Shown here piece after piece: positions 1-64,000 of a DNA stretch of 64,000 nt. Origin of the DNA: Terriglobia bacterium (GTDB taxonomy: Bacteria > Acidobacteriota > Terriglobia > 20CM-2-55-15). The notes beneath the pieces are model-generated. The model had not been told where the DNA came from, did no database searches, and saw nothing but the letters and a program-made list of their open reading frames with translations. The position numbers and the translations under genes are program-made. Positions within the stretch are counted from its first letter, which is position 1. Every line of letters starts with the position of its first letter. Where the stretch lies: NCBI GenBank assembly GCA_965218585.1, contig CBDCLE010000001.1, positions 128,001-192,000 on the forward strand, given 5' to 3'.

Positions 1-338
1 GGCCGGATGAACCGCAACTTCCCATCTACGCCGTCACGGCGGATTCTCCGGTGGCGGGGGTTTTCTTTGGCAGGCTCAAGACTGGGAAAGTCGGCTTCCG
101 GGGCTTGGCCCACTCTGAGGGCATTGTTCCCGGCGTAAAGGTGTCCGACAACCAGCTGCCACTCGGCGACACGATTGAAGACTGGCGTGATGTCCTGGAT
201 CGACTGGGCGACGACTTTCGGGCAGGACGCGCCGCGGTCGATCCGAAGGACCGCCACCTGACCTGCCGGTACTGTGCATTACCCACACTTTGCCGGATCA
301 GTCAGGCCGACCGTCCGTCGGAGGGTGGCGATGCCTGA
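1..338 (+). CDS. addB: AddB/RecB-family PD-(D/E)XK nuclease subunit, C-terminal part (runs off window start)
   Basis: Frame reads PDEPQLPIYA (RecB-family QLxxY motif) ... CRYCALPTLCR (C-terminal Fe-S cysteines); its stop overlaps the addA start (ATGCCTGA at 331-338). Confidence 0.8.
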   Translation, partial: PDEPQLPIYAVTADSPVAGVFFGRLKTGKVGFRGLAHSEGIVPGVKVSDNQLPLGDTIEDWRDVLDRLGDDFRAGRAAVDPKDRHLTCRYCALPTLCRISQADRPSEGGDA

Positions 339-3300
339 ACGCGTCGAGGACCAAGCGCAGCGTCTCCAGGCGCTCGACCCCACCCAATCGTTTATCGTGC
401 AGGCGCCGGCGGGTTCCGGAAAGACCGAACTGCTCATCCAGCGATTCCTGACATTGCTGGGCCGAGTCGATCAACCGGAGGCCGTCGTTGCCATCACCTT
501 CACACGGAAGGCAGCAGCCGAAATGCGTCACCGGGTGATCGCGGCCCTCCAGAGCGCCTCGGATCCGGACGCGGAATCGCCGCATGAAAAATACACGAGG
601 AAACTCGCACAGGAAGCCCTCGCCCAAAACGACAGATTGAACTGGCGTTTGATTGAACATCCTTCGCGTCTACGAATTCAGACCATCGATTCCTTGTGCG
701 CCACACTCGTTCGGCAAATGCCCTGGGTTTCCCGGATGGGTGCGCCACCGCGCCCGGAAGAGGACGTGCAGCATTTGTACCGTCAGGCGGCCCGCCGAAC
801 GCTGGCGATGTTGGATTCCGGCGAGACTCGGATCGAGGTATCCGACGCGTTATCGCGACTTCTCTCCCATCTGGACAACCATGTTGGAACCGTCGAGAAA
901 CTGGTGAGCACCATGCTTGGGAGTCGTGACCAGTGGTTGCGCCACGTGGTCGGACATCCCGAGTCCGCCACGCTGCGCGAGGAGCTGGAGTCTTCACTCA
1001 CCGAAGTCATCGAGCGCGCGATGGAACACCTCGCGACGACATTTCCCGAACGCTTCAAGGTGGAAACAGTCAAGTTGGCCCGCTTTGCGGCGGGGAACCT
1101 TGCGCGGGAAGGGCGCACGAGCGCCCTGGCTGCTTGCGTCGAACTGCGGGACTTCCCGGATGCTGCCCTCAAGTCGCTGCCTCATTGGCTGGGACTTGAG
1201 GAGATGTTCCTCACCGGGCAGGGAACGCCGCGCCGCCGGCTGACCAGGAATGAGGGATTTCCGGCAACTGATGCGGGACGTGCGGCTAAGGATCGGTTGA
1301 GTGCGATCGAACTCGATCCGGCCGTCGTTACTTCGTTGCACACATTGAGATCATTGCCGCCGGCGCGGTTTGGCGAAACACAGTGGGACATGCTGGGCGC
1401 CATGATGCTCCTGCTGCCGGTGGCCGTCGGCCAGCTCCGACTGGTCTTCCAGGAGGAGGGCCGGGTCGACTTTACAGAGATAGCGATCGGAGCACGAACC
1501 GCGCTGGGTTCGGACGAAGCCCCCACCGACCTTGCATTTGCTCTCGATTGTCGAATCCAGCATCTGCTGATTGACGAGTTCCAGGATACGTCCCAGAGTC
1601 AGTACGGCTTACTGACCCGGCTCATCGGCGACTGGCAGCCCGGAGACGGCCGCACGCTGTTTCTGGTCGGCGACCCCATGCAGTCGATCTACGGCTTTCG
1701 TGAAGCGGAGGTGGGACTCTTCTTGCGTGCCCGGGCCGAAGGCGTGGGCGGTTTCCCGCTGACGCCGCTCACACTCTCGGTGAACTTTCGTTCCAGTGCA
1801 GGAATCGTGGATTGGGTAAACCGCGCATTGAGTGACGCCTTCCCGGACATAAAGGATATGTTCACCGGGGCCGTGACTTACGAATCATCCGTGCCGTTCA
1901 AGACCGAACGTCTTAACGGTGCCGTTCGCGTATACCCGTTTCTCGTGAGGGGGCCGGGACTGGAAGCCGAGCGAGTTCTCGAAATCATCAATGAGACCCA
2001 ATCGACGAACCCCGGCGAAACGATCGCCGTGCTCGTGCGGGCCCGCAGTCACCTGTTCAGTATCGTCTCGGCGCTTCGTAGAGCCGGGAAGAAATTTCGT
2101 GCCGTGGAGATTGATGCCTTAGGCGAACGTCCAGTTGTCGAAGACTTGCTGGCGCTCACCCAGGCGCTCCTGCATCCCGGGGACCGGCTGGCCTGGCTGT
2201 CGATTCTTCGGGCGCCGTGGTGCGGCCTGAGGCTTGCGGATCTTGAAGGTCTGGTGAACGGCGACTCCGCGGCCGCAATTTGGGATCTCCTGCAGGATCC
2301 GGCGACCCGAGACCGGTTGTCTCCCAAAGGCAAAACCCGCATCAATCATCTGGTTCCCCTTCTCTCCGATGCCCTCGCTCGACGAGGAACGTTGCCTGTT
2401 CGCCGATGGGTGGAAGGCGTGTGGACCGACCTGGGCGGCCCGGCATGCCTCGAAACTCGCACGGAGTTGGAAGACGCCGCCGCCTATCTGGACCTCTTAG
2501 AGCAGTCCCTCGATGGGCTGGATATCCGGAACGAGAGAAAATTCGCCGATGATGTTGCCCGATTGTTCGCTCCTCCGGATGCGGAAGCCAGCGAAGAGCT
2601 GCAGTTACTGACGATTCACAAGGCCAAGGGGCTGGAATTCGATACCGTCATTCTGCCGGGATTAGGACGCCGCACACGGCCGGACGACCTGCGCTTGCTG
2701 ATGTGGCTTGAATATATGGATGGCGGTCAGTCCCGGATGCTGCTGGCGCCCATCCATGAGGCCGGCGGCGACAAGGATTTGCTCTACGAGTATTTGCGAC
2801 AGGTTGACTCTGAAAAACGCGGTCATGAAAGTACGCGTCTCTTGTATGTGGCCGCCACCCGGGCTCGGAAACACCTGCATCTCCTGGGACACGCGAGCCT
2901 GGATCGTGAAGGTGCGGCTTTGAAAGCTCCCAATTCGCGGGCCCTGCTGGCAAAGATATGGGGGGCCGTCGAGCCGGAATTCGCGGCTGCGTTGGAGAGC
3001 CCGGGTATACCCCAAGACATCGAGGAATATACAGGTGCTGTGGAGCCCAAAGGGGTGCCGCTCCGACGCCTGGCTGCTGATTGGGTGCCTGTCCCTCCAC
3101 CCGACGATATCGTTTGGAAGCCGCAGAAACAGCCGTCCGAGACGGAATCCGGTGAAGCGCACCACCCGACTTTTGAGTGGGTGAGCGAACTGCAGCGCCG
3201 AGTGGGAATCGTCGTCCATCGAATGCTTCAGGAAATGCGAGTGCCGGATCGTCTGGACTTCAGCGAAGACATCCTCCGTATCGCGCTCCGGTCCGAGGGG

Positions 3301-3699
3301 CTGGACGGAGACAAGCTGGACGAAGCCGTGTCCCGGGCAGTATCGGCTCTGCAGAATACGATCGGGGACGCCCGCGGCCGCTGGATTCTTTCCCAACACG
3401 AAAACGACGAACGGGAGTACGCGCTCTCAGCAGTTGTCGAAGGACGGGTGCGGCGCTTTGTTCTGGATCGGACTTTTGTGGACGGGAACACACGTTGGAT
3501 CATCGACTATAAGACGGGAATGCATACCGGCGGGGCCCCGGATAGGTTCCTGGATAACGAGCAGGCACGGTATCGTGCTCAGCTGGAGCGCTACGGAAGC
3601 GTGATCCAGCCCATGGATTCCCGTCCTGTCCGGCTGGGTTTGTATTTTCCCATGCTCCGGGGCTGGAGGGAGTGGCCATTCGGGCACCAGCCCGTCTGA
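331..3699 (+). CDS. addA: AddA-like UvrD helicase with C-terminal RecB-type nuclease
   Basis: Walker A QAPAGSGKT, AITFTRKAA, LIDEFQDTS, VGDPMQSIYGFR, LTIHKAKGLEF, LLYVAATRA, nuclease WIIDYKT...QLERY. Start moved from 274 to ATG 331 (coupled to addB). Confidence 0.92.
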   Translation: MPERVEDQAQRLQALDPTQSFIVQAPAGSGKTELLIQRFLTLLGRVDQPEAVVAITFTRKAAAEMRHRVIAALQSASDPDAESPHEKYTRKLAQEALAQNDRLNWRLIEHPSRLRIQTIDSLCATLVRQMPWVSRMGAPPRPEEDVQHLYRQAARRTLAMLDSGETRIEVSDALSRLLSHLDNHVGTVEKLVSTMLGSRDQWLRHVVGHPESATLREELESSLTEVIERAMEHLATTFPERFKVETVKLARFAAGNLAREGRTSALAACVELRDFPDAALKSLPHWLGLEEMFLTGQGTPRRRLTRNEGFPATDAGRAAKDRLSAIELDPAVVTSLHTLRSLPPARFGETQWDMLGAMMLLLPVAVGQLRLVFQEEGRVDFTEIAIGARTALGSDEAPTDLAFALDCRIQHLLIDEFQDTSQSQYGLLTRLIGDWQPGDGRTLFLVGDPMQSIYGFREAEVGLFLRARAEGVGGFPLTPLTLSVNFRSSAGIVDWVNRALSDAFPDIKDMFTGAVTYESSVPFKTERLNGAVRVYPFLVRGPGLEAERVLEIINETQSTNPGETIAVLVRARSHLFSIVSALRRAGKKFRAVEIDALGERPVVEDLLALTQALLHPGDRLAWLSILRAPWCGLRLADLEGLVNGDSAAAIWDLLQDPATRDRLSPKGKTRINHLVPLLSDALARRGTLPVRRWVEGVWTDLGGPACLETRTELEDAAAYLDLLEQSLDGLDIRNERKFADDVARLFAPPDAEASEELQLLTIHKAKGLEFDTVILPGLGRRTRPDDLRLLMWLEYMDGGQSRMLLAPIHEAGGDKDLLYEYLRQVDSEKRGHESTRLLYVAATRARKHLHLLGHASLDREGAALKAPNSRALLAKIWGAVEPEFAAALESPGIPQDIEEYTGAVEPKGVPLRRLAADWVPVPPPDDIVWKPQKQPSETESGEAHHPTFEWVSELQRRVGIVVHRMLQEMRVPDRLDFSEDILRIALRSEGLDGDKLDEAVSRAVSALQNTIGDARGRWILSQHENDEREYALSAVVEGRVRRFVLDRTFVDGNTRWIIDYKTGMHTGGAPDRFLDNEQARYRAQLERYGSVIQPMDSRPVRLGLYFPMLRGWREWPFGHQPV

Positions 3700-3840
3700 C
3701 ACTCCTCGGTGGACACGTTAGGAACGGCCACCACGGTGGCCGAGACAGCTGATCGCTTTTACTTGTGGCGGCTTCCTGCCGCAAGTCGGTCCAGACCTTG
3801 GTGCGACAGCGGTGCGGCCCGCACTTGGGCAGGCGATGGG

Positions 3841-4033
3841 GTCATGGCGGCCCGAGGCGTGGGTTCTGGCCATCGGCCGAATCCTGATGCAGCGGGTGGC
3901 AGATGCCTCAGCAGACAGCCTGCTCACGTTCATGTAGCACGCCGTGCTGCCTGCCTTGGTGGTGATCACCGACGGGCTCCAGAGCTACCGCCGCCTTCCC
4001 AAGCTCCGCTATCGCCACGACCGGAGAGTGCTC
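3841..4033 (+). pseudogene. IS1595-family transposase remnant
   Basis: Frame from 3869 reads AIGRILMQRVADASADSLLTFM*HAVLPALVVITDGLQSY..L..RYRH, resembling the IS1595 GRIR..DAS..SL..F...V.TDG..SY block; in-frame TAG at 3935-3937. Confidence 0.65.
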
Positions 4034-4579
4034 ATGGAAAATCGCATCAAGGAACAGCAGTTGGATCTATTCGCCGACCGGACCAGCGCGGCAACCATGC
4101 GCGCCAATCAACTCCGGCTCTATCTGTCCTCGGCCGCCTACATGCTCCTGCACGCGTTACGCCGTCTGGGACTGAAGAATACCGATCTGGCCCGCGCTCA
4201 GTGCCAGACGATCCGCTTGAAGCTCCTCAAGATCGGAGCTCAAGTCCGTCTGACGGTTCGCAACATCTGGATCTCCATGTCGGAAGCCTATCCCTACGCC
4301 GAGGTCTTTGCCCTCGTCCATCGAAACCTGCAGGCGCTTCCTCTGCGCTGCTGAGAACCGACCCGATCCCCTGCGCCAAAATCGACTCGCTCTTTTCGGC
4401 TCCGCCGAGGTTTGTCTCAGTGCGTTTCGTCACCCTCTTCTGAACCCGAAAACGCAGCAACTCCCGCTTGTCGACACCGCCGAGTCACGCCACACATGCC
4501 CAATTCGAACCCAGATCCTCCCGAATCCGATTCTTACTGCCCAAATCCCCCTGATCGCCGGACTGGTGAAACATGCGGG
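4034..4579 (+). mobile_element. IS1380-family element, 3' remnant (transposase C-terminus 4034-4354 plus probable right end)
   Basis: MENRIKEQQLDLFADRTS..MRANQLRLYLSSAAYML...TIRLKLLKIGA is typical of the IS1380 C-terminus; GTGAAACATGCGGG (4566-4579) followed by CTAG resembles an IS1380 terminal repeat and target. Confidence 0.8.
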
Positions 4580-5078
4580 CTAGAGACACCGCCAGCGGTG
4601 GAGTCGCCGCTTCTCGAAACGGAAGGTAACTGCGCTGTAACGCGCCCAACTGGAAGAGCCGGATTAAGCATCTTAATATTAATAACTTGATCGTCGGATC
4701 TCTCGAGTTGCGGCGGCGATATTCTTGTCCCGGCATTTGCTTGTAATCCGGCACACACACCGACGTGGAGGAAGGGGAATTCTGAAAATTTTTTAGAAAT
4801 CCTCGACCAATTTCTTTCGTTCTTCGAACGCAAGGATAGGAAGAGGAGGGCGAGTGAAAGCTCAAGTCGGCGTTTTTGTCCAGCGATTTCGTCTGAAAAT
4901 AATTGAAATCAGCTCGTTTATCTCTTGACCCGAGTAGCGGCTATGGACAAAAATGGCGACTGAGCAATACTAAACTAATTAGACCCAGGATGACCTCTCT
5001 TGCTGTGACAATTTGTGAGGTGTACTGGATTTAAAGGGTGATCTGTATTTGAGCAGAGAGTTTAGGAGGGTTTGGTCG

Positions 5079-7544
5079 ATGAGAAGCAAGACTCTGTTCG
5101 TTTTGTTTACGTGCCTTGCCGTAGTACTGGTTGCGACTTCGAGCCGGCAGGATTTGACAGCATCGCCGCAGCAAGCCTCGGCGCAAACTGTTGCTGAGTA
5201 CGTACAGTTAATGGACTCCTACTGCGCTGCCTGCCACAGTGGCGGCCTCGCCGGTCAGACAAGCCTGGTCCCGGTGCCGCAGTTCATGGATGAGGTCGAG
5301 ACCGACCTTACCAACATTGGCGCCGAAGCCGAAATCTGGGAGACAGTGCTCAGAAAGCTGGGTGGCCGTATGATGCCCCCGCCGGGAATGCCCGCGCCCG
5401 CCGACGCTGACCTCGAAGCCTTCACGGCTTTCCTGGCCGACGAACTGAACAGTGCGGCGGCTGCCAATCCGAATCCTGGAACGAAGGCGCTGCATCGTAT
5501 CAACAGAGCCGAGTACGGCAACGCAGTCCGCGACCTGCTGGGTTTGCAGATCGACGCGGTGGAGTATTTGCCAGCTGACGTGGACGCTTTCGGTTTCGAC
5601 AACATCGCAGAAGTCATGGGTACGAATCCGGCGTTGATGGACCGTTACCTCAATGCGGCCTGGAAGATTACTGAGGTTGCCATCGGCGACGTCTCGATGA
5701 GTCCGACGTTTTTGACCGTCGTGAATTCCTCCGACCTGTCGCAGGACAATCACATCGAAGGTCTGCCGATCGGGACGCGCGGCGGAACTTACATCGAGTA
5801 CAACTTCCCCGTGGACGGCGAATACCTCGTCAAAACGGTGTTGTTCGAAAACACCGTTGACGTACCGCGCGGCCTGTCGCAAGAGCACGATCTGGAAGTC
5901 TCGTTTGACGGCGAGCGCGTGCACCTGGCCCGGTTCGGGGGTTTCGAAGACGAGGAACCCGCTTACCTGCGGCCGGCTTTGACTGCTGCAGAAATCTATA
6001 AACGTTTCGAAACGACTATTCAGGTCGAAGCGGGGCCCCACCGGGTAGGTGTGGCTTTCCTCAAGAAGAGCACGGCTTCCACACTGAACCTGCTTGAGCC
6101 GTTTTATCGGGAACATATCGATCCGATTTCGCCAATGGGAATCCCGTCCGTTGAAGCAGTGACGATCGAAGGTCCATTCAACGTCTCTGGCCCTGGCAAC
6201 TCCCCGAGCCGTCAGACAATCTTTACCTGTTATCCCAGTGCCGACGTAGCCGAGGCGACCTGTGCCGAGGAAATCCTCAAGGGGATAGCACGCAAGGCAT
6301 ACCGCCGGCCGTTGACGGATCAGGAAGTCGATACTGTCATGGGTTTCTATCGGACCGAGATCGATAACGGCGAGAACTTCGATACGGCGATTCAGACCGG
6401 CATTACTTACATCCTGGTTAGCCCCCAGTTCCTGTTCCGTTTCGAGCGGGATCCTGAAGGCGTCGAACCGGGCTCTGTTTATCCGATCAGCGACCTGGAG
6501 ATGGCCTCCCGGCTGTCGTTCTTTCTCTGGAGCAGTATTCCTGACGACGAGTTGATCGATCTGGCTACGGAGGGACGACTCCAGGAGCCGGAAGTTCTTG
6601 AGGGACAGGTTCGACGAATGCTGGCGGATGACCGTTCGGCTTCTCTTGGCGCCAACTTCGCAGGGCAATGGCTATACCTGAGAAACATTCCAAGCACGTC
6701 TCCGAACGCGGACATTTTCACCGATTTCGACGATAACCTTCGCCAGGGGCTTCTGCGTGAGACGGAAATGCTTTTTGAGAGCATCGTCCAGGAGGACCAG
6801 CCGATAGTTAACCTGCTCACCTCAGACTACACGTTTGTGAACGAGCGGTTAGCCAAGCACTACGAAATCGAGGGTATCTACGGTGACCAGATGCGTCGTG
6901 TTCCCGTTACAGAAGAGTACCGGAAGGGGTTGTTAGGTCAGGGCAGTGTCCATCTGATCAACTCCCTTGCCAACCGGACGAATGTGGTGACACGCGGCAA
7001 GTACATTATGACCAACATCCTGGGAACGCCGCCACCGCCACCACCGCCGAACGTACCACCGCTGGACGAAGAGCCGGACGTGCCGCAATCGATGCGTGAA
7101 CGTATGGAACAGCACCGGTCCAATCCAGCCTGTTTCGGTTGCCACTCCTACATGGATCCGATCGGCTTTGCTCTCGAAAACTATGACGCGATCGGCCGTT
7201 GGAGAACGGAAGAGAACGGTGTGGAGATCGATGCATCGGGAACAATCCCGGTCCTTCGTGAATTTGGAAACATTGCCGGTCCGGTGGCCCTTCGGGAAGC
7301 CATCGTGAGCCGTTCAGAACAGTTCGTCCGTACGGGCGTCGAAATGCTGATGACGTACGGACTCGGTAGAGGGCTAGAGGCGAGCGATATGCCGATAGTC
7401 CGTTCCATTATGAGAGATGCGGCTGCGGACGATCACCGCATCTCGTCTTTGGTTATCGGCATCGTAAACAGCGCGCCATTCCAGATGCGGGTAGCCCAGT
7501 CTGAAAGTAACGAAGCAATTGCTGAGAACGCTGACCTTAACTAA
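5079..7544 (+). CDS. Planctomycete-type cytochrome c protein (DUF1587/DUF1595/DUF1592/DUF1588/DUF1585)
   Basis: Signal peptide, CAACH and CFGCH heme motifs, HRINRAEYGNAVRDL, LVSPQFLFR, ASRLSFFLWSSIPD, FAGQWL; RBS AGGAGG upstream. Confidence 0.88.
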   Translation: MRSKTLFVLFTCLAVVLVATSSRQDLTASPQQASAQTVAEYVQLMDSYCAACHSGGLAGQTSLVPVPQFMDEVETDLTNIGAEAEIWETVLRKLGGRMMPPPGMPAPADADLEAFTAFLADELNSAAAANPNPGTKALHRINRAEYGNAVRDLLGLQIDAVEYLPADVDAFGFDNIAEVMGTNPALMDRYLNAAWKITEVAIGDVSMSPTFLTVVNSSDLSQDNHIEGLPIGTRGGTYIEYNFPVDGEYLVKTVLFENTVDVPRGLSQEHDLEVSFDGERVHLARFGGFEDEEPAYLRPALTAAEIYKRFETTIQVEAGPHRVGVAFLKKSTASTLNLLEPFYREHIDPISPMGIPSVEAVTIEGPFNVSGPGNSPSRQTIFTCYPSADVAEATCAEEILKGIARKAYRRPLTDQEVDTVMGFYRTEIDNGENFDTAIQTGITYILVSPQFLFRFERDPEGVEPGSVYPISDLEMASRLSFFLWSSIPDDELIDLATEGRLQEPEVLEGQVRRMLADDRSASLGANFAGQWLYLRNIPSTSPNADIFTDFDDNLRQGLLRETEMLFESIVQEDQPIVNLLTSDYTFVNERLAKHYEIEGIYGDQMRRVPVTEEYRKGLLGQGSVHLINSLANRTNVVTRGKYIMTNILGTPPPPPPPNVPPLDEEPDVPQSMRERMEQHRSNPACFGCHSYMDPIGFALENYDAIGRWRTEENGVEIDASGTIPVLREFGNIAGPVALREAIVSRSEQFVRTGVEMLMTYGLGRGLEASDMPIVRSIMRDAAADDHRISSLVIGIVNSAPFQMRVAQSESNEAIAENADLN

Positions 7545-7568
7545 CTAGCTAGGAGGAGGAGTACGTAC

Positions 7569-8942
7569 ATGTTCATTACCAAGAAGCACCTGTCGCGCCG
7601 GACGTTCCTACGCGGAACGGGGGCAGTCATGGCACTCCCGTTTTTGGAAGCCATGGTTCCGGCTCGTACTGCGCTAGCCCAGACGGCTGCGGTTGTGCCG
7701 CACCGTTACGGGTTTGTGTATGTCCCCATGGGGACGGTCATGAAGGAGTGGATGCCCACGACGGTTGGCCCGGACTTTGAGTTCTCGCCGATCCTGAAGT
7801 CTTTGGAGCCGTTCAGGGACAAGATGAACGTCATCTCCGGCGTCTACAATCCCGGAGCGAACGGACACTCTCCCAGTAGTGGAACCTTCATCAGTGGTGC
7901 TTTCCCGGCACGGGGAAGCACGATCCTGCTCAACACGACGGCCGACCAGGTCATCGCGCAGCATGTCGGTCAGGACACCACGTTCCCATCGTTGGAGTTC
8001 GCGACCGAAGATCACTCCAGCCACCTGGGAAGTTGCGCCGGAGATTTCCTGTGTTCCTACATGAGCACGGTTTCCTGGCGGACGCCGACACAGCCGTTGC
8101 CGATGGAGATCAATCCCCGCATCGTTTTCGAGATGATGTTCGGTGGTACCCAGTCCTCGCCCGAAGCGCGGCTGGCCCGCATGAATCAGAGCACGAGCAT
8201 CTTGGATGCGGTCGCCGCGAGCGTTAGCAGTCTGCGCCGCGATCTGGGCGCTGGCGACCAGGCCAAGCTCGATGAGTACATGGAGAACGTCCGCGAGATC
8301 GAGCGGCGTATCGTCCAGGGTGAGCAGCAGCGGAGCGAGGCAAATCTGGAAGCGCCGCCGACACCGGTGGGTGTTCCTGAAAATTGGGAAGAGCACGTGG
8401 ACCTGCTGTGGGAACTGGGTGCGCTTGCCTTCCAGGGGGACCTCACTCGAGTCATCACGTTCATGATGTCTGCTGAGTTGAGTACGCGAAGCTATCCGCA
8501 GATTGGTGTCGCGGATGGTCATCACCCGATTTCACACAACAACTTTGTTCCAGAGCAGATGGCGAAGAAGGCCAAAGTGGATGCCTACCATGTGCAGCGG
8601 GTTGCGAAGTTCCTCGGGCGGCTGGATTCGATTCCGGCGGGTGACGGCACCTCGCTCCTGGACAACTTCACGATGTTGTATGGCAGTGGCATGAGCAACT
8701 CCAACGCCCACGAGCACCACAACCTGCCTCTGTGGATTGTCAGTGGCGACCTGGGCGGCAATCTCCATATCAAAGCCGGCGTCGAGTCTGAAACCAGGGA
8801 TAACGAACTTATCCCGAAGTTTGAGACAGAAACGTTGATGTCCAACGTTCTCCTCTCGTTGATCCAGCATGCGGGAGTCGAGACGGACAGTTACGGCATT
8901 GGTGACGCGGAAAGCGACGGAGTGTTCGACTTCTCCGTATAG
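7569..8942 (+). CDS. DUF1552 (HXXSHH) family protein, Tat-type signal
   Basis: LSRRTFLRG leader, GHHPISHN motif, LLDN..MLYGSGMSNSNAH; usual partner of DUF1592; RBS AGGAGGAG. Confidence 0.88.
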   Translation: MFITKKHLSRRTFLRGTGAVMALPFLEAMVPARTALAQTAAVVPHRYGFVYVPMGTVMKEWMPTTVGPDFEFSPILKSLEPFRDKMNVISGVYNPGANGHSPSSGTFISGAFPARGSTILLNTTADQVIAQHVGQDTTFPSLEFATEDHSSHLGSCAGDFLCSYMSTVSWRTPTQPLPMEINPRIVFEMMFGGTQSSPEARLARMNQSTSILDAVAASVSSLRRDLGAGDQAKLDEYMENVREIERRIVQGEQQRSEANLEAPPTPVGVPENWEEHVDLLWELGALAFQGDLTRVITFMMSAELSTRSYPQIGVADGHHPISHNNFVPEQMAKKAKVDAYHVQRVAKFLGRLDSIPAGDGTSLLDNFTMLYGSGMSNSNAHEHHNLPLWIVSGDLGGNLHIKAGVESETRDNELIPKFETETLMSNVLLSLIQHAGVETDSYGIGDAESDGVFDFSV

Positions 8943-9063
8943 ATCAGTATAGATCAGTCGCTTGTTTAGTTGGTTTATTTAGGTCAGCGATTTGGACCTG
9001 GAACCGTTCGACGGCTAGGTCGGATGGTTCCGGGGCCATGGTCTTAATCTGTTTTTATCGAGG

Positions 9064-10503
9064 ATGAGGTACACGAAGATGCGCGTTCGACAAATGCTAG
9101 GTCTATTGGTGGTGCTGACACTGACCATTGGCAGCGCAGCGGCACAAACTGTCCAGAGTAGTAACGTCGATCTGGTTCGTGCGGTCAAGGATCAGGACAT
9201 GGCAGCGGCCCGCGAGTTGATTGCCGCCGGTGCAGACGTTACCGAGCAGGACAGTGAAACGATGACGGCGCTGCACTGGGCGGCCCACTGGGACGATCAG
9301 GAACTGGTGGAACTTCTTCTCAGCGAAGGTGCCACGGCAAACATTAGCAATCGCTATGGCGTCACACCGTTACATGAAGCGGGTCTGGTTGGCAACGTTG
9401 TGATGATCGAGGCGCTGGTCAATGCGGGCGCAGATCCGAACGCAGCGTTTGGTTCCGGTGAGACTCCTGTCATGACGGTTGCACGAACGGGTAACGTCGA
9501 TGCGATGCGCGTTTTGTTGTCGAGCGGCGGTGAGGTGAACGCTGCCGAAGAATGGCGAGGACAGACGCCGCTGATGTGGGCGGCCGGTGAAGGTCACACC
9601 GAGATGGCGCTCTTCCTGATAGATCAGGGTGCCACCGTCAGCCAGAGTTCTACGCTGATGGAGTTTGAAGAGCTGAAGAGCGGGAATGGTGGCGTTCTGG
9701 TGAATCGTCCCACGGGCGGTTTGTCGGCGCTGTTTTACGCCGCCCGAAGTGGTGCGGACGCCGTCGGCGAAGCTCTGATTGCCGCTGGCGCGGAACTGGA
9801 CAACGAGGAACCCCAGTATGGGTTCTCCGCTTTGGAGACCGCCATCATCAACGGCCACTACGACTTTGCGGCACTGCTGATCGAGGCCGGAGCCGAGACA
9901 GACAATGGCGCGCTGTTCACGGCGATTGAGGCAAAAAATACCGCAGCGTACACAAACAGGCCGGCGCCTCCACAGCAGGACGCGACTTACAACGCTCTCG
10001 ATATCATGGACATGCTGCTCAATGCTGGTGCGAACCCCAGCCGAGAGCATGATATGGCCGAAATGCCCGAACGCCAGGCCCAGGGAAGAGTCAACGTTGC
10101 TCCGGGCACGACGCCCCTGCTCAGAGCGACTTTTGCCTCGGACATGGAGTCGGTTGAACGTTTGGTTGCGTATGGTGCCAATGTCTCGGCTGCTGCCCGC
10201 GACGGTTCGACTCCGCTGATGGCGGCGGCCGGAATGAGATCTCGCGGTCGCAACGACGCCGCCCGGGGAAGTGGCGACGACGGAAGGCTGACGATGTTGA
10301 AGTTGTTCCTGGCGAACGGCGCCAGCATCGACGCTGTCCAGGGTCGGACAGGCAGCACGGCGGCGCACTACGCGGCTCAGGCCGGTGCCGAGCGTTTGCT
10401 GGATTATCTGGCGGCGATGGGTGCCGATATGAATTCCGAGAACGACGAAGGTGAAACTCCTCGTGACCTGGTCGCGGCGCGCGCGGCCCGTTTACTTCCC
10501 TAG
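9064..10503 (+). CDS. Secreted ankyrin-repeat protein
   Basis: Signal peptide, many TALHWAA/TPLHEA/TPLMWAA repeats. Confidence 0.9.
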   Translation: MRYTKMRVRQMLGLLVVLTLTIGSAAAQTVQSSNVDLVRAVKDQDMAAARELIAAGADVTEQDSETMTALHWAAHWDDQELVELLLSEGATANISNRYGVTPLHEAGLVGNVVMIEALVNAGADPNAAFGSGETPVMTVARTGNVDAMRVLLSSGGEVNAAEEWRGQTPLMWAAGEGHTEMALFLIDQGATVSQSSTLMEFEELKSGNGGVLVNRPTGGLSALFYAARSGADAVGEALIAAGAELDNEEPQYGFSALETAIINGHYDFAALLIEAGAETDNGALFTAIEAKNTAAYTNRPAPPQQDATYNALDIMDMLLNAGANPSREHDMAEMPERQAQGRVNVAPGTTPLLRATFASDMESVERLVAYGANVSAAARDGSTPLMAAAGMRSRGRNDAARGSGDDGRLTMLKLFLANGASIDAVQGRTGSTAAHYAAQAGAERLLDYLAAMGADMNSENDEGETPRDLVAARAARLLP

Positions 10504-10515
10504 TTGGTTTAAAGG

Positions 10516-10563
10516 TGTCGTGCGCGTTGGCTAGTTCGCGCACGGCACGTCTTTTTTTGTTTT
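10516..10563 (+). terminator. Rho-independent terminator
   Basis: GTGTCGTGCGCG...CGCGCACGGCAC hairpin followed by T-run. Confidence 0.65.
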
Positions 10564-10781
10564 ACGCCCACCCGATTCCTCTCTGGACAATCTCCTCTTT
10601 CCAGGACACTTCTGCTCGCTGAAACACTCTCACGAACAACCTCGACCCGGTACGTGCTTGTACGTTTCTAATGTGGAGCAATTTTTTTCTCAGTCGATTT
10701 CTAGTAACATCCAATGCGGTCACCGGCTGACGGAGAGTTTCAAAGCGTATGTGCCGATTTGTGATCCAGAAGAGGAGAGCA

Positions 10782-11174
10782 ATGAAGAAACGTGATGTCA
10801 GGCGGGAACGGTCAGGGGCTCTTTTCTGCTTCCTGCTGACGTTCGCAGTGGCCGCCCTGGGCGCTGCGGTTTTAGAAATTCAGGCTTCGAGTCGTCAGCC
10901 CCTCGCCCCTGGACTGACCGAACTGCAAGAGGTGTCGACCCCGGATCCTGAGGATTTGGCTAGAGGTCAACGGATTGTCGAAAGTGCCTGCTCCATATGC
11001 CATGACTACCATCTCGTGGAAGAGCAGCGACTGAGCCGGGAAGACTGGGGCTACGTGATCCAGGCGATGCTCGCGAACGGGTCCGATCTGAGCGACCGCG
11101 AGATTCCGTTTGCTCTCGACTACCTGTCGACGGCGTTTTCACCTGGGAGCGGGGGAGAGTCTGAACAGGACTAG
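10782..11174 (+). CDS. Small monoheme cytochrome c
   Basis: N-terminal hydrophobic segment, CSICH, R.SREDW...I..M distal Met; RBS AGAGGAG. Confidence 0.8.
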   Translation: MKKRDVRRERSGALFCFLLTFAVAALGAAVLEIQASSRQPLAPGLTELQEVSTPDPEDLARGQRIVESACSICHDYHLVEEQRLSREDWGYVIQAMLANGSDLSDREIPFALDYLSTAFSPGSGGESEQD

Positions 11175-11237
11175 TCCTGCTTAAGAGCTACCGGCTAAGT
11201 GAGGTAGAATAGGGAAATCTGAAGGAGGGTACGAGCG

Positions 11238-11633
11238 ATGAGATTCCGTCTAGCGTTCTTGCTGGCTGCTGTAATCCTAACGGGAATGATCTTCACGACA
11301 GGTGCTCCTGCTACCCTGGCCCATCATTCGCAGGCAGCTGCGTTCCAAATGGATCAGTGGGTTGAGATCGAAGGAGTTGTCCAACGTTGGCTTTTCAGGA
11401 ATCCACATCCTGTCCTTTTCGTTGAAGTCATTGCAGAGAACGACGAGCCGGTCACTTGGCAGATCGAGTTTCCTCCAGCTACGGTGTTGGCCAAGCGCGG
11501 CTGGACGCCGGAGACGTTTGTTCCAGGACAGGAAATCGCTGCCAGAGGTCATCCATCGAGGGCTCCCGGCACTTACGGCATGGCGGCCGGTGCACAGATC
11601 ACTCGTGAAGACGGGAGCCCGGTTGGATTTTAG
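11238..11633 (+). CDS. DUF6152 family secreted protein
   Basis: Signal ending LA-HHS, F.NPH motif, W.IE..P...L.+RGW; RBS AAGGAGG. Confidence 0.82.
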   Translation: MRFRLAFLLAAVILTGMIFTTGAPATLAHHSQAAAFQMDQWVEIEGVVQRWLFRNPHPVLFVEVIAENDEPVTWQIEFPPATVLAKRGWTPETFVPGQEIAARGHPSRAPGTYGMAAGAQITREDGSPVGF

Positions 11634-11713
11634 CTGAAACCCCTGCGAGCGACGAATATGAAGTTCTGTCTGCCTGCAGGGACTGCTAGCGTGCAGCAGA
11701 ACTCAATTCGTCT

Positions 11714-11923
11714 TTGAAGACCACACCGCCTTTCATCACGAACCCGGCCTTATTTGCCGGGTGGTGTAGGCCTCGGCCGTCCTTACGATGTCGATCCAGG
11801 GGCCGGCGCTTCCTTGCGATCAAGCCGATCACAGGAACTGCCGAGGTCAATACTCCAGCGTTACAGATCAACATCGTCCTGAACTGGTTTGAGGAACTGA
11901 AGGAACGAGTCCCTGTGCCCTGA
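11714..11923 (+). pseudogene. 3' remnant of an Acidobacteria-type Ser/Thr kinase-PD40 beta-propeller gene
   Basis: PYDVDP (other frame) then GRRFLAIK...INIVLNWFEELKERVPVP*; frameshift near 11800; no 5' part present. Confidence 0.7.
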
Positions 11924-11931
11924 TTTTCGAG

Positions 11932-11971
11932 GTCAGGTCCTGAGAAATCATCTTCTCGGACGTTGAGAATT
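11932..11971 (+). repeat. 40-bp imperfect-palindromic site, copy 1
   Basis: GTCAGGTCCTGAGAAATCATCTTCTCGGACGTTGAGAATT. Confidence 0.85.
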
Positions 11972-11989
11972 TCAGCGAACATTGGAGGA

Positions 11990-12388
11990 ATGATGAACAA
12001 GGACCACACTGCGTACCGATTCGCTGTCGGCGTCGCGCTTGCGACAGCATTCATTCTCGTCTGGGTGGCTGGTGCCGTTGGCATCATAGGGGCTGATGGT
12101 GACCCCGCCGACTTGATGTATGTCGGAGTGCTCGCCGTCGGAATCATCGGTGCCCTCATCGCGCGCTTCCAGCCACATGGAATGGCCCGCGCGTTGGTTG
12201 CAACGGCCCTCGCTCAGGCGTTAGTCGCCGTGATCGCGCTGGCCGCCGGGATGGTCCCCGCCTATAATTCTGCGTACGAAATCTTGGGCCTCAATGGGTT
12301 CTTCGTCGCGCTGTGGATCGGATCGGCCAGGCTGTTTCGGTCTGCTGCCGAGGAGCAACCTCGGGCGGGCCGAGCGCCGCAGGGTTGA
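11990..12388 (+). CDS. Small 4-TM membrane protein
   Basis: Four hydrophobic segments; GGAGG RBS at 11984 (start 11990 or 11993). Confidence 0.75.
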   Translation: MMNKDHTAYRFAVGVALATAFILVWVAGAVGIIGADGDPADLMYVGVLAVGIIGALIARFQPHGMARALVATALAQALVAVIALAAGMVPAYNSAYEILGLNGFFVALWIGSARLFRSAAEEQPRAGRAPQG

Positions 12389-12439
12389 CTCGACCGCCGT
12401 CGACGGGTGCCTGTGCCCTAGACGACGGTGAAAATGATT

Positions 12440-12479
12440 GTCAACGCCTGTTAAATCATCTTGTCGGACACTGAGAAAT
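12440..12479 (+). repeat. 40-bp imperfect-palindromic site, copy 2
   Basis: GTCAACGCCTGTTAAATCATCTTGTCGGACACTGAGAAAT. Confidence 0.85.
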
Positions 12480-12488
12480 GGAGATGAA

Positions 12489-12929
12489 ATGCTGAAGAAG
12501 AACTCGAAAGACAAAGTCGCGTTCTGGAATTGGCTAGGCCGGTTGTTTGATCGTCGCCGCAGCTTGGGCATCCGGGTCCCGAAGGTCCGATTTCTGGCCA
12601 TCTCCGTTGCACTTATGGCAACGGGACTGATCTGCAGCGAGGTTCAGCTATTTGCCGTGGGCCAGGAGACGCCTGTCATTCGCAGGATCGGCTATCAAGG
12701 GCAGAATTTCGTTACCGTCACCGACATCCTGGACCGCTTGCGTGAACGGAACGTCGGGCTCAGTGTCGAGCAGGCCTATGACCCGGCGCGAGTCGAGCGC
12801 GCCCGGGATGTGATTGTTGACCTTTTGGACGAGAGAGGCCGTCAGAACGCGTCAGTAGAGGTCGAGGTGTATGACATCCCGCCGCGAGCGGTCGGAGTCA
12901 CGTTCCACATTGATGAAGGAGCGCCTTAA
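12489..12929 (+). CDS. Stand-alone POTRA-like domain protein with a hydrophobic anchor
   Basis: IRRIGYQG.N.VT..DI...L......YDP..VERA..VI..LL.ERG...A.V.......V.VTF.IDEG resembles a BamA POTRA domain; GGAG RBS. Confidence 0.65.
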   Translation: MLKKNSKDKVAFWNWLGRLFDRRRSLGIRVPKVRFLAISVALMATGLICSEVQLFAVGQETPVIRRIGYQGQNFVTVTDILDRLRERNVGLSVEQAYDPARVERARDVIVDLLDERGRQNASVEVEVYDIPPRAVGVTFHIDEGAP

Positions 12930-12967
12930 CGCCGACCGCTGCAACTTCAAGAGAACTGAACGAAACG

Positions 12968-13007
12968 CTCAAGTTCTGAGAAATCATCTTCCCGGACTAT
13001 GAGAAGT
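12968..13007 (+). repeat. 40-bp imperfect-palindromic site, copy 3
   Basis: CTCAAGTTCTGAGAAATCATCTTCCCGGACTATGAGAAGT. Confidence 0.85.
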
Positions 13008-13418
13008 CGTACTCCGGTAAAAAGCCCTTCTTGAAGTCTCCCCGAATCACGCCACACGGCTTTCCCTTTGCGGACGTCTCCCCACAGCGGTTGACGGTCG
13101 ACCGGAGACTTCTGGCGAAAAAAAGGGCGCGCGGGCGGAGAGGTGCCGGTAAAATGCTTCCAGAATCGGGCGCTTCGGTGGATCGGCCCTTGATGCAGAG
13201 TGGCCGGTCGGCGTGTGGGAAGCCGGAAGAACGTGCGACGCAAAAATCTCGACTCTTGGGAGAGCCTCAGTGTACAAACGTTGGATCCGGGCATCAAAAA
13301 TGAAAATCTTAGATGAGATCGGGTGCGCGATCTCTTTGCGGGGAATCCGCCTACGAAGGCGGCATAGAATCAAAACCTTCATTTAACTGAAACTGCAAGG
13401 ATGGAACAGGAGTCCGTA

Positions 13419-14093
13419 ATGAAAATGTTCAAAGTAACAACAATGCTCGTAGCAGCGATCGTGATGGCAGGTTCGAGTGCAATGGCTCAGGAAATGAACT
13501 TCTTTGTCACTAGCGCTGGTTCGGGCTATGGAGGCAACCTGGGTGGTTTGGCTGGTGCCGATGCCCGCTGCCAGGCGTTGGCTTCAGTTGCCGGTGCCGG
13601 CGATAAAACCTGGCGTGCTTATCTGAGCACTCAGGGTCCTAACGCCGTCAATGCACGGGATCGCATCGGCTCCGGACCCTGGTACAACGCCAGTGGAGAC
13701 ATGATCGCGGAAAATCTTGATCAACTGCATCAGGAAGAAGGAAACAATATTAGTTTCGCGACCGCACTGGATGAACATGGCAACCCAGTCCCCTATGTAT
13801 CGATTGGTCCAGACGGCAATCCCTTGCCCCTAGCCTTGCAGATGGACGTGGAACACGATGTCTTGACCGGCTCTCAGCCGGACGGCACGGCATTTCCTGC
13901 CGGCGAAGATCGGACCTGCAATAATTGGATGTCGTCCGACGAAGGCGGCGCGATGCTCGGCCATCATGATCGCCGGGGTTTACAGCCGGGCCTGTCTCCC
14001 TGGAGCAATGCCCATCCTTCGCAGGGCTGTAGCCAACAGGGACTGATCAATACCGGTGGCGCCGGACGCTATTACTGCTTTGCTATCGATTGA
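13419..14093 (+). CDS. Secreted endostatin-like/C-type-lectin-fold protein
   Basis: Signal peptide, FFVTSAG.G.GGNLGGLAGADARCQ, WRAYLS, ARDRIG.GPW, GHHDR, YCFA; RBS AGGAG. Confidence 0.8.
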   Translation: MKMFKVTTMLVAAIVMAGSSAMAQEMNFFVTSAGSGYGGNLGGLAGADARCQALASVAGAGDKTWRAYLSTQGPNAVNARDRIGSGPWYNASGDMIAENLDQLHQEEGNNISFATALDEHGNPVPYVSIGPDGNPLPLALQMDVEHDVLTGSQPDGTAFPAGEDRTCNNWMSSDEGGAMLGHHDRRGLQPGLSPWSNAHPSQGCSQQGLINTGGAGRYYCFAID

Positions 14094-14321
14094 CGTCCAT
14101 AGACTGTTGGTGCCAACAGCAAAATCCCCTTAAGGCGGCATGACAAACGGCTGAACCCGTCAGTCCTCCATGTCCTGCGGCGGCCTGTCGATTAGCCATC
14201 TATAGATCGGCATCGACCACGTAGGGCTGATGGCTTTTGCAAGGAGCCGGACCTTGCGTTTTCTTTTTTTTGATTCTGAGTCCTGGAGTTGTGAAGGCCA
14301 AACTAACCAAAGAATTGATGG

Positions 14322-14361
14322 CTCAAGTCCTGTTAAATCATCTTCGCGGACGTTGAGAATT
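14322..14361 (+). repeat. 40-bp imperfect-palindromic site, copy 4
   Basis: CTCAAGTCCTGTTAAATCATCTTCGCGGACGTTGAGAATT. Confidence 0.85.
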
Positions 14362-14429
14362 GGCCTAAATACAAGCGTTGACCTTCTGATTGCTTACAAA
14401 CCCCTCTTAGTATTCTTTACCGAGTTTTT

Positions 14430-15794
14430 GAGGTCATTACAAAAGGTGTGTAAAAGTCATCAGGCGGCGGCCTTCGATTTCATCACGACTCTGATGCCGT
14501 CAGCGAATTGCTGACCATCATAGACCTCTTGTAAGAGTTCGGATCCTTTTAAGTGTCGCCAAGCCTTCTCAGCGACACGTAGTAGCTTCCAGATCATTGC
14601 CGTTGCATTCTCGACACGCTTGAATCGGCGAGCGGCGTTGGTGCGGAGACGAACCATGTCGAAGGGCGATTCGACGATGTTGGTCGTTCTCAGATGCACC
14701 CAGTGTTGTTTCGGGAACTCATAGAAAGTAATCATCCGGTCCCAGTCCCGCAACAGCGTCTCACCCGCTTTGGGATAGTTCTTCTCATATCGGCGGACGA
14801 ACTGATCCCGCTTTCGTTCGCAGGCCGCGCGGGAGTTCGCGAAGGCCATCCCATGAAGCAGCTGTCTGGCCGCGGGCTGCTCGGTCTTCGGCAGATGATC
14901 GACCACGTTGATCGACTTGTGGTTCCAGCAGCGTTGTTCCTGGCCCTGGGGCTGTTGCTCGGCCAGCGCGGACCAGATGCCCAGGTGACCGTCCGCGACA
15001 GTCAGCCGTCCCAGCTTCAGGCCCCGTCTCTGGAGATTGCGCAGAATGCGGCTCCAGGACTCCTTGCTTTCCCGCTGCCCGCTCTCACAGGCCAACAGCA
15101 CTTTGCGCCTGTCTGACAAGGCTCCGATGATCACCAGCAATGCCGCTCGCTCTTTCGCGATCCCCGCTTTCACGTACAAGCCGTCTGCCCACTGGTACAC
15201 GACCTCGAGGCCGGACAGGTCCTGCTGGACCCACTCGTCATACTCCAACTGCCAGGTCGATTTCAGTCGTTGGATCGATGCTCGCGACAACGGAGCGCCA
15301 GCGCCAAGCAGTCCGCGCATGGCCTGCTCGAAGTCCCCTGTGGCCAGACCGTGGAGGTAGAGATCGGGAAGTAGCTCGCCCAGCTGTTTCGATTTCCGTC
15401 GAAAATACGGCAGGATCTGACTCTCGAACCGCTCGGCGGTGTTTCGAACCCGAGGTCGTCGAACCTCCATCGTACCGTTCATCATTGCGAAGCGTCGCGG
15501 TTTCCCGTGACCGTTCCGGTATCCTCGTCGATTCGGACTCCGCTCCGACTTTTCCCGACCCAGAAATTGAGTGACTTCGTCCTCGAGCAGCTCCTGTAGC
15601 CAGACTTGGACCCGGGATCGTGCCCAGTCCTCCAAACCTTCATACGCGTTCGTTGACGCCACTGATGCCGGTATGTTCTTCTTCTTCATGGGTGGTGTAC
15701 CTTTCTCCCGATTGCTGCCGGGATTGCTTAGGGTTTCGGATTCACCGAAAGCGTACACCGCCTTCTCTTTTTACACACCGATTGGAACGACCTC
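14430..15794 (-). mobile_element. IS256-family insertion sequence
   Basis: 26-bp terminal inverted repeats GAGGTCATTACAAAAGGTGTGTAAAA (14430-14455) and TTTTACACACCGATTGGAACGACCTC (15769-15794), 22/26 match; no flanking direct repeat seen. Confidence 0.88.
14460..15689 (-). CDS. IS256-family DDE transposase
   Basis: GYRNGH, LYLHGLATGDF, WADGLYVK, VADGHLG, QRCWNHK, LRTTNIVES; likely start MKKK at 15689. Confidence 0.92.
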   Translation of the reverse strand: MKKKNIPASVASTNAYEGLEDWARSRVQVWLQELLEDEVTQFLGREKSERSPNRRGYRNGHGKPRRFAMMNGTMEVRRPRVRNTAERFESQILPYFRRKSKQLGELLPDLYLHGLATGDFEQAMRGLLGAGAPLSRASIQRLKSTWQLEYDEWVQQDLSGLEVVYQWADGLYVKAGIAKERAALLVIIGALSDRRKVLLACESGQRESKESWSRILRNLQRRGLKLGRLTVADGHLGIWSALAEQQPQGQEQRCWNHKSINVVDHLPKTEQPAARQLLHGMAFANSRAACERKRDQFVRRYEKNYPKAGETLLRDWDRMITFYEFPKQHWVHLRTTNIVESPFDMVRLRTNAARRFKRVENATAMIWKLLRVAEKAWRHLKGSELLQEVYDGQQFADGIRVVMKSKAAA

Positions 15795-16160
15795 TCCGTT
15801 GATGGCATAGCGCTCAAACTGATGGTGGACCGTTGGGCAGCCGCTTCGGGAGCCGACAAAGAAATCCTGTTCCTTGCCTCCGTCGCAGTGAGACAGATTG
15901 AGATCGGCCTTGCCAGCATCTTAGCTCTACTGTTTGGTATTACAGTGACTACTTACGGCGTAGCTCTTGTGTCGGATCGTAGCTTCCCGAAATGGCTGGG
16001 CTGGCTGGCAATCCTCGGCGGTATACCGATTGCGGTTGCCGGTCTCGCCATGGCTTACACTGGTTTCTCCGATCTGGGGATGACGATCAATTTGTCTGGA
16101 AGCTCTCTCGCACTTTTATGGATGCTTGTTGTCGGTGTATGGATGTGGCATCTGGTTACG
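15795..16160 (+). pseudogene. 5'-truncated multi-TM membrane protein (DUF4386-like)
   Basis: Frame is open right at the IS end (SVDGIALKLMVDRW...), FPKWLGWL and hydrophobic helices; 3' end approximate, reads on into unrelated sequence. Confidence 0.55.
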
Positions 16161-16291
16161 CAACGAGTTCAGACGGAACTGTGGTCTGATCAAAGCTCAA
16201 CTTCGCTTCTGTCGCGGGTGCAGGAAGCGCGGGCCGTGCCGCCGCCACACTGTCGCGAACCGAGGCGGAGCGGGTCGAAGCGATTCAGGTC

Positions 16292-16504
16292 TTGCTCCAT
16301 GCGGGAGCCGACATCCATGCCGTCCGTACGAGGTCCGGCAATACAGCCGCACATTTCGCAGCCGAGGAAGGACTTGAACGCGCGGCGGATGTTCTGTTCG
16401 CATATGGCGCCGACTTCACGCTGAAGAACGCGGACGACCTGAGCGTAGAGGACCTGTTGACCCAGGCCGCTGGAGATACGGAAGACCCGCCTCCGGCAAG
16501 GTGA
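16292..16504 (+). pseudogene. Ankyrin-repeat C-terminal fragment
   Basis: AGADIHAVRTRSGNTAAHFAAEEG...GAD.TLKN, similar to the C-terminus of 9064-10503. Confidence 0.6.
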
Positions 16505-16731
16505 GTTTCAGCAAATAATCACCCTTAGCCAACGCGTTACCAGATCGCTCATCGAGGACGTGGATTTCTGCCTTACCCCATCTCTCTTTCTTCCCTGAAT
16601 TCGCACATTGATCAAAGACGAGTGGTTGTTACAGGACACTCGTCGTAGCGCGTAAGGTACAATGCCGGAAAGTTCGGCGCCGCCCAGTCGAAATATTTCG
16701 GGTGCTTGCCATTAGACACAAGGAGGTTTTC

Positions 16732-18636
16732 ATGACTTTACGGTGGACCAGCATCTTGACTGTGGGACTCCTGGTAGCCGCCCTCCTCATACCGGCCGCT
16801 GAGGCTCAGAATCCGGCCGATTGGCCCATGTACAACAGAGACCTGAACGCGACGCGCTTTTCTCCTCTTAGTGAAATCAATACCGACAACGTAACTGATC
16901 TTGAGGTCGCCTGGACTTATTCGTTGGGAGAGAACAACGCGGGTGGCCTGAGTAACGGCTTCGAGTTCACTCCGATCGTTACGAATGGAATGCTGTATGC
17001 GGCCGCCGAGGGCCGGGTCGTCGCGATGGATCCGGCGACAGGCGAGGAACTCTGGCGCCACAGCGTTACCGGAGATGACCAGCCATCCCGCCGGGCTGTT
17101 GCTTTCTGGGTTGGGGACGAGCAGGAAGATGCGCGGATCTTTTTCACAGCCCGTCGCCGACTGATCGGACTGAGTGCTTTCACGGGCGAACCGGTGGCTC
17201 GCTTTGGAGACGGGGGCGAGGTCGATATGGGTCAGCCGTATGACTCAGCACCCACGGTCTACAGGAATCTACTCATCGTAGGAACGAACGGATTGCCTGG
17301 AAGCGTGCGTGCGTTTGATGCGATGACTGGAGAGAAGGCTTGGGAGTTCTTTTCCATACCGAAACCGGGCGAGCCCGGTAGCGAGAGCTGGGAGGGCGAG
17401 ATTTTCGAGAACGCCGAATCCGTGGCCTGGGCGTTTTCAATGAGTGTCGACACCGAACGGGGCCTGGTCTACGTGATGTTCGACAATCCCGGATACGACT
17501 ACTGGGGTGGAAACCGTCCGGGAAGTAATCTGTTTGGAAACTCCGTGGTGGCGTTGGACGCTGCGACCGGTGAGTACCGGTGGCATTTCCAGACCGTCCA
17601 TCACGATCTCTGGGATTTCGATCAGCCTGCACCCGCCGTCCTGCTGGACCTGAACGTCGACGGAGAAGACGTGCCGGGGCTGGCGATCGTCGGCAAGAGC
17701 GCCTACATGTTCATCCTCAACCGGGAGACGGGCGAACCGGTATTTGGTGTGGAGGAGACTCCCGTTCCTCGAAGTAACGTTCCTACTGAGCGTGCTTCGC
17801 CGACGCAGCCCATTCCCGTAAAGCCGCCGCCGCTGGCCCGTGTCAGCTTCAGCCCGGAGGACCTCGTGACGGCCGAGGACACGAACGCCGAGCATGCCGA
17901 CTTCTGCGCCAATCTCTTTGAGCGGAGCGGCGGTCTGGAGAATCAAGGTCCGTTCACACCTTACACCTATCGCGCTCCCGGCGCGGCGCCCTGCTCGACG
18001 ATTGTTTTTCCCGGCTCGATCGGAGGCGTGAACTGGGGCGGGACAGCTGCGGATCCGACGATCAACTACGTTTTCGCAAACACGATGAGCGAAGCCAGCA
18101 TCGGATGGGTCGAGAACAGTCCGGAAGGCGCGCGGACGCCTTTTCGCAGGGGCAGTATTGTTGGCAGGACTTCCCGATTCCAGTGGAACAATTCGCCGGA
18201 AGATTCGGGAGGGAATATTTCGGGTTCCGGTGAACAGGGCAGTTGGTTGTGTCAGAAGCCGCCCTGGGGTGAACTGGTCGCTGTCGACGCCAACACGGGC
18301 GACATCGCATGGAGAGTTCCCCTTGGGATCAACGAAGGCTTGCCGCCCGAGAAGCAGAGGACAGGCACGCTGAACATGGGCGGTCCCATGGCCACAGGGG
18401 GCGGGCTCGTCTTTATCGGCGCCTCTAATGACCGCAGGTTCCGCGCTTTCGACTCCCGGACCGGAGACCAGCTGTGGGTCACGCGTCTGGACATGAGTGC
18501 CCATGCAGTGCCGATCAGTTATGAGGCCGCCGGCAAGCAGTACGTGGTCATCGTTGCGGGCGGGCAGAGAGGCGACATGGATGACCCGGGACCGGACGGT
18601 TCAGAAGCGTTGGTCGTTTTTGCATTGCCCGAATAG
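16732..18636 (+). CDS. Periplasmic PQQ-dependent dehydrogenase (glucose dehydrogenase-like beta-propeller)
   Basis: DWPMYN, FSPL.EIN..NV, WHFQTVHHDLWDFD, GGVNWGG, KPPWGEL, TGGGLVF; signal peptide; RBS AAGGAGG. Confidence 0.9.
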   Translation: MTLRWTSILTVGLLVAALLIPAAEAQNPADWPMYNRDLNATRFSPLSEINTDNVTDLEVAWTYSLGENNAGGLSNGFEFTPIVTNGMLYAAAEGRVVAMDPATGEELWRHSVTGDDQPSRRAVAFWVGDEQEDARIFFTARRRLIGLSAFTGEPVARFGDGGEVDMGQPYDSAPTVYRNLLIVGTNGLPGSVRAFDAMTGEKAWEFFSIPKPGEPGSESWEGEIFENAESVAWAFSMSVDTERGLVYVMFDNPGYDYWGGNRPGSNLFGNSVVALDAATGEYRWHFQTVHHDLWDFDQPAPAVLLDLNVDGEDVPGLAIVGKSAYMFILNRETGEPVFGVEETPVPRSNVPTERASPTQPIPVKPPPLARVSFSPEDLVTAEDTNAEHADFCANLFERSGGLENQGPFTPYTYRAPGAAPCSTIVFPGSIGGVNWGGTAADPTINYVFANTMSEASIGWVENSPEGARTPFRRGSIVGRTSRFQWNNSPEDSGGNISGSGEQGSWLCQKPPWGELVAVDANTGDIAWRVPLGINEGLPPEKQRTGTLNMGGPMATGGGLVFIGASNDRRFRAFDSRTGDQLWVTRLDMSAHAVPISYEAAGKQYVVIVAGGQRGDMDDPGPDGSEALVVFALPE

Positions 18637-18649
18637 AACAATTCTGTGA

Positions 18650-18680
18650 GAGCCCGGAGGCTCGGCTTCCGGGTTTTCTC
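18650..18680 (+). terminator. Probable terminator hairpin
   Basis: CCCGGAGGC-TCG-GCTTCCGGG followed by TTTT. Confidence 0.5.
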
Positions 18681-18819
18681 TTGGACTCGATCCCGTCCGG
18701 GGGCGAACTACTTTACATCTATTCTTCCCTCCGATACCATTTCTCCAGTTTTACGATTATTCGAATGGGGACAGTGTTTTGCCTGATCCTTTATAGATCC
18801 AAACAAGGAGTGACAAGAT

Positions 18820-19569
18820 ATGATCTGCTTAACCGAGGGGTTGCTTCGCCGCGGGATTGGAAGGGTGCTGGCGCTGGTAGTGTTCGCGCTGCTGATCCTC
18901 GGTTACATGCCGACCACCCTGCTGGCTCAGCTTCCGGATGCATCCAACGATGTGCCCGATCTGACGGGAGTTTGGGCAAGGGGCAGGAACAACTGCACCC
19001 CCAATGGCGTGACTTGTCCCTTCATTTTCAGTGAAATTCCGTTGAAAGCCCGTGCGATAGGATTCATGGCCACCTGGGATGAAGCAGCCGGGCCCAAGTA
19101 CGATTGCGTGCCGGCGACGTCACCGTCTGTTGTGGCAGATCCTTATTCCATTCAGATCGAGCAACAGGCAGATCGTGTCATCTTCACGTACGAGAAGGAT
19201 GACATCATTCGGACCGTCTGGCTGGAGGGCCACGGCCACCCCGAACCCATGCCTTACGACTTCACCGTGCAGGGGTACTCTACCGGCCTGTATGAGGATG
19301 GCAGCCTGGTCGTCGAAACAACTAAGTTTACATTCGATCCACATGGTCTGGACGATATGGCGAATGTGCCGTCCTCCACTCTGAAGCGGGTTGTTGAATC
19401 GTATTCATCGGACGGGGAAATGCTGAGAGCCAATGTCGTGACCGAAGATCCGGTCTTTCTGAACGCGCCGATCCAGTTTGCTATTGAATGGGTGCCCCAG
19501 GACGAACCCCGGTATGCGTGCCTGCCTGAGCTGGCCAGACAGCCGGCGCAGTTAGCATCGCTTTTCTAG
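18820..19569 (+). CDS. Secreted hypothetical protein of the DUF6152-associated family
   Basis: PDLTGVW, C.P, RTVWL.G..HP, GYSTG..E...L.V.T, EDPVFL; same motifs as 51740 and 54497. Confidence 0.7.
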   Translation: MICLTEGLLRRGIGRVLALVVFALLILGYMPTTLLAQLPDASNDVPDLTGVWARGRNNCTPNGVTCPFIFSEIPLKARAIGFMATWDEAAGPKYDCVPATSPSVVADPYSIQIEQQADRVIFTYEKDDIIRTVWLEGHGHPEPMPYDFTVQGYSTGLYEDGSLVVETTKFTFDPHGLDDMANVPSSTLKRVVESYSSDGEMLRANVVTEDPVFLNAPIQFAIEWVPQDEPRYACLPELARQPAQLASLF

Positions 19570-19615
19570 AAACGCCATATCTAGGTACAGAGTACAGTTG
19601 TATAAAAGGAGACTT

Positions 19616-20632
19616 ATGATTCGAATCACTGGAGTCCTATTGTTATTGGTCCTTGTCGGGCTGATGGTTCAGCCTGCCGAAGCCCGTCCAGAGTACTTTA
19701 TGCTGTTCCAGTCTGACCCACTCAAGAGTACCCCGCTGGAGAACTGCTCGATCTGCCACGACAACCCGGCCGGGGGCGGTCCGCGAAACGAGTTTGGTCA
19801 GTCGTTCGAAGCCGGGGGGTATCAGATCACTCCATTATTGCGAGCGAGCTGGCCAAGCCGATTCGAGGTTCCGACTATCGAAACCGGGAATATACCGGTC
19901 ATAGATGGGCCGAGCGTTCTGACCAGGGTCTTCCTGTCGGATCCCGACAGCGAACTGATCGTAGCCGAGTTTCAGGAGGTGGAAGATGCCGGGAGTCTGG
20001 CGCCCCCCACGCTGCAACTCGTCAGTTTGTTGGGCGGTCCAGTCGCCGGTGAAGATGTTGTACCCGAGAACGCCATGAGCTTCTTTATCACCAGTGCCGG
20101 CCCCGGAAACGGAGCAGACCTGGGAGGTCTGGCGGGTGCCGACGCGCATTGCCAGATGCTGGCTGAAGCGGCAGGGCATATGGGCAAGACTTGGCGGGCA
20201 TACCTCAGCACCAGCTTTGAGGGCGAGCCGGCGATCAATGCGGGCGACCGCATTGGCGGCGGCCCCTGGTACAACGCCAGTGGAATTCTTGTCGCCCAGG
20301 GAGTTCTGGATCTGCACAGCGACAATAACCGGTTGAGCAAAATGGGTTCGTTGAACGAAAGAGGCGAGGTGGTCAACGGCAGGGGGGACGATCCCAACCG
20401 GCACGACATCCTGACGGGATCTCTCGTAACGGGACTGGCTGGGGTCGACATGAACTGCAACAACTGGACCAGCAGCGGCGAGGGCAGTGCTCTTGTGGGA
20501 CATCATGACCGCGAAGGCGGAGGGGACGATGGCAGTTCCTGGAACTCTGCGCATCCCTCCAGAGGATGCAGCCAGACAGATCTGCAGGGATCTGGCGGTG
20601 ACGGCCTGTTCTACTGCTTTGCAGCTGATTGA
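19616..20632 (+). CDS. Secreted CxxCH heme domain fused to endostatin/C-lectin-fold domain
   Basis: CSICHDNPAGGGPRNEFG, then FFITSAGPG.GADLGGLAGADAHCQ...GHHDR...FYCFA. Confidence 0.8.
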   Translation: MIRITGVLLLLVLVGLMVQPAEARPEYFMLFQSDPLKSTPLENCSICHDNPAGGGPRNEFGQSFEAGGYQITPLLRASWPSRFEVPTIETGNIPVIDGPSVLTRVFLSDPDSELIVAEFQEVEDAGSLAPPTLQLVSLLGGPVAGEDVVPENAMSFFITSAGPGNGADLGGLAGADAHCQMLAEAAGHMGKTWRAYLSTSFEGEPAINAGDRIGGGPWYNASGILVAQGVLDLHSDNNRLSKMGSLNERGEVVNGRGDDPNRHDILTGSLVTGLAGVDMNCNNWTSSGEGSALVGHHDREGGGDDGSSWNSAHPSRGCSQTDLQGSGGDGLFYCFAAD

Positions 20633-20657
20633 GTCGCCTTAACGCGACGTCTTTTCC

Positions 20658-20690
20658 AAAAAGTCCCTGACCGGCAGGTCAGGGACTTTT
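20658..20690. terminator. Terminator hairpin (A-run and T-run, possibly bidirectional)
   Basis: AAAAAGTCCCTGACC-GGCA-GGTCAGGGACTTTT. Confidence 0.75.
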
Positions 20691-20696
20691 GTCATT

Positions 20697-20784
20697 AAAA
20701 AGGGATCAGAGCCCTATTTCACCATTTTTTCGATACAGTTATTTCAATCTGGAAAATAGGGAAATAGGGCTCTGACCCCTTTTT
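20697..20784. repeat. REPIN/MITE-like inverted repeat element
   Basis: AAAAAGGGATCAGAGCCCTATTTC ...40 nt... GAAATAGGGCTCTGACCCCTTTTT (23/24 match). Confidence 0.8.
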
Positions 20785-20861
20785 CATACTGTGGTTGGAC
20801 CTACTAACCGGGATGCTGTTGCTCTGATACAATCCGGGGGCTTTGAACAGGGAGGCAGAGT

Positions 20862-21935
20862 GTGAAATTCGGATACTTTACGTTGAGCGACAACGCCTAC
20901 CCCGACAGTTCCCGTTCCCCCGAGCAGTTCATTACCGAGATTCGGGAACAGGCGATTTACGCCGATCAGTTGGGAATGAACTCGGCCTGGATCGGAGAGC
21001 ACCATTTCGATTCACTCGGCGTCAACTCGCGTCCCGGCACCCTGCTTGCCAGCATCGTCCCGATTACGAAGAGTATCCGGCTGGCGCCGGCCGTTGCCGT
21101 ACTCCCTCTGCATCATCCTTTGGATATAGCGGAGGAATGGGCCACGATCGATCTGATTTCAGGTGGCCGTGTGGACTTTGCTGCAGGACGGGGATATGAC
21201 ACCCGGGAGTACGATCCCTTCGGTGCACCTTTTATGGATTCAAAGGCGATATTCGCCGAGGGCATCGATGTCATCCAGAAGGCCTGGAACTCACCGGGGC
21301 CCTGGTCGCATGACGGCAAGTACTTCCAGATTCCCGAAATGGAGATTACACCCAAGCCCGTTCAGAAACCTGTTCCTTTCTATCTTGGGAGTTTTTCTGA
21401 GACCAGCGTTGATATGGCCGCCGAGCGTGGCCTGAACATTATCTATGCACCGTTTGCGGCTGCGATGGTGTTCGGGAGTCTCGACCGGGCCGTCGAGATG
21501 TACCGGGAGAAGTGTGAAAGACACGGCCACACTCCGGGTCGCACGATATGCAGCTACTTCGTTCACTTTGCGGACACGCCTGAAGAGGACGAGCGTGGCC
21601 GCGAGTTCCAGATATCCTATTTCAAGAACTGTGCGCTGCCCGCCTTTCCGAAGAACCCGAAGAAGATGCCGCCCACGATGCAGTACTTCATCAAGATGTG
21701 CGACATCCTCGAGAACATGAAGAAGGAAGACCTGACCGACAAATCGATCCTCATCGGCCCTTCATCCAAAGTCATCGAGACACTCAAGCGCGTCGAAGCT
21801 GCAGGGATCAGTGAGGTTATTCTGTATTTCAACGTCGGAAACAAACCCCACCAACTGGTGAAGGATCAGATGGCCAAATTCATGGAAGAGGTTGCGCCGG
21901 CGTTCAGTGCGGTCACTGAGACGGCGGCGCGTTGA
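20862..21935 (+). CDS. LLM-class (luciferase-like) flavin-dependent oxidoreductase
   Basis: WIGEHHF, PLHHPL.IAEEWATID.ISGGR..F..GRGY, PKPVQKP. Confidence 0.92.
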   Translation: MKFGYFTLSDNAYPDSSRSPEQFITEIREQAIYADQLGMNSAWIGEHHFDSLGVNSRPGTLLASIVPITKSIRLAPAVAVLPLHHPLDIAEEWATIDLISGGRVDFAAGRGYDTREYDPFGAPFMDSKAIFAEGIDVIQKAWNSPGPWSHDGKYFQIPEMEITPKPVQKPVPFYLGSFSETSVDMAAERGLNIIYAPFAAAMVFGSLDRAVEMYREKCERHGHTPGRTICSYFVHFADTPEEDERGREFQISYFKNCALPAFPKNPKKMPPTMQYFIKMCDILENMKKEDLTDKSILIGPSSKVIETLKRVEAAGISEVILYFNVGNKPHQLVKDQMAKFMEEVAPAFSAVTETAAR

Positions 21936-21964
21936 ACAGCCGCCGCCCGTCAGACAGTGGTTTT

Positions 21965-22852
21965 TTAATCGATAGCGAAACAGTAGAACAATCCGTCTCC
22001 GCCCGTGCTTCTGAGATTTTCCTGACTGCAGCCTCTGGACGGATGGGCGGCGTTCCATTGGTCACGGTCGTGGTGGCCTACCATGGCCTGTCCCTCCTCG
22101 CCCCCGTTGGTCCAGTTTCCGCACGTTAAAGAATTGCCGTCGTCGTTCAGGTTTAACATATCCATCAATCCCCACGGCCACGCTGTCCCGTCGGTGCGTG
22201 TACCGGTCAGGATGTCGTGGCGGTTGACGTTGTCTCCGCCCCCGCTGACGATTTCACCGTTTTCGTCCAGTATCGTCTCTTTCCTGAGGTTATTGCTCGG
22301 GGAATGAAGCTGTTCGAGATTGTTAGAGATCATGATCCCCGCGGCGTTGTACCACGGTCCGATTCCGATCCGTTCGCGAGCGTGGACCGGTTCGGTTTCA
22401 CTCGAGATGCTCAGATAGGCGCGCCATGTCTTGTCGCCCGCGCTTACCGCCTGGGCCAACGTCTGACAGTGAGCATCGGCTCCCGTCAGACCGCCCAGGT
22501 CCCCTCCGCGACCGGGCCCTTCACTTGTCAGAAAGAAGCCGAAGCTTTCGGGAAGCGATCTTTCTGCATCGGTCCGCGCACCTGCTTCCGCAGCGGCGGC
22601 GACAAACATGTCGGGAAACTGTTCTCGCAGCTCGGGTGTTATGGAATAACCGGCGTTCTCGAAACCGCGACCGAATGCGTTGCGGGGGCCGCCACCTCCG
22701 GGATCCTGATGGCAGACGCTGCAACCGTCAATGCCTGGACGCCGCATGGGGTCGATCAAATACTCATCGAGGAATTCTGGAAACGCCGAGGCAGGGAGAG
22801 CCATCGACCCAAGAAAGAGCAGCAACATGAAAACCCGGCTTGTTCTAATCAT
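21965..22852 (-). CDS. Secreted CxxCH heme domain fused to endostatin/C-lectin-fold domain (paralog of 19616)
   Basis: CSVCHQDPGGGGPRNAFG, FFLTSEGPGRGGDLGGLTGADAHCQ, GHHDR, FYCFAID. Confidence 0.8.
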   Translation of the reverse strand: MIRTSRVFMLLLFLGSMALPASAFPEFLDEYLIDPMRRPGIDGCSVCHQDPGGGGPRNAFGRGFENAGYSITPELREQFPDMFVAAAAEAGARTDAERSLPESFGFFLTSEGPGRGGDLGGLTGADAHCQTLAQAVSAGDKTWRAYLSISSETEPVHARERIGIGPWYNAAGIMISNNLEQLHSPSNNLRKETILDENGEIVSGGGDNVNRHDILTGTRTDGTAWPWGLMDMLNLNDDGNSLTCGNWTNGGEEGQAMVGHHDRDQWNAAHPSRGCSQENLRSTGGDGLFYCFAID

Positions 22853-23046
22853 TTAGTCACCTTCATTAAGTAATCGCCCAGTGCCGTTTTCTAAAGACGT
22901 AGTTTACGTCCCTATGAGAACGGAGGCAACAGACTGCCAATTCCTCTATTCAATCCGTTGTTGGATTTGAGGTATAGATCGTGCAGGATAGCCTCACAGG
23001 AATCGAAGACAGGGGCTATCGGACCATCTCGAAGGTGACCTGGCGA

Positions 23047-24141
23047 ATGAAAAAAACGTGTCTTTTTGTCGTGCTGATTTTGAGCACGGGCCAGTTCGTG
23101 CCCACCGGGGCCCAGGAAGGCGGGCCGCCTCCTCTCGGGTTACCTCAGGTCGCAGATATCAATACCCGTCTGGTCGAAGCTGCAACTCGCGGAGAGAGCG
23201 CAGAGGTGGCCCAGCTGCTGGCGGATGGGGCCGGGGTCAACTCGCTGAATCCGAGCGGTTACACCGTACTCCTGCTGACTGCTCTGGAAGGCCACACCGA
23301 AACCATGCAGGTGTTGATTGACGCCGGTGCCGATCTCGAAGCCCGGGATGACAACGGATCGACCTTGCTGATTCCGCTGGTTGCCGAAGGTCGGATCGAT
23401 TCGATCCAGACGCTTCTCAACGCTGGAGCCAAAGTGGATGCTCCCGATGCGAACGGTGCGACGGCCCTGATGGTTGCGTCATTCCACGGGTTCTCCGATG
23501 TAGTGGAGGTCCTGCTCGACGCCGGGGCAAGTGTCGAGGTCGAAGACTTCAATGAAGCAACGCCGTTGTTATGGGCTGCGTCACGGGGTGAGGCGAAGAC
23601 GATCCGTTTGTTGCTTGATGGCGGTTCCAACATCGACGAAGCCGATGTCTATGGCTGGACGGCTGCAATGGTCACGGCGATTCAAGGTCGGACGGAAGGC
23701 CTTCAACTCCTGATCGATGGAGGTGCTGATCTCGGCATTCGAAACAACGGTGGAGGTACGGCTCTGATGGGTGCTGCTCTGGAGGGCCTTGCAGACTCCC
23801 TTCAGACACTCCTCGATGCAGGCGTCGACCCGAACGTGGCTGACGAGGATGGGATCACTGCATTGATGTGGTCTGCTTCGGAAGGGCACCTCGAGAGCCT
23901 CGACTTGCTGCTTGGCGCCAGTGCGAACGCAAACGCGGTTGCGGCGGACGGCGGGACGGCAATGGTGATGGCTGCAGCCGAAGGACATACGGAAGTGGTC
24001 GGGCGACTGCTGGGTGCCGGAGCCGATGTCAATGCCCGAACTCGGGACGGCGGGACGGCGCTGGGCGCGGCCCTGGCGGGTGGGTACACGGAGATCGTGA
24101 TCATGTTGCGGCGTTCCGGAGCCACCCAGCCGGCACGATAG
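23047..24141 (+). CDS. Secreted ankyrin-repeat protein
   Basis: MKK signal peptide, about 10 ankyrin repeats (G.TALM.A...G). Confidence 0.9.
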   Translation: MKKTCLFVVLILSTGQFVPTGAQEGGPPPLGLPQVADINTRLVEAATRGESAEVAQLLADGAGVNSLNPSGYTVLLLTALEGHTETMQVLIDAGADLEARDDNGSTLLIPLVAEGRIDSIQTLLNAGAKVDAPDANGATALMVASFHGFSDVVEVLLDAGASVEVEDFNEATPLLWAASRGEAKTIRLLLDGGSNIDEADVYGWTAAMVTAIQGRTEGLQLLIDGGADLGIRNNGGGTALMGAALEGLADSLQTLLDAGVDPNVADEDGITALMWSASEGHLESLDLLLGASANANAVAADGGTAMVMAAAEGHTEVVGRLLGAGADVNARTRDGGTALGAALAGGYTEIVIMLRRSGATQPAR

Positions 24142-24230
24142 TTGACAGTGCTGCCGGTGTAAATCGAAGAGTTTCGTTATTCTTTCACGAAAAGAGCAAC
24201 TGCACGACCTGATATTAAGGAGATTAAGTC

Positions 24231-26135
24231 ATGAGTTTACGATGGACCCCTATCCTGATCCTCGCTGTCACGTTGACAGCCTTGAACCCCGGATCAGGTC
24301 AGGCGCAAAATTTCGATTGGCCGATGTACAACTTCGACCTTTCCGGTACTCGGCATTCCCCTCTAAGGGAAATCAATACGGGCAACGTCGGAGACCTGGA
24401 GCAAGTCTGGTCTTTTAACATCGGCCGGGCCGCCAGCACGGGCGGACTGACGGGAGGTTCAGAGGTGACTCCCATCGTCGTGGATGGCGTGATGTTCCTG
24501 CCAATGGCAGATTCTGTCGTTGCGCTGGATGCGGAAACCGGGGACGAGGTATGGACGTACCAGATGTCGATCGATGAGCCGCCCTCGCGTCGCGGAGTGG
24601 CTTACTGGGGCGGCGATGGCGATGCTGCTGCCCGGATCTACGTGACTTCGGGGAGCCGACTGATCGGGCTGAGTGCATTCACGGGCGAACCCACCGCAAA
24701 TTTTGGTGACGGTGGCATCGTGGATATGGTCCAGGCCTACAACGGCGTTCCCGCCGTTTTCGAAAACCGCATGCTCGTGGGCACCAACGGTGTTCCGGGA
24801 GCGGTCCGCACCTTTGATGCCGTCACCGGAGATCTGGTCTGGGAATTCCGTTCTGTTCCGCAGCCGGGTGAGTTCGGAAACGATACCTGGGAAAACGAGA
24901 GTTGGCGGGATCGGACGGGCACCTATGCTTGGGCTTTTGCTCCGACCATGGACCTTGAGAGAGGTATATACTACGCGCCGTTCGAGACGGCGGGACCTAT
25001 CGATTACTGGGGCGGGGACCGCCATGGCGACAACCTGTTCGCAGGTTCGATCGTGGCGCTGGACATTCGAACCGGAGAACGCTTGTGGCATTTCCAGCAT
25101 GTGCACCACGATCTCTGGGATTACGACCTGCCGTCGTCTCCCACGCTCCTCGATGTGATCGTCGATGGAGAAGTCGTCCCGATTCTCGCGCAGACCGCCA
25201 AGACCGGCTACATGTACATCCTGAATCGAGTGACGGGTGAACCTGTATTCGGCATCGAGGAAGTTCCGATGCCCCCGACATCGGTTCCCGAAGACCTGGC
25301 TTCTCTGACGCAGCCGATTCCGGTGAAACCGCCACCATTGGCGCGGGTCAGCTACAGTCCCGAAGATCTCGTGACGGCCGAGGACACCAACGCCGAGCAT
25401 GCTGCTTTCTGTGCGGAGTTGGTGGAACGCAGCGGAGGGTTCTATAACGTAGGGCCGTTCACGCCATACGTGTTTCGCGAAGACGGCGCACCCCCTTATT
25501 CCACCGTCATTTTCCCCGGTTCGGTCGGTGGAGCCAACTGGGGAGGTAATACTGCAGATCCTGGACTGGGTTACGTCATCGTTAACACGATGAGTGAAGC
25601 CAGCTTTGGGTGGATTGAAAGGAGTCCCGAAGGCGCTCGCGTGCCCTATCGGCGGAACAGCATCGTCGGCCGGACTTCACGGTTCCAGTGGTTCGACAAT
25701 ACGCCCGACTCGGGCGGCAACATCGTCGGGGCAGGGGAGATGGGCTGGCCGTGCCAGAAGCCACCCTGGGGTGAACTCGTTGCTGTCGATGCCAACACAG
25801 GCGACATCGCGTGGAGAGTTCCGCTGGGTATCACCGAGGAGCTCGAAGGCGATAAGCAGAAGACGGGCCGATTGAATTTCGGTGGTCCGATGTCTACCGC
25901 GGGCGGCCTCGTGTTCATCGGGGCCAGTAACGACCGGCGCTTCCGGGCGTTCGACACCCGCACAGGAGAAGAACTCTGGACCCAGTCTCTTGTGATGAGT
26001 GCCCACGCTGTTCCGATCTCCTACGCCGTTAACGGCAAACAGTACGTGGCCGTTGTCGCCGGCGGGCAACGAGGCGACGTGGATGACCCCGGCCCGGAAG
26101 GGGCCGAGGCGGTCGTCGTTTTCGCACTGCCCTAA
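24231..26135 (+). CDS. Periplasmic PQQ-dependent dehydrogenase (paralog of 16732)
   Basis: HHDLWDYD, TQPIPVKPPPLARVS, KPPWGELVAVDANTG; RBS AAGGAG. Confidence 0.9.
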   Translation: MSLRWTPILILAVTLTALNPGSGQAQNFDWPMYNFDLSGTRHSPLREINTGNVGDLEQVWSFNIGRAASTGGLTGGSEVTPIVVDGVMFLPMADSVVALDAETGDEVWTYQMSIDEPPSRRGVAYWGGDGDAAARIYVTSGSRLIGLSAFTGEPTANFGDGGIVDMVQAYNGVPAVFENRMLVGTNGVPGAVRTFDAVTGDLVWEFRSVPQPGEFGNDTWENESWRDRTGTYAWAFAPTMDLERGIYYAPFETAGPIDYWGGDRHGDNLFAGSIVALDIRTGERLWHFQHVHHDLWDYDLPSSPTLLDVIVDGEVVPILAQTAKTGYMYILNRVTGEPVFGIEEVPMPPTSVPEDLASLTQPIPVKPPPLARVSYSPEDLVTAEDTNAEHAAFCAELVERSGGFYNVGPFTPYVFREDGAPPYSTVIFPGSVGGANWGGNTADPGLGYVIVNTMSEASFGWIERSPEGARVPYRRNSIVGRTSRFQWFDNTPDSGGNIVGAGEMGWPCQKPPWGELVAVDANTGDIAWRVPLGITEELEGDKQKTGRLNFGGPMSTAGGLVFIGASNDRRFRAFDTRTGEELWTQSLVMSAHAVPISYAVNGKQYVAVVAGGQRGDVDDPGPEGAEAVVVFALP

Positions 26136-26147
26136 CTACCGGACTCA

Positions 26148-26182
26148 GAAGAGGGAGAGACGTCGTCTCTCCCTTTTTCTTT
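26148..26182 (+). terminator. Terminator hairpin
   Basis: AGGGAGAGAC-GTC-GTCTCTCCCT followed by T-rich tail. Confidence 0.65.
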
Positions 26183-26193
26183 GGAACACCTTT

Positions 26194-27228
26194 ATGGGCG
26201 CGACTCTCTTCCCAACATCCCTGGTCGGATCGTACGCGCAACCGGATTGGTTGATCGATCGCGAGAAGCTGGCCGGACGTTTCCCTCCCCGGGTCCGAGC
26301 CTCTGAGCTCTGGCGTGTGGATCCGAAGTGGCTTGAAGAGGCTCAGGACGATGCGACGCTGCTGGCGATCCGTGACCAGGAACGTGCGGGCCTCGACATC
26401 ATCACGGACGGCGAGATGCGGCGGGAAAGCTACTCGAACCGTTTTGCAACAGCGTTGGAAGGCGTCGACATAGATAATCCGGGGACTGCTCTCGACAGAA
26501 GAGGCCATCCCAATCCTGTCCCCCGAGTGACGGGGAAGATCCGAAGAAAGCATCCTGTCCAGCTTCGTGACGTTCGATTCTTGAGAGCCAATACTGATCG
26601 CATGGTGAAAGCGACCGTGCCCGGTCCGTTTACGATGTCGCAGCAGGCCCAGAACGACTTCTACCCAAGCAAAGAAGAAATGTCCCTGGATTATGCCGCT
26701 GCCGTGAACGAAGAGATCAATGATCTTTTCGAAAGCGGTGCCGACGTGGTCCAGATTGACGATCCTTACATGCAGGCCCGTCCGGACGAGGCCCGTGAGT
26801 ATGGTCTGAGCGCGCTCAATCGAGCCCTGGACGGTGTGAAGGGGAAGACGGCGGTCCATCTCTGCTTTGGCTATGCGGCGATCATCCATGAGAGGCCGGA
26901 AGGTTATTCTTTTCTACCGGAGCTGGCCGGGGCGAGGGCAGATCAGATCTCGATCGAAACGGCGCAGTCTTCTCTGGACTGCAAGGTCCTGCGGACCCTC
27001 CCAGAAAAGACGATCATCCTGGGAGTGATTGATCTTTCGACCCAGGAAGTTGAAACGCCTGAGGTTGTCCGAGGACGCATCCGCCGGGCTTTGCCTTACG
27101 TGGACAGCGACCGCCTCATCGTGGCTCCGGATTGTGGAATGAAGTATCTGGGGCGAGCATCCGCTTTTGCGAAGATGCAGGCGATGGTCGCCGGTCGGAA
27201 CCTTGTCCGGTCCGAACTGGGCGGCTAG
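26194..27228 (+). CDS. Single-domain cobalamin-independent methionine synthase family (MetE-like/CIMS) Zn thiol transferase
   Basis: VGSY..P, GLDIITDGEMRR, HLCFG, ISIE, APDCG; start at ATG 26194. Confidence 0.85.
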   Translation: MGATLFPTSLVGSYAQPDWLIDREKLAGRFPPRVRASELWRVDPKWLEEAQDDATLLAIRDQERAGLDIITDGEMRRESYSNRFATALEGVDIDNPGTALDRRGHPNPVPRVTGKIRRKHPVQLRDVRFLRANTDRMVKATVPGPFTMSQQAQNDFYPSKEEMSLDYAAAVNEEINDLFESGADVVQIDDPYMQARPDEAREYGLSALNRALDGVKGKTAVHLCFGYAAIIHERPEGYSFLPELAGARADQISIETAQSSLDCKVLRTLPEKTIILGVIDLSTQEVETPEVVRGRIRRALPYVDSDRLIVAPDCGMKYLGRASAFAKMQAMVAGRNLVRSELGG

Positions 27229-27245
27229 ATTCAGGACACTGGAAT

Positions 27246-28214
27246 CTACTCTGGAGGCGCGACGTTGTATCGTCGCGCGCGCTCCAGGATTTCCTCGTTG
27301 CGGGTGATCTGTCGGCCGATCTCACGTGGCAACTGATTTTGTCCCACGGTTTCCGCCATAGTTCCCGTCGTCTTCAACTCTTCGAGCGCGTTGTGCATAG
27401 CTCCCCGTGCGATGTTCTGCAGGAAGTTTGCGTACAGGGCAATCGTGACGCCGGCGTCGGCAGCGGCCGACATGGGTGTGTTAGCCCCCATTGGACCCAT
27501 CATCGCCGTATCGATCGCGTTTACCGCGCGGCCATAGTCGGCCAGCCCCAGGCCCGCAAGGAACAATGCCTCGGCACCCGCTTCGGCATAGGCCGCTCCC
27601 CGGTCGAATGCTTCCGTCTCAGATCTTCCCGCAGCTAGCGCATCCGAGCGGGCGACGATCACCATATCGGAACGCGCGTCGACGGCGGCTCGAATCCGGT
27701 CCACCATCTCCCCCGTCGGAATGACATCGGCGCTCTGGCCGATTCTTTTGGCCCGAATCCGATCCTCGAACATTACGGCTCCGACTCCGGCTCGTTCGAA
27801 CTCACGCGTGGTGCGGTACACGGTGAGCGGACTGCCTCCTCCGTTATCAGCGTCGGCCAGCATCGGAATGTCGATCTGGTCCACGGCGCGCGAGGCGTAC
27901 TCGATGAGTTCGGTAAAAGAGGTCAGGCCCCAATCCGGATAACCGTTCTCGATGCCGGCCGCTGTCCCGCCCACGAATACGGAAGGGAAGCCCGCGATAT
28001 CGACCAGGCGCGCCGATTGGCCATCGTAGACGGCGATGCATTCGAACGGAGCGTTTCTGCCAAGCAGCTGGCGAAACCGGCCGCCCATCGATGTTGCCCG
28101 GTCCGCTTGAGGATGCGGTCCGAAACGGGCCTCTGAGATGCGTGGAATGGCGGCTATCGCCGCAGCGATTCCACTCAATTGAATGAAGTCTCGCCTGCTT
28201 TTCTTCTGACTCAT
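27246..28214 (-). CDS. Isocitrate lyase/PEP mutase superfamily protein with Tat signal
   Basis: SRRDFIQL leader; YDGQSARL, GYPDWG, LADADNG, FED, VARSD, AEAGAE. Confidence 0.85.
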   Translation of the reverse strand: MSQKKSRRDFIQLSGIAAAIAAIPRISEARFGPHPQADRATSMGGRFRQLLGRNAPFECIAVYDGQSARLVDIAGFPSVFVGGTAAGIENGYPDWGLTSFTELIEYASRAVDQIDIPMLADADNGGGSPLTVYRTTREFERAGVGAVMFEDRIRAKRIGQSADVIPTGEMVDRIRAAVDARSDMVIVARSDALAAGRSETEAFDRGAAYAEAGAEALFLAGLGLADYGRAVNAIDTAMMGPMGANTPMSAAADAGVTIALYANFLQNIARGAMHNALEELKTTGTMAETVGQNQLPREIGRQITRNEEILERARRYNVAPPE

Positions 28215-28216
28215 GG

Positions 28217-29017
28217 TTACGGTCCCTCCGTTAATAAGAGATGTGCCTCGACCTCAAGCCGGACCATCCTAACATGGCTCCTGCCCGCTTCATCCAGGGG
28301 GACAGTTTCCAGATATGCGTCGACGCATTCAGCGACAAACCTGTCCCGGAGTTCCTCAGGGACCTGTTGTGTATAAGGGATCCACGTCGTCCGGATCCAT
28401 CCCGCCAGGCCGTCGCGGCCGGGATGGGTCATGTCCTTTTCGACAAGATCTAAATGTGTCGCTGTGAAACCTGCTTGAGCCAGCCAGTGTTCATAGTCTG
28501 TTGTCGAATAGAAGTAGTACGGGAAGGTAAAACTCTCGAAGTAGTTCGTCCATGGTTCACTTTGGACGATCTCCTCTATTACTGCGGCAACGCCTGACGC
28601 ATTTCCTTCTCCTCCACACGAAACAATCAGTCTGCCTGCCGGTCCGAGGAGGCGAGCAACTCCTTCGAGAAACGCCGTGTGGTCGTCCACCCAGTGGAGT
28701 GCGGCGTTAGAGAACACGACGTCAAACCTTCGATCGGAGGCCAGGTTGCGAGCATCCATCTGTTCGAAGCGAAGATTGGAAAAAGCTTCGGGCGGATAGT
28801 GCTCCGTGGCGTACCGAACGAAGGCCGAACTGCGATCGATTCCGAGAACGAAACCCTCAGGTACGGCTTCGGCAAGTTCGGACGTTACGCCTCCGTTTCC
28901 ACACCCAACGTCCAGGACCGTTTCATTTCCAGAGAGTTGAAGACGGGAAATGAGTTCTCGTGCCCATTCCATCTGGGCACGGGAATTTCGGGCGTAGTCT
29001 TCAGGGTTCCACTCCAC
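28217..29017 (-). CDS. Class I SAM-dependent methyltransferase (trans-aconitate methyltransferase-like)
   Basis: WNP.DY...S..Q, LDVGCGNG, FDVVFSNAALHW. Confidence 0.88.
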   Translation of the reverse strand: MEWNPEDYARNSRAQMEWARELISRLQLSGNETVLDVGCGNGGVTSELAEAVPEGFVLGIDRSSAFVRYATEHYPPEAFSNLRFEQMDARNLASDRRFDVVFSNAALHWVDDHTAFLEGVARLLGPAGRLIVSCGGEGNASGVAAVIEEIVQSEPWTNYFESFTFPYYFYSTTDYEHWLAQAGFTATHLDLVEKDMTHPGRDGLAGWIRTTWIPYTQQVPEELRDRFVAECVDAYLETVPLDEAGRSHVRMVRLEVEAHLLLTEGP

Positions 29018-29032
29018 GTTGCGAGATTATGG

Positions 29033-29122
29033 AAAAAGTGGGGACAGGTCACTCTTTTTGCGTTTCCCTCGGACACCAACCAGATCCCGTCGGGCAAAAA
29101 GAGTGACCTGTCCCCACTTTTT
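29033..29122. repeat. REPIN/MITE-like perfect 29-bp inverted repeat
   Basis: AAAAAGTGGGGACAGGTCACTCTTTTTGC ...32 nt... GCAAAAAGAGTGACCTGTCCCCACTTTTT. Confidence 0.85.
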
Positions 29123-29223
29123 GTGTGGCCCGTGACCCTGCCATATTCCCATCCGAGGTTGACGCAAGTTATACTCGACGACTGCGTTACACGTCGTATT
29201 CGTAGTGTGTTGGGAGAGTCCAG

Positions 29224-30303
29224 GTGTCCCGTTACGAGAAGGCCGAAGCCACTCTGCTCCGTTACAAACTCGACAAGCCCGTTGGTGGATCGGGAGTGTC
29301 CGCGATTGACGTCGTGCTGGTCGAACTGAGGGACTCGGACGGCGCGACCGGTCTGGGCTTCAGCTATGTGATTGGTGGTGTAGGCGGCGAGATTGTTCTG
29401 GCTGCCGCACGTTCCCAGTTGGAGAGACTCGTCGAAAACCACCCCGTGGTGGGGCCTCCCTCACTGTGGCAGACGATTGCAGCCAGCTTCAACAGAATGG
29501 GTTTAGGTCCCAACATGCTGGCACTTGCTGCTATCGACGTCGCTGCCTGGGATCTGGAGGCGAATCGCCGGGGTGTGCCTCTGGTTGTTGCGATGGGAGG
29601 AGTCTCTCGAGCGGTACCTGTTTACGGGAGCGGGGGTTTTACGGCCAACCAGACGCCGGAGGAAGCGGCCGAGACGGCGGCGGCACATGCGGCGCGCGGA
29701 CTTTCAGCCGTTAAACCAAGGGTCCGCGGTGAGTCCCGAGACGCGGGATTGATGGCTGCCGTCAGGGATGTGCTTCCCGATGACGTCGGCATGATGTTTG
29801 ACGCCAACGAGAAGTGCGACCTTCCTCGGGCGCGTCGACTCCTGGCCTCTGCCCGTGACCATGGAGCTCTGTTTGTTGAAGAGCCTCTGCCGGCGGACTC
29901 GGTAGAGGATTACCGTTCGTTAACAGAATCCGGTGGGGCGATTGTTGCCGGGGGCGAGCACCTGCAGGGGCGAGCCGCGTTTTTCTTTTTCGTTTCAGAG
30001 CACCTGCTGGGACTCGTTCAGCCTGACCTGGCCATGGCAGGGGGGCTTACGCCGGCGTTGGAGATCGCGGCCCTGGCCGATACCTTCAACGTGTCGATGT
30101 CCCCGCATTTCCTGCCTGGACTCTTTGTTCACGTTGCGGGTGTTTCGCCGGCCGTCACCTGGCTCGAAGAATTTCCCTTGCTGGAGCCCTTGTTTGAGGG
30201 TTGGCCTCGGCTGGGGCCCGATGGTTCGATGGAACCAAGGGATGTTCCCGGGCACGGATTGCGGGTAGAAGAAGATATCCGACAGAAGTTTGCGGCGTCC
30301 TAA
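29224..30303 (+). CDS. Mandelate racemase/muconate lactonizing enzyme (enolase superfamily)
   Basis: IDVAAWDL, VPVYGSGG, KPR, DAN, EEP, GEH, QPD, PH. Confidence 0.9.
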   Translation: MSRYEKAEATLLRYKLDKPVGGSGVSAIDVVLVELRDSDGATGLGFSYVIGGVGGEIVLAAARSQLERLVENHPVVGPPSLWQTIAASFNRMGLGPNMLALAAIDVAAWDLEANRRGVPLVVAMGGVSRAVPVYGSGGFTANQTPEEAAETAAAHAARGLSAVKPRVRGESRDAGLMAAVRDVLPDDVGMMFDANEKCDLPRARRLLASARDHGALFVEEPLPADSVEDYRSLTESGGAIVAGGEHLQGRAAFFFFVSEHLLGLVQPDLAMAGGLTPALEIAALADTFNVSMSPHFLPGLFVHVAGVSPAVTWLEEFPLLEPLFEGWPRLGPDGSMEPRDVPGHGLRVEEDIRQKFAAS

Positions 30304-30386
30304 TGTATTATTTTCTCCCTGCGGTGTGACAGAGCAAAGGGTACCGCGACCCCTGAGAGGTGGGCCTGCGGTTGGGTGATTAAAAT

Positions 30387-31268
30387 ATGGCAAATCTTGG
30401 GTATGTAGGCTTGGGTGAGATGGGTGCCCTTATGGCGAAGCGGTTGATGGACAAGGGGCACACCGTGACAGGTTACAATCGGACAAAGTCAAGGGCCCAG
30501 TGGCTGATCGACGAGGGCATGGGTTGGGCCGATTCTCCGCGCGAAGTTTGTGAAGCTGCTGACGTAACGTTCTCGATGGTCAGCAATTCAAAGGCTCTTA
30601 CAGAAGTTGTCGATGGGCCGGACGGCTGGTTGGCAGGAGTCCGCGACGGCAAGATGCTCGTCGAGATGAGCACTGTCAGCCCCGCGGTGAGCATGGCCAT
30701 AGCCGAGCGTGTTCGAGAGAAGGGTGGGGATATGGTCGATTCACCCGTGTCGGGCAGCTTGAGTACGCTCAAGGAGGGAAAGCTCACGATGATGGTCGGG
30801 GGAAACCCCGAGACCTTCGAGAAGATAAAGCCCATCCTGGCTGACATTGGGCCACGGGCGACGTACATGGGTGCAAATGGTCGCGGGCTGGTCATGAAAC
30901 TCGCGACAAACATCAGCGTTGCGGTGCAGATTCTGGCCTTCTCCGAAGGTGTCCTGCTTGCAGAGAAGCACGGCATCGATCGGGAGACGGCGCTGGAGGT
31001 TTTCACCCACAGTGTGCTGGGATCACCGCTGGTGAAATACCGGGCTCCATTTTTTATGGAGATGCCGGAAAAAGCCTGGCACAACGTGAATATGATGCAG
31101 AAGGATCTGCTTCTTGCGCTGGAAATCGGGCGTGAAGTCGACGCCATGCTGCCGACGACAACGGCAGCGAACGACTTTATGACGGTTGCAAGGGGCATGG
31201 GTTTCGCCGATCAGGATTTCGCCGTCGTTTTTAAGGCGTTACAAAGAATGTCTGGAGTTACCGAATGA
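30387..31268 (+). CDS. Beta-hydroxyacid dehydrogenase (3-hydroxyisobutyrate/tartronate semialdehyde family)
   Basis: GYVGLGEMG, YNRT, EMSTVSP, DSPVSG, KLATN, KDL. Confidence 0.9.
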   Translation: MANLGYVGLGEMGALMAKRLMDKGHTVTGYNRTKSRAQWLIDEGMGWADSPREVCEAADVTFSMVSNSKALTEVVDGPDGWLAGVRDGKMLVEMSTVSPAVSMAIAERVREKGGDMVDSPVSGSLSTLKEGKLTMMVGGNPETFEKIKPILADIGPRATYMGANGRGLVMKLATNISVAVQILAFSEGVLLAEKHGIDRETALEVFTHSVLGSPLVKYRAPFFMEMPEKAWHNVNMMQKDLLLALEIGREVDAMLPTTTAANDFMTVARGMGFADQDFAVVFKALQRMSGVTE

Positions 31269-32254
31269 CAAAATCTGCAAGTTCCCACACCGATGTTGAA
31301 ATCGAGCAATGGCTCCGAATGTATCGGACTATGCAAAAAATCCGATGCTTTGAGGATGCGGCCAACGAACTCTATACCTCGGCGATCATGCCGGGGTTGA
31401 CACATCTCTATTCGGGTGAGGAAGCGATCGCTGTAGGTGTGTGTGAAGCGCTTCGCAAGGACGATTACGTCACCAGCACGCACCGTGGACATGGACATTG
31501 CGTTGCAAAGGGAGCGGCCCTGGATCGCATGTTTGCTGAACTCCTGGGCAAGCGGGCCGGCTACTGCAAGGGCAAGGGCGGGTCGATGCACATTGCCGAT
31601 CCCGAGACGGGCAACCTGGGCGCCAATGCCATTGTCGGTGGAAGTGCCGGCATTGCCACGGGTGCAGCGTTCTCAGCCAAGCGGCTCGGCACGGATCAGG
31701 TGGCGGTCTGCTTCTTCGGCGACGGCGCACTTGGACAGGGATTGCTTTACGAGGTCATGAACATGGCCGCCCTCTGGAAGCTGCCCGTGATCTACGTCTG
31801 CGAGAACAATCTGTACAACGAGTACACGCACAATTCGGAAACCCTCGCCGGTGACATCGTCGAACGCGGTGCGGCGTTCGGGGTTCCCGGTCATCATGTG
31901 GATGGCCAGGACGTACGCGCCGTTCACGACATTACGGCCGGTCTTGTGGGCCGAGCCCGCAATGGAGAGGGGCCGTCCTACCTTGTTGCCGATACCTATC
32001 GTTTCCACGGTCATCACGTCGGCGATATCAATCGTACGTATTACCGTTCCAAGGACGAAGAGGCAGAGTGGAAGACCAATCGCGATCCGATCAAAAACTT
32101 CGGCGCGTGGTTAGTCACTGAACAGATTGCCGATAGCGACGGTCTCGCCGGGATCGAGGCTGAAGTTCAGAGCGAAATCGATGCGGCTGTCGAGTTTGCG
32201 AAGGACGCTCCTTACCCTGCGGTCGAAGAGGTGGATGAAGATGTCTATGCCTGA
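31265..32254 (+). CDS. TPP-dependent 2-oxoacid/acetoin dehydrogenase E1 alpha
   Basis: HLYSGEEA, STHRGHGH, GGSMH, FFGDGA...CENN, YRFHGH; ATGA overlap with the previous gene. Confidence 0.92.
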   Translation: MTKSASSHTDVEIEQWLRMYRTMQKIRCFEDAANELYTSAIMPGLTHLYSGEEAIAVGVCEALRKDDYVTSTHRGHGHCVAKGAALDRMFAELLGKRAGYCKGKGGSMHIADPETGNLGANAIVGGSAGIATGAAFSAKRLGTDQVAVCFFGDGALGQGLLYEVMNMAALWKLPVIYVCENNLYNEYTHNSETLAGDIVERGAAFGVPGHHVDGQDVRAVHDITAGLVGRARNGEGPSYLVADTYRFHGHHVGDINRTYYRSKDEEAEWKTNRDPIKNFGAWLVTEQIADSDGLAGIEAEVQSEIDAAVEFAKDAPYPAVEEVDEDVYA

Positions 32255-33242
32255 AACTCAAACTGCAGTCCGTCAACTTACGCTGGGCGAAGCTGTTCGG
32301 GAGGCGCTCTCGGAAGAATTACGGCGCGACCCGACCGTTTTGATTCTTGGCGAAGATATCGCCGAGGCCGGAACCGCCTTCAAGGTCCTGACCGGTATGG
32401 TCGACGAGTTCGGGCCTGAACGCATCCTGGATACGCCGATATCGGAACCGGGCTTTACCGGAATTGCAGTCGGTGCTGCCATGACGGGCCTGCGTCCGGT
32501 CGTAGACATCATGTTTGGCGATTTCATAGGACTCACGATGGATCAGATGGTGAACCAGGCTGCGAAGATCCACTACATGTCAGGCGGCAGCTGGAAGGTT
32601 CCACTGGTGATGCGGACGACACTGGGCGCGACCAGGCGCACCGCCGCGCAGCACTCGCAGTCGTTGCATGCATGGTTCTGTCACGTGCCGGGCTTAAAGG
32701 TCGTCATGCCGTCAACGCCATACGACGCCAAGGGACTCATGAAGTCCGCGATCCGGGACGACAATCCGGTCGCCGTCTTTGAAGACAAAATGATGTACAC
32801 GCTCAAGGGACCGGTTCCGGAAGAAGAGTATACGATTCCCCTGGGTGTGGCCGACATCAAGCGCGAGGGTGAAGACCTTACGATCGTTGCGACCAGCAGC
32901 ATGGTCCAGGTGGCCCTCGGTGCGGCCAATATGCTGGAAGAACACGACATAAGTGCTGAAGTTGTGGATCCGCGCACGCTTTGGCCGCTCGATGAAGAAA
33001 CGATTCTGAACTCCGTGAGAAAGACATCGCATGTCATAGTCATGGACGAAGGCTATGGTCGATACGGCGTTATGGCTGAACTCGCCGCAACGATTACCGA
33101 AGGCGCTTTCTTTGATCTGGAAGCGCCTGTAAAGAGAATAGGAGCAATGCATGTTCCCATTCCGTTCTCTCCGCCGCTGGAAGATGCAACGGTGCCGACC
33201 GAAGAGATGGTGTTTGAGGCGGCGAGGGAACTCTGCGGATAG
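32241..33242 (+). CDS. 2-oxoacid/acetoin dehydrogenase E1 beta
   Basis: GEDI, DTPISE, GLRPV, AQHSQ, PSTPYDAKG, DPRTL.P; start 32241 or 32247. Confidence 0.92.
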   Translation: MSMPETQTAVRQLTLGEAVREALSEELRRDPTVLILGEDIAEAGTAFKVLTGMVDEFGPERILDTPISEPGFTGIAVGAAMTGLRPVVDIMFGDFIGLTMDQMVNQAAKIHYMSGGSWKVPLVMRTTLGATRRTAAQHSQSLHAWFCHVPGLKVVMPSTPYDAKGLMKSAIRDDNPVAVFEDKMMYTLKGPVPEEEYTIPLGVADIKREGEDLTIVATSSMVQVALGAANMLEEHDISAEVVDPRTLWPLDEETILNSVRKTSHVIVMDEGYGRYGVMAELAATITEGAFFDLEAPVKRIGAMHVPIPFSPPLEDATVPTEEMVFEAARELCG

Positions 33243-33381
33243 CCGTTTCAATCGATCCAACGGCCCGGTAATTCATTTAGGGGGCACCGTTGGCCAACCG
33301 GCGCGTGGAGCCTGTAGCCCTTGATCCGTAAGGGATTTTCAACTATTCTCAGGCTATCCAAAGTCGAGAGAGAGAGGACCT

Positions 33382-34770
33382 ATGATCCAAGAACCCGTTT
33401 CAGCCGAAAGCACCCAGATTCAGGAACTTGTGGCCCAATCCCGCCTTGCGCAAGCGGCCTTCGAGTCGTTTTCCCAGGAGCAAGTGGACGCGATTGTCAA
33501 AGGCATTGGCCAATATGTCTTCGACAACGCCGCCGAGTTGGCCAGGCTTGCCGTCGACGAGAGTGAGATCGGCGTATATGAAGACAAGATTCTCAAGAAC
33601 CAGGTCAAGCCCCGCATCATCTGGAACAGTCTGAAGGGCAAGAAGTCCCGCGGCATCATCGATGAGGATCTCGAGGCCAACCTGATTTACGTGGCCAAGC
33701 CCATGGGCGTGGTTGGAGCCGTGACACCGATCACCAATCCGATTGTGACGCCGATGTGCAATGCCATGTTCGCCCTCAAGACGGGAAACTCGGTGATTTT
33801 TGCGCCCCATCCCAAGGCCCTGAACTGCACGAGGGTTCTGACTGATGCTTTCATGAAGATCGTGAAAGATAACGGTGGGCCCGACAACCTGGTTCAGATG
33901 GTGAGTCCGGTGTCGGTCGAAGCGACCCAGGAACTGATGAAGGCCGTGGATGTGATCGTCGCCACGGGCGGTCCGGCCATGGTGAAGGCCGCTTACTCCT
34001 CGGGCAAGCCTTCCTTTGGAGTGGGAGCCGGCAACGTGCCTGTGATCCTGGATGTGGATGAGGATGCGGAACTGGACGAGGCCATAGGGAAGATCGTCGC
34101 AGGTGCTTCCTTTGACAACGGCATCATTTGCTCTCACGAACAGTTCGTTCTGGTCCCGGATGAGCAATATGCCCAAGCACTGGAATCGTTTGAGGCCACA
34201 GGCAAGGTGTGGTTCACCGAAGACGAAGAACTGATCCAGAAATTCCGAGATGTCGTCTTCCCGGACGGTCAGCTGAGCCGCGACGTTGTCGGCAAGTCCT
34301 GCACCGAAATCGGGGCTATGGCTGGAGTAGACGTTCCCGAATCGGCCCGCATTATTCTCGTCCCTGCCAAGGGCTCGGGCACTGAGGACGTTCTGGCCAA
34401 GGAAAAGCTTTGTCCTGTCGTGGCGATCCTTCCCTACAAGGATTTCAAGGAAGCCGTGGCCAAGGCAAAAGCCAATCTTCTGGTGGAAGGTGCGGGACAT
34501 TCTGCCGGCGTACATTCCTCGAACGAAGACAACATCCGGTATGCGGGACTGGAACTACCCATAAGCCGTCTGGTTGTGAACCAACCGTGCTCTTTCGCGG
34601 CCGGCGGTTCGCTGTCCAACGGTTTTGCCGCCACCACCACACTCGGTTGCGGCTCCTGGGGTGGTAACTCGATTTCAGAGAACCTGGACTACAAACATCT
34701 GATGAACGTCTCGCGAATCGGGAAGGTGATCGACAAGCAGGTTCCCACGGATGAAGAAATCTGGGCATGA
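33382..34770 (+). CDS. CoA-acylating aldehyde dehydrogenase (AdhE-N/SucD type)
   Basis: P.TNP, HP.A, ATGG..MV.AAYSSGKP.FGVGAGN, FDNG.ICS.EQ, EKL.P, TLGCGSWG.NS.S.N. Confidence 0.9.
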   Translation: MIQEPVSAESTQIQELVAQSRLAQAAFESFSQEQVDAIVKGIGQYVFDNAAELARLAVDESEIGVYEDKILKNQVKPRIIWNSLKGKKSRGIIDEDLEANLIYVAKPMGVVGAVTPITNPIVTPMCNAMFALKTGNSVIFAPHPKALNCTRVLTDAFMKIVKDNGGPDNLVQMVSPVSVEATQELMKAVDVIVATGGPAMVKAAYSSGKPSFGVGAGNVPVILDVDEDAELDEAIGKIVAGASFDNGIICSHEQFVLVPDEQYAQALESFEATGKVWFTEDEELIQKFRDVVFPDGQLSRDVVGKSCTEIGAMAGVDVPESARIILVPAKGSGTEDVLAKEKLCPVVAILPYKDFKEAVAKAKANLLVEGAGHSAGVHSSNEDNIRYAGLELPISRLVVNQPCSFAAGGSLSNGFAATTTLGCGSWGGNSISENLDYKHLMNVSRIGKVIDKQVPTDEEIWA

Positions 34771-34816
34771 GATCTGCCCTGGATATTGACTAAATCATGA
34801 CGAAGATGCCGGTGGC

Positions 34817-34842
34817 GAAAGCTGTCAGCGGACAGCTTTTCT
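34817..34842 (+). terminator. Small hairpin, possible terminator or RNA-stability element
   Basis: GAAAGCTGTC-AGCG-GACAGCTTTTC. Confidence 0.45.
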
Positions 34843-34865
34843 GATTCAATTTTTGGAGGTGTGCA

Positions 34866-36230
34866 GTGGCGATAAGAACACATGGAGCCAGCGCGGTCGA
34901 TTGGGAACAGCGCATCAACTTTGACCGGTTGCGGAAGGAGCGACTCGATAAGGCGAAGCAGCAGCTGAGGAAGGCGGAGATTGGTTCGCTGCTCTGTTTC
35001 GACATGAACAACGTGCGCTACCTGACTTCAACGAACATAGGCGCATGGTCCATGGACAAGGTCAGTCGATTTGCCTTGTTGGCGCAGAACGACGACGGTC
35101 CGGTGATGTGGGACTTTGGATCGGCGGCCAAACACCATGAATTGAACTGCCCGTGGCTCGGTGATGACGAATTCGGAGAGCCCCGCTCGCGGGCCGGTAT
35201 ATCGCTGCTGCGTGGCGCAATATCCCCTGAAATGGGCATTGCAGAAGACGTTGCGCGCAAGATCAGGATAGAACTGGAGAAACGCGGTCTCCAGAACGAG
35301 CCTGTGGGTATCGACATTGTCGAGCCCCCGGTGTGGTTTGCTCTGGAACGGGAAGGTCTGAAGCTTGTCGACGGACAGCAGATTCTCATGGACGCCCGGG
35401 TGATCAAGACGGAAGACGAAATTTCGCTGCTCAATCATGCCGCGATGATGGTGGACGCGACTTACCATGAAATCTATAAGGCCATGAAGCCGGGGATGAT
35501 GGAGAGTCAGGCCGTGGGCCTGGCCAGCAAGACCCTGTACGACCTCGGGTCGGAATACGTCGAGGCGATCAACGCCATCTCAGGAGAACGCTGCAGTCCG
35601 CATCCGCACATCTTTTCAGACCGCGTCCTTCGCCCGGGCGACCCCATATACTTCGACATTCTCCAGTCCTACATGGGGTACCGGACGTGCTATTACAGAA
35701 CTTTCATGGTCAATTACGGTTCTCATGCCATGGTTGACTCCTACAAGCGGTGCCGCGAGTACCTGGACGCGGCGATCGAACTGGTGCGTCCGGGCCGGAC
35801 CACATCCGAAATCGCCTCCGTGTGGCCGAAGTCAACGGAGTTTGGCTTCCCGACCGAGGAGTCCTGCTTCGGACTGCAGTACGGTCATGGAATCGGGCTG
35901 GCGATCTGGGAAAAGCCGGTCATCAGCCGGTTGGTGTCGCTCGATCACCCGACGGTCATCGAGCCCGGTATGGTATTCGCCCTCGAAACATTCTGGCCCT
36001 CCAGCGACGGTTGGAGCGCGTCGCGCATCGAGGAAGAGATCGTCGTTACCGAGACCGGCCATGAAATCATCACGCGCTTTCCTGCCGAAGAATTGATGGT
36101 TGCCGGTGCCACCTACCACACGGTGAAGGGACCGTTGCCGACGACACGCGAACATGCGCCCCCAGCAAGCCAGAAAGTTCTGGAAATGATCGAAGCCAGC
36201 GCAAAGACAGAAGTGGGAGTGGTCGAGTAA
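34866..36230 (+). CDS. M24 (Xaa-Pro peptidase/creatinase) fold hydrolase
   Basis: AR.IKT..EI, GHGIGL..WE.P, GMVFALET, RIEEEIVVT. Confidence 0.85.
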   Translation: MAIRTHGASAVDWEQRINFDRLRKERLDKAKQQLRKAEIGSLLCFDMNNVRYLTSTNIGAWSMDKVSRFALLAQNDDGPVMWDFGSAAKHHELNCPWLGDDEFGEPRSRAGISLLRGAISPEMGIAEDVARKIRIELEKRGLQNEPVGIDIVEPPVWFALEREGLKLVDGQQILMDARVIKTEDEISLLNHAAMMVDATYHEIYKAMKPGMMESQAVGLASKTLYDLGSEYVEAINAISGERCSPHPHIFSDRVLRPGDPIYFDILQSYMGYRTCYYRTFMVNYGSHAMVDSYKRCREYLDAAIELVRPGRTTSEIASVWPKSTEFGFPTEESCFGLQYGHGIGLAIWEKPVISRLVSLDHPTVIEPGMVFALETFWPSSDGWSASRIEEEIVVTETGHEIITRFPAEELMVAGATYHTVKGPLPTTREHAPPASQKVLEMIEASAKTEVGVVE

Positions 36231-36257
36231 GGATTCGCGCCCAAACCAAGAGAGTTT

Positions 36258-37469
36258 ATGGCTAAAAACGTTGTGATGCCTGCGCTCGAGATGGCGCAGG
36301 AGACGGGGACGATTGTCTCGTGGCTCAAGAAGGAAGGCGATGCCATCACTAAGGGCGAACCCCTTCTGGAAATCGAGACCGACAAGGCGACCGTTGAAAT
36401 CGAAGCTCTCGCTAACGGAGTACTTGCGGGTGTGAAAGCGGGGGAAGGCGACGAGATACCGGTCGGTCAGACGATCGCCTGGATCGTCGCGCCTGGAGAA
36501 GAACCCCCGGCCGAGACCGAGGAGGCTGTCACCGGTCGCACCACGTCTCAGGCTCGATCCAGTGCAGCCACTGGGTCGGCGAAGCCCTCCGGAGGCGCAA
36601 AGAAGGCAAAGCCGGCCGGCGGTAGGAAGGTGTCTCCCAAGGCCAAGCGTCTTGCTAAGGATCACGGCGTGGATCTGTCGTCGGTCGTGGGCACAGGCCC
36701 GGATGGCGCGATCACGGGCGAAGACGTTCTCGCCGCTGCCAAGTCGGGTACCGCAGCCTCGGCTGAGGAAGCCGCCTCCGATGCCGCAGCCCCAGCTCCG
36801 TTGAGCACGGTCGCGCGCCTGATGGCCGAACGCACCAGCCAGAGCTGGAACCAGGCCCCACACTTTTTCCTTATCCGGGATGTCGACGCTACCGCGCTCA
36901 ATGAGCTGCGGGCGAAGGTCAGGCCGGAGATCGAGAAGGATAAGGGCGTCAAGGTGACGCACACCGACATTCTTGTCGCTTTGATCGGCCGCGTTCTCGA
37001 GAAACATCCAAAGATGAATGCGACCTGGAATGGAAAGGGCATTGTCCTCAATCCGAATATCAACGTCTGTATCGCGATGGCCGTGGAAGACGGTGTCGTC
37101 AGTCCGGTCGTCGCGGATGCCAACAAAGCTGAACTGGGTGATATCGCGATTCGGAGGCGAGAACTGACCGAACGCTCACGGTCCGGCAAGCTCCAACCGC
37201 CCGACATCACCGGGGGAACCTTCACGATGAGCAACCTCGGTATGTTTAGTATCGATGCCTTCACGGCGATCATAGTTCCACCGCAAGCCGCGATCCTGGC
37301 GATCGGTGCAATTGGGGACCGTGTGGTGCCGGTGGACGGGGAGCCCGGCATACGTCCGGTGATGACGATGAGTCTGTCCAGCGATCACCGCGTTGTGGAT
37401 GGAGCCCAGGCCGCACTCTTCCTGAACGACCTGGTTGCCGCTATCGAAGACCCTCAAAGCGTCCTGTAA
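36258..37469 (+). CDS. Dihydrolipoamide acyltransferase (E2)
   Basis: Lipoyl ETDKA, E3-binding SP.AKRLA...GTGP.G.I, GGTFTMSNLG, DHRVVDG. Confidence 0.92.
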   Translation: MAKNVVMPALEMAQETGTIVSWLKKEGDAITKGEPLLEIETDKATVEIEALANGVLAGVKAGEGDEIPVGQTIAWIVAPGEEPPAETEEAVTGRTTSQARSSAATGSAKPSGGAKKAKPAGGRKVSPKAKRLAKDHGVDLSSVVGTGPDGAITGEDVLAAAKSGTAASAEEAASDAAAPAPLSTVARLMAERTSQSWNQAPHFFLIRDVDATALNELRAKVRPEIEKDKGVKVTHTDILVALIGRVLEKHPKMNATWNGKGIVLNPNINVCIAMAVEDGVVSPVVADANKAELGDIAIRRRELTERSRSGKLQPPDITGGTFTMSNLGMFSIDAFTAIIVPPQAAILAIGAIGDRVVPVDGEPGIRPVMTMSLSSDHRVVDGAQAALFLNDLVAAIEDPQSVL

Positions 37470-37780
37470 GGGCAACACCCACCAGCATCGACATCGCGCA
37501 CAGCGAGCCGGGGACAAAAGTGTCGGCCCAAGTAAAGACCCATCAACGGGAGAAATCCTGAAGGTTAAGACCGGGGTCTCAAGCCTCTGATCCACCGCCA
37601 TGAGGCAGCCTCGAACCCTGTATGGCTGCCTACCCCTCCCCCGAGTGGTCACCGCTTCATCATCCGGTCGGCGCTATTACTGCTTGGACGGCATGTAACA
37701 TGTTGTAAATAAATGGTGTACCTCGCTATTTTGCCGATCTTGTAGCTGCCTGAAGGCCACAGGGAAGAGCATGGGGCACC

Positions 37781-37797
37781 ATACCCCCGTACCGTAT
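37781..37797. promoter_or_regulatory. CsoR/RcnR-family-like operator (degenerate)
   Basis: ATACCCCCGTACCGTAT, upstream of receptor copy 1; same ATAC...GTAT span as the two sites below. Confidence 0.5.
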
Positions 37798-37950
37798 TGT
37801 TTGGGGTTCCCTCCTACAGTACTGTTCAGCCCAGTATTTCCTTTGATAGATGCAAATGAATGGAAACAGTCTATGGGGTGCGGAGACGCGGATGGCGTGC
37901 CGGTAGGAGTGCGCGTTGCCGTTGCTCTCCCTTGTGGAGGAGGAAAATAA

Positions 37951-40938
37951 ATGAAGCGAATAGCTACATGTTTTCTAGGCGCAGTGCTCATGTCCGCGCT
38001 GGTTTCGGTGCCGATGTTTGCACAGGGTACAGCCCAGATTAACGGAACGGTAACCGACGCGACGGGTGCGTTGCTGCCGGGCGTCGACGTAACGGTGACG
38101 CAGACCGAGACCAGTGCGACCCGGTCGGGGATCAGTAACGAGACCGGCGCATTTATCCTGCAGAACATTCCGATTGGCCCGTACCAGTTTGGAAGTGTCG
38201 CTGCCGGGCTTTCAGACCTTTGTACAGACGGGTAACCTGTCGGTGAACGACAGCCCGAACTTCAACATCGCATTGCAGGTGGGGCAGGTGGCGCAGACCA
38301 TCGAGGTTCAGGCCAATGCGGCTCTGGTGGAGACCCGGACGGTGGGTGTCAGCCAGTTGATCGAAAACGAACGAATCGTGGAACTGCCCCTGAACGGGCG
38401 GAACGTGACCGAGTTGGTCATTCTCTCGGGTGCAGCGGTGTCGACGGGAACGTCGTCCACGCGGAGCATGCCGGGCCAGCAGGAGATTTCGGTGGCGGGC
38501 AGTCAGGAAGGTGCGGTGGCGTACCTGCTCGATGGGGCCCCCCACAACAACTGGTATGACAACCTGAGTCTGCCGCTGCCGTTCCCGGATGCTCTGGGCG
38601 AGTTCAAGATCGAAACCAGTGCGCTGCAGGCCCAGCAGGGACTGCGGTCGGGCGCGAACGTCAATGCCGTCACGCGCTCGGGAACGAACGAGTACCACGG
38701 TAACGCGTTCTGGTTTGTCAGAAACGACCTGTTCGGTGCTCGCCCCTATGCGGCAACGCGTGCCAGTTCGCTGAAACGGAACCAGTACGGTGGAGCCATC
38801 GGTGGCCCGGTCATGGAGAACAAGCTGTTCTTCTTTGCCGGGTATCAGGGCACGACCATCCGGCAGGACCCCGGGACGGTGGAAGACTTCCTCCCGACGC
38901 CGTATGTGATCTCGACCGGTGACTGGAGCCGGATGCTGTCTCCTTCATGTGCCGATTCCCCGGTGAATAGCCTGTCTGCATTCCAGGACGACGGCATCAC
39001 GCCAACCGGTTTCGTAGGCGGAACGCAGATCGATCCGGCACTCTACAGCCCGGTGGCGATGAGGGTGATGGCGACCTTACCCAACAACCTGGCCGACGAT
39101 TGCGGCCGGATTCTCTACGGCAACATCCTGCAGGATGATGACTACCAGATCGTCGGCCGTGTCGACTACCAGGCGACCGATTCGCATTCGATCATGGGCC
39201 GGTTACTGTTGACGGCTTCAGACCGCGCGCACCCGTACGAGTTGACCCAGAATCCTCTGTCCAGTTCTGTGGCCGGCTGGGACGACCTGGGGCAGTCCTA
39301 CACGCTGGGTGACACCTGGCTGATGGACGCGACGACGGTGTTGTCGACCCGTCTGGCCGTCAACTACACCAACGTGGACCGTCTCGGCGCCAACTACTTC
39401 GACTGGGCCGACTTGGGCGTCCCGAACTACCACGTCTACGTCGAGAATTTCGCGCGGATGACCGCGGACGACGGTTTCACGCTGGGCGGTTGTACGACCA
39501 ACCCGGCGTCGTTCGACACATTCTCGGCGAGTCTGAACTCGGATCTGAGCATGTCGCGCGGCGACCACCAGTGGGGTTTCGGTGGATACATCAACCGCCT
39601 CGACAACCCCGGGTATGCCAACTGTTTCTCTCCGGGCACCTTCGATTTCGATGGTGCCCAGACCGGTTGGGGCCTGGCCGACTTCATGATCGGCCAGTCG
39701 AACACCTTCGATCAGGCGACGCCGAACACGCAGCTATCGAAGAAGTGGGTGACGGCCCTCTACATGGCCCTCCGAATCCGCATCCGATCGACCTGACCAG
39801 TTCCAACCTGGAGTTCCTGCCATTCCAAAACATACAGAGCATGGATAACTCGGTCCGTTCCGGACAGACCCAGAACTGGAACCTGGCGCTGCAACAGCAG
39901 GTCGGCCAGGACTGGTTGTTATCTGCAACGTACATGGGTTCGCACAGCATCCACATGGTGCAGGGCGGCCCGGGCAACCCGGCAATCTTCTTCCCGGGTG
40001 TAGCCGACGCCAACGGCGTATGTACGACGACCGTTGCCCAACAGGATGGCGTTGAGGTTTCGGTTCCTGGCGGTACGTACACGCTGACCGGAGTGCGAGC
40101 GGGCAGCTCCTGTTCGTCGACCAGGAACACCAACGCCCGGCGGATCCTGAACCTGCTGAACCCGGTCGACGGCAGCAAGATCGCTGCAATGTCGATCACG
40201 CACAGTGGCGGGACGGCCAGTTACAACGGACTGCTCGTCAGCATGCAGCGGCGTGCGGCGACGGGCATCAACGTCAACACCAATTACACCTGGTCGCACT
40301 GCATCTCGCCGTGGCAGGACAGCGCGTTTGGCGGGACCGGTTTCAACGCAAACAGTGTGTACCAGGATCCGACCAACCGGGATCGCAGCCGCGGCAACTG
40401 CACCCAGGACCGGCGCCACAACTTTACCGTCACGACCGTGGCCCGTTCGCCTGAGTTTGCCAACGCGGGGCTCCGGGCGGTGGCTTCGGACTGGTCGTTG
40501 TCGGTGATCTACCGGATCAACTCGGGCCGCTATCTCACAATCGAGAACGGCACCTCCGACCGCGCGCTTAACGGCACGGCTCCCCGCGATCAGTTCGGCG
40601 ACTACCTGGGTGGTCCCGTGACGGCCAGCTCCGGACCGGACGATCAGTACATACCGAGGACTTCGTTCGAGCGTGCCGCGCTCGGTACGTTGGGCAACCT
40701 GGGTGCTCGCAATGTGAACGGCCCGAACCAGTGGGACTTCGACGTTTCGCTGGCCCGGACGTTCAACCTGGGCGAGACCGAGACGCTGGAGTTCCGCGTC
40801 GAGGCCTACAACCTGACGAACAGTTTCCGGCCGGGTAATCCGAACACCAACCTGAACAGCGGTAGATTCGGTAGAACCCGGGCGATTGAGTCCGACGATA
40901 CCCGGATCCTGCAGTTCGCGTTGAAGCTCGGCTTCTAA
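37951..40938 (+). pseudogene. Oar-like TonB-dependent receptor, copy 1 (frameshift plus internal deletion as assembled)
   Basis: Carboxypeptidase-regulatory N-domain, LPLNGRN plug, C-terminal LKLGF. Extra T at 38188-38190; about 406 nt shorter than copy 3, junction near 39767. Confidence 0.8.
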
Positions 40939-40942
40939 AACT

Positions 40943-41119
40943 GTAGGTGCGGTCTATGACCGCACAGCCTAAGATCCAGCATCGAAGCGGCGGGGCCCTG
41001 GCCCCGCCGCTTTCTTGTGGTTTCTTCCACAACCGCACTTGCCAAACTCCGCGACCTTTTCTTTAGATGCGGTCTACGACCGCAATTCCAGTTGACGTGC
41101 GCTCACAGAGCGCACCTAC
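40943..41119. repeat. GTAG-type REP cluster with terminator
   Basis: GTAGGTGCGGTCTATGACCGCAC (40943-40965), hairpin GCGGCGGGGC..GCCCCGCCGC, degenerate REP near 41063 and inverted REP 41097-41119. Confidence 0.8.
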
Positions 41120-41214
41120 AGTAGAATCTCCAGTGACCGCTTCGCCCCCGCCAAGTAGCTGGTACTTTAAGGAGTTAAGTCCTAGAGAACGTGGCAATAA
41201 GTGGCAATAATTAG

Positions 41215-41243
41215 TTGACTAATACCCTACTGGGGTATAGCAT
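41215..41243 (+). promoter_or_regulatory. Sigma70 promoter containing a CsoR/RcnR-type operator
   Basis: TTGACT-17-TAGCAT with ATACCCTACTGGGGTAT (41222-41238) filling the spacer. Confidence 0.75.
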
Positions 41244-41351
41244 TCGGCCACTAGGACTAGTCCTAAGCGACGGATGAGCTGTGTGAGGGAAGCTGTCTAT
41301 CTCTCACGTATACAACGAGTTCCTTTCGGAATCTGAGGGAGAGGAAAATCA

Positions 41352-44300
41352 ATGAAGCGAATAGCTATATGTTTTCTGGGAGCACTGCTGATGTCGGCGC
41401 TGGTATCAGTGCCAATGTTTGCGCAGGGTACAGCCCAGATTTCAGGGACGGTGACCGACCCGACCGGCGCACTGCTGCCGGGCGTGGACGTGATAGCCAC
41501 TCAAACCGACACTGGAACGGTACGATCGGCGGTCAGTAACGAGACCGGCGCCTACACGTTGCAGAGTCTGCCGATTGGTCCGTACCAATTGGAAGTGAGC
41601 CTGCCGGGATTCCAGACGTATGTGCAGACCGGTATCGTGCTCGCGGTCAACGACAGCCCTGCGATCAACGTGTCGCTGCAGGTGGGACAGGTGGCGCAGA
41701 CCATCGAAGTCCAGGCCAATGCAGCGCTGGTTGAGACGCGCACAGTGGGTGTCGGCCAGTTGATCGAAAACGAAAGAATTCTGGAACTGCCCTTGAACGG
41801 GCGGAACGTAACCGAGTTGATCATTCTTTCGGGTGCTGCGGTGTCGACGGGAACGTCGTCCTCGCGGAGCATGCCGGGTCAGCAGGAGATTTCGGTTGCC
41901 GGCAGCCAGGAAGCCGCTGTGGCGTACATGCTGGACGGTGCTATCCACAACAACTGGTACGACAACCTGAGTCTGCCGTTGCCGTTCCCGGATGCGCTCG
42001 GTGAGTTCAAGGTTGAAACCAGTGCACTCCAGGCTTCGCAAGGCGGGCACTCGGGCGCCAACGTCAACGCCGTCACGCGCTCTGGAACGAATGAGTTTCA
42101 CGGCAACGCGTTCTGGTTCGTACGGAACGATTTGTTCGGTGCCCGCGATTATGGGGCCACCCGTTCCAGCACGCTGAAGAGGAATCAGTACGGCGGAACG
42201 ATCGGTGGACCCATCGCCCAGAATAAAGTGTTCTTCTTCTGGGGATACCAGGGCACGATCACACGCCAGGATCCCGGGACCCAGGAGGACTTCATCCCGA
42301 CGTCCTATGCGCTGTCCACAGGCGACTGGAGCCGGATGCTGGCTCCTGGTTGCCGCCCGCCGACAGCAGTGCTGTCCGAATTTCTCGAGGACGGGTCGCT
42401 GTCCGGATTTGGGCCTGCGAGCGGACAACTCCCGAATCACATCGACCCGGCACGCTACAGCACGGTTGCGGTGAATCTGGCAAACCGGTTGCCGACCTCC
42501 ATGGCTGACGACTGCGGTCGCGTGCTCTATGGCAACATTCACGCGGACGATGACTGGCAGAGCGTGGGCCGGATCGACTGGCAGGCGAGCGACTCGCACT
42601 CGGTCCTGGGGCGGGTCCTGCTCACGGACTCGGAGCGGGCAAACCCGTTCGCACTGGCTCCGGACAACATATTGACCACAGGTGACCGCGGCTGGCTTGA
42701 CAAGGGTGAGTCCTACACGATCGGCGATACGTGGTTGATGAGTCCGACGACTGTGCTTTCGACGCGTCTCGCCGTCAATTACACAAACATACTGCGGCTG
42801 GGAGCGGAGTTCTTCAACTGGGGCGACCTGGGCTCACAGAACTACTTCAGCTACGTGGACACATACGCACGGATTGGCGTGGCTGACGGGTTCAACCTGG
42901 GGAGTTGTTCGGCGAACCCTGCTCCGTTCAAGACGTTTTCGACGGGTCTCAATCTGGATCTGAGTATGTCCCGGGGTGACCACCAGTGGGGCATTGGCGG
43001 AAATGTCACGCGTCTCGACACCAACGGGTACGCTAACTGCAATTCCGCCGGTAATTTCGATTTCGACGGTGACCAGACCGGCATGGGCCTTGCGGACATG
43101 ATGGTCGGCGTGACGAACGCATTCACGCAGGCCACGCCGAACACGGCTCTGGCGAAGAAGTGGGTCAGTGCTCTTTATCTGGCCGATACCTGGCGTCTGA
43201 CGCCGAACGTGACGATGAGTTATGGCGTACGTTGGGAGCCGGATATGCCGGAGACGATCACCAATGACCGCATTGTCAAGTACGATGCCGCTAGATTCGT
43301 GGCCGGGACCAAGAGTACGACGTTTGTGAACGCCCCTGCGGGTTTCTCTTTCCCCGGAGACAGCAATTTCCAGGGTAAGAGCGGTCGGAACAAGAAGTGG
43401 GCCAATTTTGCGCCGCGGCTCGGCCTGGCCTGGGATGTGTTCGGCGACGGACGGACTTCGATCCGCGCGTCGGGCGGGATCGCGTACGACTATCCCAACG
43501 GGCAGTTCCACCTGTTCACCTCGCTCGTGCCGCCGTTCGGAGCGGACGTGAGGATTCCGAACGCGACCTTCGACGATCCGTGGGCTACGTTCCCGGGCGG
43601 CCGGATACACCCGGTGGATACTACGGATCCAAACCTCCCATTCCCGAGGTTCGGACGCATATCGACGGTCGGAGACGACTTCCGCGCGTCACAGACCCAG
43701 AGTTGGAATCTGGCCCTGCAGCAGCAGGTTGCCAACGACTGGCTCTTGTCGGCGACCTACATGGGCAGCCACACGATAGACATGGTCCAGGGAGCGCAGG
43801 TGAATCCGGCGCTTTACTTCCCGGGCAGTGCCGGTGCTGACGGAATATGTACGACAACCAGTTCCGGCGGTGTGATACCGGCTGGCACGTACACCGTGAA
43901 CGCAGGCGCGGGCCAGACCTGTTCGACGAACGGCAACGTCAACAATCGGCGGCTTCTGTTCATGCAGAATCCCGCTGAAGGTATTGGCGCCGGGGCCGTC
44001 TCGCAGGTCATCAGCACAGGGACGTCCAGCTACCACGGGTTGCTCGTGAGCATGCAGCGGCGGGCCGCCAGCGGCGTCAACATCAACACCAACTACACCT
44101 GGTCCCACTGTATCTCCCCGATGCACGGCGGTGGCTTCGGTGGAGCCGGTTTCAATGGTGATGGCGTTTACCAGGTCGTGGACGACCGGCAACGCACCTA
44201 CGGGAACTGCTCGCAGGACCGGCGTCACAACTTTACGTTCACGACAGTGGCCCGATCGCCCGAGTTTGCGAACGCAGGCCTCCGGGCCGTGGCTTCGGAC

Positions 44301-44750
44301 TGGTCGCTGTCGGTGATCTACCGTATCAATTCCGGCAGCTATATGCATGTCCGGAACGGTTCGTCGGATCGCGCCCGGAACGGAACAAATCCGCGTAGTC
44401 AGCTCGCCACCCACCTCGGCGGTGATCCGTTCACCGGGAGCACTGGGCCCAACGCGCAGTATCTGAACGCGTCCGCGTTTGAGCAATCTGCGATCGGTAC
44501 GATAGGCAATCTGGGTGTCCGTAACGTCAAGGGGCCGGCGCAATGGGACTTCGACGTGTCGCTGGCACGGAGGTTCGATCTGGGCGAGACCGAGACGCTG
44601 GAATTCCGCGTCGAGGCCTACAACCTGACGAACAGTTTCCGTCCGAATAACCCGGAAAGCCGAGTCGGCCGAAGGAACTTCGGAGTGACCCGGGCTATCA
44701 GTTCCGACGACCCGAGGATTCTCCAGTTCGCGGTGAAGCTCGGCTTCTAA
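41352..44750 (+). CDS. Oar-like TonB-dependent receptor, copy 2 (intact)
   Basis: Signal peptide, GTVTD.TGA.LPGV, LPLNGRN, EFKVETS, SGTNEFHG, PRLGLAWD, terminal Phe; 1132 aa. Confidence 0.92.
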   Translation: MKRIAICFLGALLMSALVSVPMFAQGTAQISGTVTDPTGALLPGVDVIATQTDTGTVRSAVSNETGAYTLQSLPIGPYQLEVSLPGFQTYVQTGIVLAVNDSPAINVSLQVGQVAQTIEVQANAALVETRTVGVGQLIENERILELPLNGRNVTELIILSGAAVSTGTSSSRSMPGQQEISVAGSQEAAVAYMLDGAIHNNWYDNLSLPLPFPDALGEFKVETSALQASQGGHSGANVNAVTRSGTNEFHGNAFWFVRNDLFGARDYGATRSSTLKRNQYGGTIGGPIAQNKVFFFWGYQGTITRQDPGTQEDFIPTSYALSTGDWSRMLAPGCRPPTAVLSEFLEDGSLSGFGPASGQLPNHIDPARYSTVAVNLANRLPTSMADDCGRVLYGNIHADDDWQSVGRIDWQASDSHSVLGRVLLTDSERANPFALAPDNILTTGDRGWLDKGESYTIGDTWLMSPTTVLSTRLAVNYTNILRLGAEFFNWGDLGSQNYFSYVDTYARIGVADGFNLGSCSANPAPFKTFSTGLNLDLSMSRGDHQWGIGGNVTRLDTNGYANCNSAGNFDFDGDQTGMGLADMMVGVTNAFTQATPNTALAKKWVSALYLADTWRLTPNVTMSYGVRWEPDMPETITNDRIVKYDAARFVAGTKSTTFVNAPAGFSFPGDSNFQGKSGRNKKWANFAPRLGLAWDVFGDGRTSIRASGGIAYDYPNGQFHLFTSLVPPFGADVRIPNATFDDPWATFPGGRIHPVDTTDPNLPFPRFGRISTVGDDFRASQTQSWNLALQQQVANDWLLSATYMGSHTIDMVQGAQVNPALYFPGSAGADGICTTTSSGGVIPAGTYTVNAGAGQTCSTNGNVNNRRLLFMQNPAEGIGAGAVSQVISTGTSSYHGLLVSMQRRAASGVNINTNYTWSHCISPMHGGGFGGAGFNGDGVYQVVDDRQRTYGNCSQDRRHNFTFTTVARSPEFANAGLRAVASDWSLSVIYRINSGSYMHVRNGSSDRARNGTNPRSQLATHLGGDPFTGSTGPNAQYLNASAFEQSAIGTIGNLGVRNVKGPAQWDFDVSLARRFDLGETETLEFRVEAYNLTNSFRPNNPESRVGRRNFGVTRAISSDDPRILQFAVKLGF

Positions 44751-44757
44751 GATAACT

Positions 44758-44928
44758 GTAGGTGCGGTCTATGACCGCACATCCTAGATTCACCATCGAA
44801 GCGGCGGGGGCATAGCCTCCGCCGCTTTTTTTGTGGCGCATTCGCGAACCGCTGGGACCTTCTTCTGTAGGTGCGGTCTGTGACCGCACGTCTTCGATCG
44901 GTTTGTGCGCTCATAAGATCGCACCTAC
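44758..44928. repeat. GTAG-type REP cluster with terminator
   Basis: REP 44758-44780, GC hairpin plus T-run 44799-44832, inverted REP pair 44867-44889/44905-44928. Confidence 0.82.
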
Positions 44929-44999
44929 AAAAGAATTCCTCCACGAATAACCAGGCCCAGAAGACCCTAAGTCTAAGAGAGACAGGGGGCAATAAATTG

Positions 45000-45028
45000 T
45001 TGACCGATACCCAGCCGGGGTATAGCAT
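45000..45028 (+). promoter_or_regulatory. Sigma70 promoter containing a CsoR/RcnR-type operator
   Basis: TTGACC-17-TAGCAT with ATACCCAGCCGGGGTAT (45007-45023). Confidence 0.75.
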
Positions 45029-45123
45029 TCGGTTACTAAAACAGCCCTTGGCTGTACACAGACAAGAGCATATCTGTCACATTTAAAACGAGTTCCTTCA
45101 ATTTTGGAATGGGAGGAAAATAA

Positions 45124-48100
45124 ATGAAGCGAATAGCTACATGTTTTCTAGGCGCAGTGCTCATGTCCGCGCTGGTTTCGGTGCCGATGTTTGCACAGGG
45201 TACAGCCCAGATTAACGGAACGGTAACCGACGCGACGGGTGCGTTGCTGCCGGGCGTCGACGTAACGGTGACGCAGACCGAGACCAGTGCGACCCGGTCG
45301 GGGATCAGTAACGAGACCGGCGCATTTATCCTGCAGAACATTCCGATTGGCCCGTACCAGTTTGGAAGTGTCGCTGCCGGGCTTTCAGACCTTTGTACAG
45401 ACGGGTAACCTGTCGGTGAACGACAGCCCGAACTTCAACATCGCATTGCAGGTGGGGCAGGTGGCGCAGACCATCGAGGTTCAGGCCAATGCGGCTCTGG
45501 TGGAGACCCGGACGGTGGGTGTCAGCCAGTTGATCGAAAACGAACGAATCGTGGAACTGCCCCTGAACGGGCGGAACGTGACCGAGTTGGTCATTCTCTC
45601 GGGTGCAGCGGTGTCGACGGGAACGTCGTCCACGCGGAGCATGCCGGGCCAGCAGGAGATTTCGGTGGCGGGCAGTCAGGAAGGTGCGGTGGCGTACCTG
45701 CTCGATGGGGCCCCCCACAACAACTGGTATGACAACCTGAGTCTGCCGCTGCCGTTCCCGGATGCTCTGGGCGAGTTCAAGATCGAAACCAGTGCGCTGC
45801 AGGCCCAGCAGGGACTGCGGTCGGGCGCGAACGTCAATGCCGTCACGCGCTCGGGAACGAACGAGTACCACGGTAACGCGTTCTGGTTTGTCAGAAACGA
45901 CCTGTTCGGTGCTCGCCCCTATGCGGCAACGCGTGCCAGTTCGCTGAAACGGAACCAGTACGGTGGAGCCATCGGTGGCCCGGTCATGGAGAACAAGCTG
46001 TTCTTCTTTGCCGGGTATCAGGGCACGACCATCCGGCAGGACCCCGGGACGGTGGAAGACTTCCTCCCGACGCCGTATGTGATCTCGACCGGTGACTGGA
46101 GCCGGATGCTGTCTCCTTCATGTGCCGATTCCCCGGTGAATAGCCTGTCTGCATTCCAGGACGACGGCATCACGCCAACCGGTTTCGTAGGCGGAACGCA
46201 GATCGATCCGGCACTCTACAGCCCGGTGGCGATGAGGGTGATGGCGACCTTACCCAACAACCTGGCCGACGATTGCGGCCGGATTCTCTACGGCAACATC
46301 CTGCAGGATGATGACTACCAGATCGTCGGCCGTGTCGACTACCAGGCGACCGATTCGCATTCGATCATGGGCCGGTTACTGTTGACGGCTTCAGACCGCG
46401 CGCACCCGTACGAGTTGACCCAGAATCCTCTGTCCAGTTCTGTGGCCGGCTGGGACGACCTGGGGCAGTCCTACACGCTGGGTGACACCTGGCTGATGGA
46501 CGCGACGACGGTGTTGTCGACCCGTCTGGCCGTCAACTACACCAACGTGGACCGTCTCGGCGCCAACTACTTCGACTGGGCCGACTTGGGCGTCCCGAAC
46601 TACCACGTCTACGTCGAGAATTTCGCGCGGATGACCGCGGACGACGGTTTCACGCTGGGCGGTTGTACGACCAACCCGGCGTCGTTCGACACATTCTCGG
46701 CGAGTCTGAACTCGGATCTGAGCATGTCGCGCGGCGACCACCAGTGGGGTTTCGGTGGATACATCAACCGCCTCGACAACCCCGGGTATGCCAACTGTTT
46801 CTCTCCGGGCACCTTCGATTTCGATGGTGCCCAGACCGGTTGGGGCCTGGCCGACTTCATGATCGGCCAGTCGAACACCTTCGATCAGGCGACGCCGAAC
46901 ACGCAGCTATCGAAGAAGTGGGTGTCGGCTTTCTACATGGCCGACACGTGGCGTCTGACGCCGAACGTGACGATGAGCTATGGCGTGCGCTGGGAACCGG
47001 ATATGCCCGAAACCATCACGAATGAACGCGTTCTTCAGTTCAGTCGCGCAGGGTTTGATTCCCTGGCACGCAGCACGAGGTTCGTGAACGCCCCTGCGGG
47101 CTTCACGTTCCCGGGTGATGCCGGTTTTCCGGGCATCAGTGGCCGTGACAAGCACTGGACGAACTTTTCTCCGCGGCTTGGATTGGCCTGGGATGTGTTC
47201 GGCGATGGGCGGACGTCGATCCGCGCATCGGGCGGTATCGGATACGACTATCCCAATGGCCAGTTCCACCTCTGGACCTCGCTGAACCCGCCGTTCGGCG
47301 GGAACGCGTCAGTCAAGCGAGCGCTGCTCGATAATCCGTTCCCCGGGGGTAATAATCCGCATCCGCTGGACCTGACCCGGGAAGACCTGGAGTTCCTGCC
47401 GTTCCAAAACATACAGAGCATGGATGCCAGCGTCCGGTCGTCGCAGACCCAGAGCTGGAACCTGGCTCTGCAGCAGCAACTTGGACAGGACTGGCTCTTG
47501 TCGGCGACGTACATGGGCAACCATACGATCCACATGGTGCAGGGCGGCCCGGGCAACCCGGCAATCTTCTTCCCGGGTGTAGCCGACGCCAACGGCGTCT
47601 GTACCGTGACCGTTCCCCAACAGGATGGCGTTGAGGTTTCGGTTCCTGGCGGTACGTACACGATGACCGGACAGCGAGCGGGCGGGAACTGTTCGTCGAC
47701 CAGGAACACCAACGCCCGGCGGATCCTGAACCTCCTGAACCCGGTCGACGGCAGGAAAATCGCTGCAATGTCGATCACGCACAGTGGCGGGACGGCCAAT
47801 TACCACGGACTCCTCGTCAGCATGCAGCGGCGTGCGACGACGGGCATCAACGTCAACACCAATTACACCTGGTCCCATTGCATCTCGCCGTGGGCGGACA
47901 ACGGGTTTGGCGGGGGCGGTTTCAACGCAAACAATGTGTACCAGAGTGTGACCGACCGGGAACGCGGCTACGGGAACTGCAACCAGGACCGGCGCCACAA
48001 CTTCACGTTAACGACCGTGGCCCGTTCGCCCGAGTTTGCCAACGCGGGCCTCCGGGCGGTGGCTTCGGACTGGTCGTTGTCGGTGATCTACCGGATCAAC

Positions 48101-48517
48101 TCGGGCCGCTATCTGACAATCGAGAACGGCAGCCGGGACCGTGCGCTTAACGGCGTGGCCCCGACCAATCAGTTCGGCGACTACCTCGGTGGTCCCGTGA
48201 CTGGGAGCTCTGGACCGGACGATGAGTACATAATTAGGTCTTCGTTCGCCCGTGCCGCACCCGGTACGTTGGGCAACCTGGGTGCTCGCAATGTGAAGGG
48301 CCCGAACCAGTGGGACTTCGATGTTTCGCTGGCCCGGACGTTCGATCTGGGCGAGACCGAGACGCTGGAGTTCCGCGTGGAGGCCTACAACCTGACGAAC
48401 AGTTTCCGGCCGGGTAATCCGAACACCAACCTGAACAGCGGTAGATTCGGTAGAACCCGGGCGATCCAGTCCGATGATCCCCGGATCCTGCAGTTCGCGT
48501 TGAAGCTCGGCTTCTAA
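45124..48517 (+). pseudogene. Oar-like TonB-dependent receptor, copy 3 (single frameshift as assembled)
   Basis: Full-length paralog with the same extra T (45361-45363: CAG TTT GGA, versus CAA TTG GAA in copy 2). Confidence 0.75.
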
Positions 48518-48521
48518 AACT

Positions 48522-48692
48522 GTAGGTGCGGTCTATGACCGCACAGCCTAAGATCCAGCATCGAAGCGGCGGGGCCAGAGCCCCGCCGCTTTTTTTGTGG
48601 CGTGTCTGCGAAACCTCTACGACCTTCTTCTGTAGGTGCGCTCTGTGAGCGCACGTCTATGAATTGTTTGTGCGGTCATAGACCGCACCTAC
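48522..48692. repeat. GTAG-type REP cluster with terminator
   Basis: REP 48522-48544, terminator 48564-48596, inverted REP pair 48632-48654/48670-48692. Confidence 0.82.
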
Positions 48693-48803
48693 AGGAAGGG
48701 CCTACCCGCTAGCGTGTTGCGGTTGAATTGAGGTAATCTAAGACGTTCATACGAACTACTGTCGGAACTCATAATTCAGGAAAAACTGGTCAGGAGATTG
48801 TAA

Positions 48804-49667
48804 ATGCGATTCTGTCGTTTCGGAGAAAACCGTTTAGGTCTGGTTGAGGGTTCCGAGGTGCGAGACGTGACCGCAGCGCTTGATGTGCTGGGAGATTACC
48901 GCTATCCGTTGCCGATCGTGGATCAGTTTATCGCGAACCTCGACAAGATCTCGGAAAGAGCAAAGGCCATTGCCGCCGACGCGCCCGTTCTGGATCTGGA
49001 AGGCCTGAAATTGCTGAGCCCGGTGGCGAACCCGAGCAAGATCGTAGGTGCCCCGTTGAACTATCAGAAGCACATCGACGAGGCCAAGGTAGACGAAGGG
49101 ATTCATCATGACAACCCCGCCCACCTGGCACCGATCCAGAAAATCGGTTTGTTTCTGAAAGCCTGCAGCTCACTGGTGGGTCCGGGAGAGGGTATCGGGC
49201 TCAGGAAACTCGACCGGCGTAATGATCACGAAGTGGAGTTGGCCGTGGTGATAGGGAAAGAGGCGAACAATGTGGCTGCGGGTGATGCGCTTGATTATGT
49301 CGCCGGTTACGCGATCGGCCTGGACCTCACGATTCGCGGTCCAGAAGAACGTTGCCTTCGGAAATCCCCGGACAGCTACGCTGTCCTGGGACCGTGGATG
49401 GTGACCGCGGACGAGATCGAGGATCCGAACAATCTCAATCTGAAGATCACGGTCAATGGCGAAGTCCGTCAGGATTCGAACACGAACCTCATGATCCTCG
49501 ACGTCCGTCAGCTCATCGAATACGCGTCGTCTTTCTACACGCTGCAACCGGGCGATGTCATCATCACGGGAACCCCGGAAGGAGTCAGCCCAATCGTTCC
49601 AGGAGACACGATCGTCGCTACGATCGAGAAGATCGGATCGATGGAAGTCGAGGTGCGCGCGGCATGA
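48804..49667 (+). CDS. Fumarylacetoacetate hydrolase family (fumarylpyruvate/maleylpyruvate hydrolase-like)
   Basis: NY..H, FLK, DHEVELAVVIG, DLT.R, GPW.VT.DE, LQPGDVI.TGTPEG. Confidence 0.9.
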   Translation: MRFCRFGENRLGLVEGSEVRDVTAALDVLGDYRYPLPIVDQFIANLDKISERAKAIAADAPVLDLEGLKLLSPVANPSKIVGAPLNYQKHIDEAKVDEGIHHDNPAHLAPIQKIGLFLKACSSLVGPGEGIGLRKLDRRNDHEVELAVVIGKEANNVAAGDALDYVAGYAIGLDLTIRGPEERCLRKSPDSYAVLGPWMVTADEIEDPNNLNLKITVNGEVRQDSNTNLMILDVRQLIEYASSFYTLQPGDVIITGTPEGVSPIVPGDTIVATIEKIGSMEVEVRAA

Positions 49668-49723
49668 TCGTAGTGAACCTGCCGGCGTTCGCGGGAGCTA
49701 TAATTGTCCAGGGAGCGTGAGAC

Positions 49724-50809
49724 GTGAAGGACTCGAAGGCAATGAAGGGACAGGCGTACGATTTCCAGAAGCCCGAAGTAACGGAAGAGTTAAAAGAGTA
49801 CTACGATCGCCTGAACGAGTTGAACACGGCGCCGTTGTGGGAGGTCCTTGATGAACTGGTCACCGCCACGCCAAGAACGCCGTGTGTCCCCACCCTTTGG
49901 CGCTACGATGAGCTGCGCCCGATGCTCATAGAGGCGGGACGCTTGATTTCGACCGACGAGGCCGAACGCCGCGTGTTGATCCTGGAGAATCCTGGAATCA
50001 AGGGTCAGTCCTGGATCACGACGAGTCTCTATGCTGCCATTCAGGTGGTCATGCCGGGCGAGATCGCGCAGGCGCATCGCCACACGGGCTCGGCCTTCCG
50101 TTTCGTTCTCGAGGGGGACGGTGGCGGATACACATCGGTCGACGGTGAACGCACGTTGATGCATCCTGGAGACTTCGTTCTGACACCTTCCTGGACATTT
50201 CATGACCACGGCAATTCTGGAGAAGAGCCCACCATTTGGATGGACGGCCTCGACATTCCGTACGTCAACATGATGGGCGTCAACTTTGCGGAGCACTGGC
50301 CGGAGAAGACGTTCCCCGTGACCAAGAACGAAGGCGACGCCGTCACGCGATACGGTCAGAATCTATTGCCCGTTGATCACGAATCCTCCGCGGTGAGATT
50401 CCCTGTGTTCAGCTATCCCTATTCGCGCAGTCGGGAAACGCTGGATCAGCTCTATAAGAATGGTCCAGTCCATGAATGTCATGGCATCAAGCTGCAGTTT
50501 GCTAATCCGCTCGATGGAGGGTACCCAATGGCGACGGTTGCAGGGTTCATGCAGTTGCTCCCGGCGGGGTTCAGCGGTAAGTCCCATCGGTCGACCGATG
50601 GCGCTGTCTTTACTGCTGTTGAAGGCAGTGGAAGAACAAAAGTCGGCGATGTGACGATCGAATGGAAAGAACGGGATATTTTTGTTGTCCCGTCCTGGTT
50701 TCCGGTTTCTCACCAGAGCGAAAAGGGAGCCGTCCTTTTCAGTTTCTCCGACCGCGCGGCGCAAAAGGCGTTGAACCTCTGGAGAGAAGAAGCGCCTATT
50801 TCCGGTTAG
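49724..50809 (+). CDS. gtdA: Gentisate 1,2-dioxygenase-type bicupin
   Basis: PLW, AERRVLILENPG, AHRHT..A.RF, TP.WTFHDHGN, WMDGLDIP, HRSTD, LFSFSDR..Q..L..WRE. Confidence 0.85.
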   Translation: MKDSKAMKGQAYDFQKPEVTEELKEYYDRLNELNTAPLWEVLDELVTATPRTPCVPTLWRYDELRPMLIEAGRLISTDEAERRVLILENPGIKGQSWITTSLYAAIQVVMPGEIAQAHRHTGSAFRFVLEGDGGGYTSVDGERTLMHPGDFVLTPSWTFHDHGNSGEEPTIWMDGLDIPYVNMMGVNFAEHWPEKTFPVTKNEGDAVTRYGQNLLPVDHESSAVRFPVFSYPYSRSRETLDQLYKNGPVHECHGIKLQFANPLDGGYPMATVAGFMQLLPAGFSGKSHRSTDGAVFTAVEGSGRTKVGDVTIEWKERDIFVVPSWFPVSHQSEKGAVLFSFSDRAAQKALNLWREEAPISG

Positions 50810-50942
50810 CCTGTCCCTGTAATCGTAAGACTTGAATGTTGGATGTCGGAGGGCTAGAATTAGGCTAATGATATGTGTGCTCCGCCGTCTTGGGCGTGCG
50901 GTCAATCGAGTTTAGGCGTAGTTTCTGTTCGGAGGGAAATCC

Positions 50943-51338
50943 ATGAAGTCGAAAATTCTTGTTCTGCTTATCGTCGGATTGATGGTGTCGGGTCTGACGG
51001 CCTATGCGCATCATTCTTTTACCGCGACGTATGACGAAGATGCTCAGGTCCAGATTGAAGGCCAGTTGGTCCAGTTCCTGTTCCGGAACCCGCATTCCTG
51101 GGTGCATGTCTTAGCTCCCGACGAGAGTGGCGAAATGGTCCGCTATGGCGTCGAATGGGGTGGAGCCGGCCAGCTGGGTGGCCAGGGTGTGACGCGCGCT
51201 TCGCTGAGGCCTGGCGACCACGTGATCATCAGGGGTAACCCGGGGCGCAATCCCGCAGACCATAGAATCCGGATGCGCAGTCTCCTCCGACCGGAGGACG
51301 GATTCGGCTGGGGATTCGAGGGCGAAGACTTCGATTAG
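50943..51338 (+). CDS. DUF6152 family secreted protein
   Basis: AYA-HHSF, FRNPHSW, L.PGD.V...G.P. Confidence 0.85.
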   Translation: MKSKILVLLIVGLMVSGLTAYAHHSFTATYDEDAQVQIEGQLVQFLFRNPHSWVHVLAPDESGEMVRYGVEWGGAGQLGGQGVTRASLRPGDHVIIRGNPGRNPADHRIRMRSLLRPEDGFGWGFEGEDFD

Positions 51339-51599
51339 AAGTAATCCTCGCTTTTAACGGTTAGCCTAAACGATGGCATTGGTACGGCACGCCGAAAGGA
51401 GTGCCGTACCCACCGATTTCCGCCCGTGTTTTTCTTGACCGGGCGAGTACCACTGCCCTCCGCCGATCTCTTTCTCTTGAACCTCGTTCCAGCCGCACCG
51501 AAAAACGCCCAATGGGCCTCCAAAACATGAATATTCTGACGAAACCCATGACGGGTATCGAGCACTCCTCGTAACCATAAGACTTTTGCAATCAAATTC

Positions 51600-51628
51600 T
51601 TGACAATATATCAGCGTCCGTAGATAGT
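51600..51628 (+). promoter_or_regulatory. Candidate sigma70 promoter
   Basis: TTGACA-17-GATAGT upstream of the 51740 gene. Confidence 0.45.
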
Positions 51629-51739
51629 AGTGTGTCGTTCCCAAGGTCTGGGGTAAGATTATCCTGTCGACGCTCGTCCTGCGGAGACTGTAATCGAGTG
51701 GTGACCGGCGCAGAAGTAGTGTTTTTCTCGGAGGATCAA

Positions 51740-52672
51740 ATGGATAGAGTCAAACGACTCGGCTTTGTTGTCCCGGCGTTCCTGCTGGCGGCGATGCTGG
51801 TGAGCGCGCCCGCACTCGCCCAAACCGATCTGTCTGGTGAATGGAGAGTTGTGCGCAGCGAAGACAACTTCCACAATCCCTACAACGGAGATACTGGAGG
51901 CCTTCCAATGAACGAGTCTGCGTTCAGGAGAGCCGACACGTGGGATGCCTCGATCCAGTCCCTCCCCGAATGGCAGTGCAGGCCTCACTCTGGTGCGTAT
52001 ATCACGCGAGGTCCTTCAGCCCTTAAGATCTGGAAGGAAGTCGATCCCGTGTCGCGCGAAGCTATCGCGTTCCATACGGAATGGTTGCGGTCGATCGACA
52101 ATCCGATCTGGCTTGACGGTCGCGGACACCCTTCAGAACTGGCACCACACACATGGTCCGGTTACTCGACTGGCGAGTGGCAGGGCGACGTGTTGAAAGT
52201 GACGACAACGCACATCAAAGAAGATTACATCCGGCGTAACGGCCCACCTCAGGGCGACCGCGTGACGATGACCGAGTACTTGAGCCTCCGTTCGGTCGGA
52301 AACGAGGACTATCTGTCCTGGACCAAGGTCGTCTACGATCCGGACTATCTGACCGAGCCCCTGGTTCGAACAACCGAGTACATTCGGCGCCCGCACGACC
52401 AGGTGCCACCGTATCCCTGCACAATCGTGACCGAGGTAGACCGCCCCAAGGGATATGTGCCGAGTTGGTTCCCGGGTGAGAACCCGCATCTCGCGGAGCA
52501 CGAAGAACACATGGGCATACCTGCAGAAGCGAGCCGGCAGGGAGCAATCACGATGTATCCTGAGTTTCGCCAGATCATCAAAGAGAACGGTTGGGAGGCG
52601 CGCCGGTTCGAATCGAACACTCCGACGTTTGAGGAGCAGCAAAACCAGCCCGGTCCGCCGGTGCAACGTTAG
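51740..52672 (+). CDS. Secreted hypothetical protein (DUF6152-associated family)
   Basis: Signal peptide, DLSGEW, QCRPH, IWLDGR.HP, GYSTGEW.GD.L.VTTT, DP.YLTEP; GGAGG RBS. Confidence 0.75.
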   Translation: MDRVKRLGFVVPAFLLAAMLVSAPALAQTDLSGEWRVVRSEDNFHNPYNGDTGGLPMNESAFRRADTWDASIQSLPEWQCRPHSGAYITRGPSALKIWKEVDPVSREAIAFHTEWLRSIDNPIWLDGRGHPSELAPHTWSGYSTGEWQGDVLKVTTTHIKEDYIRRNGPPQGDRVTMTEYLSLRSVGNEDYLSWTKVVYDPDYLTEPLVRTTEYIRRPHDQVPPYPCTIVTEVDRPKGYVPSWFPGENPHLAEHEEHMGIPAEASRQGAITMYPEFRQIIKENGWEARRFESNTPTFEEQQNQPGPPVQR

Positions 52673-52731
52673 TTTGCCCGTCTGCCGGCTTTCGGACACA
52701 ACTCTTGGCATACAGTAATTTGGAGTTATAG

Positions 52732-53856
52732 ATGAGGGAAATGGTATCGAAAACCTCGATGGGGCTGCGCGTCGCGCTTGTCGTCGCCGTTGTAGCTGGA
52801 CTGATGGGTGCCGGTATGGTGCCAATTGCACCAGCTCAGCAGGACGACGAAATAGAGACCGTCCACGTCCAGGGCAACATCTGGCTGTTCGGAGGCGCCG
52901 GCGGCAACGTGGTTGCTTCAGTCGGTGCGGATGGCGTCCTGTTAGTGGATGCTGGCCTTGAACAACGGGCGCCCGCATTGCTGGATGCGATTCAGGAACT
53001 TCAAGGGATGCTCAATTTCGGGAGTGCGCCGTCGCCCGCACGTTTCGGGGGAGCCGAGGCGTTGGCCTCGACACCGATCTATACACGGGCCCCGCCCAAA
53101 CCCATCCGATACATTTTCAATACCCATTACCATGGCGATCACACGGGTGGCAACCAGACTTTGGGTGCTTCCGGAATCACCTTTGCTGGTGGGAACGTGG
53201 CCGGTAGCATCAACGATGCGGATTTCGGTGCTGCCGTCTATGCCCACGAAAATACGCTGTTCCACATGATCGACATGGACGTTCCATTCCGCGGCCTGCC
53301 AACGGATACGTACTTTAAAGAATTCTATAAACTCAGTCATTTCTTCAACGGCGAGGGCGTTCGCTTAATTCATCAACCCAATGCCCATACCGATGGCGAC
53401 AGCTTGGTCCACTTTCCGCGATCTGACGTCATCGTTACGGGCGACATTTATGTGACGACGAGCTTTCCCATCATCGATGTGGACCAGGGAGGGCATGTCA
53501 ACGGTATCGTGGACTCGTTGAACTACATCCTCGACCTGGCCATCGCCTCCTTCAGGATGGAGGGGGGCACATTGATCGTCCCCGGCCATGGAAGAATCAG
53601 CGACTCGTCAGACGTTGGCTACTACCGAGATATGGTAACGATCCTTAGGGATGATATTCAGATCATGATCAGCCGGGGCATGTCGCTGGAAGAAATACAG
53701 GCAACGCGACCCACGCTGGGTTACGACGGCCGTTACGATGCGCCAGGAGGATTCTGGTCGGCTGAACAGTTTGTAGAGGCTGTATACCGGAGCCTGACCG
53801 AATCGCCGCAGCCCATCCCCTATCCGGGTCTGGCGCCCTACCTTGTAGGGTTCTGA
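52732..53856 (+). CDS. Secreted metallo-beta-lactamase-fold hydrolase (cyclase-like)
   Basis: GGNV, LVDAG, NTHYHGDHTGGN, AHTDGD, TGD, VPGHG. Confidence 0.9.
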   Translation: MREMVSKTSMGLRVALVVAVVAGLMGAGMVPIAPAQQDDEIETVHVQGNIWLFGGAGGNVVASVGADGVLLVDAGLEQRAPALLDAIQELQGMLNFGSAPSPARFGGAEALASTPIYTRAPPKPIRYIFNTHYHGDHTGGNQTLGASGITFAGGNVAGSINDADFGAAVYAHENTLFHMIDMDVPFRGLPTDTYFKEFYKLSHFFNGEGVRLIHQPNAHTDGDSLVHFPRSDVIVTGDIYVTTSFPIIDVDQGGHVNGIVDSLNYILDLAIASFRMEGGTLIVPGHGRISDSSDVGYYRDMVTILRDDIQIMISRGMSLEEIQATRPTLGYDGRYDAPGGFWSAEQFVEAVYRSLTESPQPIPYPGLAPYLVGF

Positions 53857-53968
53857 CAAGGATTTAGGAATGCTGTCAGTGTTTGGTGTATCCACGACTG
53901 ATTACACTCGGAAGAGAGCAATAACTTTTTACTTTTAAGATAAAGCGTTTTTTCTAGGAGGAAGCCAG

Positions 53969-54364
53969 ATGAAGTTCAAACTGATCGCTTTGATAGTCGC
54001 CGGAATGTTGGTGTCGGGCCTCACGGCGTATGCCCATCATTCTTTTACCGCGACGTATGACGAAGATGCTCAGGTCCAGATCGAAGGCCAGTTGGTGCAG
54101 TTCCTGTTCCGGAATCCTCATTCCTGGGTGCATGTTTTAGCTCCCGACGACAGCGGTGAGATGGTTCGCTACGGTGTCGAATGGGGTGGAGCCGGTCAGC
54201 TAGGAGGCCAGGGTGTGACCCGCGCCTCGCTCAGGCCTGGTGACCACGTCATCATCAGGGGTAACCCGGGACGCAACCCTGCCGATCACAGAATCCGGAT
54301 GCGGAGCCTTCTCCGTCCGGAAGACGGATTCGGCTGGGGATTCGAAGGCGAAGACTTCGATTAG
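53969..54364 (+). CDS. DUF6152 family secreted protein (near-identical to 50943)
   Basis: Mature region differs by one residue (PDES vs PDDS). Confidence 0.85.
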   Translation: MKFKLIALIVAGMLVSGLTAYAHHSFTATYDEDAQVQIEGQLVQFLFRNPHSWVHVLAPDDSGEMVRYGVEWGGAGQLGGQGVTRASLRPGDHVIIRGNPGRNPADHRIRMRSLLRPEDGFGWGFEGEDFD

Positions 54365-54496
54365 ACTCTTGAGCGCGTAACCGTCCAGGAGTCCCCGGAC
54401 TAAGCGCGTTGTGATCGATCAGCCGTCAGCTACGTCTGAAGCTGGACGATGGGTTTCTACTCGACCGGGCGGCGGCGGATTGCCGGAGGAATAAGA

Positions 54497-55300
54497 ATGA
54501 ATCATAGAGTCCTGCCGAAGGGCGCTCTATTGGCGATCGCTATGACTGTGGTCGCTGGTGTAGCGTTTCTTGTGGCAGTGCCGGGCAGCTCCGCCCAAAG
54601 AGGACGGGGAGGCGGTCCGCCTCCGACTGCGCAAGAGGCCGCACCGATAGACCTTGAAGGATATTGGGTGGCCCTGGTAAACGAGGATTGGCGCCATCGC
54701 ATGTTTACAGCTCAGAGAGGCGATTATGCCCTGATGCGGTTGAACGCCGAAGGTCGTCGCGTGGCGGACGCCTGGAGTGAAGAGGCGCCGACCACCGGAG
54801 ATGATTGTCTAATGACCTATGGTGCTGCCGGCATCATGCGCTTGCCAGGCCGCCTGAACATCCATTGGGCCGATGACAACACGCTGCAACTCGACCTCGA
54901 TGCAGGAACTCAGAGCCGAGAATTTTTCTTTGGGGAGTCCGAAGCGCCGGGTGGCCAACCAACGCGGCAAGGCTACTCCGTAGCCGAGTGGGAGTCTACC
55001 GGGGGCTCGGGGCGTGGTGGCGTTTCCATGACTGACATTCCTCTCGGTGGACACCTGAAGGTTGTGACGACGAATATGACCTCCGGGTTTTACTTCAAGA
55101 ACGGAATTCCGTATAGTGCCGATGCCGTGATGACGGAGTTCTTTGTCCCCATCGTGGAGCCCGACGGGGGCGAGTACATCCTGGTACAGACTTTCGTTCA
55201 GGATCCGACTTATCTGACTCAGGCCTTTGTACGGACACTGACGTTCAAGAGAGAGTCTGACGGTCGCAACTGGAACGCGACACCTTGTAGTGAGTATTGA
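54497..55300 (+). CDS. Secreted hypothetical protein (DUF6152-associated family)
   Basis: DLEGYW, GYSVAEW, LKVVTT, NG.PYS..A..TE, DP.YLT, terminal PC. Confidence 0.75.
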   Translation: MNHRVLPKGALLAIAMTVVAGVAFLVAVPGSSAQRGRGGGPPPTAQEAAPIDLEGYWVALVNEDWRHRMFTAQRGDYALMRLNAEGRRVADAWSEEAPTTGDDCLMTYGAAGIMRLPGRLNIHWADDNTLQLDLDAGTQSREFFFGESEAPGGQPTRQGYSVAEWESTGGSGRGGVSMTDIPLGGHLKVVTTNMTSGFYFKNGIPYSADAVMTEFFVPIVEPDGGEYILVQTFVQDPTYLTQAFVRTLTFKRESDGRNWNATPCSEY

Positions 55301-55465
55301 GGCGCTATCGAGCGACACAGACGGAAACTTGAGGGTTTCCGTCCGACTTTCCTCGAGCCGTAGAGGAGTTTTATTATAGGTAAACGCACCTTTGTGCGCT
55401 GCTCTCCTTGCGCTTCCAACCGAAACCAAGCAACTGTGAACTCAGCACAAGTGGAAGAATTAAAT

Positions 55466-55960
55466 ATGGATTTTCTGCTCTTTCTTGAAACAACGTCTAT
55501 CGGAACCTGGGTGCGCGAGTCGCCCTCCTTATTAGCCTGGCCTACCGTCCTTTTCTGTCATTCCATCGGTCTCGCTACGCTTGTCGGTGTAAATGCCGCG
55601 GTCGACCTGCGTGTCCTTGGCTTCGCATCCAGCATCCCCCTGAAGCCACTTGGGAAAATGGTCCCGCTGATGTGGGCCGGATTCGGTTTAAACCTTATAT
55701 CCGGTCTGATGCTCGTCCTGGCCAGCGCGACGACGCTGATGCTGAACCCGACTTTCTACGTGAAGATGGTGTTCGTGATCATTGCCGTCGTCACGCTTCG
55801 GCTGCTCGACAAGCGTGTGTTTACCGACGACGTCGACGACCAGAATCTGACGACTCAAAGCAAGGTCCTTGCGGGAGTTTCACTTTTCTGTTGGATGGGA
55901 GCCCTTACAGCAGGCCGCCTGATTGCCTACCTGGGACCGGAAGCCGGCCTGGGTTTCTAG
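55466..55960 (+). CDS. DUF6644-like 4-TM membrane protein
   Basis: W.....CHSIGLA.LVG....DLR.LG, SG..L, NP.FY.KM, GRLIAY. Confidence 0.7.
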   Translation: MDFLLFLETTSIGTWVRESPSLLAWPTVLFCHSIGLATLVGVNAAVDLRVLGFASSIPLKPLGKMVPLMWAGFGLNLISGLMLVLASATTLMLNPTFYVKMVFVIIAVVTLRLLDKRVFTDDVDDQNLTTQSKVLAGVSLFCWMGALTAGRLIAYLGPEAGLGF

Positions 55961-56079
55961 AAATCGGACAGGGTCCAGGAACGATCGGACAGTTCCCTCA
56001 TCCGACGAGCCATCGGCGTCCTCGTTTCATCCTCTGATGGAACGGCGGCGCCGATTCTCTCTTAGATAGCTTTCATTCA

Positions 56080-57084
56080 ATGTCTGTTCGTATTGCCGCT
56101 ATAGGCGTGAACCATTGGCACTCTCTCTTCGACCTTGCGTATCTGCCGCAGTTCATGAAGATGGCCGGGGTGGATATCGTCGGCATCCACGATGAGGATC
56201 CTGACATAGCGGCCCATCGGGTCGCCGAATTAGGTGGTGGGATACCCGTGTTCACCGTCTATCGGAATATGCTGTCCGAGTCGCGTCCCACGCTGGTTCT
56301 CGTCCTGGACAGGCACGATCGCATGGGGGCTATTGCAGGAGACCTCCTCGATCGGGAGATCCCGTTCATCATCGAAAAACCCGCGAGTTTCAATGCAACG
56401 GAATTGGAGGGTCTGGTTCAGCGATCCGATGCGAAGGACACGTTCGCGGCCGTACCGTTCCTGCTCCGCTATTCTCCTTTTATCCAACACGCGCGGAAAC
56501 TGCTGGACGATGGATCTCTGGGTCCAATGCGCCACTTTTATTCACGGCTGAACCGGCCGACGTCGGCCCGTTACGAACCTTGGGGGTCTGCATGGATGTT
56601 GGACCCGAAATCTTCTAATGGTGGATGCCTTCGCAATCTGGGTAGTCACGGACTGGATTGTTTCGTGTACTTGACAGGAGAGGGCGAAGATATCGAAGTG
56701 ACGGGAGCGCAGCTCAGCTGGAGCACCCATCAGCAGGCAGTCGAGGACTATGCCACGGTGATGCTGCGGTCCGGGAGCGGGGTACTGGGCACGATTGAAG
56801 TCGGCAATGTATTTCCTGCCGACGGGCGTGATGCAGAAATGAAGATAGACTTTCAGGACGGCATTTTGAAACTGGAGCGTGGAGCGTTGAAACTGTACAC
56901 GGCAAATGGAGAGCAAACTCTGCCTGCATTTGATGTGCAGCCCTCAGTGCTTGAACGGATAGTCGGAGCTCTAGTTAAGGGGGACAAGCCTCCCGTAGGG
57001 CTTCGCGACTGTTATCTTGCCGTCCGCCTCATAGATCAAGCGTATCTGGCCGCGGGCAATCCGTACGGAACCGCGTCTGTCTAG
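56080..57084 (+). CDS. Gfo/Idh/MocA family oxidoreductase
   Basis: IAAIG, IEKP, GGCL.NLGSH.LD. Confidence 0.88.
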   Translation: MSVRIAAIGVNHWHSLFDLAYLPQFMKMAGVDIVGIHDEDPDIAAHRVAELGGGIPVFTVYRNMLSESRPTLVLVLDRHDRMGAIAGDLLDREIPFIIEKPASFNATELEGLVQRSDAKDTFAAVPFLLRYSPFIQHARKLLDDGSLGPMRHFYSRLNRPTSARYEPWGSAWMLDPKSSNGGCLRNLGSHGLDCFVYLTGEGEDIEVTGAQLSWSTHQQAVEDYATVMLRSGSGVLGTIEVGNVFPADGRDAEMKIDFQDGILKLERGALKLYTANGEQTLPAFDVQPSVLERIVGALVKGDKPPVGLRDCYLAVRLIDQAYLAAGNPYGTASV

Positions 57085-57117
57085 TGAACGCTACTTTCAT
57101 AGGTCTTGGTAAAGCGA

Positions 57118-57420
57118 ATGATCAAACACATCGTCATGTGGAAACTCAAAGAGAACGCGAACGGGCGAAGTAAAGACGAGAACGCAATAGCCATAAAGGA
57201 AAAGCTGGAAGGCCTGGTCGGTGTCGTGCCGGGTCTCTTGAAGGCCGAGGTTGGCATCGATTTCCGAGGAGCGGGAGAGTCTGCCGATGCCGGTCTCTAT
57301 TCTGAGTTCGAATCGCGCGAGGCGTTCGAAGCCTTTCTGACTCATCCTGCCCACAAAGAGGTCCAACCGTTCGTTAAGGAAGCCAGGAGCGAGCGGCTGA
57401 TGCTGGACTACGAGGTGTAG
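57118..57420 (+). CDS. Dabb family (stress-responsive A/B barrel) protein
   Basis: MIKHIVMWKLK, SEFES, HPAH, DYE. Confidence 0.88.
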   Translation: MIKHIVMWKLKENANGRSKDENAIAIKEKLEGLVGVVPGLLKAEVGIDFRGAGESADAGLYSEFESREAFEAFLTHPAHKEVQPFVKEARSERLMLDYEV

Positions 57421-58226
57421 CGTTCTGCGATCACACTCCTGTTGCTGTGTTCGAACACGTTGAGGTTTCCTCGATCAACTTCAGCAAGAAGGTCTGCATC
57501 GTCCAGCGAAGGGACGCAGATCACCTCTCCTAAAGCCAGTCCCGCCAGGGAGGCCCCGACAACGTCGTCCGGGTCCATCATCTCGGCTGCGGGAAGAGAC
57601 ATCGGATCCACGCCCATTGTCTCGAAGAATTCTGTTCGCGTAAGGCCCGGGCAGAGTGCCTGTACACGGACGCCTGTTCCCTCAAGCTCGGACTGCAGGA
57701 TCTGCGAGAACGTGTTGACGTACGCTTTCGTTGCTGCGTACACCACGCGGGGAGGCATCGGTGGAGATCCCATTGCAGCGCTCATCGCAAGGCGCGAAGA
57801 CACGTTTATCACTCCACCCTTGCCCCGACGGACCATTCCTCCCAGGGCGGCTCGTGTCAGACGCGTTACTGCTGTGACCTGAACTGTGATCAATCGTTCA
57901 GCCTCGTCTGCCGCCATTTCTACGAAAGGCCGGAAACCTCCGAAACCCGCACTGTTCACAAGCAGTGTTAACGGGGAGTCGTTTGTGATGCGTTCTTCGA
58001 GGCTACCGACCTGCTTCAGATCCGAGAGATCGGCTACAACGACCTGGACCCGAACGCGATGGGTATCCTCGAGTCGTCTTGAGAGTTCTTCGAGGCGATC
58101 GGCCCGGCGCGCGACGATGATCAGGTCATGCCGGTCCCGAGCCAGGCGTTCGGCGAAGGCGCGACCCAGGCCCGAGGAAGCACCTGTGACCAGGGCCCGG
58201 GGACGATCGGGAGCTTGGATTGTCAC
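57408..58226 (-). CDS. Short-chain dehydrogenase/reductase
   Basis: TGASSGLG, VARR, LVNSAG, NVSS, YAATK, CPG; GTG start just after the tannase stop. Confidence 0.9.
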   Translation of the reverse strand: MTIQAPDRPRALVTGASSGLGRAFAERLARDRHDLIIVARRADRLEELSRRLEDTHRVRVQVVVADLSDLKQVGSLEERITNDSPLTLLVNSAGFGGFRPFVEMAADEAERLITVQVTAVTRLTRAALGGMVRRGKGGVINVSSRLAMSAAMGSPPMPPRVVYAATKAYVNTFSQILQSELEGTGVRVQALCPGLTRTEFFETMGVDPMSLPAAEMMDPDDVVGASLAGLALGEVICVPSLDDADLLAEVDRGNLNVFEHSNRSVIAERYTS

Positions 58227-58230
58227 CCTT

Positions 58231-59889
58231 CTAACGGCACTCGAAGTTGCCTTCCACCCAGTTTGCAGGATCGTCCTGTCCTCCGCCGGGCCCGACGTAG
58301 GCGGCCATTTCGGGATAGGCACAGATCTTTCGCTGGTTGTCGACCACACCGCCAGTGAGATGTTCTCCGACGATGAAGTCCGGCGCGTTCTGGTTTTCAA
58401 CCCAATCCACGAGTGGAGCCAGGCGGTCAAAAGAGTCCAGCCCCGGACCGCCGCCACAATGACCCATACCCGGCACCATGAACATGCGGGCCTTGTCGCG
58501 GGCTGCGTCGAGATCGCCGTCAAACGTCGTCGTAACCATTGACCGATAGTAGTCCAGCGTGGGTTGCAGCTGGACCTCGGAATCGCCCCATCCGTGCAGC
58601 ATCAGAAGCTTTCCGTCTTCGCGGTTGAGAAACCGCGTGAGGTCGGCATCTTTTGCGTCGGTGATCGACATCATGAAGTCGGCCCTGCCTGCGGTAAGAT
58701 CATCGATGTCGAACTCCCACCAGGCGAACTCGGGAGGCGTGGCGCTTTTGTCGGGGATTTGCGTGATGTCGTTCCGGATGGGCATTGGTACACCTGGAGA
58801 TTCTTCGTAGAAGAGGTAGTTGACATGATCCAGGCCATAGATCAGCCGGAATGGCGTCATGTTGTTGCCTTCGTTCGCGTACACGTTCCGTGCCCAGCCA
58901 TACTCGGAACCGAATTCGAGCCCCTTCATTAACTGAACGCCGCTGCTGTCCTGTGGGCCGCGGTAAAAATCCTGGATCAGCTTGAGCTGCGGTCCGGTAA
59001 AGCAATCGTCTGCATCGACTCCGGCCGGACACATCCATTCGGACAGGTCGCGTTCCGGGTCGAAATTGCAGCTCAGCGGGTCTGAGAGGAGGCCGTCGGT
59101 GATGCCGTCGAGAGCGTCGCACTGATCGATGACCGCGTCTCTCAGGATGTCGATCTTGGTCACGCTTTCGGGTACGCCGTTACCGTCTCGGTCAAAAGCC
59201 AGATTCGCTGCGAAGTCGTCCCGGAACACCTGCTGCGCCATCCATACGTGGCTTGCGTTCAGTGTCTGGTAGTCGTAGACGGGTGCCTCGGCGACGATCC
59301 CGTCAAAATCGGCCGGGTAACGCTGGGCCTCCATGAGTCCCTCGCGTCCTCCTGTAGAGCAACCTTCGAAATAGGAATATTCAGGCGCCCGGTTGTAATA
59401 GCTCCGGACGGCAGCCTTCGATGCGTTGGCGGTGAGGTGAATAGCCCTGTAGCCGAAATCGATGACAGAGGCGAGACCGTCGCTTCCGAACGAGGCGCCC
59501 GGATATGTGCCGGCGTCGTGGCCCATGTTGGAGTTTGCTACAGCGTAGCCCTCGGCCAATCGATGATCAGCCAGGTCTAGATCTCCATCCTTGCCGCCGT
59601 CTCCGACATTGAGAAGCCGTCCGTTCCAGTCAGCGGCCAGGGGCAGCTGCATGTGGTAGCGAATCCGGCCGGATATGGTTCCCTGAATGTAGCAATATGC
59701 CGGAGTTGATCCGGAGGCTGGCATGATCACAGCCTGCGTAATCGATAGAGTGGGCGTCCGAAGCATGGCTTCACATGCTGTGGCGTCATTGGAAGTCGCG
59801 GAAGTGGCCTGCCGGGCCTCCACTGGAGTTACCATGATCGTCAGCGCAGTCAGCGTCGCTACCGACAGGATCGCCAAGTGCTTCAACAT
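58231..59889 (-). CDS. Secreted tannase/feruloyl esterase family hydrolase (MHETase family)
   Basis: WNGR, YFEGCSTGGR, HGWGD, VPGMGHCGGG (CS-D-HC motif); ATG 59889 with AGGAGG RBS. Confidence 0.9.
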   Translation of the reverse strand: MLKHLAILSVATLTALTIMVTPVEARQATSATSNDATACEAMLRTPTLSITQAVIMPASGSTPAYCYIQGTISGRIRYHMQLPLAADWNGRLLNVGDGGKDGDLDLADHRLAEGYAVANSNMGHDAGTYPGASFGSDGLASVIDFGYRAIHLTANASKAAVRSYYNRAPEYSYFEGCSTGGREGLMEAQRYPADFDGIVAEAPVYDYQTLNASHVWMAQQVFRDDFAANLAFDRDGNGVPESVTKIDILRDAVIDQCDALDGITDGLLSDPLSCNFDPERDLSEWMCPAGVDADDCFTGPQLKLIQDFYRGPQDSSGVQLMKGLEFGSEYGWARNVYANEGNNMTPFRLIYGLDHVNYLFYEESPGVPMPIRNDITQIPDKSATPPEFAWWEFDIDDLTAGRADFMMSITDAKDADLTRFLNREDGKLLMLHGWGDSEVQLQPTLDYYRSMVTTTFDGDLDAARDKARMFMVPGMGHCGGGPGLDSFDRLAPLVDWVENQNAPDFIVGEHLTGGVVDNQRKICAYPEMAAYVGPGGGQDDPANWVEGNFECR

Positions 59890-60066
59890 TTCAAATATCC
59901 TCCTGTTGCTCGTCTGCTCTTCGCTTACCGTTTCAGCCTGTTGATACGGAAAGATATAACCTTTTCCTGCCCGAGTCCAGAGACGGAAGTTGAACTGGGT
60001 GTGTAATATACTGCGGGAGTTGGGACCGAGCTTACAAGACAGCAATCGAGCCGATGGGAGACTGAT

Positions 60067-61044
60067 ATGGACGGAAAGATAGGACTGGAAGAGCACTTTG
60101 CAGTCGAAGAGACCTTGAACGACTCCAAGCAGTTCATGCCCGCAGATTTTTGGAACGAATTGCGGGGACGTCTTCTGGACCTTCATGAGAAACGTATCGG
60201 GTTGATGGATAAGCACGGTATCCAGATGCTGATCCTGTCGCTGAATGCTCCCACGATCCAGGCCATCCCAAACGTGGCGCGAGCGATCGAAGTCTCACGG
60301 ATCGCTAACGATTTCTTGGCTGAACAGGTTGCGAAAAGACCGGATCGATTTCAGGGGTTTGCTGCCCTTCCGATGCAGGACCCGGATGCCGCAATCGAAG
60401 AACTGAACCGCTGTATTAAGGAACTTGGTTTCAAGGGTGCTCTGGTGAACGGCTTTTCCCAAGTTAACGAAGAGGATTCGGCCCTCTACCTGGACCTGGA
60501 GCGCTACTGGCCTTTCTGGGAAGCCGTGGAGAGTCTGGATGTCCCTTTCTATCTGCATCCCCGGGACCCGATCCCCAGCCGCCAACAGGTGTATGAAGGC
60601 CACCCCTGGTTTCTGGGGCCTTCCTGGTCCTTTGGTGCCGAAACGGCGATCCACGCATTGCGTCTTATGGCCAGTGGGATATTCGACAAGCATCCGCGCC
60701 TGAACATCATTCTGGGACATCTGGGGGAGGGTCTGCCCTACAGCATCTGGCGTGTGGACCATAGGATTAAGAAGTCTCCCCAGGGCATTCCGGCAAAGAA
60801 GCCTCTTGGCGATTATTTCCGGACCAATTTTCATATCACGACGGCCGGCAATTTCAGGACGCAAACGCTGATCGACGCCCTGCTCGAAGTCGGCTCCGAC
60901 CACCTGCTGTTTTCGACCGACTACCCCTTTGAAGAAATAGGCGATGCTGCCGATTGGTTCGACGTGGCCAGCATCAGTGAATCCGACAGGGTCAAGATCG
61001 GGCGTACGAACGCGATCAAACTGTTCGGGCTCAGGGACGTCTGA
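60067..61044 (+). CDS. Gamma-resorcylate/2,3-dihydroxybenzoate decarboxylase (amidohydrolase_2)
   Basis: GKIGLEEHFA..ETL.DS, LSLNAP.IQ, FAALP.QDP, LVNGFSQ, YLHP, GHLGEGLP, FSTDYPFE. Confidence 0.88.
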   Translation: MDGKIGLEEHFAVEETLNDSKQFMPADFWNELRGRLLDLHEKRIGLMDKHGIQMLILSLNAPTIQAIPNVARAIEVSRIANDFLAEQVAKRPDRFQGFAALPMQDPDAAIEELNRCIKELGFKGALVNGFSQVNEEDSALYLDLERYWPFWEAVESLDVPFYLHPRDPIPSRQQVYEGHPWFLGPSWSFGAETAIHALRLMASGIFDKHPRLNIILGHLGEGLPYSIWRVDHRIKKSPQGIPAKKPLGDYFRTNFHITTAGNFRTQTLIDALLEVGSDHLLFSTDYPFEEIGDAADWFDVASISESDRVKIGRTNAIKLFGLRDV

Positions 61045-61124
61045 GGAAGATCGAGTGTTCAGGTGCGGAGAGGACACGAAGTGCTTGAGCGTCAGACCCG
61101 AATCTGTATATTGTTAGTCGAATT

Positions 61125-61307
61125 ATGGCGACTATTGCGTTTACAACCCTCGGGCTTCTGATAGCGATCCTTCTGTTCTCAGTACATAAGTTGTGGCGTG
61201 TCTATCGCCGGGGTCGGATGAGGGAAAAGGAAGTCGTTACCAGGCTTATGGAAGCCACGTGGCGCCGTCCACAGACGAGCGACGAAGAAAAGATGCCGGA
61301 ACCCTGA
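61125..61307 (+). CDS. Small single-TM hypothetical protein
   Basis: Hydrophobic N-terminal helix followed by basic residues; 60 aa. Confidence 0.4.
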   Translation: MATIAFTTLGLLIAILLFSVHKLWRVYRRGRMREKEVVTRLMEATWRRPQTSDEEKMPEP

Positions 61308-61313
61308 TTCTGG

Positions 61314-61769
61314 CTAAGCCGGAGTACTGACGGCTCGTTTTGTGATGAATAGGATGATTGACGCCGGCAGCCAGAGGACGAGGCCAAAGATAGGCCCACC
61401 GATCAGGTGGAAGGCCGCGTGTCCGATTTCAGCCCCGGCCGAGCCTACTTCGGGCATGACGAATACGTTGCTTGATCCCGTCACAAGCGCAATAGCGATT
61501 CCCAGAGTAATGACGCCCCCGATCAGGACCTGGTGAAGCGAGAGCAGGACCAGAACCTGCTTGTAGCCGCCGAACCCTTTCGTATAAACCATGATCGGAA
61601 ACAAGACCAGGCCCACCAATGCCATGACGTTCATGCTGAAAAATCGGGCGAGCGCGTCAGCGCCCGCAACAGACAGCACCAGGCGTATCAGGCCTACCGC
61701 GAGCGTTACTCCAAACAGAACCTTCTGAAATTGAATGTACTCGGCAAAGCTCTTGCTGAAGATCGTCAT
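61314..61769 (-). CDS. Hypothetical 4-TM membrane protein
   Basis: Four hydrophobic helices; G-rich RBS. Confidence 0.7.
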   Translation of the reverse strand: MTIFSKSFAEYIQFQKVLFGVTLAVGLIRLVLSVAGADALARFFSMNVMALVGLVLFPIMVYTKGFGGYKQVLVLLSLHQVLIGGVITLGIAIALVTGSSNVFVMPEVGSAGAEIGHAAFHLIGGPIFGLVLWLPASIILFITKRAVSTPA

Positions 61770-61852
61770 TGTATGCCCCCTGCAGAAAGGTGCTCCTATA
61801 TTAGCCTGACCGTTTGACCCCTCGAGGAAAAAACTTATAAGCTGTTTGGCGG

Positions 61853-61942
61853 GAAATTCCAGGGACTGATCCCTATTTCCGTAGACAGCGATAACCTCGC
61901 GGTGAGGTGAATTTATGGAAATAGGGCTCTGTCCTGAATTTC
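61853..61942. repeat. REPIN/MITE-like inverted repeat, degenerate, same family as 20697
   Basis: ...GGGACTGATCCCTATTTCC ... GGAAATAGGGCTCTGTCC... Confidence 0.7.
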
Positions 61943-61954
61943 ACGGAAAAAATT

Positions 61955-63886
61955 TTGATTTCTAGAAAACAACTCTTTGGCAACCCCGAGAAAGCCCATG
62001 CCAGAATCAGCCCGGATGGGCGTCACCTGGCGTACCTGGCTCCGGTAAACGGTGTGCTCAACATATGGGTCGGACCTGTCGAGGCCCCTGCCGACCGAAA
62101 GCCTGTGACCCGAGACACGCATCGCGGCATCCGGTCGTTTTTCTGGGCACACACCAACCAGCACATCCTGTACTCACAGGATACGGACGGCGATGAAGAC
62201 TGGCACATCTACCGGGTCGATGTGGATTCGGAAGAAATAGTGGATCTGACTCCCTTCGAGAAGATCGCGGCCCGCATCCAGGGTGTGAGTTCCAGATCTC
62301 CCGAAGAAATCCTCGTGGGTATCAACGACCGGGATGCCCGTCTTCACGATGTGTATAAGGTGCATGTCGCTACGGGAGAAAGGACCCTTGTTCAGGAAAA
62401 CCCGGGCTTTGCAGGTTTCATGTGCGACGACGACTATCGCGTTCGTTTCGCATTGACGTTTACACCTGATGCCGGACATCAGTATCTGAAGCCGGACACG
62501 AAAGACGGATGGAAGGAGTTTGCCAGGATCGATCCCGTAGATGCTATGACGACCCATCCGATGGGTTTTGACAAATCCGGAGACCGTTACTATCTGCTCG
62601 ACAGTCGGGATCGCGACAAGAGTGCGCTAAAGGCAGTGGATCTGGCCTCGGGGCAGGAAGAACTCCTGGCCGAGGGCGAACGGGCCGACATCGACGGCGC
62701 CATAGTTCATCCCACCGAAAAGAACGTGCAGGCTGTCACGTTTACCCATGCAAGACAGGAATGGAAGGTTCTGGATCCGGCGATTCAATCGGACCTTGAT
62801 TATCTGGAAGGAGTTGCCGATGGGGAACTCACGATCACGAGCCGTACATTAGACGATCGCAAGTGGACGGTTGCGTATGCGATGGATACCGGTCCGCTTC
62901 GTTTTTATCTGTACGACCGTGACCTGGGCGAGGCGCGTTTTCTGTTCACAAGTCAGCCTGAACTGGAGAACCTGCCGCTGGTCAGGATGCATCCGGAAAT
63001 CATTTCCGCGCGGGATGGGCTGGAGTTGGTCAGTTACTTGTCTCTGCCTGCTTCGAGCGACCCGGATGGTCGGGGCCGTCCGGATAGGCCACTGCCGATG
63101 GTCCTTCTCGTCCATGGAGGGCCCTGGGCCCGCGACGACTGGGGCTACAACTCGCAGCACCAGTGGTTGGCCAACCGGGGCTACGCGGTGCTGAGTGTGA
63201 ACTACAGGGGATCGACCGGTTTCGGGAAGAGTTTTATCAATGGCGCGAATCGGGAATGGGCCGCGGCCATGCACGACGACCTGATCGATGCTGTCAACTG
63301 GGCCCAGGCCGAAGGGATAGCTCTCAAGGACAAAGTCGCGATCATGGGAGGCAGCTATGGCGGATACGCGACTCTGGTGGGATTAACTTTCACACCGGAA
63401 GTGTTTGCCTGCGGTGTCGACATCGTGGGGCCGTCTAACCTGATCACTTTGATGGAGAATCCGCCCCCGTATTGGGTTCCGCTGATGTCGATCATGAAGG
63501 TGCGGACGGGTGACTACACCACGCCCGAGGGTCGCGAGTTCCTGAAGTCCCGGTCGCCGCTGTTTTTCGTGGATCGAATCTCGAGACCTCTCCTGATTGC
63601 TCAGGGGAAGCAGGACCCGCGTGTCAAACAGGTAGAATCCGACCAGATTGTAGCGGCGATGGAAGAGAAGGGGATTGCCGTCAGTTACATGCTCTTTACG
63701 GAGGAAGGTCACGGGTTTGCCAAACCTGAAAACCGCCAGGCATTCTACGCCGTGGCGGAGGCCTTTCTTGCCGAACATCTGGGTGGTTCCTACGAGCCCA
63801 TTGGCGACGCTTTCGACGGAGCCGCGTTTACCGTACCCGCAGGTTCGGGAGAAGTTCCCGGCGTGTCGGATGCTTTGGCCACCTGA
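61955..63886 (+). CDS. S9 family (prolyl oligo/acylaminoacyl) peptidase
   Basis: LFGNP, ISPDG, VHGGPW, NYRGSTGFG, GGSYGG, DPRV, EGHGF. Confidence 0.93.
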   Translation: MISRKQLFGNPEKAHARISPDGRHLAYLAPVNGVLNIWVGPVEAPADRKPVTRDTHRGIRSFFWAHTNQHILYSQDTDGDEDWHIYRVDVDSEEIVDLTPFEKIAARIQGVSSRSPEEILVGINDRDARLHDVYKVHVATGERTLVQENPGFAGFMCDDDYRVRFALTFTPDAGHQYLKPDTKDGWKEFARIDPVDAMTTHPMGFDKSGDRYYLLDSRDRDKSALKAVDLASGQEELLAEGERADIDGAIVHPTEKNVQAVTFTHARQEWKVLDPAIQSDLDYLEGVADGELTITSRTLDDRKWTVAYAMDTGPLRFYLYDRDLGEARFLFTSQPELENLPLVRMHPEIISARDGLELVSYLSLPASSDPDGRGRPDRPLPMVLLVHGGPWARDDWGYNSQHQWLANRGYAVLSVNYRGSTGFGKSFINGANREWAAAMHDDLIDAVNWAQAEGIALKDKVAIMGGSYGGYATLVGLTFTPEVFACGVDIVGPSNLITLMENPPPYWVPLMSIMKVRTGDYTTPEGREFLKSRSPLFFVDRISRPLLIAQGKQDPRVKQVESDQIVAAMEEKGIAVSYMLFTEEGHGFAKPENRQAFYAVAEAFLAEHLGGSYEPIGDAFDGAAFTVPAGSGEVPGVSDALAT

Positions 63887-64000
63887 GTTAACGGCTTCTT
63901 TACAGTTTTTTCTCAACCCGAATCCTCCTCGGACAGTCTCATACATATACGAAGAGACAAGTAGTAAGCGACAAGCGAGGAGGAGTCATGGTTTGGAGAG

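What the first reader, a model, noticed from the sequence alone, without database searches (positions are those of the whole stretch)
11932..14361. Array of four co-oriented 40-bp palindromic sites, each separating one gene: candidate non-integron gene-cassette system
Seen: four ungapped 40-mers at 11932, 12440, 12968 and 14322 with consensus sTCAagtcCTGwkAAATCATCTTnnCGGACnnTGAGAAnT and an invariant AAATCATCTT core. Start-to-start spacing is 508, 528 and 1354 bp. Each interval holds one unrelated + strand gene (4-TM protein, lone POTRA protein, lectin-fold protein). The first two genes start only about 18 and 9 nt after the site, leaving no room for their own promoter. The site folds as an imperfect hairpin with bulged bases (copy 1: GTCC-T-GAGAA/ATCATC/TTCTC-GGAC, outer TCA..TGA arms). 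Known: integron cassettes and pdif modules are organised this way, but these sites lack the attC RYYYAAC...GTTRRRY boxes and the XerC/D layout. Inference: these are recombination sites for a tyrosine, serine or HUH recombinase acting in trans, which stockpiles genes. No recombinase is in the window.
Basis: partly seen in the sequence, partly recalled or inferred. Interest (0 to 1): 0.85.

Follow-up and report, generated by a model that had tools for sequence, protein, structure and literature searches.

The report
Palindromic sites bounding swappable gene cassettes
A 46-base palindromic DNA motif, repeated about a hundred times in this uncultured acidobacterium, marks the points where single genes have been exchanged between related species, much as in an integron but without the integron's enzyme or site design.

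Summary
The four 40-mers are real. They are the core of a ~46-bp imperfect palindrome present 66-100 times in this Terriglobia genome and abundantly in two congeners, hardly outside the genus. All 41 neighbouring pairs are co-oriented. The motif is the 3' flank of a PD40 Ser/Thr-kinase gene family; other genes between sites keep kinase head or tail remnants. Across three species, single-gene units 88-96% identical (backbone 70-80%) sit at unlinked places with different neighbours, and where resolvable homology breaks inside the invariant centre AAATCAT|CTT: a unit carries the right half of one site and the left half of the next. attC sites cross over at their GTT end, this genome has no integron integrase, and sister genomes' integrases have no such sites nearby. 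Best reading (0.45): duplex core sites of an unidentified conservative recombinase, a non-integron cassette system. Main rival (0.3): REP/BIME-like palindromes as passive recombination hot spots. No recombinase or excised circle was found.

The parts
11634..18810 (.). G000-specific island that holds the array. In G001, G003 and G002 the DUF6152 gene (window 11238-11633) is followed within about 90 bp by the ortholog of window 18.8-19.4 kb.
   Evidence: tblastx synteny; junction BLAST; no site copies in the three empty loci
11714..11925 (+). Remnant of the 3' end of a PD40 Ser/Thr-kinase gene. The clear tail (...NWFEELKERVPVP*) is 11864-11925.
   Evidence: Reading. The same about 105-bp tail-plus-site unit recurs many times at 85-93% in G001-G004. 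Tail alignment.
11929..11973 (+). Site 1 (class B: GAGGTCAGGTCC TGAGAA ATCATC TTCTC GGACGTTGAGAAT)
11990..12388 (+). Cassette gene 1, 132 aa, hydrophobic, no Pfam family; homologs at 71-80% nt in G001-G004 are not flanked by the same sites
12402..12434 (+). Short kinase-tail remnant (gacgggtgcctgtgcccTAG + spacer) ahead of site 2
12437..12481 (+). Site 2 (class A-like: GATTGTCAACGCC TGTTAA ATCATC TTGTC GGACACTGAGAAAT)
12489..12929 (+). Cassette gene 2, lone POTRA domain protein. Its last 160 nt recur at 94% next to a site in G003 (L041 17429-17590).
12965..13009 (+). Site 3 (weakest copy: TCAAGTTC...GGACTATGAGAAG)
13401..14093 (+). Cassette gene 3, DUF1554 protein, with its own terminator-like hairpin and T-run at 14238-14268
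14319..14363 (+). Site 4
14364..14429 (+). Conserved 'head' after the site: the 5' leader of the kinase family (...TTGACCTTCTGATTGC...CTTAGTATTCTTTACCGAGTTTTT), cut by the IS
   Evidence: site-4-plus-leader unit recurs at 90-95% in G001 and G003; alignments
14430..15798 (-). IS256-family insertion sequence (transposase ORF 14460-15758) inserted in the leader; not part of the site system
   Evidence: PF00872, E 3.5e-58; many near-identical copies in the genome

Best explanation
The 40-mers are the core of a roughly 46-bp imperfect palindrome: outer arms ATTCTCAA / TTGAGAAT, inner arms CCTGAnAA / TTnTCGG, and an invariant asymmetric centre AAATCATCTT. The palindrome began as the 3' flank of an expanded family of PD40 Ser/Thr-kinase genes, and often still is that flank. 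A variant with centre AAACGAyCTT lies inverted in the kinase 5' flank. Co-oriented copies act as crossover points of conservative recombination on duplex DNA, with strand exchange inside the invariant centre. Each mobile unit therefore carries the right half of one site, a short conserved head, one or a few genes, usually a kinase-tail remnant, and the left half of the next site. Shown: the site family, its orientation rule, its link to kinase flanks, the exchange of units between species, and the position of the homology breaks. Inferred: that a site-specific recombinase supplied in trans does this. It could be a tyrosine type acting on two about 8-bp arms around a 6-bp spacer, or a serine type cutting at the central dinucleotide. 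Also inferred: that units pass through excised circles, and that non-kinase cassettes arose when foreign genes replaced the interior of kinase cassettes.
For: (1) Family and orientation. nhmmer finds 105 hits at E<=1 and 75 at E<1e-3. 41 of 41 neighbouring standard pairs under 6 kb apart are co-oriented, although 23 of 74 genes between them point the other way. 61 of 63 sites are intergenic. (2) Genus-limited spread. Pattern hits: G000 61, G001 153, G003 109, G002 10, G004 3; 1-3 hits in 7 of the 36 other genomes and none in 29; the reversed control gives 0. (3) Accessory nature. The window array lies in a 7.2-kb island missing from the syntenic locus of three congeners. (4) Exchange of units. 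DUF3024 92-95%, amidohydrolase 94%, cyclase 90%, PCMT 92-93%, glyoxalase 90% and a 572-aa ORF 93-96% recur at unlinked places in G001 and G003, while backbone DNA is 69-80% identical. DUF3024 and PCMT units are adjacent in G001 but on different contigs in G000 and G003. (5) Break points. The DUF3024 unit in 3 genomes has three different left half-sites joined to one shared right half with its odd flank GTTGACATGCGG. At its other end one shared left half (TCAGG type) is joined to three different right halves. At the cyclase right end there are 0 differences in the left half and 5 in the next 24 nt. At the PCMT left end the rare GGAAGT right half travels with PCMT in G001 and G003 behind different left halves. 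Of 17 non-IS shared segments, 5 have an end within 25 nt of a site centre in both genomes, and a sixth (L044) in the G000 copy only. (6) The centre is invariant in 44 of 44 strong ungapped copies, while the inner arms vary. This fits a crossover region that must match between partners. (7) Many G000 sites are hybrids: GTTAA left arms with non-matching right arms. Their matching partner TTAAC exists in the sister family of G004, which shares the left half up to AAATC.
Against: No enzyme was found. G000 has no integron integrase: the best TIGR02249 score is 83.7 bits against a cut-off of 265. None of its 11 PF00589 or 8 PF00239 hits adjoins an array. The four recombinases tested over 41 genomes are not limited to the site-rich genomes. 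Four phage-type integrases were left untested. No circle or clean deletion joint was seen; only contigs were available and the joints are ambiguous. The crossover is resolved only to the interval between positions 18 and 29, which is also the longest identical stretch. Homologous or microhomology-driven exchange would therefore map to the same place. Only four units were read base by base, and they were picked because they matched best. Several unit tails end 90-250 nt before the next site centre. Some junctions are plainly illegitimate, such as the truncated, inverted amidohydrolase copy. The island itself is not bounded by a site in the empty loci.
Confidence: 0.45

Rival explanations
1. A REP/BIME-like element. 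This is a genus-specific extragenic palindrome, transcribed with the upstream gene as a 3' stem-loop, originally of the kinase mRNAs. It spread or was kept for an RNA or DNA structural role. Exchange of genes at the sites is then a by-product: host homologous or replication-linked recombination between about 100 dispersed look-alike copies. No dedicated recombinase is needed.
For: Copy number, size, intergenic position and genus limitation fit REPs. REP features come from the abstracts and passages of PMC3733652 and PMC2817692. A standard copy followed 15-20 nt later by an inverted variant in at least 5 places looks like a BIME/REPIN dimer. An IS30-type element (HTH_38 + rve) sits in the loop of several copies. 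From memory, some IS do the same in REPs. T-G combinations at arm positions 15/32 and 18/29 would pair in sense RNA only. The best copies fold at -21.9 kcal/mol, z -6.5. The G004 sister family has another right arm that is again complementary to CTGTTAA. RAYT-like genes exist in all five genomes of the genus.
Against: No significant covariation: 73.9% of cells are paired against 73.3% in shuffles, and 128 of 500 shuffles do as well. The four window copies and class B copies fold no better than shuffles. The loop is the most conserved part, 44 of 44. Site orientation is kept in 41 of 41 pairs, even where inner genes are reversed. The RAYT-like gene of G000 is flanked by its own unrelated inverted repeat GGGGTCAGAGCCC (27 hits). 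This matches the acidobacterial 'TIRYT' group of PMC3733652, not our site. Forty-six bp of imperfect identity is a poor substrate for RecA (recalled).
Confidence: 0.3
2. Compressed integron attC sites: the arrays are CALINs (attC clusters without integrase), served in trans by the integron integrase found in sister genomes.
For: The layout R''-spacer-L''-loop-L'-spacer-R' can be read into class A copies (TCTCAAC GC CTGATAA ATCATC TTGTCGG AC GTTGAGA). Arrays are co-oriented and hold promoterless small genes of mixed function. Bona fide IntI genes score 440-458 bits in G001, G002 and G003. An Acidobacteria attC model exists in Ghaly et al. 2021 (passages of PMC8352920).
Against: The crossover is not at G|TT: positions 29-36 differ between genomes behind a shared left half, and travel with the downstream unit. 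No IntI is in G000. The 20 kb around each of the three IntI genes holds no copy at E<0.01. The repeat finder, run on the G003 and G001 loci only (L031, L032), showed no other repeat array there. G002 has an IntI but only 10 pattern hits. Length is 46 bp, with 2-nt rather than 5-6-nt spacers and no constant extrahelical bases. Single-strand folding is not better than shuffles.
Confidence: 0.07
3. Operator or promoter element: a palindromic binding site of a regulator, or part of a promoter, that controls the kinase family and whatever gene lies downstream.
For: A conserved palindrome with an invariant centre fits a protein-binding site. The variant lies about 100 nt upstream of kinase start codons in 6 of 19 kinase starts. 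Sites often carry a conserved head that runs into the next gene.
Against: No sigma-70-like promoter was found in 11600-14500 (0 found, 1.3 expected). Genes start 9-18 nt after two of the sites, so a transcript starting there would have almost no leader. This reading does not explain half-site shuffling between species or the strict co-orientation over 10-15 kb.
Confidence: 0.08
4. Ends of an insertion sequence or a MITE.
For: High copy number. Several IS types lie in or beside the sites.
Against: Intervals range from 438 to 5885 bp with unrelated content. Copies lie in direct, not inverted, orientation. Each IS found there has its own different ends.
Confidence: 0.03

Closest known systems
dif modules of Acinetobacter plasmids (pdif sites, XerC/XerD)
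   Same: A non-integron cassette system. Short core sites (arms around a 6-bp centre) bound modules of one or a few accessory genes that are shuffled between replicons. The recombinase is supplied in trans. Insertion sequences target the sites. (Abstracts of PMC13141974, PMC6449649 and PMC10132070, listing.)
   Different: Here the sites are all in direct orientation (41 of 41), not alternating. They are chromosomal. Their arms match this genome's dif-like candidate (C10:37516) in only 5-6 of 11 positions (and my own reading). They are tied to kinase gene flanks. Xer involvement is untested.
Integron attC sites, sedentary chromosomal integrons and CALINs
   Same: Co-oriented arrays of imperfect palindromes between mostly promoterless, unrelated small genes. 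Site sequences are lineage-specific. R''/R'-like complementary boxes are present. Cassettes are shared between species.
   Different: The crossover is at the palindrome centre, not at G|TT. The site is 46 bp with 2-nt spacers. There is no IntI in G000 and no link to IntI in sister genomes. Units keep kinase head and tail remnants.
REP / BIME / REPIN elements with RAYT transposases
   Same: About 100 extragenic imperfect palindromes per genome, limited to a genus. Some lie in inverted dimers of two subtypes. Transposable elements insert into them. They sit downstream of genes.
   Different: There is no GTAG tag and no RAYT flanked by them. The RAYT-like genes present have other inverted repeats. 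The loop is invariant and the arms show no significant covariation. Long co-oriented arrays occur rather than mostly head-to-head dimers.
Neisseria dRS3/NIME repeat arrays and 'minimal mobile elements' (recalled, apart from the mention of dRS3 as CGTC-1 repeats in PMC3733652)
   Same: Short palindromic repeats in clusters that mark sites of insertion and rearrangement. Gene units are exchanged between conserved flanks.
   Different: Different phylum and sequence. In Neisseria, exchange is ascribed to transformation plus homologous recombination of flanking genes. Nothing of this was tested here.

Membership tests
Integron attC / CALIN | Complementary R'' (RYYYAAC) and R' (GTTRRRY) boxes | tested here: inconclusive
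   Class A copies read TCTCAAC...GTTGAGA, 6 of 7 each and complementary. Class B copies read GGTCAAG, which is not complementary to their own R'.
Integron attC / CALIN | Crossover between G and TT of R', so that nearly the whole site stays with the upstream cassette | tested here: not met
   In 3-genome alignments, positions 29-36 vary behind a shared left half (DUF3024, cyclase) and travel with the downstream unit (PCMT).
Integron attC / CALIN | Integron integrase (TIGR02249) in the genome, next to attI and the array | tested here: not met
   G000 best score is 83.7 bits against a cut-off of 265. IntI is present in G001, G002 and G003 (440-458 bits), but there are no sites within the 20 kb fetched around them.
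Integron attC / CALIN | Single-strand fold with an unpaired central spacer of about 5 nt and extrahelical bases; usual length 57-141 bp (recalled) | tested here: not met
   46 bp, 2-nt spacers. DNA folds of the four window copies have z = -1.2 to +0.9 against shuffles.
Integron attC / CALIN | Score with the IntegronFinder or HattCI attC model | not testable with these tools
   No attC model is held here. Rfam gave nothing relevant.
Xer-dependent dif modules | 28-bp site with 11-bp XerC and XerD arms like the host dif | tested here: inconclusive
   The best dif-like site in G000 is C10:37516(-). Its arms share 5-6 of 11 positions with the cassette arms (my reading). The dif candidate itself is unverified.
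Xer-dependent dif modules | Sites alternate in orientation around modules | tested here: not met
   41 of 41 neighbouring pairs are in direct orientation.
Xer-dependent dif modules | XerC and XerD encoded by the host | tested here: met
   Two Xer-like recombinases, C10:73.4 kb (300 aa) and C3:185.3 kb (309 aa).
REP / BIME / REPIN | Short extragenic imperfect palindrome in about 100 or more copies | tested here: met
   75 copies at E<1e-3; 61 of 63 intergenic.
REP / BIME / REPIN | Unpaired GTAG or CGTC tag at one end (PMC3733652) | tested here: inconclusive
   No GTAG. CGTC occurs on the reverse strand (AACGTCCG) but inside the stem, not as an unpaired tag (reading).
REP / BIME / REPIN | A RAYT gene flanked by the repeats | tested here: not met
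   RAYT-like genes score 72, 56 and 56 bits on NF047646, below the cut-off of 80. The G000 C10 copy is flanked by a different inverted repeat. One G001 copy has a site about 250 bp upstream, on one side only.
REP / BIME / REPIN | Stem kept by compensatory changes | tested here: not met
   Covariation score is 0.120 against 0.110 in shuffles (75 of 500 reach it). Paired cells are 73.9% against 73.3%.
IS or MITE ends | Inverted copies bounding a unit of fixed length or a transposase | tested here: not met
   Copies are direct, with spacing 438-5885 bp and unrelated cargo.

The most novel reading that the evidence does not exclude
A previously undescribed, integrase-independent gene-cassette system of Terriglobia. 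The flanks of a kinase paralog family have become duplex recombination sites with a central crossover. Arrays of co-oriented sites stockpile single genes and exchange them between species. Sister site families exist: the G004 family here, and the hairpin arrays of scan note e1-3930326. The principle may therefore be widespread in Acidobacteriota and could help explain their large paralog expansions. The recombinase would be new for this role, either Xer or an unrecognised enzyme.
Probability: 0.35. Interest if true: 0.85.

Novelty: new variant of a known kind. Interest (0 to 1): 0.7.

Why it matters
Integrons and Acinetobacter dif modules are the two recognised ways in which bacteria file single genes between short recombination sites. 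A third system, in an abundant but little-studied phylum, would widen that picture in three respects: a different site design, a central crossover, and no linked integrase. It would also give a concrete mechanism for gene flux and for the expansion and decay of kinase paralogs in Acidobacteriota. It would offer a short, well-defined site for a search for the enzyme. If the passive REP-like reading is right instead, the case is still a clean natural example of dispersed palindromes setting the break points of gene exchange between species.

Tried and rejected
Rfam scan of 11000-15000 at E<=10: only chance-level snoRNA-type hits.

Public runs: 24 runs listed, 4 laid (X19, X20, X21, X1). All are contigs. 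Depth piles up on the repeat and the IS. The joints between sites (for example 11971>14322 and 12934>14323) can come from other copies of the family, so they show neither excision nor its absence. No habitat is claimed from the small shares.

Collection scans: genome contigs gave only two stretches of the G002 contig. Metagenome contigs gave 24 short contigs with one copy each and no arrays. Neither was used further.

Recombinase by distribution over 41 genomes: the resolvase at C1:33.7 kb is also 92-93% identical in G013, which has no sites. The recombinases at C26:232 kb, C26:8.2 kb and C24:114 kb show no fitting pattern. One search was wasted on an IS ORF chosen by mistake. Four phage-type integrases (L086-L089) and the 233-aa PF00589 fragment on C2 (L093) were not tested.

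IS91-type element with an upstream tyrosine recombinase beside sites in G001, G002 and G003: it is a separate transposon (Y2_Tnp + Zn_Tnp_IS91). Its position after GAAC fits the target preference I recall for IS91. G000 has no homolog other than Xer.

RAYT: see the rivals.

Within-genome duplicate search for more break points was swamped by IS copies. The one non-IS duplicate (amidohydrolase, C4 versus C9) has illegitimate junctions.

The kinase C-terminal protein query was invalid because the ORF is frameshifted. It was replaced by DNA motifs.

Supplementary files of the papers were not opened.
Full report
OBSERVATION. A 17-position core pattern gives 4 exact hits in the window against 0.12 expected, and 0 of 100 shuffles reach 4. 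The three genes between them are a 132-aa hydrophobic protein without a family, a lone POTRA protein and a DUF1554 protein. The first two start 18 and 9 nt after a site. No recombinase domain lies in the window. An IS256-family element lies directly after copy 4.

THE FAMILY. The window is G000:C1:128001-192000 of a 4.55-Mb, 26-contig genome. The record title of a congener reads 'Terriglobia bacterium'. A profile built from 49 seed copies finds 105 hits at E<=1 and 75 at E<1e-3.

The unit is about 46 bp:
- outer arms ATTCTCAA / TTGAGAAT
- CC/GG
- inner arms TGAnAA / TTnTC
- centre AAATCATCTT, invariant in 44 of 44 strong ungapped copies

Of 63 copies, 61 are intergenic. They form 25 clusters of up to 9 copies. 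All 41 neighbouring pairs closer than 6 kb are co-oriented. Spacing is 438-5885 bp (median 1687). 21 of 41 intervals hold one called gene, and 23 of 74 inner genes point against the sites. Cargo is very mixed: methyltransferases, glyoxalase, metallo-beta-lactamase fold, amidohydrolases, cupin, DUF3024, cytochromes c, an outer-membrane barrel, kinases, and many IS.

The pattern is abundant in G000 (61), G001 (153) and G003 (109). It is rare in G002 (10) and G004 (3). The 36 genomes of other genera have 0-3 hits each, and 29 of them have none. The reversed control gives none anywhere.

LINK TO A KINASE FAMILY. Upstream of the sites lies a full or truncated 3' end of a PD40-type Ser/Thr-kinase gene (...NWFEELKERVPVP*).
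- 25 of 59 strong sites have a 14-nt tail motif within 70 nt, against 26 of 5000 control windows.
- 18 of 35 long tails are followed by a site.

A variant site with centre AAACGAyCTT lies inverted about 100 nt upstream of kinase start codons (6 of 19 kinase starts). It often marks the head of an array. In at least five places a standard site is followed 15-20 nt later by the inverted variant and the kinase leader.

Non-kinase genes sit in kinase 'shells'. In G001 the amidohydrolase follows the first 14 kinase codons. In G000 and G003 the cyclase follows 12-13 kinase codons. Both are followed by a kinase tail and a site. In the window, site 1 follows a roughly 210-nt tail remnant, sites 2 and 3 follow 20-30-nt remnants, and site 4 is followed by the kinase leader.

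COMPARATIVE EVIDENCE. The backbone around the window (ankyrin, cytochrome c, DUF6152, then the gene at 18.8 kb) is syntenic in G001, G003 and G002. About 7.2 kb (11634-18810), including the whole array, is absent there, and those loci have no site.

Units from other G000 arrays recur in G001 and G003 at 88-96% nucleotide identity. Backbone DNA is 69-80% identical. The units lie at unlinked places with different neighbours. For example, DUF3024 and PCMT are adjacent in G001 but on different contigs in G000 and G003.

Base-by-base alignments give the following:
- DUF3024, left end: three different left half-sites are joined to one shared right half with its unusual flank.
- DUF3024, right end: one shared left half is joined to three different right halves.
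- Cyclase, right end: the left half is identical, followed by 5 differences in the next 24 nt.
- PCMT, left end: a rare right half (GGAAGT) travels with PCMT in two genomes behind different left halves.

In a census of 17 non-IS shared segments, 5 have an end within 25 nt of a site centre in both genomes, and a sixth (L044) in the G000 copy only. Several tail ends stop 90-250 nt short of the next centre. G004 carries a sister family with the same left half up to AAATC and a different, self-complementary right half. Many G000 sites look like hybrids of such families.

STRUCTURE. The palindrome is a property of the consensus: 73.9% of cells are paired, against 30-46% when the partners are slid. 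Within-site covariation is not above shuffles (73.3%; 128 of 500 shuffles do as well). The four window copies fold no better than shuffles as DNA or RNA. A near-perfect class A copy folds at -21.9 kcal/mol, z -6.5. No sigma-70-like promoter is found in 11600-14500. The DUF1554 gene has its own terminator-like hairpin before site 4.

ENZYMES. G000 has no integron integrase. G001, G002 and G003 have one each (440-458 bits). The 20 kb around each holds no copy of the site. Repeat searches of the G003 and G001 loci (L031, L032) found no other repeat array there.

G000 has two Xer-like genes, nine other PF00589 hits and eight PF00239 hits. None lies beside an array. Four were profiled over 41 genomes without a fitting distribution.

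Elements found in or beside sites are ordinary transposons:
- an IS30-type IS (HTH_38 + rve) in the site centre
- IS256 and other IS 40-90 nt downstream
- in G001, an IS91-family element with an upstream tyrosine recombinase

RAYT-like genes exist but are below the NCBIfam cut-off. The G000 copy on C10 is flanked by another inverted repeat. It matches the acidobacterial 'TIRYT' group described in PMC3733652 (I read passages of that paper).

INTERPRETATION. The strict orientation rule, the invariant asymmetric centre, the half-site shuffling and the accessory, exchanged cargo point to conservative recombination between co-oriented duplex sites, with the crossover in the centre. That makes this a cassette system that works like integrons or Acinetobacter dif modules. 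It fails the membership tests of both: for integrons the crossover position, site design and integrase; for dif modules the orientation, the weak match to the dif-like candidate, and the chromosomal rather than plasmid location.

The main rival is a REP/BIME-like palindrome family whose copies recombine passively. It explains copy number, dimers and IS targeting. It cannot be excluded, because the crossover interval coincides with the longest identical stretch and no enzyme was found. I put 0.45 on the site-specific reading, 0.30 on the passive REP-like reading, and small weights on attC/CALIN, operator and IS-end readings.

LITERATURE. Searches for Acidobacteria with attC or gene cassettes, with REP or RAYT, and with kinase paralogs or mobile elements listed nothing that describes this motif or kinase-flank cassettes. 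I read only listings and abstracts, plus passages of PMC8352920 and PMC3733652. Supplements were closed, so the Acidobacteria attC model of PMC8352920 could not be compared. I did not test it.

Noticed in passing
G000:C13:7107-8357 (L104); split copies also at C3:347.6-348.8 kb, C24:212.8 kb, C11:73.1 kb, C18:26.7 kb: A 1.25-kb IS encoding a 395-aa HTH_38 + rve transposase (IS30-type architecture, family name recalled). It is inserted in the centre of the site (AAATCAT^...^ATCTT), with subterminal inverted repeats CAACCGGTCGAyGCAACA.
   Followed up: partly
window 14430-15798; also 40-90 nt after sites on C9, C11, C16, C24: IS256-family and a 1.38-kb DDE_Tnp_1_4 IS repeatedly sit in the conserved leader just downstream of sites, so this stretch is an insertion hot spot.
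   Followed up: partly
L034 2863-5370 and 16153-18660 (G001:C1): A 2.5-kb IS91-family element (Y2_Tnp + Zn_Tnp_IS91) with an upstream 293-aa tyrosine recombinase, 20-40 bp after a site. There are six identical copies in G001, more than 20 related copies in G002 and two in G003. None was found in G000.
   Followed up: partly
L031 (G003:C2:3.04 Mb), L032 (G001:C9:0.71 Mb), L033 (G002:C41:5.42 Mb): Full-length integron integrases (440-458 bits on TIGR02249) in all three; no recognisable repeat array within the 20 kb fetched for L031 and L032 (L033 was not searched for repeats). G003 also has an interrupted second intI at C2:200-202.5 kb.
   Followed up: partly
L077 1135-1999 (G000:C10:115.4-116.3 kb): A RAYT-like gene flanked by inverted repeats containing GGGGTCAGAGCCC, with 27 hits of the 15-mer in the genome. 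It fits the 'TIRYT' type reported for Acidobacteria.
   Followed up: partly
L096-L101 (G004): Kinase tails in G004 are followed by a sister palindrome (..GTCCTGTTAAATCCGGTTAACAG..) that shares only the left half with the G000 family.
   Followed up: partly
window 16702-18636 versus 24231-26147: The island also carries a PQQ-dehydrogenase paralog. The copy at 24.2-26.1 kb is the one conserved in the sister genomes (87-89% aa), and the island copy is about 69% to it.
   Followed up: no
G000:C10:37516 (-): Single dif-like palindrome (..TGTCGCATAA TGAGTA TTATGTCAAGT..), 36 kb from a Xer-like gene; a candidate chromosomal dif.
   Followed up: no
L012 6262-8960 (G000:C2:550.3-553.0 kb): An 848-aa kinase ORF ends before the usual tail, which continues in a separate 50-aa ORF. 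This is probably a frameshifted kinase.
   Followed up: no
window 11974-11993; L043 3094-3125; L018 after 2896: A second conserved 'head' (TTTCAGCrAACGGAArCTAGAA..) follows the sites of several unrelated cassettes (window gene 1, PCMT, a C12 gene).
   Followed up: no
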